A stretch of DNA of 63,142 nt, filler included, from Octopus bimaculoides (lineage: Eukaryota), in assembly GCF_001194135.2 (NCBI RefSeq). It is 7 parts of 7 records of this genome, joined end to end, with 100 filler letters (N's around TTAATTAATTAA, not from the genome) between each part and the next. Parts side by side here need not be neighbours in the genome. Positions count along the whole stretch, not along the records: positions 42,735 to 49,745 come from NC_068989.1; 6 more parts are not named here. The stretch is one strand, 5' to 3'. The position numbers and the translations under genes were made by a program. Every line of letters begins with the position of its first letter. Within the stretch, counting starts at the first letter, position 1. Below the pieces are notes generated by a model. That model was given only the letters and a program-made list of their open reading frames with translations. It searched no databases and was not told where the DNA came from. Positions 1-63,142 of the stretch are shown here, piece after piece.

Positions 1-225
1 TAAACGCTGGTTTGCGGCTTTCTTGTATTTTTATATTTATTTATTTTCTCATTTTTGTCAAATGGTGGCAAATCTCTTATCAGGATGGAGTATTTTATAG
101 GGATTCGCCTCTGTCAAACATAATTAGGGGGACGTTTTAAAGGAAGAATCACCGTAAAAAAGTAGCCATGTCTGTAGATGATTAAACACTTTGAAGTCTC
201 CAGAACTGAAGAATTGTTTCCCACT

Positions 226-238
226 CTCCCTTGCTCAT

Positions 239-276
<38 letters not shown>

Positions 277-370
277 TCTCTCTGTTTCTCTCTTCCTCTC
301 TCCCTTTCTCTCCCTGTTTCTCTCTTCCTCTCTCTCTCCCTGTTTCTCTCTTCCTCTCTCTCTTTCTTTC
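226..370. repeat. (CT)n-rich microsatellite
   Basis: Direct reading; it generates the low-complexity SLSLSL ORFs. Confidence 0.95.
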
Positions 371-392
371 ACATACACTTTTCCCCTTAATC

Positions 393-600
393 TTTTATTT
401 GTTTATCATTAGACTGTGGCCATGCTGGGGTACCGCCTTGAAGAATATTAGTCGGACAAATCCAACTCAGTACTTTTTCTTTTTAAAGCTTGGTACTAAT
501 TCTATCGATTTCTTTTACCGACTCGCTAGGTTACGAGGACGAAAACACACCAATACTGTTGTCAAGCAATGGTGGCGATCAAACACAGACACACGCACAG
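393..600 (-). mobile_element. SINE family A, 3' half, diverged
   Basis: Similar to the reverse complement of the 3' half of the full copy at 31630-32043 (cattagactgtggccatgctgg ... ttgtcaagc). Confidence 0.8.
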
Positions 601-611
601 ATATATATATG

Positions 612-664
<53 letters not shown>

Positions 665-1433
665 NNNNNNNNNNNNNNNNNNNNNNNNNNNNNNNNNNNN
701 NNNNNNNNNNNNNNNNNNNNNNNNNNNNNNNNNNNNNNNNNNNNNNNNNNNNNNNNNNNNNNNNNNNNNNNNNNNNNNNNNNNNNNNNNNNNNNNNNNNN
801 NNNNNNNNNNNNNNNNNNNNNNNNNNNNNNNNNNNNNNNNNNNNNNNNNNNNNNNNNNNNNNNNNNNNNNNNNNNNNNNNNNNNNNNNNNNNNNNNNNNN
901 NNNNNNNNNNNNNNNNNNNNNNNNNNNNNNNNNNNNNNNNNNNNNNNNNNNNNNNNNNNNNNNNNNNNNNNNNNNNNNNNNNNNNNNNNNNNNNNNNNNN
1001 NNNNNNNNNNNNNNNNNNNNNNNNNNNNNNNNNNNNNNNNNNNNNNNNNNNNNNNNNNNNNNNNNNNNNNNNNNNNNNNNNNNNNNNNNNNNNNNNNNNN
1101 NNNNNNNNNNNNNNNNNNNNNNNNNNNNNNNNNNNNNNNNNNNNNNNNNNNNNNNNNNNNNNNNNNNNNNNNNNNNNNNNNNNNNNNNNNNNNNNNNNNN
1201 NNNNNNNNNNNNNNNNNNNNNNNNNNNNNNNNNNNNNNNNNNNNNNNNNNNNNNNNNNNNNNNNNNNNNNNNNNNNNNNNNNNNNNNNNNNNNNNNNNNN
1301 NNNNNNNNNNNNNNNNNNNNNNNNNNNNNNNNNNNNNNNNNNNNNNNNNNNNNNNNNNNNNNNNNNNNNNNNNNNNNNNNNNNNNNNNNNNNNNNNNNNN
1401 NNNNNNNNNNNNNNNNNNNNNNNNNNNNNNNNN

Positions 1434-1471
<38 letters not shown>

Positions 1472-1693
1472 TCACACACGTACAGATCTATACACACACA
1501 CACGTATAAGCCTATGTATATCTACATACAACATACTTACACATACCTTCATCCATGCACAAATACATACGTACGTATTCATAAACATACATATACATAC
1601 TTACATACGCATACAAATGTACACGTATCCAGCCATACATACATACATACATACATACATACATACATACATGCATACATACATACATACATA

Positions 1694-2034
1694 AATGTTA
1701 GCATAAAGCAGAAGAACAGAGAAAAAGAGAAGACCTATGCTAAACTATTAAGAAATCTACAGTTACTCTATCCAGATTGCAAGTTCGGGTTTATACCTGT
1801 AATTATTGGGGCCCTGAAATATGTAACATACTGCCTAAATACCAATCTTGAGAAATTAGGCTTCTCAAAACCAAAAAAGGAGAAAGCTGATTCAAAGACT
1901 ACAGATCCAATCCATCATTGGAACTGTAAAAATCTGTAAAACTTTCCAGAAGTTTATCATTTAGATATGTATGAGCCTGTCTAGATATGTAGCTATATGC
2001 AGGAGAAGACATTCAGAAAGGAAAGCATACAAAT
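1694..2034 (+). mobile_element. R4/Dong-like (restriction-like endonuclease) non-LTR retrotransposon, 3' fragment
   Basis: Translation EKEKTYAKLLRNLQLLYPDCKFGFIPVIIGALKYV..LEKLGF, then after a frameshift IQSIIGTVKICKTFQKF, resembles the C-terminus of RLE-type ORFs (K..KY..L...L......IPVIIGALG). Flanked by (TACA)n on both sides. Confidence 0.75.
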
Positions 2035-2059
2035 CTGCACACATACATACATACGTACA

Positions 2060-2091
<32 letters not shown>

Positions 2092-2161
2092 ATACATACA
2101 GGGTGGTTGTCTACTCCTTATGCAGATTTTGACCACCTCCTGTACCCACACCTTAGAACCA

Positions 2162-2470
2162 TCATGGCATCTGATGGCTTTTTAAACCAGACAATATTCT
2201 GAAAAGACACCCACATGGATTGCATATCCGTTTCGGACCACCGAGAGCTGCAGATAAGTTCTGATCTTTGTGGATCTTAAAATGTCTTTTCAAGCTTCCA
2301 TTAGGTTTGCAGACCTTCTGGCATACATTACATTGAAAGGTGTGCACAGACATAGAGGCAGAATAGTTGGTGGAGGTTCGTTTTCCATGGGTTCACAAAT
2401 GAGATTTGAGCCCAGCAAAAGAAAGGCATGGCCTGTCACATACATACATACAAAAATGCCCTGTTGATGT
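2162..2470 (-). mobile_element. Decayed RTE-type LINE C-terminal C2H2 zinc-finger region (three fingers)
   Basis: Minus strand reads CDRPCLSFAGLKSHL*TH ... CNVCQKVCKPNGSLKRHFKIH ... CNPCGCLFRILSGLKSHQ. The middle finger is a perfect C-x2-C-x12-H-x3-H, and the GLxSH signature is typical of RTE ORF ends. Confidence 0.6.
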
Positions 2471-2754
2471 TGTTTAAATTCCAATGAAGGAGCCTTGAAT
2501 CTAGGTTAGAAACCGGTTCTTTCTCACTTGGCAAGAAATCTTGAAATGAAACTGAATGAGATCCTTCCATCCATCCATACAAACATACATACATATATAC
2601 ATACACACACACTTCATCTATCCATCCATACAATCATACATACAGACAGACAGATATACACATATACGTACACACATCTATCCATCCATCTACCCATGCA
2701 TACAGATAGACAGACAGATATACACATATACATACACCTATCCATCAATCCACC

Positions 2755-2797
<43 letters not shown>

Positions 2798-2807
2798 NNN
2801 NNNNNNN

Positions 2808-2852
<45 letters not shown>

Positions 2853-3198
2853 GCATTGTCTAGTGTTACACTCTCTTGCATTCCCTTCTCTGCGGTCAAA
2901 CAACTAACTCTGATACAGTTGTCGTGTTCTGGCCATTTCACGTAAAAATTCCTTCCACTGAAACATGACAATAAATCTTATCACTACTTCACAATCCAGA
3001 CAGATCGTTGACAGGGGCAGCCCCTAGGGACTTCATCTTTGACCAGCAACAGTCGGGGATATAAGTATAAGAGGAAACAAATTTTTCTGTCCTACTTTAT
3101 TCTCTCTATCTTGTATTTGCTTCGTAAGATTCCTAATGGGAACTCATGTGTTCGTCCCCTCTTTGTAATGCCTTTATGGCAAATATTTATGAAATAAA

Positions 3199-3461
3199 GT
3201 AGTTTGCTTACCAACCACATGGTTCCGGGTTCAATCCCACTGCGTGGCTCTTGGGCAAGTGTCTTCTGCTATAGCCTCGGGCCGACCAAAGCCTTGTGAG
3301 TGGATTTGGTAGACGGAAACTGAAAGAAGCCCGTCGTATATATGTATGTGTGTGCGTGTGTATGTTTGTGTGTCTGTGTTTGCCCCCCCCCCACCACCAA
3401 CATTGCTTGGCAGCTGATGGTGTGTGTTTACGTCCCCGTAACTAAGTACTAGGCTTACAAA
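3199..3461 (+). mobile_element. SINE family A, runs into gap
   Basis: B-box-like GGTTCAATCC, then the core ttgggcaagtgtcttc..ggaaactgaaagaagcccgtcg and the internal (TA)(TG) tract. Confidence 0.9.
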
Positions 3462-4604
3462 NNNNNNNNNNNNNNNNNNNNNNNNNNNNNNNNNNNNNNN
3501 NNNNNNNNNNNNNNNNNNNNNNNNNNNNNNNNNNNNNNNNNNNNNNNNNNNNNNNNNNNNNNNNNNNNNNNNNNNNNNNNNNNNNNNNNNNNNNNNNNNN
3601 NNNNNNNNNNNNNNNNNNNNNNNNNNNNNNNNNNNNNNNNNNNNNNNNNNNNNNNNNNNNNNNNNNNNNNNNNNNNNNNNNNNNNNNNNNNNNNNNNNNN
3701 NNNNNNNNNNNNNNNNNNNNNNNNNNNNNNNNNNNNNNNNNNNNNNNNNNNNNNNNNNNNNNNNNNNNNNNNNNNNNNNNNNNNNNNNNNNNNAGAATAT
3801 TTCAAAATAAAAAATTAAGGGTTGAGTTAGATTTTGTAGGGTGTTAGGGTTACCGCGGAGTGGGGCAAAGCCCACGTATTTATTTATTTATGTATTTATT
3901 TATTATTTGTTTGTTTTTCTCTTTCAACCAGAACAAGAATAACTTGACCTCCTCAGCACGGGTCTTCGGCATCGTGCCGTCGTCTTCGAAATATTCGCCA
4001 TTGATGGAACGGTAGAGAAGAGAAAAATTGGCAAAGATAAGAAAGAGAAGAGAAAACAAAACAAAATAAAACTTTGGAAAAAAAAGAAGTAATCAGAAAA
4101 AAAGTAAAAAAAATGGTAGCAGTGAAGCGTTACAGCCTTGACGTTCCACAACCATTGACCATGAAGGATATGCTAAATAGAGGTCATGGCAACAGGGTTT
4201 CACACACATACACACGTACGCACACACACACACACAAACATATAAACACACTCATACAGATATATGTGTTATATAAATATATATATATATATACATATAT
4301 ATACATTTATATATAATACATACACATGCACACACACACACACACGCACACACACACACATATATATATATATATACATACAAACAGACACGCATATATA
4401 TGTCGTATTTTTTTGATTGATGTAAATTCTTTTTGCTTACACACACACACACACACGTGCAAATACAAACACACGCGCACACTCACATTCACACGTACAT
4501 ATGTATACATGCGTACGCGCGCGCACTGAGCAGTCTTCTGAATCCCGTAGAAAACCTTTTAGCTTCTACTCACAAACATACCTCTTCACGTACACACAAA
4601 ACGC

Positions 4605-4714
4605 AATGGCGTAGCTGAGTGGTATGAAGACACTTCGGTGTCTTCCACTATAGCCTCGGGCCGACCGTAACCTTGTCAGTGGAATTGGTAGACGGAAACT
4701 GAAAGAAACCCAAC

Positions 4715-4715
<1 letters not shown>
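4605..4715 (+). mobile_element. SINE family A, internally deleted 5' part
   Basis: tatagcctcgggccgacc...tggtagacggaaactgaaagaa matches the other copies. Confidence 0.8.
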
Positions 4716-4758
<43 letters not shown>

Positions 4759-5035
4759 NNNNNNNNNNNNNNNNNNNNNNNNNNNNNNNNNNNNNNNNNN
4801 NNNNNNNNNNNNNNNNNNNNNNNNNNNNNNNNNNNNNNNNNNNNNNNNNNNNNNNNNNNNNNNNNNNNNNNNNNNNNNNNNNNNNNNNNNNNNNNNNNNN
4901 NNNNNNNNNNNNNNNNNNNNNNNNNNNNNNNNNNNNNNNNNNNNNNNNNNNNNNNNNNNNNNNNNNNNNNNNNNNNNNNNNNNNNNNNNNNNNNNNNNNN
5001 NNNNNNNNNNNNNNNNNNNNNNNNNNGTTCATTCA

Positions 5036-5362
5036 CAATATCCTGCGACGAATAACGAAATGCTTAGCGGTATTTTGTCTGTCTTTACGTTCTGAGTTCA
5101 AATTCAGCCGAGGTTGACTTTGCCTTTCATCCTTTCGGGAATCGATAAATTAAGTACCAGATACGCACTGAGGCCGATATAATCGACTTAATCCCTTTGT
5201 CTGTCCTTGTTTGTCCCCTCTATGTTTAGCCCCTTGTGGGCAATAAAGAAATAAGAATCGTTAGCACGCCGGGCGAAATGCTTAGCGGTATTTCGTCTTT
5301 CTTTACGTTCTGAGTTCAAATTCCGCCGAGGTCAACTTTGCCTTTCATCCTTTCGGGGTCGA
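5036..5362 (+). mobile_element. SINE family B, two tandem copies
   Basis: Repeated gaaatgcttagcggtattt..ttacgttctgagttcaaatt..gccgaggt..ctttgcctttcatcctttcggg; B-box GAGTTCAAATTCC. Confidence 0.9.
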
Positions 5363-6986
5363 TGGTAGTGGTGGTGCTGGTGGATGTGGTGGTGCTGGTA
5401 GCAGCGATGGCATTTATAGAAGTAGCACTGATTGAGGTTTAGGTTTCTCTCAACCAATGAGGGAATCCTAAAGCTGATATCTTGCAGTGCTAGAAACATC
5501 AGCCAAATCTCCCTCATAGCCCACATTTCTGTCATCAGAAAGGAAGGATTCAATAGGTAATACAAACGTAGATAAATTCATGCACTATGGATTCCTGTAG
5601 TTGTTGTTGTTGCTTATTCCCACGTCAACAAAATTAGCCCTGATCCGGCAGGCCTATAAACAATACTTTCCTGCCGTGACCATCATGTCATCTAAGGTTA
5701 TGTCGGATTAGATTTAACATCGAATGCGTCCTGCCTTTATTCTTTAAGAAAGTAGTGCACGATTTTATGCAGACATAACTGCTACCTCTAGCACACTGAT
5801 CAACCACGGAGAGCCCTTCCCCTCGTTGGCCCGTGTCGGTTCCCAAATGGTAAACCTGCAGCTTTTTCAGGGGTGTTTTTATTGTTGACACCAAATATTA
5901 AGGGTCGTTTATTATTATTTCTGCCTCACAAAACATCAAAATGGTGGTAGTGGTGGTGGTGCTGGTGCTGGTGGTGCTGGTGCTGGTGCTGGTGGTGGTG
6001 GTGGTGGTGGTGGNNNNNNNNNNNNNNNNNNNNNNNNNNNNNNNNNNNNNNNNNNNNNNNNNNNNNNNNNNNNNNNNNNNNNNNNNNNNNNNNNNNNNNN
6101 NNNNNNNNNNNNNNNNNNNNNNNNNNNNNNNNNNNNNNNNNNNNNNNNNNNNNNNNNNNNNNNNNNNNNNNNNNNNNNNNNNNNNNNNNNNNNNNNNNNN
6201 NNNNNNNNNNNNNNNNNNNNNNNNNNNNNNNNNNNNNNNNNNNNNNNNNNNNNNNNNNNNNNNNNNNNNNNNNNNNNNNNNNNNNNNNNNNNNNNNNNNN
6301 NNNNNNNNNNNNNNNNNNNNNNNNNNNNNNNNNNNNNNNNNNNNNNNNNNNNNNNNNNNNNNNNNNNNNNNNNNNNNNNNNNNNNNNNNNNNNNNNNNNN
6401 NNNNNNNNNNNNNNNNNNNNNNNNNNNNNNNNNNNNNNNNNNNNNNNNNNNNNNNNNNNNNNNNNNNNNNNNNNNNNNNNNNNNNNNNNNNNNNNNNNNN
6501 NNNNNNNNNNNNNNNNNNNNNNNNNNNNNNNNNNNNNNNNNNNNNNNNNNNNNNNNNNNNNNNNNNNNNNNNNNNNNNNNNNNNNNNNNNNNNNNNNNNN
6601 NNNNNNNNNNNNNNNNNNNNNNNNNNNNNNNNNNNNNNNNNNNNNNNNNNNNNNNNNNNNNNNNNNNNNNNNNNNNNNNNNNNNNNNNNNNNNNNNNNNN
6701 NNNNNNNNNNNNNNNNNNNNNNNNNNNNNNNNNNNNNNNNNNNNNNNNNNNNNNNNNNNNNNNNNNNNNNNNNNNNNNNNNNNNNNNNNNNNNNNNNNNN
6801 NNNNNNNNNNNNNNNNNNNNNNNNNNNNNNNNNNNNNNNNNNNNNNNNNNNNNNNNNNNNNNNNNNNNNNNNNNNNNNNNNNNNNNNNNNNNNNNNNNNN
6901 NNNNNNNNNNNNNNNNNNNNNNNNNNNNNNNNNNNNNNNNNNNNNNNNNNNNNNNNNNNNNNNNNNNNNNNNNNNNNNNNNNNNNN

Positions 6987-7042
<56 letters not shown>

Positions 7043-7657
7043 TCAGAAGCAGCAGCAGCAATGTCTCTGAATGAACGAAGTACATAGAGGCGTAGCAAAG
7101 AAATTTTTCTTTACAAAACCAACAAAAAAAAAAACCCAATAACATCTACACCACCAATAAACAAAAACAACAACAACAACAACAACGATAACGAACCCCG
7201 GCGCGAACACCAACCGGCAGATTGCGGGTAAGAAGTCGTTGCAACAGAAGCGGTGTTTTGATATCAAATTCAATGTTTGTTTTTCTTTTTCATTTACCCT
7301 CAAAAAGCTCATAATTCACAATTAAATGGCGGTCGTCCATAGAAAAGTAAGTTTCGAGACGATTCCGCTGTTTTCCTTTTAAGTTCTTCGCTAATGGTAT
7401 TTACAGGTCATTCCAAAGTGTCGACAGCAGAGGCCACTCTTGTGTGGTCCGAGTCTCCCTCGCTCTCTCTCTCTCTCACTCTCCCTCTCCTTCCTCTATC
7501 TTTATGTTTCTCTGCACTATATGCGTGTGTATGAGTGTGTATATACACACACACATATACATATACATATACGTATATATACATATGCACATATGTATAT
7601 ATACATATATATACATACATATGTATATATATATATATATGCGTATGTCTATCTATC

Positions 7658-7691
<34 letters not shown>

Positions 7692-8757
7692 NNNNNNNNN
7701 NNNNNNNNNNNNNNNNNNNNNNNNNNNNNNNNNNNNNNNNNNNNNNNNNNNNNNNNNNNNNNNNNNNNNNNNNNNNNNNNNNNNNNNNNNNTATTTCTGT
7801 TTGTTTGCGTGTGTATTCATTAATATAGGTCATGTTGTGATTGTTGTTGCGATTGGTGGTGGCGGAGGCGGTGGCGGCGGTGGTGCTGGTGGTGTTCGTT
7901 GCTGCTGTTGCTGCTGCTGCTGCTGCTGTCGTTGTTGTTGTTAGCGTGATGACAACTCGAAACTTATGACATGTGTTGACATAACGACCACAGAAAATGA
8001 ATTTTCCTGATAATCTCAACATTAGAAACGTGAAACAGTGTTGCCGTCCAAAATATGTGACCAGAATAAATTATATAACCCCCACCTCCATTAACTCATC
8101 TACTACCACTCCTTTTATTTCCTTAATCTCTTCTTTCTTTATTTTCCTTCTATCGACATTCTTCTTTCCTTCCTTCTTTCTTTCTTCCTTTCTTCCTTCC
8201 TTCCTTTCTTTCTTTCCTCACACGTATGCAACATCTGTCTTTTTCAACTTGGCTTTCTATTTATCTCAATGTCTCTCTATGCATACCATACATACATACA
8301 TACATACATACATCCATACACACACACATACATACACGCATACATACATACATGCATACATACATAAATACATACATACATACATACATGCATACATAAA
8401 TACATACATATATGCATACATACATACATACATACATACATACATACATACATACAAGCATGCATACATATATGCATGCATGCATACATACACACACACA
8501 TGCCTATGAATACGTGCATATGTCTACGTGTGTGTGTGTGTGTGTGCGTGTGTGTATGTATGTATGCATCTATGTATCTATGTATACGCGTGTGTGAGTG
8601 TGTGGTATAGTGTGTGTGTGTGTGGTGTAGAGCGCTATTTAATTAGAAATTCTGTTATTATGTTTGCGTATATGTGTGTGTATGGATGTATGTCTGTATC
8701 TCTCTATCTCTCTATTTATCTATCTATACGTGTATGTATGTATGCATACATGTATGC

Positions 8758-8788
<31 letters not shown>

Positions 8789-8939
8789 NNNNNNNNNNNN
8801 NNNNNNNNNNNNNNNNNNNNNNNNNNNNNNNNTTAATTAATTAANNNNNNNNNNNNNNNNNNNNNNNNNNNNNNNNNNNNNNNNNNNNTCTGTCGCTAAC
8901 TGGCTACCATTGTTGCTTCCACTCTCATACCTCCATCAC

Positions 8940-8972
8940 CCCCTCCACTAATGCTACCGCTGTTACCGTTAT

Positions 8973-9024
<52 letters not shown>

Positions 9025-9460
9025 GCTGCTACTGCTGCTGCTACTACTACTACTCCTCCTCCTACTACTACTAGAACTACTACCGCCGCTGCCACCACTA
9101 CGACTACCACCACCATCGCCACCACTATCATCACCGTTACTACCTTCACTACTACCACCCTATCGCCACCACTGCCACAACAGTTATCATCACCACCATT
9201 ACTATCATCAAAACACCACTACCACCATCACCACCAGCACCACCACCCACCACTGCCACCACCACAACCATTGCCAGCACTACCACTATCACCTCCAGCA
9301 TGACTACCGTCGCCATCACCGCTATCATATCAACACTAGCATCAACATAACCGTCTACTATTATAGGCACCTTCAGTTTTTAGATTGTTCGTTTTTTTAT
9401 TATTATTTCGTTGCATATAAGCACCGACGTTGTTGATGCTGATGACGATGGTGATGATAA
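8940..9460. repeat. Compound trinucleotide low-complexity tract ((CTA)n, (CAC)n, (CAT)n)
   Basis: Direct reading. Confidence 0.9.
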
Positions 9461-11771
9461 TGTTGATGGTCCAATAACTAATTGTATTTCGTTAAATGAC
9501 AAACTACTTTCACATCTTCCCATGAGAAGTTGATATCCTGACCAGAAATACTATAAAAAACAAAACCACCCCCTAAAACAAAAGAAATGTCTATTATTCT
9601 ATTTATTTTACAAATATCTAATTGCTTTCACCAAAATAACCACCTAGTTTATTTTTTGTTACATTATCAGCATTCAAATCGACTGTAAGAAGATGAAAGA
9701 TCAAGTTACGGTAAAATTGTGGATATAATGTTGTTTTATCACGAAGACAAAGCCATTAAACTTGTTTTCTCGAATGTAGTCTTTGAAACGAGAATCTAGT
9801 ATGTGTGGCTCTCAGGAAATAGCCATCGACTAGACTGTTTGGTTACAGATGGGACTTGACGTAGTACTAGATAGATGGATATACTCTCTGTTTGTGTCTG
9901 TATATATATNNNNNNNNNNNNNNNNNNNNNNNNNNNNNNNNNNNNNNNNNNNNNNNNNNNNNNNNNNNNNNNNNNNNNNNNNNNNNNNNNNNNNNNNNNN
10001 NNNNNNNNNNNNNNNNNNNNNNNNNNNNNNNNNNNNNNNNNNNNNNNNNNNNNNNNNNNNNNNNNNNNNNNNNNNNNNNNNNNNNNNNNNNNNNNNNNNN
10101 NNNNNNNNNNNNNNNNNNNNNNNNNNNNNNNNNNNNNNNNNNNNNNNNNNNNNNNNNNNNNNNNNNNNNNNNNNNNNNNNNNNNNNNNNNNNNNNNNNNN
10201 NNNNNNNNNNNNNNNNNNNNNNNNNNNNNNNNNNNNNNNNNNNNNNNNNNNNNNNNNNNNNNNNNNNNNNNNNNNNNNNNNNNNNNNNNNNNNNNNNNNN
10301 NNNNNNNNNNNNNNNNNNNNNNNNNNNNNNNNNNNNNNNNNNNNNNNNNNNNNNNNNNNNNNNNNNNNNNNNNNNNNNNNNNNNNNNNNNNNNNNNNNNN
10401 NNNNNNNNNNNNNNNNNNNNNNNNNNNNNNNNNNNNNNNNNNNNNNNNNNNNNNNNNNNNNNNNNNNNNNNNNNNNNNNNNNNNNNNNNNNNNNNNNNNN
10501 NNNNNNNNNNNNNNGAATAAATATAACAGCAGAAAAAATACATTCGGTTTAAAAACACAAACCGTTCATGGCGAAAAAATTTCACAATTACAAAAAACCG
10601 AACAAAATTTTTAAAGTTTTAGCAAAAAGAACGCTATTACCTACATACAGGCATCCGTGTGTGCGCCCGTACACACACGCATACACGTTGAAGCGCGCAC
10701 ACACGTTCATGCGCGCACACACGTGCACGCTCACATGCATATGTANNNNNNNNNNATATGTACATATATGTATGTATATGTATGTATATGTGTGTATATA
10801 TATATATGCATGCGTATGTGTATATATGTGTGTGTGTGTGATGTTTTGTATGTGTGTGTATATATGTATATATATATATATATATATATANNNNNNNNNN
10901 NNNNNNNNNNNNNNNNNNNNNNNNNNNNNNNNNNNNNNNNNNNNNNNNNNNNNNNNNNNNNNNNNNNNNNNNNNNNNNNNNNNNNNNNNNNNNNNNNNNN
11001 NNNNNNNNNNNNNNNNNNNNNNNNNNNNNNNNNNNNNNNNNNNNNNNNNNNNNNNNNNNNNNNNNNNNNNNNNNNNNNNNNNNNNNNNNNNNNNNNNNNN
11101 NNNNNNNNNNNNNNNNNNNNNNNNNNNNNNNNNNNNNNNNNNNNNNNNNNNNNNNNNNNNNNNNNNNNNNNNNNNNNNNNNNNNNNNNNNNNNNNNNNNN
11201 NNNNNNNNNNNNNNNNNNNNNNNNNNNNNNNNNNNNNNNNNNNNNNNNNNNNNNNNNNNNNNNNNNNNNNNNNNNNNNNNNNNNNNNNNNNNNNNNNNNN
11301 NNNNNNNNNNNNNNNNNNNNNNNNNNNNNNNNNNNNNNNNNNNNNNNNNNNNNNNNNNNNNNNNNNNNNNNNNNNNNNNNNNNNNNNNNNNNNNNNNNNN
11401 NNNNNNNNNNNNNNNNNNNNNNNNNNNNNNNNNNNNNNNNNNNNNNNNNNNNNNNNNNNNNNNNNNNNNNNNNNNNNNNNNNNNNNNNNNNNNNNNNNNN
11501 NNNNNNNNNNNNNNNNNNNNNNNNNNNNNNNNNNNNNNNNNNNNNNNNNNNNNNNNNNNNNNNNNNNNNNNNNNNNNNNNNNNNNNNNNNNNNNNNNNNN
11601 NNNNNNNNNNNNNNNNNNNNNNNNNNNNNNNNNNNNNNNNNNNNNNNNNNNNNNNNNNNNNNNNNNNNNNNNNNNNNNNNNNNNNNNNNNNNNNNNNNNN
11701 NNNNNNNNNNNNNNNNNNNNNNNNNNNNNNNNNNNNNNNNNNNNNNNNNNNNNNNNNNNNNNNNNNNNNNN

Positions 11772-11823
<52 letters not shown>

Positions 11824-11849
11824 TGTATGTATACGTACATTTGATGCTC

Positions 11850-13530
11850 TTGTCTATGTTAGTTGATGGAACATTTTTAAGTGACAATCTCGAAAATGTT
11901 GAGTTTTTAGGCTTAGAAAATGACTAATAAATAATCTATATGTGGAACAGTAAATATATGCAAAACTTTTCTGAAGTTCAACATGTAGCACTTAATGATT
12001 TTTGTCAAGGAAATTCTAGCGATGGAGACACTCACGCCGTCGATGACAATCGACAATGTCCATTGCTATTGTTGTTATCAGATAAAGATAGACCTGCAGC
12101 ATTGATGTGGTCGCATATGACAACGAAAATACTTTGAGGAATCTAACTCTATGAATGACCCAAATGACTAATAATAAAAATATAAATTGAACCGATGCCT
12201 GTATTTATAATTGACATAATGACACATCCGAGATACAACAAATGTTGTTTCAGCACACGAGTTAACACCAAGAATCTTGCAACCCAAATCAGAACACTTT
12301 CGAAAAGTTTAACATGGATATAACAATAAAAGCTCAATCATCCATCAACTTCTGGATGTAGTAATGATTGTAATAACTGAAGCATTGAGTATTGTCCCTT
12401 ACATAATGAGTGCATATGTATATGCCACGTGTATCAGACCACTATGAAATAAACACGGTATTATTGCGGCTTACATCGGATTACACTCGTGTAAGAGCAA
12501 ACTACACCAACGCATAAGCTCATTCAACCACTTTGTGCAAAGAGATTATTTAATCTCTCTCACATCACACCCCGAGGAAAATATAACATTTACTCACTCT
12601 CGAAAACTCTTACCGATATTGAAGAGGCAGTGGATAGCATTTTACCCGTAGACAATTATTATTGAACAATATAACCAATCCTACTTGTAGAATAATATTA
12701 ACTTTTGGGGTTCTGCTGTGAAAGTTTCCTTTTAATTTTTTTGCGAAAGTAAAAGTTTCCAGGAGGAAGGACTAACAAATACAAGGCTAATTGTCTTTGG
12801 CGTCAGACTGAATGAAATTTCACTCTTCTACAACCATCAGAGATTTACATATACTGCCATTGGATGATTGAGCTATCCAGTGTCAGTTTGCGTTTGAAAA
12901 ACTCGTTGATTTATGCTATTATCGGTCATTACATATTGAAATTTCTACATATCAAGTTTCCTTATATTCTCAGCTGTGTTTATAATTCGATAAACTTTAA
13001 ATCCGTTGTGGTTTTGACACCTACCTTCATCCTTTACACGTTATTTGAAGCCCTCACCATAAACATTACGGTCGAAACAAACATAAATTTAGTTAGTGTC
13101 TGAGATGTCACTGTTAGCTTCAATAATTTACAGCTTCCTCCTTACAGAAAATCCACTGAATTCGTTCATTTCATTTGCAAATTGTAAAATATCTTGGTTT
13201 TCCTCGCATCTCATCTTCTGAATAGGCTTCCACAAATGCTACAAATACATGCTGACCCAAAGTAGAAACCTGAAATACTTTTTATTTTTTATTAAAAAAA
13301 TTTATGAACCACTTTCTGACCACAAGTATCCTCACTTTACCAATGTGTGTGAACTACTAGCAACACACCATAACACCAAAAGCATCGAACTTAGAGCGAA
13401 ATGTAAATCTTATAACTTTTGAAGCATGTTATGTCACTTGATGAGGGTCTCTGCACTGTGCGATGCATCTGATGTCATTACATCTTTCCTCATCCACTAC
13501 AGAGCAGTGCCGAAGGCAGCTGAAACGATT
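11850..13530 (+). pseudogene. Probable decayed leucine-rich-repeat (Toll-like-receptor-like ectodomain) coding relic
   Basis: One reading frame (that of ORF 12864-13103) carries several LRR-like motifs interrupted by stops: LIQPLCAKRLFNLSHITPRGKYNI (~12522-12590), ILSCVYNSINF, LVSV*DVTVSFNNLQL, KL*NILVFLASHLLNRLPQML, KPEILFIFY*KNL*TTF; also TFLSDNLENVEFLGLEND at ~11870. No TM or TIR domain seen. AT-rich DNA inflates false LRR matches. Confidence 0.5.
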
Positions 13531-13583
13531 GTTGTGCTAAATAAAGCTTCTAGTTCCACACCACCTTTCGTATCAGTCATTTA

Positions 13584-13621
<38 letters not shown>

Positions 13622-13952
13622 NNNNNNNNNNNNNNNNNNNNNNNNNNNNNNNNNNNNNNNNNNNNNNNNNNNNNNNNNNNNNNNNNNNNNNNNNNNNNNN
13701 NNNNNNNNNNNNNNNNNNNNNNNNNNNNNNNNNNNNNNNNNNNNNNNNNNNNNNNNNNNNNNNNNNNNNNNNNNNNNNNNNNNNNNNNNNNNNNNNNNNN
13801 NNNNNNNNNNNNNNNNNNNNNNNNNNNNNNNNNNNNNNNNNNNNNNNNNNNNNNNNNNNNNNNNNNNNNNNNNNNNNNNNNNNNNNNNNNNNNNNNNNNN
13901 NNNNNNNNNNNNNNNNNNNNNNNNNNNNNNNNNNNNNNNNNNNNNNNNNNNN

Positions 13953-14009
<57 letters not shown>

Positions 14010-14130
14010 GTGTGTGTGTATATGTATATAAACGCACTGTAAAGAGCGACGCGTCACCAAAGAGCGAGCTGTGTTCCCCACTCCGCTCCAGTATTTAGTG
14101 TATTACGACGCAGGCGTGGCGGTAGAGGTT

Positions 14131-14457
14131 GGGGTGAAGGCGTGTGTTACAGTGGTTAGTATTATCGGATCACGATCGTAAGATCATGTGTTCGATACAC
14201 GGCTGCGCGTTGTGTTCTTGAGCAAGACACTTTATTTCACGTTATTCCTGTCTACTCAGCTGACAAAAATTTGTTGTACCTGTGTTTCAAAGGACAAGCC
14301 TTGTCACATCGTGTGCCTTACTGAATCGCCCTGAGAAATATGTTTAGAGTACGCGTGTCTGGGCGGTACTCAGCTCATTGCAGGTTAATTTCATGAGCAG
14401 GCTGTTCCGTTGATCGGATCAACTGGAACCAGTGTTGCCGTAACCGACTCAGTGCTA
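14131..14457 (+). mobile_element. SINE family C (tRNA head + CORE-like middle + tail A)
   Basis: Head with gtggttag and gttcgat; middle ttgtgttcttgagcaagacactttatttcac; tail shared with 20024-20406 (gagcaggctgttccgttgatcggatca). Confidence 0.85.
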
Positions 14458-14576
14458 ATTGGTTTACGACGTAGGGCATCAACCTCGAGATTGACTAGTG
14501 TACCGAAATATGAGCCATATGAAAGAAATAATGATAATTCACAGAAAACAGATATAGCATTCAATTCCCTCCTGTC

Positions 14577-14654
<78 letters not shown>

Positions 14655-14686
14655 TATATATATATATATATCTATATATATATATA

Positions 14687-15129
14687 TTCTTTTATTCTTT
14701 TACTTGCTTCAGTCATTTGACTGCGGCCATGCTGGAGCACCAGCTTTTGTTAGTCGAGCAAATCGACCCAGGACTTATTCTTTGCAAGCCTAGTANNNNN
14801 NNNNNCCCAGGACTTATTCTTTGCAAGCCTAGTACTTATTCTATCGGTTCTCTTTTTGCTGAACCGATAAGTTACAGGGACGTAAACATACCAGCATCGC
14901 ATGTCAAGCGATGTTGGGGGGGGGGGTACAAACACAGACACACAATCACACACACATGCATATACACGACGGGCTTCTTTCAGTTTCCGTCTACCAAATC
15001 CACTCACAAGGCTTTGGTTGGCCTGAGGCTATAGTAGAAGACACTTGCCCAAGGTGCCACGCAGTGGGACGGAACCCGGAACTATGTAGTTGGTAAGCAA
15101 GCTACTTACCACACAGCCACTCCTGCGCC
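14687..15129 (-). mobile_element. SINE family A, full length
   Basis: Reverse complement of the 31630-32043 copy; a 10-N gap with duplicated flanks at 14796-14805. Confidence 0.95.
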
Positions 15130-15899
15130 TATCTATATATATAACGCATTGAAAACCATTCCTATTTTCCGTAAATTATATATATATTCAATACCCGATA
15201 GTGCTAATTATAATAACCGTTAAATACCTGTACACACACGCACATACACACACATGTGCACACACACTTATGCACACGCACACATTCTTGTTTCCCTAGA
15301 AAGAATACTTACTACCGTATTATAACATTCTTACACTATTTTATAATTAGTTAATTAATTGATTTGTTTATTTGGTTTCAAGATTTACGTTTCAATAATT
15401 TTCTCCTCGGGATGACGATTACATTGGTGATGCTGATGATGAAGATTATGATGATGATGATGATGGTCGATGTATTAGATTTAGTAACAAAATATTACAA
15501 CTACCCAACCATTACAATAACAACAACAGCAACAATAATAATTCAAAGAGAGAGAGAAAGAGAAAGAGAAAGAGTTGCTTTTATCATTTGATGAGAAATG
15601 AAGAGATTATAGAAGACAAAGGTGTCAGTTGTCCTTGTAGAAATTTATACACTTCGAACAACATTCCAACTGCTGCCTTCGAGATTGAAGGGTATTCGAA
15701 TTCAGACACGCATTGTCGACGAGCAGAATAGAAAGATCATTAAGATTTGAGGAGACTTGTCAACAAACCTCAAGGTTACATCCTGGCTAATTCAATTAGC
15801 ATGTAATAGCTTTTGAGTAAATAACAATAGTATTATTATTATTATTATTATTATTATCATTATTATTATTATTATTATTATCATTATTATTATTATTAT

Positions 15900-16073
15900 T
15901 AATATTTCTGGTTTAGTCGCAAGGCGAACAGTTTTGAGAAACAGGGGTTTGTCAATTACATTGATCCTCGTACTTGAATGGTTTTGTGTTTTGTTAACGT
16001 TGCAAGGATCAAAGCTGAAGTTCACCTCAGTGGTATTGAGTTCACAGCAGCAGCAGCAACAACAACAACAACA

Positions 16074-16104
<31 letters not shown>

Positions 16105-16276
16105 TCTACTATAGATGCCAGGTGTGAAATTTGGGGTGAGGGGACTAGTCGATTACATCGACCCAGTGTTTCAATGGTACTAAATTTATCGATCCCGAAG
16201 GATGAAAGGCAAAGTCGACCTCGGCGGAATTTGAACTCAGAACATAGCAGCAGACCAAATACCGCCAAGCATTTCG

Positions 16277-16326
<50 letters not shown>

Positions 16327-16540
16327 TCGACCTCGAAAGGATGCAAGGCAAAGTCGACCTCGGTGGAATTTGAACTCAGAACGTAAAGACAGATGAAATA
16401 CCGCTAAGCATTTCGCCCGGCGTGCTAACGATTTTGCCACCTCGGGTGTTTACTCAATAACGTCAGCGCTTGACTAGTACTTTATTTTATCGACCTCGAA
16501 AAGAATTAAAGACTAAGCTGACCTCAGTTGAACTTGGCAA
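15900..16540 (-). mobile_element. Cluster of SINE family B fragments separated by (CAG/CAA/CTA)n
   Basis: Repeated tcgacc.cgaa.ggatgaaaggcaaagtcgacctcggcggaatttgaactcagaac units. Confidence 0.85.
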
Positions 16541-16897
16541 AAAAAAAAAGCCAAGCAAGAAAAAAAAAAGTGAGACGCTTAGTCGATTAAATCTAACACA
16601 GTACTTGATGAAAGTACTTTCATCAATCAAACAGCGCACAACATTGAGTGTTATAATGTAAAAGACATTAAACTTAATGCATACTGGAGCTGAACTAATG
16701 GTATGCGGGTTTGATATATTGAATTTTAAATAATTTCAGTAGAAATAGTTTGCCGTGGACTTGTAAATAGATTTACTACGTCGTACCTCGCTGTGATTGG
16801 TCCAATAAATGACCAGCGCGAGATGAGAAAATGCTTTATTACAGATAAAGTGGATACATGTGAGAGAAAAAAATAATCTGACAGTAAGGTATAGATG

Positions 16898-17186
16898 GGT
16901 GGAGGTGCAATGGCCCAGTGGTTAGGGCAGCGGACTCGCTGTCGGAGGATCGCGGTTTCGATTCCCAGACTGGGAAAATACCTAAAAGCTCCACGAGGCT
17001 CCGGCAGTGGGTGGTGGCGACCCTTTTTGTACTCTTTCGCCCCAACTTTCTCTCACTCTTTCTTCCTGTTTTTTGAGTAACGCTGCGATGGACTGGCGTC
17101 CCGTCCAGCTTGGGGGGGGGGGGGCGGAACACATACGCCATAGAAACCGGGAAACCATGAACCTGGCTAGGGTTTAAAAGGGCGCA
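16898..17186 (+). mobile_element. SINE family C (tRNA head + middle M2 + tail B)
   Basis: Head ggtggaggtgcaatggcccagtggttaggg..gtttcgattccc; M2 ctaaaagctccacgaggctccggcag; tail B tgcgatggactggcgtcccgtccag..agaaaccgggaaacc. Confidence 0.85.
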
Positions 17187-18955
17187 TAAAAAAGGCATAG
17201 ATGAAGTGATTATAGTTGTACGCAGATTGTTGTGATAGGTGTATGGAAGAGTGAGTTAAAAAAAAAAAAAAGAATTGCTGAACTGTTGATCAGAATAATC
17301 CGGAAATTTCCTGGTAGCATCGGTGCAGCTCACTACTATCAGAGGGCGCTGAAATCATTGAGGGGGGAATGTCTAACACACACGCACGTACGCACACACG
17401 ATCGCGCGCACATATTGGGTTAACTGGGTTTTCAAATTTTGCCTCTTTCCAGGGTTTTTTCAATCAGTATTTGAATGAGCAATGAAAGTACTACTTGAAG
17501 TCAGAGTTAATCCAAAAAATATAAAACTTTGACTCTAATATAAGTATTGAGTCCTTTTTTCCTATAAACGTTAGTTGTAATTTATCACACATATACATAC
17601 ACATACGCAACAGACCAATGTATGAAAAATGATCCAACATACATTGGATTCGGCGACCAGTTCATGGGCGGCAAATCTAAATTTTCTGAGAGGATTTCAT
17701 TGCTTTTATGAAGCACAGGATAAATAAATTTATTCTAGTTTTATTACGCTGCCGAATCTTGCTGTAATTTTAGGCTTCGTACGCATTTCTAGATGTTCTA
17801 TTTATCGGCTAACCAGGAATTACTTTCAATTGGAAAAATACAGATGCGCACGCTTATACAAGTATTTAAGCAGTTACTTTCATGTACACTCTGTAATGTG
17901 GAAATTATATTATAGCAAGCTTTGTCTTTAAGTTTACTTTTGAGTATCCCATTGCATTTGATCACATTAAGGTACTTCTCGCCTCACGAAACTTTGTTTT
18001 CTATTCAAAGATGTCTCTCATATGCAACCATTTAAATACTGCTGTTTCTGCTTTGGCCAACGCACTTTATTGACTTAGCAGAATTTCAGCTGTTCGTTAT
18101 TGTTATAATCTTACTTTTCTTTGTAGGAGTATGGTATTTAGGTATTATCAGATACGAAACGTGCTTATACAGTATTCTTCTTTTGTCAATCAATACTTCA
18201 CGGTCGTTCATTTTGAAGAGAATTGCTATGGAAAAAATAATTATATCTACTGGAGCACTGGATTTAGCAAAGATGGCAAAGAATCGACCAGATATATATA
18301 TACTTTACAATATGTTTCTATGACTCACTTTTCCTTGTTCCAAACCCTGGACTTGCCAGTGTCAAATTTACCGTTCAAGTATCCACCCATATGTGTGTGT
18401 GTGTGTAGTTAATTGCTAAACTCAATTCATTATGTTATTATATTCCAAATGTTGTACAATCAGACTCGCTCGTTGTCACACGGACTATTGTAACTTTTAA
18501 TGTGTTTTACGTTATACAATGGCGGACACATTAAACTGATATTTATTTTTCTTACTCTCGAATCATATAAAATCGCATATTTCTGCAGATATTGAACTGT
18601 GTCCATCAAGGTGTCAATTTATTGTGTTTTCCTAAGTCTTCCTTTATAATTAATATAAATCAATAATATTTGTTCAAGGAGGATGGATGAATCAATTGGT
18701 ACACAACAATATATGCAGTAAAATATATAGTTTCGTCTTTTTTAACGTCCTGAGTTCAAATTGTAACAATACTACCTTTTAGTCTTCATCCTTCCTTTAT
18801 CGATAAGCGTAGTTGGCAAGCAACAGACATTGAAACAGGTTGTACAGTAGAATCTCCTAATATAATTATGAGCGTAGTGTTTATATATATATATGTATGT
18901 ATGTGTGTGTGTGTGTGTGTGTCTGTAAATAATATGTGACAATTATTCGGTAGCT

Positions 18956-19018
18956 ATGATAACATTCCGAGTTTCGGATGCCGGGGTGGCAACCCACGCC
19001 GCCATCTCTTAAGTTATC
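18956..19018 (-). ncRNA. Decayed hammerhead-ribozyme-like motif (Penelope type)
   Basis: Minus strand GATAA-CTTAAGA-GATG..CATC-C-GAAA-CTCGGAAT-G-TTATC. The 5-bp stem I (GATAA/TTATC) is intact, but core G5 is T and the cleavage position is G, so it is predicted inactive. Confidence 0.4.
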
Positions 19019-19078
19019 TGGCGTAGTGGTTAAGAGCGCGGGCTAATAAACCCAAGATTCCGAGTTCGATTCCAGGCA
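19019..19078 (+). mobile_element. Isolated tRNA-derived SINE head / tRNA pseudogene
   Basis: A-box TGGCGTAGTGG and B-box GAGTTCGATTCC at tRNA-like spacing; no complete cloverleaf supported. Confidence 0.65.
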
Positions 19079-20023
19079 TAATAATAATTTCAAAAGTTTA
19101 TTACTCTATCTTTGGTATTCAAGTACTATTTTTACCACTTCGAAACGTAAAAGAATTTCTCACTTCCCGAGCATTAAACAAATACATGTTTGTTGTTTAC
19201 ACACCCGTCTTTTGTTTTTTTTATTTGTAAATTCTCACTATATATATATATATATATTATTTGATAAACACAGTATATATTTTTATGAGCTACTAATAGT
19301 TTCATGCGATGAAAACAAGGTATACAGTGGTAAGTAATAATAATGTATACTGCGTTTATCAAATACTATTTATCTCTCACCAGATGGAGCACATTTTTCT
19401 TGATCTTACCATCGGGGAACAGTACACTATATATTTGTGTGTGTATGTGTATGTACTATGATAACTACCCCATTGTTCACACTGCAATGCCCGAGAAATG
19501 AGAGAGTATAATATCTATTACTGCCTAAGTTGTCACCAACTTCTCTCAAATCGTGTATAATATTGACTTGTTGCTTCAGATCAACTCTTCACTGTCCGAT
19601 ATGGAGTCAGGAAATGACAAAATTGGTAACATACTGAACTAATACAAATTACATAGAAGCATGCCTTCCCATTTCAAAATCATGCTATCGTAATTCGATT
19701 TGTATATGGACAGTATTACATATTTTATGTTCTTCGGTTTACCTAAGTGTGGACAAGGTGAAAGATTTATAAGCATACTGTGTTGTAGAGGTGTACAAAT
19801 GTATCTTGAACAAGGATGGGAGAGGTTCCTCAATTTTAAGTGAGTAGAAGCTGAGAAATCGAACGTGTTTATACTTGCGAGATTAATTATGCGTATATGT
19901 GTGTGTATGGGTGTCTCTATGTATGTATGTATGTATGTATATATCTATGTATGCATCATGCTTGTATGAATGACCGCGCGCGCACGCGCACACACACACT
20001 GATATATGTATGTAGATATGTAT

Positions 20024-20406
20024 GGTGGAGGCGCAATGGCCCAGTGGTTAGGGCACCGGACTCGCGGTCGTAGGATCGCGGTTTCGATTCCCAGACCGTG
20101 CGTTGTGAGTGTTTATTGAGCGTAAACACCTAAAGCTCCACAAGGCTCCGGCAGGAGGTAGTGGTGAACCCTGCTGTACTCCTTCACCAAAACTCCCTCT
20201 CACTCTTTCTTCCTGTTTCTGCTGTACCTGTATTTCAAAAGGCCAGCTTTGTCACACTCTGTGTCACGCTGAATCTCCCCCGAGAACTACGTTAAGGGTA
20301 CACGTGGCTGTAGAGTGCTCAGCCACTTGCACGTTAATTTCACGAGCAGGCTGTTCCGTTGATCGGATCAATTGGAAGCCTCGTCAGCGTAACCGACGGA
20401 GTGCCA
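20024..20406 (+). mobile_element. SINE family C (tRNA head + middle M2 + tail A), well preserved
   Basis: Head and M2 shared with 16898; tail A shared with 14131. Confidence 0.9.
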
Positions 20407-20771
20407 CGAGTTTCGACTTACACAGCGTGGGGTAATTACTACTATGTGAGAATCATTGCTTCTCAACTGAACATGTACTTTTGTTATTAAGTTTTGTATA
20501 TTTGTGGGAAGATGGTTATAATTTTTGCTTATGTATTTTATATCTTCATTGAAATTCCTGTAGAGTTAGTTAGTACCTGCTTGTAGTCAAGTCAATCCAC
20601 CTCGAGAAATTTTTGACGATATACATGTTGACGTTCATTTTAAGATTAAACTCTTCAGATATGGCCATTAATGCTTCGCTAAATTTGTCCTAGCTGTAAA
20701 AGCATGTCGTTCTTCCCTCACTCTTCACTCCCTTATATATACATACATACATACATACATACATACATACA

Positions 20772-20803
<32 letters not shown>

Positions 20804-20812
20804 CATACATAT

Positions 20813-20847
<35 letters not shown>

Positions 20848-22235
20848 NNNNNNNNNNNNNNNNNNNNNNNNNNNNNNNNNNNNNNNNNNNNNNNNNNNNN
20901 NNNNNNNNNNNNNNNNNNNNNNNNNNNNNNNNNNNNNNNNNNNNNNNNNNNNNNNNNNNNNNNNNNNNNNNNNNNNNNNNNNNNNNNNNNNNNNNNNNNN
21001 NNNNNNNNNNNNNNNNNNNNNNNNNNNNNNNNNNNNNNNNNNNNNNNNNNNNNNNNNNNNNNNNNNNNNNNNNNNNNNNNNNNNNNNNNNNNNNNNNNNN
21101 NNNNNNNNNNNNNNNNNNNNNNNNNNNNNNNNNNNNNNNNNNNNNNNNNNNNNNNNNNNNNNNNNNNNNNNNNNNNNNNNNNNNNNNNNNNNNNNNNNNN
21201 NNNNNNNNNNNNNNNNNNNNNNNNNNNNNNNNNNNNNNNNNNNNNNNNNNNNNNNNNNNNNNNNNNNNNATATATATATAGTGGGAGAGTGATAAACATC
21301 GACATGATAATAAGATCACAAGAGACTCAATTACTTTGCATAAATATAATCATGTCATTATAAAATCAAATTAGAAAAGATTTATCAAATATTACGTTGC
21401 ACATACATTTAAACAATATATTTGGATAAGTGAAAGCACATAAAGAATGTATCCACTATCTCAACGATAATAATTAAATACCTACAGCTGCAACATGTTC
21501 ATTCGTTGTACAATTTAAGCAAATTAAGTTGCATCGTTTGTTCTTGTGGTCATGGCTGGTTACTTAAGACATTCTCTCTGCAATCATAAGGTCATAGATT
21601 CGTTTCCATTGCTTGGCTTCTTTCTTGGCCAAGTAATTTCTACCATAGTCTCTGTGTAGATGAAAATACATGAATCCTATCGGTGGATTGTACCTGCAAT
21701 TCAAAGAGCCAAACTTTGAAGCACTGGTGCAAATCTAACCGACGGTTTCCACTCTTACCGTCCACCCTGTGTAGTATACACATTGCGTCTTGCTGGTTTC
21801 GCTTGTGGATTACGCTAAAGGTACTAGTACGTGTGAAATGCTCAACTACATGTAATATCAATTCAATGAGAAGGTAGCTCAGTTGATCGAATAACTGGAA
21901 TAATTACCGTCGAAATATTTGAAAATGAAGATTAAAAAAAAATCAGATGAGAAAGGGAATGCTTTTTGTATATTCAAAATTTGTGAAATCGATGTCGCTG
22001 GCGTTGAATTTCGGCAATATTTGTAGGCTGGATGTTAGTTGTTGTTGTGATGCTGGTGGTAGTTCAGGTGATCCCTAATCGAGCTGACCTATAATCAAAT
22101 GCCTTCCACTTATGGTTATGCCCTCTTATTTATTTCGGACACAGGTTACCCCAAATTTCTCCCCCTTTTTCTTTTGAAGAAGGTTAATACGCAGTTTGAG
22201 GAAAGCGACTGAAAGTGGGAAAAGTGTTGCTCAAG

Positions 22236-22303
<68 letters not shown>

Positions 22304-23059
22304 NNNNNNNNNNNNNNNNNNNNNNNNNNNNNNNNNNNNNNNNNNNNTTAATTAATTAANNNNNNNNNNNNNNNNNNNNNNNNNNNNNNNNNNNNNNNNN
22401 NNNTTAATTAAAATATTCCAGTTTTTTTTTTTGTTTGTCTTGGGGGGGGGGGCAGGGTTGCATGACAGTTGGAGGCATTTGTAAAATCCCACATGGTAAA
22501 AAGAGTCCCTAAATTACAAAAGGCTGAGTACCAGTGTTATAGTATAGGCTTCACCAAGGAGATCTAATAATATTGAAACGTCTGTCGCTTTAAGTGGTCG
22601 ACTTTAAAAACTGCATACATTCCAGCTGAAATTCCATTGTAAAACACCAATCTGCCGTATAGGAGTTACCTCCCTTGTTTGTTGCTTACAAGTTTTAAAC
22701 ACTCCCGAAGGGAGTTTCTCTCTACTAATTGCTTGGATAATCTCAGCTGATCGAAGTTTTCAGTTGACCATATTACATATGCAAGATTCATCTAATTTTG
22801 TATTTTGCACTCAGGACGCTCCCCGAGTTAATTTTGTTCGGTCGTGTTATTTACAAAGATGAATGAGTTGAGGGCCAAGTCAGCTGGGTTTCAGCAGCCG
22901 TAAGGCCAAAGACGTTCCAACTATGACTATTCCAACATATTTTCAGACACAAAATATCTGGGATTTATTTAAGGTGTCCTTTCTTTTTAAAACAGTAAGG
23001 CGTGTTTTCAATGAGATTTTGCTTTTATTTCTAGCAGATTGCGCGATCCCATCGAGGTT

Positions 23060-23235
23060 CTATTCATTGGTTCGTGTAAAGCTGTTGTTGTTTAACCCCC
23101 AGGTCAGTTCGAGCAGACCAATGATTAAAATCGCTCCAGCTTTGACCACAGCGCTTCTTTGTATAACCAAAACTGGAATATCCAATGTATCCTTTTTTTT
23201 TAATTTTGAAGACGATACAATGTGATTTAAGGGAT
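23060..23235 (-). mobile_element. Dispersed repeat family E fragment (related pieces at ~5610-5690, 22040-22230, 27560-27780, 58880-59010)
   Basis: Shared motifs gttgttgtttaaccccaggtcag / ctgacctgggg and gctagaaatagcagccaaatctccc. Confidence 0.7.
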
Positions 23236-23809
23236 AATTTTTTTCTTCTAATTTGGAAAGTTTATTTGCAGAGAAAATGTTTTATTTTCAGTGAAAAAAA
23301 ATTTACGGAAATAAACAATAAGCAAATTAAGAGCGAAAAACAAAATAAAAATCAGTAAATAATCATATAAATGATCAAAATAGTGACTTACGCCACCAAC
23401 CCTTACATTGCACCTGAAGAAACTGGAGTTCTCAAACAATTTTCCTTCAGGTGGGGGTATGGTGACTTGACTGCTATTTCTAGCAAATCAAGCGCCTTCA
23501 TTAGCAATGAGACTCTCCGTTTAGCAGACAAGTAGAACGAAAGAAAGAAAAAGTAGATAAGTGAATACAGAAATAACGAGATAGATAGGAAAGTACTGTA
23601 CATCAACGATCTGAACCCCCTACTAGCGATGTTGCTTTGATAAAAAAAAAAATGTGTGTGATGTGTCAATCGATCGATGATTGTCTAAAGTAGAACAAAC
23701 AAAAATTAGAGCATGTAACTACAACACCTAACAACACAAAAAAACATATGGCTATATAATCATACAAAGATACAAAACGATTAATAAACTTGATTAAAAA
23801 ATGTTTCTA

Positions 23810-24780
23810 ACAAAGGCACCGCCGCACAGAGGTACAAATTTTGGGGCAGCGGATTAATCGATATTATTGATTAGTACTTGATAGACCCCCGAACGAATGA
23901 AAGGCAGGAATTGAACGCAAATTGTAAAGAATTGTTACTAAGACTCTGACAATTCAGTTAACCCGCTACCCTTAATTGTTCCTAATAAAGGCACAAGGTC
24001 AGCAATTCGTGAGGGATAAGGGATTAATCGATTAATTCGGTCCTAATACTTGACTGGTACGGACAAAAAGCAACGCTGACTTTGACAAAATTCGAACTGA
24101 GAACGTTAAAAGCCGGCAAAAATACCGCAATGAATTTAGTCGAGTGTTCTAACAATTTTACCAAATCCACTACCCCGTATAATGGCTTCTAATTTAGGCA
24201 CACAGCCAGCAAATTTGAAGGGGGCCTAAATCGATACTATTGATTACAATACTTGATTGGCATTCATTGTATAGACTCCTGATGGACGAAAGGTTAAACT
24301 AACCTCGGCAAGATTTAAATACAGATCGTAAAGAGTCAGTAGAAATACAGCAAGGCATTTTGTCTGAGACTAAGTATAAGGTAAGCAATTTTGAAGGAGG
24401 GGGAGATTAATCGATTATATCGATCTCAATACTTGACAGGTATTTTATTCCATCGAACCCAGAAGAACGAAAGGCGGAGTTGACCTCTCCAAGATTTGAA
24501 CTCAGAACGTAAAGAGCCGGCAGCAATAAGACAAGGCAGTTTTGTCCGACGCTCAAATAATTCTTTTTGATTTAGACACAAGGGCTGAAATTTTGGGAGT
24601 GGAGGTTACTCGATTGCATCGACCCCTAGTGCTCGGATTTATTTATTTCATCGACCCCGAAAGGCTGAAAGGGAAAGTCGACTCGGCGGCATTTGAATCC
24701 AAAACGTAAAGAGCCGGACGAAATGTCGCTAAGCATTTTGTCCGTCGTGAGCTATAACGATTGTGCCAGTTCGCCGTCTT
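23810..24780 (-). repeat. Head-to-tail array of about five SINE family B units (~190 bp each)
   Basis: Recurring aggcacaagg..aaattt.ggg..gattaatcgat..tacttga..ga.cc.gaa..gaaagg...ttgaactcagaacgtaaagag motif, most intact at the right end. Confidence 0.8.
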
Positions 24781-25779
24781 TCATCGCCCTCATAATAAAG
24801 CTTTTTATCGATCACTTCCCATTACGAAAGCATCAAAATAAATAAATAAATAATAATAATAATAATAATAATATAATAATAATATCAATCAAGACATAAT
24901 TTCTTTCATTCGCATTCTCCAATCTCATTAAAACATGCGGGTACAGTTTACTCAGATTCACAATTTGCACAAACACACTGCAGTCACAACAACAACAATA
25001 ATAATAATAAATAATAATAATAAAACGCAACTAAAAAAAGCCCACACTATTTTCTTGTATAGAGTAGTATGAGGAGACCGCAATACACCACTTACTCACT
25101 AGTGACTACTTACTAGTCACTTATTTAATTACACTGAGCTCAACGTATGGCTCTTGTATATATATAAATATATATACAATATATATATGTTTTACTTAGA
25201 TAAGCTGAAAGGTAAAACTACGTGTTTTTCTTTTTTTTTTAGACAGCTTACCCTCTTTTGGAGTCAACGATGGAGTTAATTCATAAGTGTGTGTACATAT
25301 ATGAGAGCTGTTTCGTTGTTTCGACCCAACAACAAACATAAACTTTCTCTCTCTTTCTCCACAGAGACACGGCACGGTAACAACCATGCTAGAAGCAAAT
25401 CACTTTTCACATCTGAGATTTCAGTAAGTAAATGGCTGTTATTTATTTTGCTATCGTTTAGTTATTTCTTCTTTCTTCACGTCAACAACACTTAAATATA
25501 TAATGAATGGCTTTGAAATATATTTATTTACGAGTGTTATTAAATGATTATAACTTCATTATTAAAATCATCATTATCATCACTGTCCTTGTAATGTCCC
25601 CCACCCCCAAGAGATGCCCCTCTGGCAAATACAAGAAATCATCATCTTTATTATTATTTGGCTTGTTTGGTTATATTTTATCTTTATGTTTGTTTTATGA
25701 ATTATTTGGAGCTTTCGGTGTATTTATTTACAAAGTTGTGGTATAGAAAAGTTACGACTATCACGTTTAGTCTTCTTTG

Positions 25780-25817
<38 letters not shown>

Positions 25818-26054
25818 NNNNNNNNNNNNNNNNNNNNNNNNNNNNNNNNNNNNNNNNNNNNNNNNNNNNNNNNNNNNNNNNNNNNNNNNNNNNNNNNNNN
25901 NNNNNNNNNNNNNNNNNNNNNNNTGTGTGTGTGTGTGTGTGTGTATACATACCTTTTCGTGTTGTTTGCATGTTCAGAGCATTTTAGTTGATTATATACC
26001 CATTTAAAGGGTTCATCATACTAGAGGTCAATTGTTATTGCTGGCATATATATA

Positions 26055-26190
26055 TGTCTTCGAAACGTCTAGATAGAATAGAGACAGCTGATGAAGGGAT
26101 ATTCCAAGTGGCTTTCCGTTTTCCTATGTGTTCGTTCCGTTGTCTGTAGTTTATTGTTCTAACGTCCTGTACCCTGATATGCATGTATAT
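26055..26190 (+). mobile_element. Repeat family F with hammerhead half-motifs (related copies at 35341-35390 + and 60535-60710 -)
   Basis: CGAAACGTC ... CTGATGAAGGG in permuted order; shared 3' end acgtcctgtacc..atatgca across copies. Confidence 0.55.
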
Positions 26191-26438
26191 ACACATGTAG
26201 ATGTAAGTATGTACATATATGTGTGTATACATGTATATATATTCTTTGTATTATATATATATATATATATATATATTCCCCCTTAAAATATTGTACTCAT
26301 CCAGCTAGGAATTAAGTTTGTTACTTTTGAACATGAGGTTCTTTTCTTAGTAAATATTTATTTATTTATTCACGTGTGTATATAGATAGAGAGATAGATA
26401 TTGATGTATCGTGTGTTGTAAATGTATGCCCAGACCTT

Positions 26439-26469
<31 letters not shown>

Positions 26470-26660
26470 ATATACGTGTAGAGACACATACACACCCATA
26501 CAGACACGCGAACGCACACACAATATACATATAGATACACATACACACTTATACAAGCACGCAAACACACACACACACTGACTTTGGTAAGTGCCATGCT
26601 CGAAAATCCCGACCCTTGCCTTATTTTGTAACTTCTACCCCCTATTAAAAATTCCAAAAG

Positions 26661-26702
<42 letters not shown>

Positions 26703-27559
26703 TAAATTATAGGGTAGCAAAGAAAATTTTAGAACTAAACTATGTGTGTGTGNNNNNNNNNNNNNNNNNNNNNNNNNNNNNNNNNNNNNNNNNNNNNNNN
26801 NNNNNNNNNNNNNNNNNNNNNNNNNNNNNNNNNNNNNNNNNNNNNNNNNNNNNNNNNNNNNNNNNNNNNNNNNNNNNNNNNNNNNNNNNNNNNNNNNNNN
26901 NNNNNNNNNNNNNNNNNNNNNNNNNNNNNNNNNNNNNNNNNNNNNNNNNNNNNNNNNNNNNNNNNNNNNNNNNNNNNNNNNNNNNNNNNNNNNNNNNNNN
27001 NNNNNNNTGTCGATGACGAACTGAGATCTTCACTACAACAAACCTCCCACTTAGCTTCTTCTTTTTCACTTAAACTTTGTTGTTAAAATCACTGACAGTT
27101 GTTTTAATTAATCATCTTCTAAACCAATTGACACACCGTCTTTTTATTTAGTGGGTTGTTTGTAGCACTAAATAAAGCCACAATGTTTTTCTAAATTAAG
27201 ACCGGAGGATGTATTTTGAAAGAAACTAGGCTGTATTTCTTTTATGGAAGTTGGGAGCAAACACGCTGGTTTGTTTCAATGGTAGTTAAAAAAAGAACCA
27301 GATAATACTTAAATTGTTTATTCACAATGTCTTTCTTTCTTTCTCCTTCCATCTCCCTGCATGGTGTTTTTATATTTCCTTTTTTGTTCTTAACTTTATC
27401 TCAGCTACTTCCTGTTCGTTCTTGTCTTTGTTTTAAACTTAAGTCAGTGGCTGTATGTCTGGTACGCTACATTCATTAGGTGCACACACACACGTACACA
27501 TATATACGCACACACCCACACACACACATACATGTATGTATACACATCGCCACAAGAGA

Positions 27560-27780
27560 AAAACCCTCATTGTGGTCGGTTGATCTGCTAGCAATAGCAG
27601 CCAAATTTACATCAAATCATACTTTATCGTCTTAAAAAATTTAAAAGACACACTTGAATACTGTAATTCTGGGTTCTTTACATACAAGAAAAAGACAGGA
27701 TGGTTGTGGCTGAAATGCCTTCGCCTTTGATTGATCCATAGGTCTATCGATCAAAGCTGACCTGGGGCTGAACGATACTG
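27560..27780 (+). mobile_element. Dispersed repeat family E copy
   Basis: gtggtcggttgatctgctagcaatagcagccaaat...gacaggatgg...ctgacctggggctgaac. Confidence 0.7.
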
Positions 27781-28304
27781 GTGCATAAAATTTGTATATC
27801 AAGACTTAACATGAAACCAGTGGTAACCTTTATACACACACACAAACAACTTTCGAAATTGCCTAGTTGTTTTAGCAAGTTAGAAATTTCATTAAATCAA
27901 CTTCTATATTTATTTTTCACAATCAGTTTCGTACATAACTATTATTGTATTTCGGGTTATTTGAAAATTTCTAACAAGTTTTAAGCGCTAAAAAGAAAAA
28001 AAAAAATTATTTTCATTGCATATTGAGATTATTTCGCTAATTTTTCTCTTTAATAAACCTCTGAATCGTTAGAAACAATATCAATTAGGTTATCAGTAAG
28101 TTTTAGTCATTTCGATATAGAACAGCTGTTCTTTGTCGACTTGGCTTCATTTCCTCTTTCACTCTGTAATATAACAACCAATCTTTAAAGCAACTGTCAT
28201 CTATTTTATAATATAATTTACTACTTTTTAGAGGCAGTTTTACTTCTTTTTATTTTCCCTTTTTAAAATTTTTAGTGCCATCTGGAAGACTTCTAATGTG
28301 AGAG

Positions 28305-28665
28305 TGTGATTGTGCAGTGAGAAGTTTGCTTACCAAACCACATGGTTTTGGGTTCAGTCCCACTGCATGGCACTTTGAGCAACTGTTGTCTACTATAGCT
28401 TCGAACCGACCGAAATCTTTTAAGTGGAATTTGATAGTTGGAAAGTCTTTCATATATGTGTGTATGTGTGTTTGTCCACCACCACCGCTTGACAACTGGT
28501 GTTGGTCTGTTTACATCCCCGTAAACTAGCGGTTCAGCTTAAGAGACAGATGGAATAGGTACAAGACTTTTTTTTTTTTTTCATTAAAAAAAGTGCTAGG
28601 GTTTTTTTGTTCGATTAAACTCTTGGTGGTGCCCCAGCATGACCGCAGTCCAATGACTGGAAGAG
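28305..28665 (+). mobile_element. SINE family A, diverged
   Basis: Colinear with the 31630 copy, with many substitutions. Confidence 0.85.
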
Positions 28666-30236
28666 ATGAATGATATTAAATAAAAATAGTTACTAGATGA
28701 ATAGCAAAATATAGATATTAATTGGATATAAAGAAAAAAAAAAAGCATTTGTTTGTTTTTTAATGTTTTGTATAGATTTGTTTATTTCTAACATGCTTCA
28801 CTCTTAATATTGAGAAATTGTCAGCTTGTTTTGACGTTTTGTTTTGACGGAACAAAAAAAAAATGTTGACTAAATTCTCTGTTACTACTACNNNNNNNNN
28901 NNNNNNNNNNNNNNNNNNNNNNNNNNNNNNNNNNNNNNNNNNNNNNNNNNNNNNNNNNNNNNNNNNNNNNNNNNNNNNNNNNNNNNNNNNNNNNNNNNNN
29001 NNNNNNNNNNNNNNNNNNNNNNNNNNNNNNNNNNNNNNNNNNNNNNNNNNNNNNNNNNNNNNNNNNNNNNNNNNNNNNNNNNNNNNNNNNNNNNNNNNNN
29101 NNNNNNNNNNNNNNNNNNNNNNNNNNNNNNNNNNNNNNNNNNNNNNNNNNNNNNNNNNNNNNNNNNNNNNNNNNNNNNNNNNNNNNNNNNNNNNNNNNNN
29201 NNNNNNNNNNNNNNNNNNNNNNNNNNNNNNNNNNNNNNNNNNNNNNNNNNNNNNNNNNNNNNNNNNNNNNNNNNNNNNNNNNNNNNNNNNNNNNNNNNNN
29301 NNNNNNNNNNNNNNNNNNNNNNNNNNNNNNNNNNNNNNNNNNNNNNNNNNNNNNNNNNNNNNNNNNNNNNNNNNNNNNNNNNNNNNNNNNNNNNNNNNNN
29401 NNNNNNNNNNNNNNNNNNNNNNNNNNNNNNNNNNNNNNNNNNNNNNNNNNNNNNNNNNNNNNNNNNNNNNNNNNNNNNNNNNNNNNNNNNNNNNNNNNNN
29501 NNNNNNNNNNNNNNNNNNNNNNNNNNNNNNNNNNNNNNNNNNNNNNNNNNNNNNNNNNNNNNNNNNNNNNNNNNNNNNNNNNNNNNNNNNNNNNNNNNNN
29601 NNNNNNNNNNNNNNNNNNNNNNNNNNNNNNNNNNNNNNNNNNNNNNNNNNNNNNNNNNNNNCCCCCCCCCCCCAAAAAAAAAGGTTGCTTATTTTTCATA
29701 ATCATATGAATCCTGTGTGTAGTACACAAATTCGCAAAAAATTTCCAAAAATTCCAAAAAATACAAAAGGCTATGAGGGGTTACATGGGGTCCTTAAACC
29801 AGAATTCTGCCCATTTTAATTGCAGGTCATGATATTGTAAACTTTTGAAATATTGTTTTTTTTTCATTTTACAACCATAAATATTTGTCTGTTTCTTTTC
29901 CACATAACTCCACTCACAAATTTGCAGCTGTTTGAAATAAGAGCTATCATGGTTGACACAAGGATTTTTGTTTGTACTCAAGTTTCTTCGTTCTAGTTTC
30001 TACATTCAAATCTCGCTTATGTTGACATTCATTTTCGTCCCTTTCGTGTTTGTTGATTCAATCGACAGTAACCACTTCCACAAAATATACGCCTTTGTGC
30101 TTGTAATAGAAATCGATTTTGTTTGGAACAATGAGGAAGTCTTAACAACTATGGGACTGCTCATGTGAATAATACATTACGACTCTTATTCATTCACCTT
30201 TTAAAATCTGTGTAAGAAACTATTATTATTGAGTGA

Positions 30237-30815
30237 GAGAGCAGGGCATGCCATCTAAGTGACACTGGGGTAAAATATACGAAGCCCGGTATACCCATCA
30301 TGACTACCCGTCTGATAAGGGTACACCAGGCACATGTATCACAACCATATGTGCGCGATATAGTGATCTCATATCAAGATAAACAGCACATGACCTCGCA
30401 GGTGGGGCCCAGTTAGAATTTTCTTCAGGTCAAGTAGCCCATCCCGCTCAAAAGGTCCTTGAATAAAGGTTGTTTAAGGATGTTGAACGAAACGCCCATG
30501 TTTCCAAAGGTGAATTATCCAAACCCCAAAGAATTCCTCTCAACACATGACTATGATGCTCCCCCACTACTTCTGCTCCTGATCAGAGATGCACATATCA
30601 TCAGCCACCAAGGGACATGCTCAACTGGTTAAGGTCAAGCAACTGACAAGCAAATCTGTGGTATTGGGCAGAATATTTGCTGTAGCCCACCTTTTATACC
30701 AAGACAAAACAATGTACATGATAACACTTCCAATCAGTTAAGATCAGAAGCCATGAGAGCCACTGCCTGGTACTGCATCCGGGCATTATTATTATTATTA
30801 TTGTTATTATTATTA
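30237..30815 (+). mobile_element. ~550-bp non-coding element ending in an (ATT)n tail (retroposed element or LINE 3' end)
   Basis: GC-richer block ending ...tgcatccgggc followed by (ATT)n. Single copy in this window; family assignment is from recollection only. Confidence 0.5.
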
Positions 30816-30819
30816 TTAT

Positions 30820-31215
30820 AAGGTGGCAAACTGGTAGAATTATTAGCACATTGGGCAAAATGCTCTGCAGCATTTCATCTGTCTTCATGTTCTGAATTCA
30901 AATTTTACCAATGCCGACTTTGTCTTTCATCCTTTGGGGGTTGATAAAATAAGTACCGGCTGAGCACTGAGCTCGATGTGATCGGCCCAACCTCTCCCCC
31001 AAAATTTCAGGCCTTGTGCCTATAACAGAAAGGATTATTATTATTTGTAAGGCAACAAGCTGGCAAAATCATAAACAAACCTTTCATCCTTTTGGGGTCG
31101 ATAAATTAAGTACCATTTACTCATTGGGGGTTGATGTAATCAACTTAATCCCTTTGTCTCTCCTTGTTTGTCCCCTCTATGTTTAGCCCTTTGTGGGCAA
31201 TAAAGAAATAAGAAT
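30820..31215 (+). mobile_element. SINE family B, two tandem diverged/partial copies
   Basis: aaggtggcaaactggtagaattattagcac..gttctgaattcaaat..ctttcatcctttggggt; the second copy ends in ttgtgggcaataaagaaataag, as at 5240. Confidence 0.85.
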
Positions 31216-31274
31216 CATAAAAAAACACGTGTGTGTGTGTGTGTGTATATATATGTGTGCTCGAAAGTGCACTA

Positions 31275-31460
31275 CTAGCATAATGAATGGGGAAAGCTTG
31301 GTTTGCAATGTTTGTAGTCGTGTAAGCTTGTCAAGAGCAGGGCTCATTAGCCACCAATGGAAGTGCAAATGCAAAATATAAGTTAATCCTGGAGCGTACA
31401 ATGTTCCTGAAGGTCAGCAACGGCCTTCCTCAGTCACGAGTGGGTGGCCATCATACACAC
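31275..31460 (+). mobile_element. RTE-type LINE 3' end (terminal zinc finger + 3' UTR)
   Basis: Translation LVCNVCSRVSLSRAGLISHQWKCK followed by ...cggccttcctcagtcacgag..gccatcat. Confidence 0.65.
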
Positions 31461-31629
31461 GTACACACACAAAGAAGTTTCTTTCAGTGAACTCTCTGTG
31501 TAATGCACCAGAACTGAACCCAAGACTTCATGGCTGGGAAACTAGCTTCTTAACCATACAACCACTTCTGCACCAGTATATCTGCTTGATAAAGGTTGAA
31601 CCTAGGGTTAAACAAAAATCAGTGACTAA

Positions 31630-31782
31630 GAGTGGCTGTGTGGTAAGTAGCTTGCTTACCAACCACATGGTTCTGGGTTCAGTGCCACTGTATGGCACCT
31701 TGGGCAAGTGTCTTCTACTATAGCCTCGGGCCGACCAAAGCCTTGTGAGTGGATTTGGTAGACGGAAACTGAAAGAAGCCCG

Positions 31783-31828
<46 letters not shown>

Positions 31829-32043
31829 TTGTATATGTTTGTGTGTCTGTGTTTGTCCCCACAACATCACTTGACAACCGATGCTGGCGTGTTTACGTCC
31901 CCGTAACTTAACGGTTCGGCAAAAGAGACCGATAGAATAAGTACTAGGCTTCCAAAGAATAAGTCCTGGGGTCAATTTGCTCGACTAAAGGCGGTGCTCC
32001 AGCATGGCCGCAGTCAAATGACTGAAACAAGTAAAAGAGTAAG
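31630..32043 (+). mobile_element. SINE family A, complete ungapped copy (reference copy)
   Basis: A-box GTGGCTGTGTGG, B-box GGTTCAGTGCC, core CCTTGGGCAAGTGTCTTC, internal (TA)n/(TG)n tract, and 3' end aaatgactgaaacaagtaaaagagtaag. Confidence 0.95.
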
Positions 32044-33155
32044 TGTTTGTGTGTGTGATCCATGGATGTTACTAAGAATGTCAGAGAGAGAATTTGTCAT
32101 ATTTCTCATAAGAAGTTTACAAATGGCCACTTCCTCACTTCAGTTAAATTTCAGTCTGTATATTGTGTTCATTGTTAATTTAAATGCTACGAATGTGAAA
32201 TAGGTTTAATTTTGGAATGGTGTTAAATGGTATATTTTTGTATACAGTACATTTACTGTTGTTTTTGAGTGTTGCTTTATTTTCAAACAGTATTTATTTC
32301 ATTGCTTGAACTGGGTGAATATGTTTCAATTTTGTTTGCAATTATACAAGTTAGAAAAAGAAAAAAGTCACTTGATGAGGCTATCTGCACAATTAGTAGA
32401 TTAAAAAATTCCATAATGAATGCTTATAAATCATCTTCATTTAACATCAACTTTCTCATGCATGTATGGGTCGGACAGGGTTTATTTGAGAAAGATTTTT
32501 CTATGGTCAGATGCCCTTCCTGTTGTCAACCCTCCTCTTCTTCCAAATAAGGTAATATTTCCCTCATGGCCAGACATGCTCTTGCAGAACACTTGAAATG
32601 AATTACACTGCTTGTATACCAGTGACACTCTTTTACAACTATCACTCCATGTCAAGACAAGAAGACACAAACATACTCACATCCACACACATGTACATGT
32701 TTACATACACACCCACACACTTATGCACACATATGGGCTTCTTTCAGCTTCCAGCTACCAAATCCACTCACAAGGGTTTGATCCACTCAGATAAGTGTTG
32801 AAGACACTTGCTGAAGGAAGGTGCTACAAATTGGGACTGAGTCCAGAACCATATTGCTGGGAAGCAAACTTTTTTACCACAGTCATGCCTGCACCTTAAA
32901 AAAAAATCTTTAAAAAAAAACTAGTGAGGGAAATAACTCCAGTAAGCTCAATTAATTGAAATTTTTGGATAATATAGAAAATGCAAGGAATGCCAACACA
33001 AAGTTCAATCTTTGTCGCAGTGTAGTAGCTTGTGTACCTCGTGACCCTGAGAGCTATACTAGCAAAGTGCAAGCTCCTCATAGGGCCTTCCATACAAGAC
33101 AGGTCAAAGGGTAGAGGCTAGACTAATATGGACCATCTCTATTACCCTTCATAAC

Positions 33156-33194
<39 letters not shown>

Positions 33195-33196
<2 letters not shown>

Positions 33197-33459
33197 GGGT
33201 GCATAAGGTATTTGAGGACATTTTTGGGGGCCATTGCTGCATATTTTGCTAACTCTGTATAATCTTTGTTTCAGAAAATAATAATGGCAGACCCTCCACT
33301 TACTCAAGAAATGAAGAGGCATGCTGTTATTTTGGTTATAAAGGTGGAGCATAACGATTTAAAAGTATCTCTAGTTTTAAAAGTTGCCAGATCTTTTGTC
33401 TACAAACTTTGTAAGGAGCTAGAGACTGAAGATGGAAACGTATCACCAGTATCAAAGCG
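33195..33459 (+). mobile_element. Duplicate of the maT left end (probably an unmerged contig overlap)
   Basis: Essentially identical, flank included, to 33557-33876; separated from it only by an N gap. Confidence 0.7.
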
Positions 33460-33572
33460 NNNNNNNNNNNNNNNNNNNNNNNNNNNNNNNNNNNNNNNNN
33501 NNNNNNNNNNNNNNNNNNNNNNNNNNNNNNNNNNNNNNNNNNNNNNNNNNNNNNNCTATTACCCTTCATAAC

Positions 33573-33611
<39 letters not shown>

Positions 33612-33613
<2 letters not shown>

Positions 33614-34832
33614 GGGTGCATAAGGTATTTGAGGACATTTTTGGGGGCCATTGCTGCATATTTTGCTAACTCTGTATAATCTTTGTTTCAGAAAATAATA
33701 ATGGCAGACCCTCCACTTACTCAAGAAATGAAGAGGCATGCTGTTATTTTGGTTATAAAGGTGGAGCATAACGATTTAAAAGTATCTCTAGTTTTAAAAG
33801 TTGCCAGATCTTTTGTCTACAAACTTTGTAAGGAGCTAGAGACTGAAGATGGAAACGTATCACCAGTATCAAAGCGCAAAATGCATTCTAAATGCTCTGA
33901 AATCATCAGAACACCTGAATTTATCTAGCAAGTTCAACAGACTATTGATTACAATCCCATGATGTCAATTTTTAAAATATCTCCATGTGTCAGAAGGAAC
34001 AGTCAGAAATGTTATCCACAAAGATATCAGCTATAAGTGTTATATGATGAGGAAAGGTCAATTTATGTCAGAAGAAGCAAAAGAAAATCACTACATCAGA
34101 TCTAAAAGGCTCTTAAACAAACTGAAAAATCCAGCAGAAGATTTGATTTGGTTTTTCTCAAACGAGAAAAACTTAGACCAAAATCAAAAAGTTAACAGAA
34201 GAAATGACAGATGGTTATGTGCAGACCCTTCTGAAGTTCCAAGTGTTATACATACAAAATTTCCTGCAACTGTCATGGTTTTAAGGGTTGTCAGTAATGA
34301 AGGACATGTGATGTCTCCTTACTTCTTTCCACAAGGCTTTAGAGTTAACTCTGCCACCTACATTGAGGTCCTGGAAATAATTGTTAAGCCCTGGGTAGAC
34401 AGTGTATACAATGGAAGGCCAGATGTGTTTCAGTAAGACTCTGTACTATCACACAAGGCTCTAGTAACACAGGAATGGATGGCTGAAAATTTTCATGATC
34501 ACATAACCCCTAACATTTGGCTTCCTAATTCCCCAGATCTCAGTCCATTGGACTATTACATGTGGAGCTTTTTTGAGAGAGAGAGGTCGATGAACATGCC
34601 CATAACACCAAGGATTCTTTGAAAGCTGCCATAGTCAGAGTAATGTCCAAAATGAACCAGGACCACTTGATTCAAGCATGTAAATGATTTAGATCTCGTC
34701 CAGAAGCAGTTGTTGAAGCTGAAGGTGGCTTTATTGAATAACATTATAGAAAAGAAGGTTTCTTTTTATCCTCATAGCATTTTCTGATAAATAAGGTTAT
34801 TATCTGTTATTATATATCTGTTTTTTTTATAA
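33612..34832 (+). mobile_element. Tc1/mariner superfamily, maT (DD37D) DNA transposon, inactive
   Basis: Left end CAGGGTG after a (TA)n run and short CA spacer; transposase motifs WFFSNEKNLDQ, FQ*DSVLSHK, PNSPDLSPLDYYMW and C-terminal EAVVEAEGGFIE*. I count 37 residues between the second and third catalytic Asp positions. Right TIR is probably in the gap from 34833. Confidence 0.92.
33701..34741 (+). pseudogene. maT transposase pseudogene
   Basis: Stops at 33926-33928 and 34434-34436, frameshifts, and first catalytic Asp changed to Asn (FSNEK). Confidence 0.9.
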
Positions 34833-35458
34833 NNNNNNNNNNNNNNNNNNNNNNNNNNNNNNNNNNNNNNNNNNNNNNNNNNNNNNNNNNNNNNNNNNNN
34901 NNNNNNNNNNNNNNNNNNNNNNNNNNNNNNNNNNNNNNNNNNNNNNNNNNNNNNNNNNNNNNNNNNNNNNNNNNNNNNNNNNNNNNNNNNNNNNNNNNNN
35001 NNNNNNNNNNNNNNNNNNNNNNNNNNNNNNNNNNNNNNNNNNNNNNNNNNNNNNNNNNNNNNNNNNNNNNNNNNNNNNNNNNNNNNNNNNNNNNNNNNNN
35101 NNNNNNNNNNNNNNNNNNNNNNNNNNNNNNNNNNNNNNNNNNNNNNNNNNNNNNNNNNNNNNNNNNNNNNNNNNNNNNNNNNNNNNNNNNNNNNNNNNNN
35201 NNNNNNNNNNNNNNNNNNNNNNNNNNNNNNNNNNNNNNNNNNNNNNNNNNNNNNNNNNNNNNNNNNNNNNNNNNNNNNNNNNNNNNNNNNNNNNNNNNNN
35301 NNNNNNNNNNNNNNNNNNNNNNNNNNNNNNNNNNNNNNNNGTTTTCTCGTCTACGTTTTGTTTGCAATGTCCTGTACCCAGATATGCACCTATACATACA
35401 GGTGGATGTCGGTATGCACATACCTGTACGTATATATGCATATACTCATTTACTATTT

Positions 35459-35492
<34 letters not shown>

Positions 35493-35523
35493 CTAGATAG
35501 ATGTGTATATAGATATGCATATA

Positions 35524-35596
<73 letters not shown>

Positions 35597-35789
35597 GTAT
35601 TCTGCATAAATTCAAAAACAGGGATAAGTGAAAATTTTGTCAATATAAGGTAGAAAGGAAAATGGATATTAGTGCCAGTGCTAATTTTTTTTTTTTACAT
35701 CATGAGTTTATACGGCCCGATGTTAGACTATTTTGTATAGTCAATATATACAGTGAAACCTTATGATTATAGTTACAATATATAAATAG

Positions 35790-35925
35790 ATAGATTGTCC
35801 AGGATTCAATCCCACCATGTGGCACCTTGGGCAAGTGTCTTCTACTATAATTTCAGGTTGACCAAAGCCTTGTGAGTAGATTTGGTAGACAGAAACTGAA
35901 AGAAGCCCATCATGTGTGTGTCATT
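35790..35925 (+). mobile_element. SINE family A, 5' half
   Basis: ggattcaatcccaccatgtggcaccttgggcaagtgtcttctactata..gaaactgaaagaagccc. Confidence 0.9.
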
Positions 35926-35929
35926 TGTT

Positions 35930-36118
35930 CCCGTCATTTGACTGCGGCCATGCTGGAGCACATCCTTAAAGGGTTTTAGTAGAAGAAATCGACCCCAGGA
36001 CTTATTCTTTGTAAGCCTAGTACTTATTCTATCAGTTTCTTTTGCCGAACCGTTAACTTACAGGGACATAAGCACACCAACATCGGTTGTCAAGCGATGC
36101 TGGGGGGATGAGGACACA

Positions 36119-36160
<42 letters not shown>

Positions 36161-36335
36161 GGCTTCTTTTAGTTTCCATCCACTAAATCCACTCACAAAG
36201 CTTTGGTCAACCTGAAATTATAGTAGAAAACACCTATAGTAGAAAACACTTAGCCAAGGTACCACGTAGTGGGACTGAACCCGGAGCCATGTGGTTGGGA
36301 AGCAAGCCTCTTACCACATACCCATGTCTGCAAGC
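35930..36335 (-). mobile_element. SINE family A, full length, inverted relative to its neighbour
   Basis: Reverse complement of the reference copy. Confidence 0.9.
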
Positions 36336-37117
36336 ATATATCTCTCTACGAGTAAAAGGGGAGGAAAAGTGTTTATACTAATCATGTTCAATCAATAAAT
36401 TTTGATCTCTCTCTCTCTATCTGTCTCTTTCTGTGCATTATGTATACAATTATATCTGTGTGAGCATGCATGTCTGTTTGCCTCTAGTCCCAAAACGTAC
36501 TGTGACCAAAACAGATTCAATATCTAGTCAGTTATACCAAACCACCAGCATCCCAAACAGATACTCCCATTCATCCCATTCTGTATTTGAAAATGTTGAG
36601 CCTCACCAATGAGATGGCACTAGATCAAAAGAAGAAGAAAATTAGGATCTTATTAGTTTGGCTGCCAGCATCAATTCTGCTCAAATTGATTTCATATTCA
36701 GTGTAATGATACACTTTTATAGGCTAATTAATGACATGAAAGTAATTTTCTCTATAAATCAATAAATAATGAGTTATTAGCTATTAAAGTTTTGAAAATT
36801 TTGGTAATTTTTAGCCAATCATAAACCACAGACACATTCATGCCTGTTTCGATGGTAAGAAGCAGAACATGAGAACTCTTTTGTCTTTCAATATGCCGGC
36901 TGCCATAGTAACAAGCAACTCCAAGCAGTCTTTGAAAAGTCTTTTATCTGCAAGGAAGCACATGTTGACAAATTTGACGCTGTGTTCTGTGTGATTATGG
37001 CAGCAAGCTCCAGTAACTTCACTTCTATTATGGAAACATTGAAAACAGAGGAGGATATTTCTGAAATTAAAACCGGAAGTTAAATGTTTGTTCTTTTTAA
37101 GCATATTTTGTTCACTA

Positions 37118-38214
37118 GGAGTGGCTGTGTGGTAAGTAGCTTGCTTACCAACCACATGGTTCCGGGTTGAGTCCGACTGTGTGGCACCTTGGCAAGTGTC
37201 TTCTACTATAGCCTCGAGCCGACCAAAGTCTTCTGAGTGGATTTGGTAGATGGAACCTGAAAGAAGCCCATCGTATATATATATATATATATATATATAT
37301 ATNNNNNNNNNNNNNNNNNNNNNNNNNNNNNNNNNNNNNNNNNNNNNNNNNNNNNNNNNNNNNNNNNNNNNNNNNNNNNNNNNNNNNNNNNNNNNNNNNN
37401 NNNNNNNNNNNNNNNNNNNNNNNNNNNNNNNNNNNNNNNNNNNNNNNNNNNNNNNNNNNNNNNNNNNNNNNNNNNNNNNNNNNNNNNNNNNNNNNNNNNN
37501 NNNNNNNNNNNNNNNNNNNNNNNNNNNNNNNNNNNNNNNNNNNNNNNNNNNNNNNNNNNNNNNNNNNNNNNNNNNNNNNNNNNNNNNNNNNNNNNNNNNN
37601 NNNNNNNNNNNNNNNNNNNNNNNNNNNNNNNNNNNNNNNNNNNNNNNNNNNNNNNNNNNNNNNNNNNNNNNNNNNNNNNNNNNNNNNNNNNNNNNNNNNN
37701 NNNNNNNNNNNNNNNNNNNNNNNNNNNNNNNNNNNNNNNNNNNNNNNNNNNNNNNNNNNNNNNNNNNNNNNNNNNNNNNNNNNNNNNNNNNNNNNNNNNN
37801 NNNNNNNNNNNNNNNNNNNNNNNNNNNNNNNNNNNNNNNNNNNNNNNNNNNNNNNNNNNNNNNNNNNNNNNNNNNNNNNNNNNNNNNNNNNNNNNNNNNN
37901 NNNNNNNNNNNNNNNNNNNNNNNNNNNNNNNNNNNNNNNNNNNNNNNNNNNNNNNNNNNNNNNNNNNNNNNNNNNNNNNNNNNNNNNNNNNNNNNNNNNN
38001 NNNNNNNNNNNNNNNNNNNNTGTGCTTGTCCCCCCAACATCGCTTGACAACCGATGCTGGTGTGTTTATGTCCCCGTAACTTAGCGGTTCGGCAAAAGAG
38101 ACCGATAGAATAAGTACTAGGCTTCCAAAGAATAAGTCCTGGGGTCGATTTGCCCTACAAAAGGCGGTGCTCCAGCATGGCCGCAGTCAAATGACTGAAA
38201 CAAGTAAAAGAGTA
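37118..38214 (+). mobile_element. SINE family A with the 37303-38020 gap inside its internal microsatellite
   Basis: 5' half before the gap and 3' half after it both match the reference copy. Confidence 0.92.
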
Positions 38215-39041
38215 TACTACAGTTTCTTTCATGCTAGTTGATAAATGTGAACATCAAAACAGTGGTGGTGGTGGGAGTGATGGCTGTGGAGGTGGTGGCA
38301 GCTCAGTCCTAATATCACATCTGATGTCACCTAAATCACATCATCTTACTAGTTTTTGACCTATTATTTTACTTAGTTAAGACCATGTTTATTCATTACT
38401 TTGTTTACTCAATGGTGGTGGTGGTGGTGGTGGTGGTGCTGCACTTGATGAAACATGGTGGCAGTTTGAAATTCCTCTCAGCCAAGCTAATGTTATTAAT
38501 ACTTACAAAATTAAAGCATGGCTCCAACCTTCTTACAGCAGTGAGCTGTATCTATCTACATACAGCCTAGTAGTATTATTTAATATTTACAGCTTAACTG
38601 GACTGAGTCAGCAAGATTAAAGTTTGTGGACCATGGATACAGGAAGCAGTAGTAACAAAATACAAACTCTACTACAACCACCAGTACCTCCGCCACCAGC
38701 ACCTCCTCCACTACCACCACCACACCACCACCACCACCTTCCAACTGATAATCAGAGACACCCTATCAAACAAGCCAGCTGTGACTCTCTTTATATTAGT
38801 TGAAAGGGGCTCAAAACATATATGTTCTTTTAGAATTCTCTTCATTAGTGCTCCACCGCCATTGTAATCTTTGTGTATACAAGAAGCTGGTTAAATTTAC
38901 CAAGTCTGAAACAGGAAAGCAATTGAATATTCAAGTGTTTCTCCCCATCTCGTCACCTCACTGGATGTGGTGCACATATCTCAGAATGATCTAAACATAA
39001 TGTAAGAAACATTGTAATGACCACAAGTGACACATACATAC

Positions 39042-39072
<31 letters not shown>

Positions 39073-39150
39073 CGGTTTCACCAGTCCTCAGTCAAATCGT
39101 CCAACCCATGCTAGCATGGAAAGCGGACGTTAAACGATGATGATGATGAT
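39073..39150 (+). mobile_element. Young RTE LINE, 5'-truncated 3' terminus with (GAT)n tail
   Basis: 64 nt identical to the reverse complement of 46803-46866; contains the palindrome CCATGCTAGCATGG. Confidence 0.92.
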
Positions 39151-39557
39151 AATTTATATATCTTGTGTGTACATGTCTGACTCCTGCTGTACGAGTTCCT
39201 GTTCCACATTATCATTGTCCAGTCTGTAATAGAATGCAGTATGGTGTTCCCCTAAGAACCCATTGCAGTTAGGAAACCAAATGCACTTAGAACACCGAAT
39301 GCTAAGTTCCAAATAACTGCAATGGTAAAATGTGTGTCAGAATTGTATATTTATACTAGTGTTTATTTCAATTTTCACTATGTGTGTGTGTGTGTGTGTG
39401 TGTCAATAAAGTGCTTATTGCCTATTTTTTCTGACATAGATTTTATATATATATATANNNNNNNNNNNNNNNNNNNNNNNNNNNNNNNNNNNNNNNNNNN
39501 NTTAATTAATTAANNNNNNNNNNNNNNNNNNNNNNNNNNNNNNNNNNNNNNNNNNNN

Positions 39558-39613
<56 letters not shown>

Positions 39614-39991
39614 CACACACACATACACACACAAGTTAAATATATATGTATACACATACATAAGTGTGTGTTTACATAAGTGTGTGTTTATGCATGGGTA
39701 TGTATAATATATCTGAATATATATAAAACGATGTGTATGTATGTGTGTATATATGTATGTATATATATATGCATATATAATATGTTGAAATATGGTTCTT
39801 ATTTTTAAATTTATGAATAACAATGGAACATTTACTTAAGAAAAGAGTAAACTTGATCAGTACTTCATTTTCCCATTTTCTTCTCCTTTTTTCTCTCCCT
39901 ATATATATGTATAGGTATATTTAAATACATACATACAAACNNNNNNNNNNNNNNNNNNNNNNNNNNNNNNNNNNNNNNNNNNNNNNNNNNN

Positions 39992-40025
<34 letters not shown>

Positions 40026-40129
40026 ATATAATAAATCTCCCCAAAAAGAACAAACACAAAAACAACAACAACACTCGGACGTGGTACATGTAAAGTATTA
40101 GCAGACGCTCAAGGAAGGAAAGAAAGATG

Positions 40130-40164
40130 GTTTAACGTTTCGAGCAAAGCTCTTTTTCAGAAAC
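40130..40164 (-). ncRNA. Minimal hammerhead-ribozyme motif (Penelope type), one core substitution, inside a repeat spanning ~40050-40240
   Basis: Minus strand GTTT-CTGAAAA-A-GAGC(TTT)GCTC-GAAA-CGT-T-AAAC: stem I GTTT/AAAC, stem II GAGC/GCTC, palindromic stem III ACGT; G8 changed to A. A related 3' half (CGAAACGTAAAAG) lies at ~19141. Confidence 0.65.
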
Positions 40165-40584
40165 AGAGGTAAGTCCAATACAAAGGAAGACGGAGGAAGA
40201 AAATCGCCAACGATTCACATGTGGTTACATATGTATTCATATATATGTATGTATCATGTGCATATACTAGTGGCAATATATAATCTTGCGAAGGGTTATT
40301 GACACCTAAAATAGAATCGCATGAATCCGCTATAATTTTAATTTTAAAATTAGATGGCTTAAACAAGCTTAAATAGAGAGAAAAATCCAAAATGTTGTCG
40401 AAATCCTTAACATAATAAAACAAATTCATGTGTTATACATTGAACAGCATTAAGTACGTATGATGAATATATGTATAATGTTTCCATATATACACCATGC
40501 ACACATACATCCCTATATGCATACATACATACATGCGTGATTATTACTTCATCTTTCCGTCTCATTATTCAATATTTAGTCTAA

Positions 40585-40760
40585 CTCCGGACTGTTTTCG
40601 ACCATACGTTTTGACGTCACGCATAAAGGCAATCAATGATTTACGATGTCTTAAAGCAAACATGGCGGACAAAGCTAATTTTCTCTACAGAAATTATTGG
40701 TTGTGTATCTGGGACGACATTCGCGTGCTTGTTTGCTTGCAGTTCCGGTTTAGACTTGTT
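40585..40760 (+). promoter_or_regulatory. Candidate promoter/enhancer: CpG-richer unique island with CRE, YY1 and ETS-like motifs
   Basis: TGACGTCA 40612-40619, AAACATGGCGG 40658-40668, TTCCGG 40743-40748, TCCGGA ~40586. Confidence 0.4.
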
Positions 40761-40974
40761 GCACACTGCATGCATGAATACATACAAAGCTCATACATAC
40801 ATATACATGCTTGTATGCGATATGCATGCGTACATCGATATACATGCATACATTCATGCTTACATACGTAGAGGTATACATTATACGTTCATACAAACAA
40901 ATATACGTCGATACTCATACATATCTACATCCATTCACCCATACAAACATATTTCATACATATATTTGTGCACA

Positions 40975-41345
40975 CAGGATGATGATAGAATTTTATTCGT
41001 GTCCGAAGATTATGAGGAGCAACGGCACACACTCCAGTGGTTATCTAAACCGATCCTTGACGCTGCGGGTATTTTCTTCCCGCCTACGCTTAATAGTTTT
41101 AAAGTGAGCGTCAGTCTGAGCAATTCAACCCCACTCTTTAGACTAGGAGGTCGTCTGTCAACAGTGGCTCGGTGAGCTAAGAAAGCTGTGGTGACCAGCA
41201 ACTTGTAGATTTTACATTGGAGTGACTTTCTCCCAGGTGGTTTGCCTTACAGGGCTGGAGGCCTTCACTTATACTGAAGTTTCCACAAGGGTGTCAAAGA
41301 TGGCACCGGACTCCATCCGTGATTAGCTGTCGAGGTTGACAACCC
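40975..41345 (-). mobile_element. Short non-coding RTE-like element (5'-UTR-like + 3'-end-like sequence)
   Basis: Minus strand has aaccacctgggagaaagtcactcc (reminiscent of RTE 5' UTRs) and ends ...cttcggacacgaa..atcatcatc. No coding motif; the assignment is tentative. Confidence 0.35.
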
Positions 41346-41484
41346 ACACATTTTCCTTTCCCAAGGCACTCACAAGACTTGCACACATACATACATGTAT
41401 AAATCCTGGAAATGCTCTTGTTCTCCATAAAAGAACAGAGCAGAACAGCAAACGTTCAATTATCAACATTGATATTACAGTTAG

Positions 41485-41700
41485 TAAAGGCGGTGAGTTG
41501 GCAGAATCGTTAGCACGCTGGGTCAAGTGTTTAGCAGTATTTCGTCCACCTTTACGGTCTCAGTTCAAATCCCATCGTGGTCGACTTAGCCTTTCATACT
41601 TTCAGTGTCAATAAATTAAGTACCAGTGAAACACTGGGGAGTCAATGTAATCGACTTGTCTCCAAATTTTCAGGCCTTTTGCCTTTAGTAGAAAAGATAT
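41485..41700 (+). mobile_element. SINE family B, full length
   Basis: aaggcggtgagttggcagaatcgttagcacg..cagttcaaatccc..ctttcatactttc..ggccttttgcct. Confidence 0.88.
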
Positions 41701-41894
41701 TACAGTTAGTTTTCAATCGCACATCAACTTTATCAAATGTTTTGAATATTAAGGATATTGGCAGACGCACATTTAACTGTTACGAACCAACACTGTTTAG
41801 TTCAAAACACTATGGCCCCTTCACCACCGTCACCAGACACAAATGCCGCTTCCCACCAGCATCACCATATATGTACATATATATTCTTTTCTTT

Positions 41895-42615
<721 letters not shown>

Positions 42616-42746
42616 TATATATATATATATATATNNNNNNNNNNNNNNNNNNNNNNNNNNNNNNNNNNNNNNNNNNNNTTAATTAATTAANNNNNNNNNN
42701 NNNNNNNNNNNNNNNNNNNNNNNNNNNNNNNNNNTATATACGTATA

Positions 42747-42820
<74 letters not shown>

Positions 42821-42963
42821 TTTGGACAAAAATGTACAATTTGATTAGTGGGTTTAAATGTTGAGTAGAGCACTGGCACAGTTTAGGCTACCTGTTGTCA
42901 GCCACAGTTGTGGTACACTTCCCTTGGATTTAGTTCAGGAACTCTGCAGTCGCAGTTAGAGTA

Positions 42964-43304
42964 ATAGTATTAATTAATAGTGGGAGATGGATTTCGTATT
43001 AGAATTTTATTAGGTACAACATGTTTCAACCTTTCAGTCCGGGTCTCTTCAGGTACATGGATAAAGAAATCTCACTAGAGATTTTTAGTATTGGCTGGTT
43101 TGTTGTTATATGCCCATCAAGTTAAGGAATGAATAAAAGCAAATAATATTATAGAAACACAAAAAATTGAAATATGAACGTGGAAATCTTGCATTCTAGT
43201 TTTGCATATATATCTGAAGAGACCCAGACTGATGGGTTGAAACATATATTCTACCTAATAAAATACTAGTACGAAATCATTCTCCTACTATTATTTAATA
43301 CTAT
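42964..43304. mobile_element. Inverted repeat of Penelope-like pseudo-LTR fragments, each arm with a hammerhead motif
   Basis: Arms 42964-43052 and 43214-43304 are reverse complements (roughly 80-85% by eye) with a ~160-bp spacer; each arm reads CTGAAGA-GACC..GGTT-GAAAC then AATAAA. Confidence 0.75.
43014..43056 (-). ncRNA. Minimal type-I hammerhead ribozyme with intact catalytic core
   Basis: Minus strand GTAC-CTGAAGA-GACC(CGGACTGAAA)GGTT-GAAA-CA/TG-T-T-GTAC: stem I GTAC/GTAC, stem II GACC/GGTT (closing G.U), loopless palindromic stem III ACA/TGT, GUU cleavage triplet. Confidence 0.7.
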
Positions 43305-43439
43305 ATATATATATAGGAAAAATAGAAGTTGAAAATGCACTGAGAATAGTTAATATATTTTTTGATGGAGCACATGGAGCTACAGGAAAAATGGAGCACA
43401 TGGAGCTACAGGAAACTCAAAGACAAATATTTAAAGATC

Positions 43440-43953
43440 TAAACAGTTTCACAGTTTACACTGATTTTCAATAATTTGAAATAGAAAGAAGTGGCTTATG
43501 TCACAGTTGTTTTGCTTCTGACTAGTGTTTGAAGCTTGTTCTATTTTTATAGTGAGTTTATGGCTCAAATTAGTATATGTTTTGAATAGGGCTTGTTTGG
43601 TAGATGATAGTCACATGACTGGTCTTAGAAATGTTTGTAGGTTTCCTGCTACGTCCATGTATTAGGATCAAGTGACAATATTTAGCATCATAAGTTATGG
43701 CTGACACAGTTGACTGAACAAGTCCAGTGGTAGTACTAAACAATCAATGCTCTGAATATTTCTGTCAAGTGTTTGTAGAGAATGAACACATGATTAAGTT
43801 TAGAACCTTCTGTATGTTTCCCCACTATGTCTATGCATTAGTGTCAAGTGGCAGTATATTTAGTGCCTAAAATGAAGGCCGATACAGTTGCGTGAACATG
43901 TTTAGTTGCAATCAAGGCACTCCATATTTAATCTGTTTGGTGGGAGAGTAGAC
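43440..43953 (-). mobile_element. Possible highly decayed CR1/L2-like LINE 3' region
   Basis: Minus-strand fragments such as CIDIVGNIQK and NCDISHFFL echo CR1 C-terminal motifs; many stops; weak. Confidence 0.3.
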
Positions 43954-44753
43954 ANNNNNNNNNNNNNNNNNNNNNNNNNNNNNNNNNNNNNNNNNNNNNN
44001 NNNNNNNNNNNNNNNNNNNNNNNNNNNNNNNNNNNNNNNNNNNNNNNNNNNNNNNNNNNNNNNNNNNNNNNNNNNNNNNNNNNNNNNNNNNNNNNNNNNN
44101 NNNNNNNNNNNNNNNNNNNNNNNNNNNNNNNNNNNNNNNNNNNNNNNNNNNNNNNNNNNNNNNNNNNNNNNNNNNNNNNNNNNNNNNNNNNNNNNNNNNN
44201 NNNNNNNNNNNNNNNNNNNNNNNNNNNNNNNNNNNNNNNNNNNNNNNNNNNNNNNNNNNNNNNNNNNNNNNNNNNNNNNNNNNNNNNNNNNNNNNNNNNN
44301 NNNNNNNNNNNNNNNNNNNNNNNNNNNNNNNNNNNNNNNNNNNNNNNNNNNNNNNNNNNNNNNNNNNNNNNNNNNNNNNNNNNNNNNNNNNNNNNNNNNN
44401 NNNNNNNNNNNNNNNNNNNNNNNNNNNNNNNNNNNNNNNNNNNNNNNNNNNNNNNNNNNNNNNNNNNNNNNNNNNNNNNNNNNNNNNNNNNNNNNNNNNN
44501 NNNNNNNNNNNNNNNNNNNNNNNNNNNNNNNNNNNNNNNNNNNNNNNNNNNNNNNNNNNNNNNNNNNNNNNNNNNNNNNNNNNNNNNNNNNNNNNNNNNN
44601 NNNNNNNNNNNNNNNNNNNNNNNNNNNNNNNNNNNNNNNNNNACTCACAAAATTTTAGTCAGTTTAGGGTTATAATAGAAGACACTTGCCCAAAGTGTGA
44701 CATGATTGGGAAAATAAGCTTCTCAGGTACACGGCCAGTTCATTTACAAGATA

Positions 44754-45120
44754 CCACTGGTACTGATGATGTACCAGTCTGTTGCAGGGTTAAGCCACAA
44801 GTAATAGGGTAAACCAGTCTATTGAGAGTAAACTCATCAGTTGTCACTGGTACTAAGGGTAACAGTCTACTGATAGGTAGATTCACTAGCTGCCATACGT
44901 ACTGATAATACTTCAGTTTGTTGATAGGTTAACCCACTAGCTGCCAGTGGTGTTGAGGGTACCCTAGCCTATTGATGGGTTAACCCACTAGTTTCCACTG
45001 GTACTGAAGGTATACCAATATGCTTATAGTTTAACCCACTAGCTGCCAGTGGAACTGAGGATAATCCAATTTCTTGATGGGTTAACCAACAAACAGCCAC
45101 TGGTACTGAGGGTACACCAC
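44754..45120. repeat. 51-bp minisatellite, about 7-8 diverged units
   Basis: Unit starts at 44893, 44944, 44995, 45046 and 45097 (exact 51-bp period); consensus approximately CCACTGGTACTGAGGGTACACCAGTCTATTGATGGGTTAACCCACTAGCTG. Confidence 0.92.
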
Positions 45121-45688
45121 ATCACCCTGAAATGCATTCACTGCATTACCTTCCACCCACTAGCTAGATTGTGATTGCCATTCACTTCGACAGCACCATC
45201 TATCTATACCTTACCCCTCCCTTACTCTCTTACCAACCCATGCATCACCCTCTATCCATACACCCACACTCACACATCATCATCATCGTCGTCATCTTCA
45301 CCCATTTCTACCCTCTACTCAACCAACAGCCCAGCAATAACAAGAAGTAATAAAAATCAAAGAAATGTTGATAACATTGATAACATAAATTTCTTGAATC
45401 TTAACACAACAAAATATCTTTCAAAGAACTATTAATCAGGATATTGTCCAAACTATACTGGTCCCCTATGATTAAAAATGCTTTAGTGGCTCAAGCAACT
45501 GTTAATTCCTGACCAACGAAATTTTCACATTCCTTGTCGTATTTCTAAGCAGTTTGTGAAAAACGCTTCACTCTGTCCATTGCAGAGGCTAAGTCAACAA
45601 GGAATGACTTTTGATTTCAAAGTAACTACTTAAAGAACTAAATTGTACAAACGAATTTGGCCAAAACAAATTCTTTATTTCATAAAGG

Positions 45689-45983
45689 ATGCATAACATT
45701 CTATGGTTGACGATAATTGTTTTATACTGTTTCCAACCAGTGCAGACATGGTGGCTTTGGAATAAAAAATCTCCAAACAAATGTGTTACCAAAAAAATAA
45801 CTCCATGGTCTACCTGCAGACATAGATGCAGAGATATCTCTAAAAGACAAGTAATTGCCCTATGCACACATCATAAAGACAACCTGCAGAAATGTGCTTC
45901 AGTCTGTGGAATCACAGACACCACAACATCAAAACTATGTTATCCAAGTGGATGCCACTCATCACAATATTGTTGTCCAAACC
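45689..45983 (+). CDS. First coding exon of a secreted cysteine-rich protein with a divergent thrombospondin-type-1-like module
   Basis: ATG followed by a hydrophobic signal peptide (MHNILWLTIIVLYCFQPVQT); 10 Cys in the mature part, C-x10-C-x3-C-x11-C-x9-C-x3-C-x10-C-x4-C-x5-CC; WSxCxxxC motif; consensus donor GTGAGT at 45984 (phase 1); possible acceptor ttctttatttcataaAG ending at 45687; non-repetitive sequence. If unspliced, the ORF ends at 46036. Confidence 0.8.
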
Positions 45984-46234
45984 GTGAGTACTTACTGTTT
46001 AATAATTTTTTTTTATATCGTTTGCAAACTACTTGAAGATGCAATATATATATTGCAAACAACTTTCAAGTACAAGTGCTACCAGTTGAAAGCTCCGCAT
46101 ACCAGATGCTAGCTAGCAAGTTTATTATGTCATCAAATTTATTATGTCATCGGATTTTTTAAAGTATGCTACGCTACTGGTTTAAATTGATATTAATTAA
46201 TTAATATCAATTTCTACCCTCATTATTTAACTTT

Positions 46235-46278
<44 letters not shown>

Positions 46279-46454
46279 NNNNNNNNNNAGAACCTAAAGA
46301 ATAGGTTCAAGCACTAATATTTATAAAATATGTGGCATATTAATAAAAATCTGTAAATGTACAACCATCCAGATATCTGAGTACCTTATTTTTTCCAATA
46401 TATAATTCCTGTACATCACCTCCAAACCTTCCAATATATATAGAGAGAGAGATT

Positions 46455-46690
46455 GAAAATGAGGAAGGCCAGTTTATGGGATTACCTAAGGTTTCCTGTC
46501 CATAAAGGGTTTAGCTTTATGGCGTATAATCAGATCCAAAAATTCTGTTGGCCCTTGACCTCTTCAAAATCCTTCTCATAGAGGTCATAGGCCAACAGGT
46601 TTTTGGGATCTGACGATACACCATAAAGCTAAACCCTTTATGGACAGGAAACCTAAGGTAATCCCATACACTTCCCTTCCCCATTTTTAA
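46455..46690. repeat. Long foldback inverted repeat (MITE-like)
   Basis: Arms 46475-46563 and 46580-46668 (89 bp each, 9 mismatches by manual alignment, including a 34-bp perfect run), 16-nt loop; weaker symmetry extends a further ~20-40 bp. Confidence 0.92.
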
Positions 46691-46777
46691 TACATACTGC
46701 TCTACATCTTAAAGTGTGCTTCTTCTTTCGGATTTATATTTTCTACAAACGATATATCAATATATATATATATATAT

Positions 46778-48172
46778 CATCATCATCATCATCATCATCA
46801 TCGTTTAACGTCCGCTTTCCATGCTAGCATGGGTTGGACGATTTGACTGAGGACTGGTGAAACCGGATGGCAACACCAGGCTCCAATCTAATTTGGCAGA
46901 GTTTCTACAGCTGGATGCCCTTCCTAACGCCAACCACTCAGAGAGTGTAGTGGGTGCTTTTACGTGTCACCCGCACGAAAACGGCCACGCTCGAAATGGT
47001 GTCTTTTATGTGCCACCNNNNNNNNNNNNNNNNNNNNNNNNNNNNNNNNNNNNNNNNNNNNNNNNNNNNNNNNNNNNNNNNNNNNNNNNNNNNNNNNNNN
47101 NNNNNNNNNNNNNNNNNNNNNNNNNNNNNNNNNNNNNNNNNNNNNNNNNNNNNNNNNNNNNNNNNNNNNNNNNNNNNNNNNNNNNNNNNNNNNNNNNNNN
47201 NNNNNNNNNNNNNNNNNNNNNNNNNNNNNNNNNNNNNNNNNNNNNNNNNNNNNNNNNNNNNNNNNNNNNNNNNNNNNNNNNNNNNNNNNNNNNNNNNNNN
47301 NNNNNNNNNNNNNNNNNNNNNNNNNNNNNNNNNNNNNNNNNNNNNNNNNNNNNNNNNNNNNNNNNNNNNNNNNNNNNNNNNNNNNNNNNNNNNNNNNNNN
47401 NNNNNNNNNNNNNNNNNNNNNNNNNNNNNNNNNNNNNNNNNNNNNNNNNNNNNNNNNNNNNNNNNNNNNNNNNNNNNNNNNNNNNNNNNNNNNNNNNNNN
47501 NNNNNNNNNNNNNNNNNNNNNNNNNNNNNNNNNNNNNNNNNNNNNNNNNNNNNNNNNNNNNNNNNNNNNNNNNNNNNNNNNNNNNNNNNNNNNNNNNNNN
47601 NNNNNNNNNNNNNNNNNNNNNNNNNNNNNNNNNNNNNNNNNNNNNNNNNNNNNNNNNNNNNNNNNNNNNNNNNNNNNNNNNNNNNNNNNNNNNNNNNNNN
47701 NNNNNNNNNNNNNNNNNNNNNNNNNNNNNNNNNNNNNNNNNNNNNNNNNNNNNNNNNNNNNNNNNNNNNNNNNNNNNNNNNNNNNNNNNNNNNNNNNNNN
47801 NNNNNNNNNNNNNNNNNNNNNNNNNNNNNNNNNNNNNNNNNNNNNNNNNNNNNNNNNCTGAGTGAGAGTCCCTTTGTTGCCAGCAGGGGTAAGAGCTCTC
47901 TAAACGTTGCCCAGGCTATTCTTATTCTAGCAGCTACACTTTCAGCGCACCCACCCCCACTACTAACTTGGTCGCCCAGATAGCGGAAGCTATCGACTAC
48001 CTCTAGTTTTTCACCCTGGAATGAGATAGAAGTTGTTTCCTGTTTGTTTACAGTCTTTATTGCACCTGAACATCTGCCACAAACAAAAACTAACTTGCTA
48101 GTTAACCTGCCTTTGATGTTGCTGCACCTCTTATGTGTCCATAGCTTGCACCGGGTACATCTTATAGAGTTA
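46778..48172 (-). mobile_element. Young 5'-truncated RTE LINE (RT C-terminal part + 3' UTR + (GAT)n tail); middle in a gap
   Basis: NSIRCTRCKLWTHKRC..FVCGRC..LEVVDSFRYLGDQVSSGGGCAESVAARIRIAWATFRELLPLL, uninterrupted over 47859-48172; 3' end cgtccaacccatgctagcatggaaagcggacgttaaacgatgatgat. Confidence 0.92.
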
Positions 48173-48267
48173 AGAAGGTTGTTGTGTAAGGCTGGAAAAA
48201 TGTGAGAAGGTACAAGGTAAACTGCAAAAGGAAAAGAAAACAAAACGAAGTTGCAGTTATGCCTTGT

Positions 48268-48309
48268 ATTTCAATATTTCGGGGGGAAAACCCCTTTCTG
48301 CAGAACATT
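48268..48309 (-). ncRNA. Decayed hammerhead motif in the Penelope-like 3' region
   Basis: Minus strand AATGTT-CTGCAGA-AA-GGGG(TTTT)CCCC-CC-GAAA-TAT-T-GAAAT; A6 changed to C. Confidence 0.5.
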
Positions 48310-48399
48310 TGAAAAGAGTAGTAATTGGAAAAAGTCATTGCTCAGATATATGGTGGGGAAGGAGATATGAGAAGAAGGAGGAAGGTGACATACACAGAC

Positions 48400-48890
48400 T
48401 GGTGTTACTATAGCAACCAGTCTGCAGTAGCTCTTTCCCGTTGTTCATGGCTGGCCTCCATTTGTTTAAAAGGAGGGCTTCTATGATTCTGATGCATTGG
48501 GTTGCCTTGATGGAAACTTTGAAATTCTGGGTTTGGCACTTCCTTAAGTGTTTCTTTAATGAAGTGCTTGTATGCATTTGCTCCTTTATTCAGATGTGCA
48601 GTTTCCTGGTAAGATGCACCACATTTATTTCAGGCTACTTCATATACTACATAGGCCGACAAGCATGTTCTGATGCTGTTGATGGGGCTGTTGGCAAGTG
48701 TGCACCCCACGGTACTATCTGTGGTATTTTTCTTCGACAGAATTTTGCTCAGAGATGGACCAGTGTGCATCAACTGTATGTTGTGTCTCTCCCTGCAGAT
48801 CACATGTTGAATAGCTGCAATTGTTCTGTCATCGAAGTAGAGCAGTTTAAGAAAGCACTTTTCTAAGTTGGTGCTATGAACTTTCTTATG
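48400..48890 (-). mobile_element. Penelope-like element, decayed GIY-YIG endonuclease region
   Basis: Minus strand GPSLSKILSKK..CTLANSPI...CLSAYVVYEVA*NKCGASY(Q)ET, then KKHLRKCQTQNFKVSIK...IRIIEALLLNKWRPAMN; matches the VY-x-I-x-C-x2-C-x3-YIG-ET ... EA-x-x-I-x-K-x-P-x-LN pattern of PLE endonucleases. Confidence 0.82.
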
Positions 48891-48934
48891 CTGGTTACCC
48901 ACTTTTGTTTCATGCATCACCTCTCTCGTTGCCC

Positions 48935-49000
48935 TTTCAAAGACTAGCCAGGCTCATGGGCCCAGTTTCCTGGTTTCAGTGGCGTGTGTGTTCCCCAGCT
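48935..49000 (-). mobile_element. SINE family C tail-B fragment
   Basis: ctagccaggctcatgggcccagtttcctggtttc..ggcgtgtgtgttccccagctg is the reverse complement of tail B at ~17105-17175. Confidence 0.75.
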
Positions 49001-49184
49001 GACACCCCAACCACCAGGCCACGCGCCTCCATGTGTTTCATCCATGCAGTCATTTAACTGCAGATGATGGATAGTTGTTTTGTGCTAAGCTCTTGAGGAA
49101 TAGTTTGGTGTTGGTAGCTTTGTCTGTTGCTACATATATACATACATATGTACATATACATACATACATACATACATACACATA

Positions 49185-49429
49185 GGTGCAGGTGTGGCTA
49201 TGTGGTAAGAAACTTAGTTCCAAAACACATGGTCCTGAGTTCAGTCCTACCATGTGGTAGCCTCAGACCAACTAAAGCCTTGTGAGTGGATTTCGTAGAC
49301 GGCGTTAGGAAGGGCATCCAGCTGTAGAAACTCTGCCAAATTAGATTGGAGCCTGGTGTTGCCATCCGGTTTCACCAGTCCTCAGTCAAATCATCCAACC
49401 CATGCTAGCATGGAAAGCGGACGTTAAAC

Positions 49430-49475
<46 letters not shown>

Positions 49476-49640
49476 TATATATGTAAATGTATGTGTGTGT
49501 CTTTGTGTCTGTGTTTCTCCCGCATCACTGTTGGTTTATTTACATCCCCATAACTTACTGGTTTGACAAGAAGTGTCTGATAGAATAAGTACCAGGCTTA
49601 TCAAAATTAAAAAAAGCACTGGACTTGATTCATTCAACAA
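49185..49640 (+). mobile_element. SINE family A interrupted by an RTE 3' fragment
   Basis: SINE 5' half to 49302 and diverged 3' half after 49476. Confidence 0.85.
49301..49475 (+). mobile_element. Young RTE LINE 3' terminus with long (GAT)n tail
   Basis: Near-identical to the reverse complement of 46803-46930. Confidence 0.93.
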
Positions 49641-49907
49641 AAAATTCTTCTAGACAGTATCTTATATTTTTGTTTGCCCACTCAGTTGTATCTATCAATC
49701 TATCTTTCTGTGTATGTATAATACACACACAAACATACAAACACANNNNNNNNNNNNNNNNNNNNNNNNNNNNNNNNNNNNNNNNNNNNTTAATTAATTA
49801 ANNNNNNNNNNNNNNNNNNNNNNNNNNNNNNNNNNNNNNNNNNNNTCATATATCGAAAACCAGTAATTGCAGCGAACGACGTTATTGTTCATTTGCGACA
49901 TTGACTA

Positions 49908-49971
<64 letters not shown>

Positions 49972-50038
49972 GTCTATCTATCTATCTAGCTAGCTATCTG
50001 TGAGTGTGTGTATGTGTGTGTGCGTGCGCGCGCGTTCA

Positions 50039-50235
50039 GGGAGGTGCATGGTTTAGCGGGTAGGGTGTTGGGGTCATGACCTTAACTTTTGTGGTTTCGA
50101 TTATTGAACGAAACACTTAATTTCATGTCACCCCAGTTCACTTAGCTCGTAAAAATGTGTAATCCTGCGACGGACCGGCTTTGTATCCAGGGAGGAATAT
50201 ATACGCCAGAAAACTGGAAAACCGTCCCTATGCTC
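50039..50235 (+). mobile_element. SINE family C (head + CORE-like middle + tail B), diverged
   Basis: gtggtttcgatt, aacacttaatttcatgt..ccagttcacttagct, tgcgacggaccggc..atatacgccagaaaactggaaaacc. Confidence 0.7.
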
Positions 50236-50802
50236 TTTACGGAGTAATGTAAACTAACCGTCTGTACACACACACGCACAGGTTTTTATGTATTTGATTT
50301 TCTCATTGCATGTTATCAGCTGCCTTTAACTGCAGCTCCCATGGTCCGCATGTGGAGCTCGGCCTTTTTTTTTAAGGACAGAATAAATCTCCTTGTTTAG
50401 AAAGTCCTCATACATATTAAGAAATACTGGTACCAAAGTTAGAACTTTTTGTAGATTATCAAGCATGCGTCCGTCTTCAACTAAAATCACATTTTCTTTC
50501 ATTCACTGACTCGACCTTGCGACGACTTTAATATAGACATTGAGATACACACGCGTGCACACAGTGGTAATAAATAGTTATTCAGAAAGATCAATCACAG
50601 AACAGTAAATGAGCATTATTGAACTACCTGTGCTATGACCTTCGATTACCGGCGTTGGACATGTAAGAAACCATTCAGTCAGCTATTATGCATTCTTTCA
50701 TCAGTGCATTAACTTTCATTGTCTGTTATGGTGAAAATACCCTTGTTGAAAGCTCATACACTTATGCAAAAGTAGAGTGCATTACAAGCCGATTAGAAAG
50801 TA

Positions 50803-50994
50803 AAATATTTTGTGATTGAAAAAGACGGCAAGGCACACTGCATTCCCTCTCCTGTGCTGATAAACAATTCGAAGTCGTTTAATGTTGAGAGACACTACCA
50901 AACTCATTCTGTGGAATATATTTGTTACCGAAGTGAATCAAGGAAAATTCTTAACGTCAGCGCGCACAAAGTAAATGAATTTCTCCAAACGTGA
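50803..50994 (+). mobile_element. Possible hAT (Buster/SPIN-like) transposase N-terminal BED-finger remnant
   Basis: KYFVIEKDGKAHCIPSPVLINNSKSFNVERHYQTH resembles the KYF..E.NGK..CL.C......K.YN..RHY.T.H pattern; second Cys lost. Confidence 0.5.
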
Positions 50995-51249
50995 TTCTAA
51001 AAACGTAAAAATTGAATCATACAGGATTAGTCGCATTCTGGCTTGCCATATGAAGCTGTATTCAGATAGTGAAACCATGAAACAGGCTAATGTCATGTTC
51101 ACAGTGAGTAAGTGAGTGAGTGAGTGAGTGAGTGAGTGAGTGAGTGAGTGAGTGAGTGAGAAGAGAGAGTGAGAGTGCGTGTGAAAATGTGTGTGTGTTT
51201 GAGCGAGACAGGGCATGTAATGGAGATATTTCGGAGAGAAAGATGTCAG

Positions 51250-52470
51250 AACAAACAAGGACGAGCAAAATAGATTAATAAATGAGATGGGTTGATTGAT
51301 AGAGCGAAAGAAATAGAGCTGTGGAAACAGGGATAAAATACGATAGAGCGGTGACGATACGGATAGAAGGAGATAGAGCGGTTGAAGTAATGATAGAACG
51401 TGATAAAGTGTCGGAAATAGAGTAGAAATAGATTGTATGAGAGGGAGAGAGAGAGGGGGTAGCCGTAAGGATAGAAAGAGATGTAGTGTTGAAAGCGGGG
51501 TCAGAAAATAACGGAGGTTAGAGGCGGAGGTAGAATGTGTTAGATTATGAAATCAGGAAGTGGACCAAGAGACGTGAGAGAAGTAGTATGGCATAGTACA
51601 AGATTAGGAAATACGAAAGTGAAAGTAAGAGAGAGAAGGAGAGACAGTGTGAGAGAGAGGGGGGAGAGGAAAAGGAAAGGGAAAGGTATTAGTGAGAAAA
51701 AAATGGACGATGAAAAGCTGAGAGAAGGGGAGAGAAAGGTTTAGAGAGGTGGTGGAGGAATTAAAAGAAAAGAGATAGAAATGGTCGAGGGCGGCGTAAA
51801 TGTAAGAGGAAAGGAGAATAAGGATGAAAGCCTAAAAGAGGAGAGAGGGGTGAAAAGGCTTGAATATAAATAGACGTGAGAAAGAGTGAGAGAGTAAAAT
51901 AGGGTATGGGTGGTAGTGAGGGGAGGGTGTAGGGGGCAGCGCTTAAGCTAAAGAGAGAAAGAGGGGGATAAAAAGAAACAAATAGATGGAAGGAGGTAAA
52001 GAGTGATAGTGATAGTGATACGCATAGATGTGGAGAAAAAGAGGGAGAAACAAAAGGAACTGAGATCGATAGGTAGGTAGGTAGGTAGATAGATAGATAG
52101 AGAGAGAGAGAGAGAGGGGGGGGAAGAGAGATGGTCTGATGGAGATAGATGGAGAGAAATGCAAAACAAAAACAAAATGGCAGAAAGAATGATAAATGGA
52201 GGCTAAAAACAAATAGAGTGAAATACAGAGATTGGTATTGGAAAGGTAAGAGATGAAAGGAAGAGATGAAGAGATAAAGAGTGGGAGAGAGAGAGAGAAA
52301 CAGAGAGAGAGAGAGAGAGAGAGAAAGGAATGGAGGGGATGAAGTGAGAGAGGAGAGGTACACGATCTAACAGTGTGAGAGTAAGGAAACAGTAAAATAC
52401 TCACAAAAACAAAAAAAAAGGACATTGAGGTGATTGAAATAGATGGAAGACAGAAGCATAGGACAAAGCA
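51250..52470. repeat. Purine-rich (GA) low-complexity tract; similar tract at ~53220-53600
   Basis: Strong A/G strand bias by direct reading. Confidence 0.85.
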
Positions 52471-52714
52471 ANNNNNNNNNNNNNNNNNNNNNNNNNNNNN
52501 NNNNNNNNNNNNNNNNNNNNNNNNNNNNNNNNNNNNNNNNNNNNNNNNNNNNNNNNNNNNNNNNNNNNNNNNNNNNNNNNNNNNNNNNNNNNNNNNNNNN
52601 NNNNNNNNNNNNNNNNNNNNNNNNNNNNNNNNNNNNNNNNNNNNNNNNNNNNNNNNNNNNNNNNNNNNNNNNNNNNNNNNNNNNNNNNNNNNNNNNNNNN
52701 NNNNNNNNNNNNNN

Positions 52715-52746
<32 letters not shown>

Positions 52747-53041
52747 TAGAGAGAGAGAGAGACAGACAGACAGAGACAGGGGCGGGAGAATAGTCAGTGA
52801 AGCTATTGTAACTAATGAGAATGTCGCTTTGGCAAAACGTGCTACGATAAAGGGGTTGGGGAGACAAGAGGGGGGCAAAGTCGGATAGTGATACACTCAC
52901 ACATGTGTATATATGTGCATATACGTATATCATGCATTTTATATATATACATATATATATATATATCTTGATATACATTCAAACATGCAAATGTACTTAT
53001 AAATAAATATATATGTGTGTGTGTGTGTACATACACATGTA

Positions 53042-53135
<94 letters not shown>

Positions 53136-53768
53136 AGCGTACACGCGTGCATGCGGGTGTATTTACAAACTCAAACATATGCACACACACATATGCATGA
53201 ACACATGTATACCTACACATATTTATAGAAGTTTATACAGGGGAAAATTGGAGAGAAAGGTAAGTAGAGTGTGAAATAGAGAAAGGGGGTAAGAGAGCAA
53301 GAGGGGGTGAAAGTATGAGGTGGCGTCAAGCAAAACGGAGAGGGAAATGAATAGAGATGCTTGTAACTAATGCGATTGAAGGTTTGGCAAGACATGACAG
53401 GAACGGAAGGCAAAGAATATATACGAGAGAGATATTGGGAGTGATGGAGAGAAAGGGAATACGGGAGGAATAGTGAGAGAGCGGGGTGAGAGGAAAAGTG
53501 AGAGAGGGGGAGAGAAAAAGTGAGTGAGAGGGAGAGAGAGGAAAGGAGAAAGAGAAATGAAGGGTGAGAAGAAGAGAGGCTGACAAGCAGATCGATAACA
53601 GATCAGAATGATTAGAACGAGGTGTCATTTCGTTGATTAGGTTTTGCCGTGTTTGCAAAACGGCGAAAGATACACGTTCGAACAAATATGGCGGATTTTC
53701 TCTTTCTCATTCATAATCACTTCCTGCTGCATCAGTATCTTGTCATTCATCTTAACGTTTTATCACCA

Positions 53769-53810
<42 letters not shown>

Positions 53811-55594
53811 CTCTTTTTTGCTCACTCTTTCCACATATACACACTCCCTCTCTCTCGTTCTCTCTTTCTCTCTTTCTCTCTTTCTCTCTNNNNNNNNNNN
53901 NNNNNNNNNNNNNNNNNNNNNNNNNNNNNNNNNNNNNNNNNNNNNNNNNNNNNNNNNNNNNNNNNNNNNNNNNNNNNNNNNNNNNNNNNNNNNNNNNNNN
54001 NNNNNNNNNNNNNNNNNNNNNNNNNNNNNNNNNNNNNNNNNNNNNNNNNNNNNNNNNNNNNNNNNNNNNNNNNNNNNNNNNNNNNNNNNNNNNNNNNNNN
54101 NNNNNNNNNNNNNNNNNNNNNNNNNNNNNNNNNNNNNNNNNNNNNNNNNNNNNNNNNNNNNNNNNNNNNNNNNNNNNNNNNNNNNNNNNNNNNNNNNNNN
54201 NNNNNNNNNNNNNNNNNNNNNNNNNNNNNNNNNNNNNNNNNNNNNNNNNNNNNNNNNNNNNNNNNNNNNNNNNNNNNNNNNNNNNNNNNNNNNNNNNNNN
54301 NNNNNNNNNNNNNNNNNNNNNNNNNNNNNNNNNNNNNNNNNNNNNNNNNNNNNNNNNNNNNNNNNNNNNNNNNNNNNNNNNNNNNNNNNNNNNNNNNNNN
54401 NNNNNNNNNNNNNNNNNNNNNNNNNNNNNNNNNNNTATATATAGTGCGTGTAGTCATTTTCGTCTAACTTTCGGTTATAGGAATTCACAGAAAAATAACT
54501 TCTGAATCTTCCGAAAATATTTGTCGCAATTCTCGAAGTCAGCTGCCTTATGGTTGTGTGCTGTTCTAAAAAGAGATGGGCAAAATTTCAAAACTGTACC
54601 CGCGATCGAGTTTATTTCTTTCTGTTCAAAAACTAGGATGAAAGTCTGCAGAAGATCGTTGTGTCGAAATTCCTGGATGCTAGAATACAAAACTGAAATT
54701 TATCAAACGAGAACTCTGCGACAGCCTGTCATATATATATGTTGCATATGTGTGTATGTATTCATTTTTGTCGAGTACATACACGTGAAGTGTCCTATGT
54801 CAAAGAGCTTAAGTAAGCTTTTCGATTACTTCAAGCAATAAAGGAAGCCGGCTAACTCACTCTTCACAGATATAATCTGCAAGTAATCTTGAGTTCGATA
54901 TATAGCAAATGTTGTTGGTTTTGAAATTTCAGTGGTGGAGCGCTTGTTTCTTGGTATGAAACCAGCTCTATTTTCTTGGGAAAATATTGATAAAGTGAAA
55001 GCACACATACATGCATACATACATACATACATACATACATACATACGTCCATACATACACACAAGTTTAGAAAGCTTTCATTGCTTGAAGATCTAGCCTT
55101 TCCAGATTGTCGCTTAGGCATTTACTAACATAACTAAGTACAACATGTATGAATGTATGTATGTATGTATGTATGTATGTATGTATGTATGTATGCATGT
55201 ATGTATGTATGCACCCTCACGCATACACATATGCATACATATGGGGAGAAAGAGTGAGATACATGCACATGAAATGTATATATTATATCATAGGTGTTTG
55301 TAAATGTCGAAGTGACAATCCGAAAAACATGATGTGAGAAAAAGAAACCAACTCATTAACACACTTATCACAAATACGATTTGTGAGAAAAATACTGTTC
55401 TCAACTTCAAAATGTGACGCAGTTTTCGTAGAAACATGTAGATACATTTCAGCGATGGAGTGCTGCATCGTTGTTGAAACTAGCTCTTTCATTATTGGAG
55501 GACTTAAAATAAGTAAAACTAGAAGAGAATATATATAATCATAGAAATTATAAAATGTAGGGAAAAAGAATTCAAACATAATGCCAGTGACTGA

Positions 55595-56020
55595 ATGCTT
55601 TTCTACTTTAAGCACAAAGTCCGAAATTTTTGGGGGAGGGGGCCAGTTGATTACACCGACGCCAGTACATAACTGGTACTTAATTTATCGATCCCGAAAG
55701 GATGAAACGCAAAGTTGACCTCGGCGGAATTTGAACTCAGAATGTAAAGACAGACGAAATACCGCTAAGCATTTCACCCGACGCGTTAACGTTTCTTATT
55801 TCTTTATTGCCCATAAGGGGCTAAACATACAGGGGACAAACAACGGGATTAAGTCGATTACATCGACCTCAGTGCATAACTGGTACTTAATTTATCGACC
55901 CCGAAAGGATGAAAAGCAAAGTCGACCTCGGTGGAATTTGAACTCAGAACGTAACGTCAGACGAAATACCGCTAAGCATTTCGCCCGGCGTGCTAACGTT
56001 TCTGCCAACTCGCCGCCTTG
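55595..56020 (-). mobile_element. Two tandem, well-preserved SINE family B copies
   Basis: cataactggtacttaatttatcga.cccgaa.ggatgaaa..gacctcgg.ggaatttgaactcagaa occurs twice. Confidence 0.92.
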
Positions 56021-56627
56021 AATGCCAGTGACTGAATGAGTAACTAAACAACTGAATTACTGAAGAACATAGAGCAACAATGATTAGCCGAATGAGTTCA
56101 GCTGTAATTTATTTGTCGTCACACAGATGGCAGTACCGTCAACGTGTCAGTAGAAACGCGGAAATGTTTAATGAAGTCAGTGGTTATAACGTTGAAACGA
56201 GTTACTAACAGTAGCCCATTCCCATCTCCTCATTCTACAAATCTCTCCCGCTTTCCATATACTTATTTCTTTCTCCACTTTCTGTCACAACCTCTATCTA
56301 TCCATCTCTTTACCTTCACACCATTTACTCAACCTCCAGGCGGGAGTGGGGAAAATACACGGAAATAAAGGCGTCAACAACAAACGCTAAAAGAAACCAT
56401 TTTCTATCACATCTCACACCGCAAATTGTACTTTTGATAAATATGTATGCATTTATTGATTGGTTTCCTGACCGATTTCTTGTGTACTTGGGCATATGGG
56501 AATGTGAGTGTGGGTAATTAGACACTTTCACACACACATACATACATGCCTGCATGTATAGTACAAGTGTATACACACATTCACACATATACACACATAG
56601 ATATTAATACATCTCTCTCTCCCTCTC

Positions 56628-56696
<69 letters not shown>

Positions 56697-56924
56697 GTGT
56701 GTGTGTGTATACGTAAGTATGTATGTATGTATGTATGTATGTATGTATCTGTTTGAGGGAGAATATACTCGAGAGGGAAGGTGTTTATCATATCCGAGCT
56801 CTATAGTATTGGCTAGTGATTAGAAAATACGGCTATTCACTACATTCTATGAAACTGATACATCAGCAGATCATATCTTATCTGGAGGTTATATATCACA
56901 GACCAGACACCATCAGAAACAACA

Positions 56925-56985
56925 ACAATGAAAACAGCAATTATCATGTAGATGATGATAAAGAGGATGACAATGATGATGATGG

Positions 56986-57040
<55 letters not shown>

Positions 57041-57071
57041 AATGATGAAGATGATAATGATGAAGATGATG

Positions 57072-57106
<35 letters not shown>

Positions 57107-57364
57107 AATGGCATTGTAAGTAGTGTTGGCTGGTAATACTGGTGGTGTGTATGATAGCTGATGGTGTCGATGGAGGCCACGACGATGGAGATGGCGATAA
57201 TGGTATGCAATCATGATGACGTCGACGCTGATGATGATGATGACGATGATGATGATGATGACGACGATGACGACGACGACGACGACGACGACGATGATGA
57301 CGATTGATGATGATGACGACGACAAGCATCTTCGCAATCACAACCACTACTACTGCTACTACTG

Positions 57365-57425
<61 letters not shown>

Positions 57426-57450
57426 GACTACGACTACGACTACTATATAA
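56925..57450. repeat. Compound (GAT)n/(GAC)n/(CTA)n microsatellite
   Basis: Direct reading. Confidence 0.95.
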
Positions 57451-57590
57451 CAATAATAATGTTTGTTCGCTTTGGTATATGGCCAAAGGATTTGAAATAA
57501 AGATACTTTCCAGTGATGGTGGTTATTGTTAAGTCTGCGTGTGAAAATATGAATTTCTTTAATAACACTGTCAATGTACTGCCATAACTT

Positions 57591-57800
57591 CGGCTTAGCT
57601 TAGTGTTTAGGGTGTTGCACTAGTAATCGTAAGATTGCGGTTTCGGTTCCTGAACCGGGCGTTGCGTTGTGTTCTTGAGCATTTAAAAAAAAAAGTTCTA
57701 CTCAGGTGGCAAAATGTGACTTATACTGCAACTAACCGGCGTCCCGTACAGGGAAGGAGTATATATACTCACAGAACCTGGGAAATCGGCCTTATGAATA
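57591..57800 (+). mobile_element. SINE family C (head + partial CORE-like middle + tail B)
   Basis: gcggtttcggttcc, gttgtgttcttgagca..ctactcaggtggcaaaa, accggcgtcccgtacag..agaacctgggaaatcggcc. Confidence 0.72.
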
Positions 57801-57839
57801 TATGGTGTGAGAAGGACATTTGATCCTTTCACAAAAGCC

Positions 57840-58160
57840 TGCCAGCCGTTAGAATCGTTATCGCGCTGGACAAAATTATTAGAAGGATTTCTTTTTGTTT
57901 TGCGTTCTGAGTTCAAACTCTGCCGAGGTGGACTTTGCTTTCATCCTTCGGGATCGATAAAATAAGTACGAGTTGAACACAAGGTTCAATATAATCGAAG
58001 TATCCACTTACGCGAAATTTTTGGCCTTGTGCTAAATTTGAGACTACTACTACTACTACTACTACTACTATTATTATTATTTGTGTCGAGATGGTAGAAT
58101 TGTTAGCACACTGGATAACATGCTTAACGGCGTTTTGCACTTCTATACGTTCTGAGTTCT
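57840..58160 (+). mobile_element. SINE family B, one full and one partial copy separated by (CTA)n
   Basis: gcgttctgagttcaaactctgccgaggtggactttgctttcatccttcggg; second head gatggtagaattgttagcac. Confidence 0.85.
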
Positions 58161-58399
58161 TCTTCTTCTTCTTCTTATTATTATTATTATATTTCTATAA
58201 ATATTTTCAGTCATAACGTTTCCGAAAGATAGAAAGGAACAGAAATTAAGGAGCGAAAAACAAAAGAAAAAATATAAACTTGCAGTAAGACACTCCTTGA
58301 CTTTTAAAAACTGTTTTAGTGAACGACTATAAATGGAAGAAGTATAAATATTTTCCAGAGTACAAGAAGTAGACGACAAAGGTAAGCTGTTCATCAAAC

Positions 58400-58870
58400 T
58401 CACCTGAAACTGCTTTTTATCTATTAATCTTTTTATTTGGCTACAGAATGCTATGCTAAAACAATTGCAAGAAAAGTACATACGTAGCCAATATCTAAAA
58501 ATACTGAATATGAAAGAAAAAGTTTTAAAAAATGCAAACACAAAACTCGCAATATTGGTTGAAAGGTGCATAACTCAAAGCTTTCCCACCATAAAGTATC
58601 AAAAGTATGAATTTAAGTAGAGTAGATTAATTAACTGCAGAATGTGTGGTGTTGGGAAGAAACAGTTTATCACTTTGTCTCCAGTTTGTCTTAACCAAAA
58701 GAGAATATATGTTCATGAATAGTAGAGATGGGTCCATCACATACTTGAAATTATGTCAGCATTATGAAATACTGATGGGGAAGAATTGGGATAAAGAAGC
58801 ATCGGAAAAGATCTCAGAGAATCGCAGACTGACCATACTCTGCGATATGCCAATTTACGCGGCTGGCAAG
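58400..58870 (+). mobile_element. R4/Dong-like non-LTR retrotransposon fragment (CCHC finger to start of RLE), decayed
   Basis: CRMCG (58636) + ETVYH after a frameshift, then KLCQHYEILMGKNWDKEASEKISENRRLTILCDMPI, matching the HW.LC..Y......WY.H.PEKV.EN....ILWD.PI pattern. Confidence 0.72.
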
Positions 58871-59261
58871 CTCGAAGGAGAGGGCTATATTTTGTGGCTT
58901 GACCTGCAAGAAATAGTGGTGAAATCTCCCCGAAGTTTAACTCTACCCAATAAAAAGTAGGAAGAATTCTTTGGATAATGCAGTCTTAGATACAATACTG
59001 CTGGAATGGTATTAAATAAAATCTACAGTATCAGTGGTGATTTGACGATAAGCGACAACAATTCCTATTTTCGAGTTGGGAAGCGCTATTTTCTTTATTT
59101 TGAAACTTCGTTGTACAAAAAATTCCTGACACCTTTCCCAAACTCTGTCGGTATGTCTGTATGCATGTGTCAGTCTCTCTGTCTGCCTGCTTGTCAGTCT
59201 GTGAGTCTATCTGTCTCACTCTCTCTCTTTCTCTCTCCCTCAATCTCTCTTCTTCCCACTT

Positions 59262-59306
<45 letters not shown>

Positions 59307-59583
59307 CTTTGTCTCTCTCTACTCTTTATTTGAAATACTTGGTTTACATACATTTTACGCTTGTGACGGAAATACAAAACTGCTTCAACAAACAAACTGA
59401 TTATACAATACACACACACACGCAGACACACACTCACACACACATACACACACACACAAACACACTCTCACACACATATACAGATACACACGCACGCATA
59501 CACACACATACACGCACATGTATATATTATATACATATATATATACACAGACAGACAGACAGACAGACAGATAGATAGATAGG

Positions 59584-59644
<61 letters not shown>

Positions 59645-59645
59645 G

Positions 59646-59690
<45 letters not shown>

Positions 59691-61924
59691 ACAGGTGCGG
59701 ATATAGGCATGCACAAAAATGTGTGCGTGTGCGCTGGTGTATTAGCGAATACATTTAGATATTATGATTGTATGCCCGAACAACTTGCACGGACGTACTC
59801 ACGCTCACACACACACGCGTGCACACATGCACAGAGAAGCATCTCTGTATAAGTACCCCTACATATATATGTATGTGTGTGTATGCATATGTATGCCTGT
59901 ATATATACATACGCACACGTACACACACATATATATATGAATGCATGTATGTATATATATATATATATATGGGGGGAAAACCTATTTGCGAATCGGACAT
60001 AAGTTTACATTGATAATTAACATTGATTCCATCTGATACAAATGTTAGCAAAGCTTTATATGTTTTAATGAAGCATTCCATAAACAATATCCGGTTTTCA
60101 TGGGCTCTTCATTGATACATTCATTGACACAACTATCCAGGAGATAAATGAAGTATGTTTTAGTGCTATTAATTAACTTGGAGAGATTGATTATAGCTTG
60201 ATTGAGTTCTCTGAGAGGGGCGGGGGGAAATATAATGGCTTACCAGGTTGCACTTAGTGTCTCTCTCTTGTCTTCGGTCTCTTTCTCTCACTTTCTTTCT
60301 CCCTCTTTCTCTCTTTCTCTATGCGTGTGTGTATGTGTGTGTGCCTGTGTGTGCATCTGTCTTTCTATCTATCTACACACACACACACACATATGCATAC
60401 ATATATAGACACACACGTATATAGACATTTAAATACATATAAATGTCTATATATATATATATAAGTACTATATATGCACATATACATACGTATATGTGCA
60501 TACTTACATATATACGTGTATACACATGCATATGTGGGCACAGGACGTCACAGAACGTAAACAACAAAAATACGAAAATATGGAATACAAATACATCGAA
60601 TATGAACCTTTCTTTTTGCGAAGAACGAAGGAAACAATTGGAAAACAAGACACGCAACATAAAAAACGACCCTTCATCAATTGTCGGCTGTTTTTCTAAT
60701 CCGTATTTCGAGCATTTCGATTGAACGCCACGCATCCATTTCCAAGTTATATNNNNNNNNNNNNNNNNNNNNNNNNNNNNNNNNNNNNNNNNNNNNTTAA
60801 TTAATTAANNNNNNNNNNNNNNNNNNNNNNNNNNNNNNNNNNNNNNNNNNNNTCCTATAACCCTTCTTAAAGGGAAAAGATGCTCACAGAACCAAACCAT
60901 ACAAACCTGAAAATTTTCAAACAGAAAATACATCACACAATTTATCAATGCTTTTTAATTCTTTTCACATCTCATCCACAATTCTCAACTCATAGCCCAT
61001 CAATGAATACACATTTCTTTTAAGATTATACTGGATTTGCATTTGAGTGCACTTTTTTAAGACTTGAAACAAGCAATACAACCTCACTATTGATGTCTAT
61101 AATTAAGAATGTTTGTAATGGAGCAACAAATTCAATTATGAAGTTTAATATCAATTTTAAATCTGCCTTTTCAGTAAAATACTTCTTTTCCTAGAAATAT
61201 TCTATTAGCCAGAACCTGCAGCAAAACCCTTAAAAAACAGAAAAATGACAAATAGTAAACCCACAGTAACTTATATTTCTGAAACTATATTTGATGATGA
61301 TGATATCATATATCATTAAGATGAAACAATTTGTCAACTATTACTCTTTCCATTAGAGAACCAACAACATACTTCTGTAAAATTAATTCAAAATCTTGAT
61401 TTGCTAACAACAGTTCAGCTATATGAATTAACTCTTTCAAAACCACTTCTGGTTCCATGATAACTCTTCTGAAAACACCTGCATTATATATAAATTTAAT
61501 TACATGTAATAATATGAAAATAAATTGTCCTGAGTAAAAGTTTCATTATGACACATAAAAGAACCACTTTTTAAATTGTATTCAAAATACAGTTAACATA
61601 TCAATCCTCTCCATCCCTCATTCTCCTTCCCTAACAAATTTTCAAACTGCTTACTCACCTAACCACTTCACTTCAGTTTGTGTTTTGTGGGGACCCCCTG
61701 GGCACCTCATTGCTATTATCTATCTCTTGCAAATCCTGATCTTTTTCTCTTCTCCTCTTATCCTTTTCCTTACTAGATATAAGTAGCTACATAGATACTT
61801 CTACAAGAACCTGCTCTATTCTCACCCCACTTCTCATAATAATACCCTCATACCCTAGCATGAAGCGGTCCTATCCCAATTTCCCCCAGGGTTTGCAGTC
61901 CTGTGAACTGAACAACAACTCCAA

Positions 61925-62105
61925 CAATGCGGGTGGCACATAAAAAAGCACCCAGTCCAAACTGTAAAGTTGTTAGCATTAGGAATGGCATCCAAATGTA
62001 GAAACTATGCCAAAACAGACATTGGAACACAATGCAATCCTTGGACACATCAGATCCTGTCGAATCATCCAACTTATGCCAGCATGGAATATGGACATTA
62101 AATGC
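61925..62105 (+). mobile_element. Older relative of the RTE 3' terminus (similar piece at ~32445-32650, minus)
   Basis: tagcattaggaatggcatcc..gtagaaac..atccaac.tatgccagcatggaa..ggacattaaatg. Confidence 0.7.
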
Positions 62106-62959
62106 TAATACCAATAAGACAGGAACTTTGTATTGTGAGAAATAAGGCTATGAAAAAGGTTAGCTATTCCTTGAACTTCTATTAAAGGCTGAAAAAGATG
62201 TAAAAATATGCACACAACAAATATAAAGTGCATATGTGTGTGTGTATATATCACATACATACACACATATGTATACATATATATACATACACACACATAC
62301 ACAGAAAAAAAAATTGAAACACCAAACCATTTTATGCTTCTATTGGCCACATATCTTTTTCAACAGATTTCTAGATCTGCAAGACTGTCCATTAAAATTA
62401 CTTGCCATAACCTTTAAAAATAAAGGTCACTGGTGAGTGAGATAATTACTCACAGCAAGCAAAATTTAAATACTGGAAATCACTGCTGTGCACCCATAAG
62501 GTGAGAGAAAGTATAGGTGATTAACGTGGAACAACAAGGGAGTTAGCAACGGGGAAAGGGGTCAGAGAGAAGTAGGGCAAGGTAAATAGCAACAGGGGTA
62601 AAAAGTTTTCAAGGAGAATTANNNNNNNNNNAGTAAAGATTTTTTTCTTTTTAAATAATAATAATAATAATGAAAAAAAGTGGATGGGGAGTAACTTTCT
62701 TTTGATCCCTTATACTTGTTGAAGCCAACTTGCCCTAAAACCAACCTACAGAGGCAATCTAAATGTATTGGCATGAAAAGTAAACCACACAACTGCTGCT
62801 ACATCTTGCCAATGCCAACCAGCTGAGAGTTTAGATGTGGGAAGACAAAATTGAAATAAAGCAGCAAAGCAAAGTATTCTCAGAAAAATTCAAAGACTTA
62901 TAGAATTCTTCAGGATAGGTTTCTAAAATAAATTAAGATGAGGAATAGTCACTAACAAA

Positions 62960-63115
62960 CTGCAGAGGAATTTCCATATGGATTTTAGGATGGTAAATGG
63001 CTCTTGCTAGATGCCAACAACGATCTTGACACAAACATGTCATAGTGGTACACTGCCTATTACACTTACAAGTCAGACACCCACTCAGAGTGAACATCAT
63101 TTGATTCCTTTTCAT
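62960..63115 (-). pseudogene. Possible Cys-cluster (CxC-x3-C-x4-CxC) remnant like the C-terminus of Ginger/integrase-type transposases
   Basis: Minus strand GCLTCKCNRQCTTMTCLC; short, at the window edge, unconfirmed. Confidence 0.25.
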
Positions 63116-63142
63116 AACAATCTTGCAGTCTTATGAACAACC

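Follow-up and report, generated by a model that had tools for sequence, protein, structure and literature searches.

The segment at positions 45689-45983 of the window (the whole stretch of 63,142 nt that was analysed) is likely to be the real first exon of a gene encoding a secreted, cysteine-rich protein that falls into no recognized family. The exon lies on the plus strand of the NC_068989.1 part, the real sequence of which occupies window positions 42735-49745 (7011 nt). This piece is AT-rich (GC approximately 0.26-0.44), is dense in microsatellites and interspersed repeats, and contains three N gaps (43955-44642, 46279-46288, and 47018-47857). The exon comprises 295 nt, i.e. 98 codons and one additional base, starting with an ATG at 45689, and it is directly followed by GTGAGT (45984-45989), so that C/GTGAGT constitutes a phase-1 donor; the last exonic bases preceding the donor (ACC/) are non-consensus. 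An in-frame TAA is located two codons 5' of the ATG, which makes 45689 the first possible start. A sequence-only reading of the window had described this layout (an ATG and, at the exon end, a phase-1 GTGAGT donor), and its coordinates are exact.

When 5.8 billion protein clusters were searched with a word index, a sole homologue of the exon product came up, P0001 (E = 1.4e-41, 71% identity, full coverage); an exhaustive HMMER profile search, which covered 1.84 billion representatives, recovered P0001 again and nothing else. P0001 is a protein of 133 amino acids that continues as 'REY...' through the GTGAGT, which implies that it is a genomic ORF call and not a transcript. Together with two allelic variants, P0002 and P0003, it is carried by Logan contigs with a full length of 1716-1718 nt. 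The contigs derive from five runs (SRR11869384, 85, 90, 91, and 94): those of SRR11869384, 85, 90, and 94 are full-length and have common ends, one end being in a microsatellite, while the fifth contig, L002 (SRR11869391), has a length of only 941 nt. The five contigs differ by 6 SNPs in 1716 nt, one of which is a nonsynonymous change in the exon. In our interpretation, they are whole-genome unitigs that are bounded by repeats and stem from several individuals of a single second species. The window and the orthologous contig (L001 in the table) are colinear from 45229 to approximately 46012, and the orthologous contigs stop 140 nt into the intron.

Features of the exon 1 locus and its surroundings, in window coordinates.
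Feature	Position	Strand	Basis
Alignable upstream region, presumed promoter and 5'UTR	45229-45688	+	blastn and MAFFT against L001, 70-74% identity; role inferred
Start codon and 20-codon signal-peptide-like leader MHNILWLTIIVLYCFQPVQT	45689-45748	+	Hydrophobic core, -3/-1 residues; 80% of nucleotides shared with the orthologue
Mature-domain coding sequence, 78 aa, phase-1 end	45749-45983	+	Same Cys framework in the orthologue; dN/dS 0.39
5' splice donor GTGAGTACT (GTGAGTATT in the orthologue)	45984-45992	+	8/9 bases kept; identity step
51-nt tandem repeat array	44746-45119		Related array also upstream in the orthologous contig
Speculative candidate terminal exon	48741-48815	+	Acceptor tttttcttcgacag/, phase-1 reading QFCSEMDQCASTVCCVSPCRSHVE followed by a stop; scan for a second exon

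The two species share 82% of nucleotides across the exon, 70-74% over the 460 nt that precede it, and 58% over the first 77 intronic nt. When measured in 40-nt windows, nucleotide identity ranges from 0.78 to 0.95 within the exon, except for the window that includes an indel; it stands at 0.95 over the final 40 exonic nt and then drops to 0.55 and 0.46 in the next windows, the step being located exactly after GTGAGTA. This fall from 95% to 55% at the donor itself bears out the earlier proposal of a genuine exon that ends at GTGAGT. The orthologue retains the ATG, the upstream TAA, the donor, and the reading frame, the latter across a 6-nt indel. Frameshifts in the orthologous locus, which the sequence-only reading had named as evidence against itself, were looked for: the indel is in frame and the frame stays open. 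The frame of the exon is, moreover, the only one that is open in both species. At the protein level, the window sequence and P0001 are 71-72% identical, with 82% identity over residues 59-98 and approximately 66% over residues 21-58. All of the mature cysteines (10/10) are found at identical spacing in the orthologue; the leader cysteine, Cys14, is not kept and is a Ser in P0001.

The encoded protein consists of the leader followed by the mature part, WWLWNKKSPNKCVTKKITPWSTCRHRCRDISKRQVIALCTHHKDNLQKCASVCGITDTTTSKLCYPSGCHSSQYCCPN. It has 11 cysteines in total, C14 in the hydrophobic leader and ten in the mature part, where they are spaced 10-3-11-9-3-10-4-5-0 (C-10-C-3-C-11-C-9-C-3-C-10-C-4-C-5-CC), an arrangement that includes C-x10/9-C-x3-C twice and a terminal CC. 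The signal peptide was called by rule, according to a hydrophobic core and the residues at -3 and -1. The Kyte-Doolittle mean over 11 residues reaches 2.6 at residues 4-14 and is at most 0.9 elsewhere; in the orthologue it reaches 2.1, with the core within residues 4-15 and no second hydrophobic segment. At -3/-1 the window has V/T and the orthologue V/S, so that the cleavage contexts read VQT/WW and VQS/WW, respectively. The leader fits an N-terminal signal peptide for classical secretion, as predicted by these sequence rules. The mature domain of 78 residues (about 9 kDa) has a net charge of about +10 and a pI of 9.4. Comparison of the window with the orthologue (K+R 13 vs 12, D+E 3 vs 2, pI 9.4 vs 9.5) shows that the positive charge is kept between the species despite the turnover of single Lys/Arg residues. 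The mature N-terminus is aromatic and basic, WWLW-NKKSPNK in the window and WWLG-KGRRKPPNK in the orthologue. Thus the 20-residue signal peptide, the WWLW start, the basic segment, the ten mature cysteines, and the terminal CC that had been noticed in the sequence alone are all present. As for the two C-x9/10-C-x3-C units, their spacing holds, whereas no significant similarity was detected when one unit was compared with the other (shuffle p = 0.5), and an internal duplication of these units is accordingly unsupported.

Searches with the products of both species failed to place the protein. Neither WAP, defensin, nor macin domains were matched in Pfam in either species. What Pfam returned was sub-threshold noise, namely AtDEF-like (E = 0.065; 14 bits, where the cut-off is 25; located in part over the leader), LOH1CR12, CCD48, and Thionin; the AtDEF-like hit was the best of these, and no significant match to a defensin or macin family was obtained. 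A phmmer search of PDB sequences gave chance matches to PP2A only (E >= 0.29), and a profile search of the PDB gave zero matches. In AlphaFold2 modeling, the precursor reached a mean pLDDT of 55.5 and the mature domain one of 59.5; the core of the latter model is at approximately 70. Both low-confidence models are all-helical, being composed of four short Cys-bearing helices with no strands, and the C-x3-C motifs C43/C47 and C69/C73 are situated on two of the predicted helices. Comparison of the mature model with the PDB by Foldseek revealed no fold match (best E = 0.94). The models lean, albeit weakly, toward a disulfide-stapled helical bundle. Judged by sequence, the protein is in no family detectable by Pfam, the PDB, or the 1.84 billion representatives, and a literature search for peptide strings of the exon found nothing. 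A match to a characterised family would have removed the novelty claimed for the exon; none appeared in Pfam, the PDB, or the protein collections.

According to the Nei-Gojobori method, this one pairwise comparison gives a dS of approximately 0.38, similar to the divergence of the flanks, and a dN of approximately 0.17; dN/dS is about 0.45 for the exon as a whole and 0.39 for its mature part. The contrast between synonymous and nonsynonymous changes is significant (Fisher p = 0.012), and the differences by codon position (23/14/18) display a weak third-position bias. The anticipation of a fast-evolving, lineage-specific protein agrees with the lack of a detectable family and with this fairly fast rate. 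In a neutral simulation, in which the observed 53 substitutions were placed at random, no stop arose in 5.9% of the trials, all ten cysteines were kept in 0.5%, and at least 70 of the 98 residues remained identical in 0.7%; the three features occurred jointly in about 1e-5 of the trials (about 1 in 100,000). Frame, start, Cys framework, and donor are conserved beyond neutral expectation in the one orthologous species. We conclude, from a comparison with one species, that the exon appears to be coding, under moderate purifying selection, and to end at a conserved donor.

The exon could instead be non-functional: an ORF that is open by chance in conserved non-coding DNA, or a relic that died recently or was never expressed. 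The flanks are alignable too (approximately 72%), which means that the whole locus is conserved by descent, and the collections searched hold neither expression evidence nor an annotated protein. No transcript or spliced product was found in those protein collections, nor was the 115-residue read-through ORF of the window, and none of the Octopus bimaculoides UniRef entries in the searched database contains the exon, which consequently lies outside those gene models. This is a weak negative, the window's own genome being evidently unrepresented: since window-species proteins with the exon are absent from the collection, missing transcripts there say little. We consider a non-functional origin unlikely, given the rarity under neutrality of jointly retaining an open frame, ten cysteines, and 71% identity, the in-frame indel, and an exon identity that exceeds that of either flank by 10-25 points. 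More improbable still is an unspliced single-exon ORF that runs through the GTGAGT to give 115 residues in the window and 133 in the other species. Such an ORF is present in both species, which show only synonymous third-position differences in the first four codons of the read-through (N-R-E-Y); beyond these, however, identity is 46-55% with indels, and the tails, of 17 and 35 codons, are unrelated in sequence and length. This divergence is the pattern expected of an intron after a conserved donor and not of coding sequence, which favors an end of coding at the donor.

The sequence-only reading had called the exon TSP1-like, a label that the searches do not support. Pfam-A hmmscan at E <= 10 detected no TSP_1 domain in the precursor, in the mature domain of either species, or in P0001; a HMMER comparison with Pfam TSP_1 had been suggested as a check of the label. 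When aligned by hhalign to three thrombospondin type-1 repeats (TSRs) of human THBS1, the exon product shared 13 columns (WSxCxxxC(G)) with a probability of 7.8%. It reads ITPWSTC (ITSWSAC in the orthologue), with a single Trp and without the WxxW(xxW) ladder; the C-x3-C is followed by RDISKRQV (GDISRRQV in the orthologue), with neither an RxRxR ladder nor alternating Arg. Like a TSR, it would be extracellular and disulfide-rich, with W-S-x-C-x3-C(-G), basic residues next, a cysteine about 11 residues later, and a phase-1 boundary. Unlike a TSR, it has no Trp or R-x-R ladder, it includes ten cysteines in 78 residues where a TSR has six in approximately 55, and it is predicted, at low confidence (mean pLDDT 55-60), to form four helices and zero strands, whereas the TSR is three-stranded. 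Membership of TSP_1 (PF00090) was rejected on the missing HMM match and the 13-column alignment. Phase-1 exon ends are typical of shuffled extracellular modules. An exon that encodes the N-terminus of a large multidomain extracellular protein of matrix or adhesion type, with a highly divergent TSR as its module, would account for such a phase-1 end and for the W-S-x-C-x3-C motif, which in the orthologue is W-S-A-C-R-H-R-C-G-D, with its basic pair and a cysteine 11 residues later, resembling the C-x3-C-x10-C of TSRs. In view of the results above, and because no multidomain protein in the searched collections shares the exon, we regard this origin as very improbable, the least probable of those weighed here. 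Cephalotoxins are cephalopod toxins of multidomain structure with real TSP1 domains (bioRxiv 10.64898/2026.04.09.716377); the protein encoded by the exon and the cephalotoxins are unrelated.

With the first exon of a family-less secreted protein as the preferred reading, further coding sequence must follow, as the exon ends in phase 1. The 3.7 kb downstream of the exon consist mostly of repeats and gaps. The sole Cys-rich candidate in a scan of this region is the putative terminal exon listed in the table, which has a good acceptor and 5 cysteines in 24 codons before the stop. Its similarity to exon 1 is not significant, and its addition would result in an odd total of cysteines; its assignment as the terminal exon is speculative. 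It is overlapped by the longest uninterrupted ORF of the piece (48441-48866, plus strand, 141 aa, TTG start, GC 0.42-0.44), which has no homologue in the 5.8 billion clusters and no Pfam match and is probably non-coding. The exon could also encode the beginning of a far larger protein. No second copy or paralogue of it was found in the 7011-nt piece. Within the exon there is a donor-like site at 45846-45854, CAA/GTAATT (GTAAKT at 45849), which is a perfect CAA/GTAAGT in the orthologue. Since the frame and the best-conserved, Cys-rich half run on past this site, it would not be the main donor; it could be a candidate alternative donor.

Upstream of the exon, two adjacent GATA-type motifs (TTGATAACATTGATAAC, 45365-45384; TTGATAGCATTGATAAC in the orthologue) are located approximately 310 nt 5' of the ATG, and this conserved pair could be a cis-regulatory element. 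The tandem repeat array adjoins the conserved promoter-proximal region and is composed of about seven 51-nt units with approximately 70% identity among them; L001:346-396 and 445-558 match window positions 45041-45093 and 44888-45001, respectively, within the array.

The remainder of the piece harbors traces of several mobile elements. A 5'-truncated retroelement ORF on the minus strand (47858-48243), cut by an assembly gap, encodes a PHD-like Cys/His finger (Pfam PHD, E = 5e-4, below the cut-off) followed by the C-terminal region of a reverse transcriptase; its best named relatives are the Octopus bimaculoides UniRef entries A0A0L8I7R5 (92%) and A0A0L8H7Z9 (71%). This fragment assigns the sequence to Octopus, to O. 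bimaculoides itself or a near relative. For 48335-48920 (minus strand), a Penelope-like element with a decayed GIY-YIG endonuclease was considered but not confirmed by Pfam. An inverted SINE-like pair is formed by 46776-46931 (plus strand, extending into the gap that starts at 47018) and 49301-49456 (minus strand), which are 99% identical over 156 nt and have an (ATC)n/(GAT)n microsatellite at their head; the latter copy is apparently inserted within another SINE-like repeat (approximately 49183-49640). ARAGORN detected no intact tRNA in the 7011-nt piece, the interspersed repeats of which we take to be octopus SINEs. A MITE-like, near-perfect palindrome extends over 46452-46691, with 112-nt arms (88% complementary) and a 16-nt loop, and matches the Rfam MIR8643 precursor far below the threshold (51.5 bits vs a gathering cut-off of 135). 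A sub-threshold type-I hammerhead ribozyme match is found at 43208-43249 (plus strand) and, in reverse complement, at 43021-43058. Its score against RF00163 is 25.8 bits vs a gathering cut-off of 34 (E = 4.5e-4 in a 501-nt search), its core CUGAAGAG ... GAAAC is intact, it is nested in the inverted repeats 42964-43022 and 43246-43304, and its folding is unremarkable (z = -1.1). The match at 43208-43249 could be the hammerhead of a Penelope-like element or of a retrozyme.

We propose that 45689-45983 is exon 1 of a single-copy, octopod-restricted gene, the product of which would bear a cleavable signal peptide and a strongly cationic 78-residue domain whose ten cysteines, at fixed spacing, would most likely pair into five intramolecular disulfides that surround short helices. 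C/GTGAGT would be spliced in phase 1 to at least one further exon, none being identifiable in the 7-kb piece. The product would enter the secretory pathway and fold oxidatively. As a compact cationic protein stabilised by disulfides, it could bind anionic targets in the extracellular space, and its Trp/Lys-Arg N-terminus would be the putative segment contacting a membrane or polyanion. By analogy in charge, size, and cysteine content only, the most likely class would be a host-defence (antimicrobial) or toxin-like effector, a tentative assignment that is open to considerable doubt. It is possible, though less likely than not, that the exon founds a new octopod-restricted secreted family with a mainly helical, cationic five-disulfide fold; this family would have arisen within the octopod lineage, and its role would be that of an effector in host defence or in venom/saliva.

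Animal genomes commonly contain orphan genes for secreted Cys-rich proteins. What is new here is a Cys framework without a detectable family that is conserved between two octopods; the kind of gene, a lineage-restricted secreted Cys-rich one, is common. The value of the locus is that of a good annotation lead and not of a surprise, and no long-standing open question is touched. Octopod genomes are reported to comprise many lineage-specific genes with mostly uncharacterised products (Whitelaw et al. 2020, PMC7656900), and the locus provides a concrete, comparatively validated example of such a gene, contained in no annotated protein of the collections searched. Provided that the locus is expressed, the repertoire of cephalopod secreted effectors would gain a new disulfide framework, and the mature domain of approximately 9 kDa is small enough for synthesis or recombinant expression, which makes both its fold and its activity testable.

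Among known systems, the C-terminal C-x4-C-x5-CC of the exon is reminiscent of the central C-x5-C-x5-CC of WAP domains; the exon, however, ends after CC-P-N where WAP has two further cysteines, the upstream spacing does not fit, and no WAP was matched in Pfam. Macins (theromacin, mytimacin) and big defensins are lophotrochozoan cationic multi-disulfide host-defence peptides. The exon product differs from defensins and macins in having neither the CxC nor the CS-alpha-beta signature, in its Cys spacing, and in having no significant Pfam or PDB match, but it resembles macins, big defensins, and defensin-like peptides in the combination of a signal peptide with a basic mature peptide of approximately 8-9 kDa with 8-10 cysteines, and it further shares with lophotrochozoan host-defence peptides its lineage restriction and fairly fast evolution. 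Unlike alpha-hairpinins and CS-alpha/alpha toxins, which have 4 cysteines in approximately 30-40 residues, it has ten cysteines and four predicted helices; in a structural analogy only, it is like them in being small, basic, and predicted to be secreted, and in presenting two C-x3-C motifs on predicted helices.
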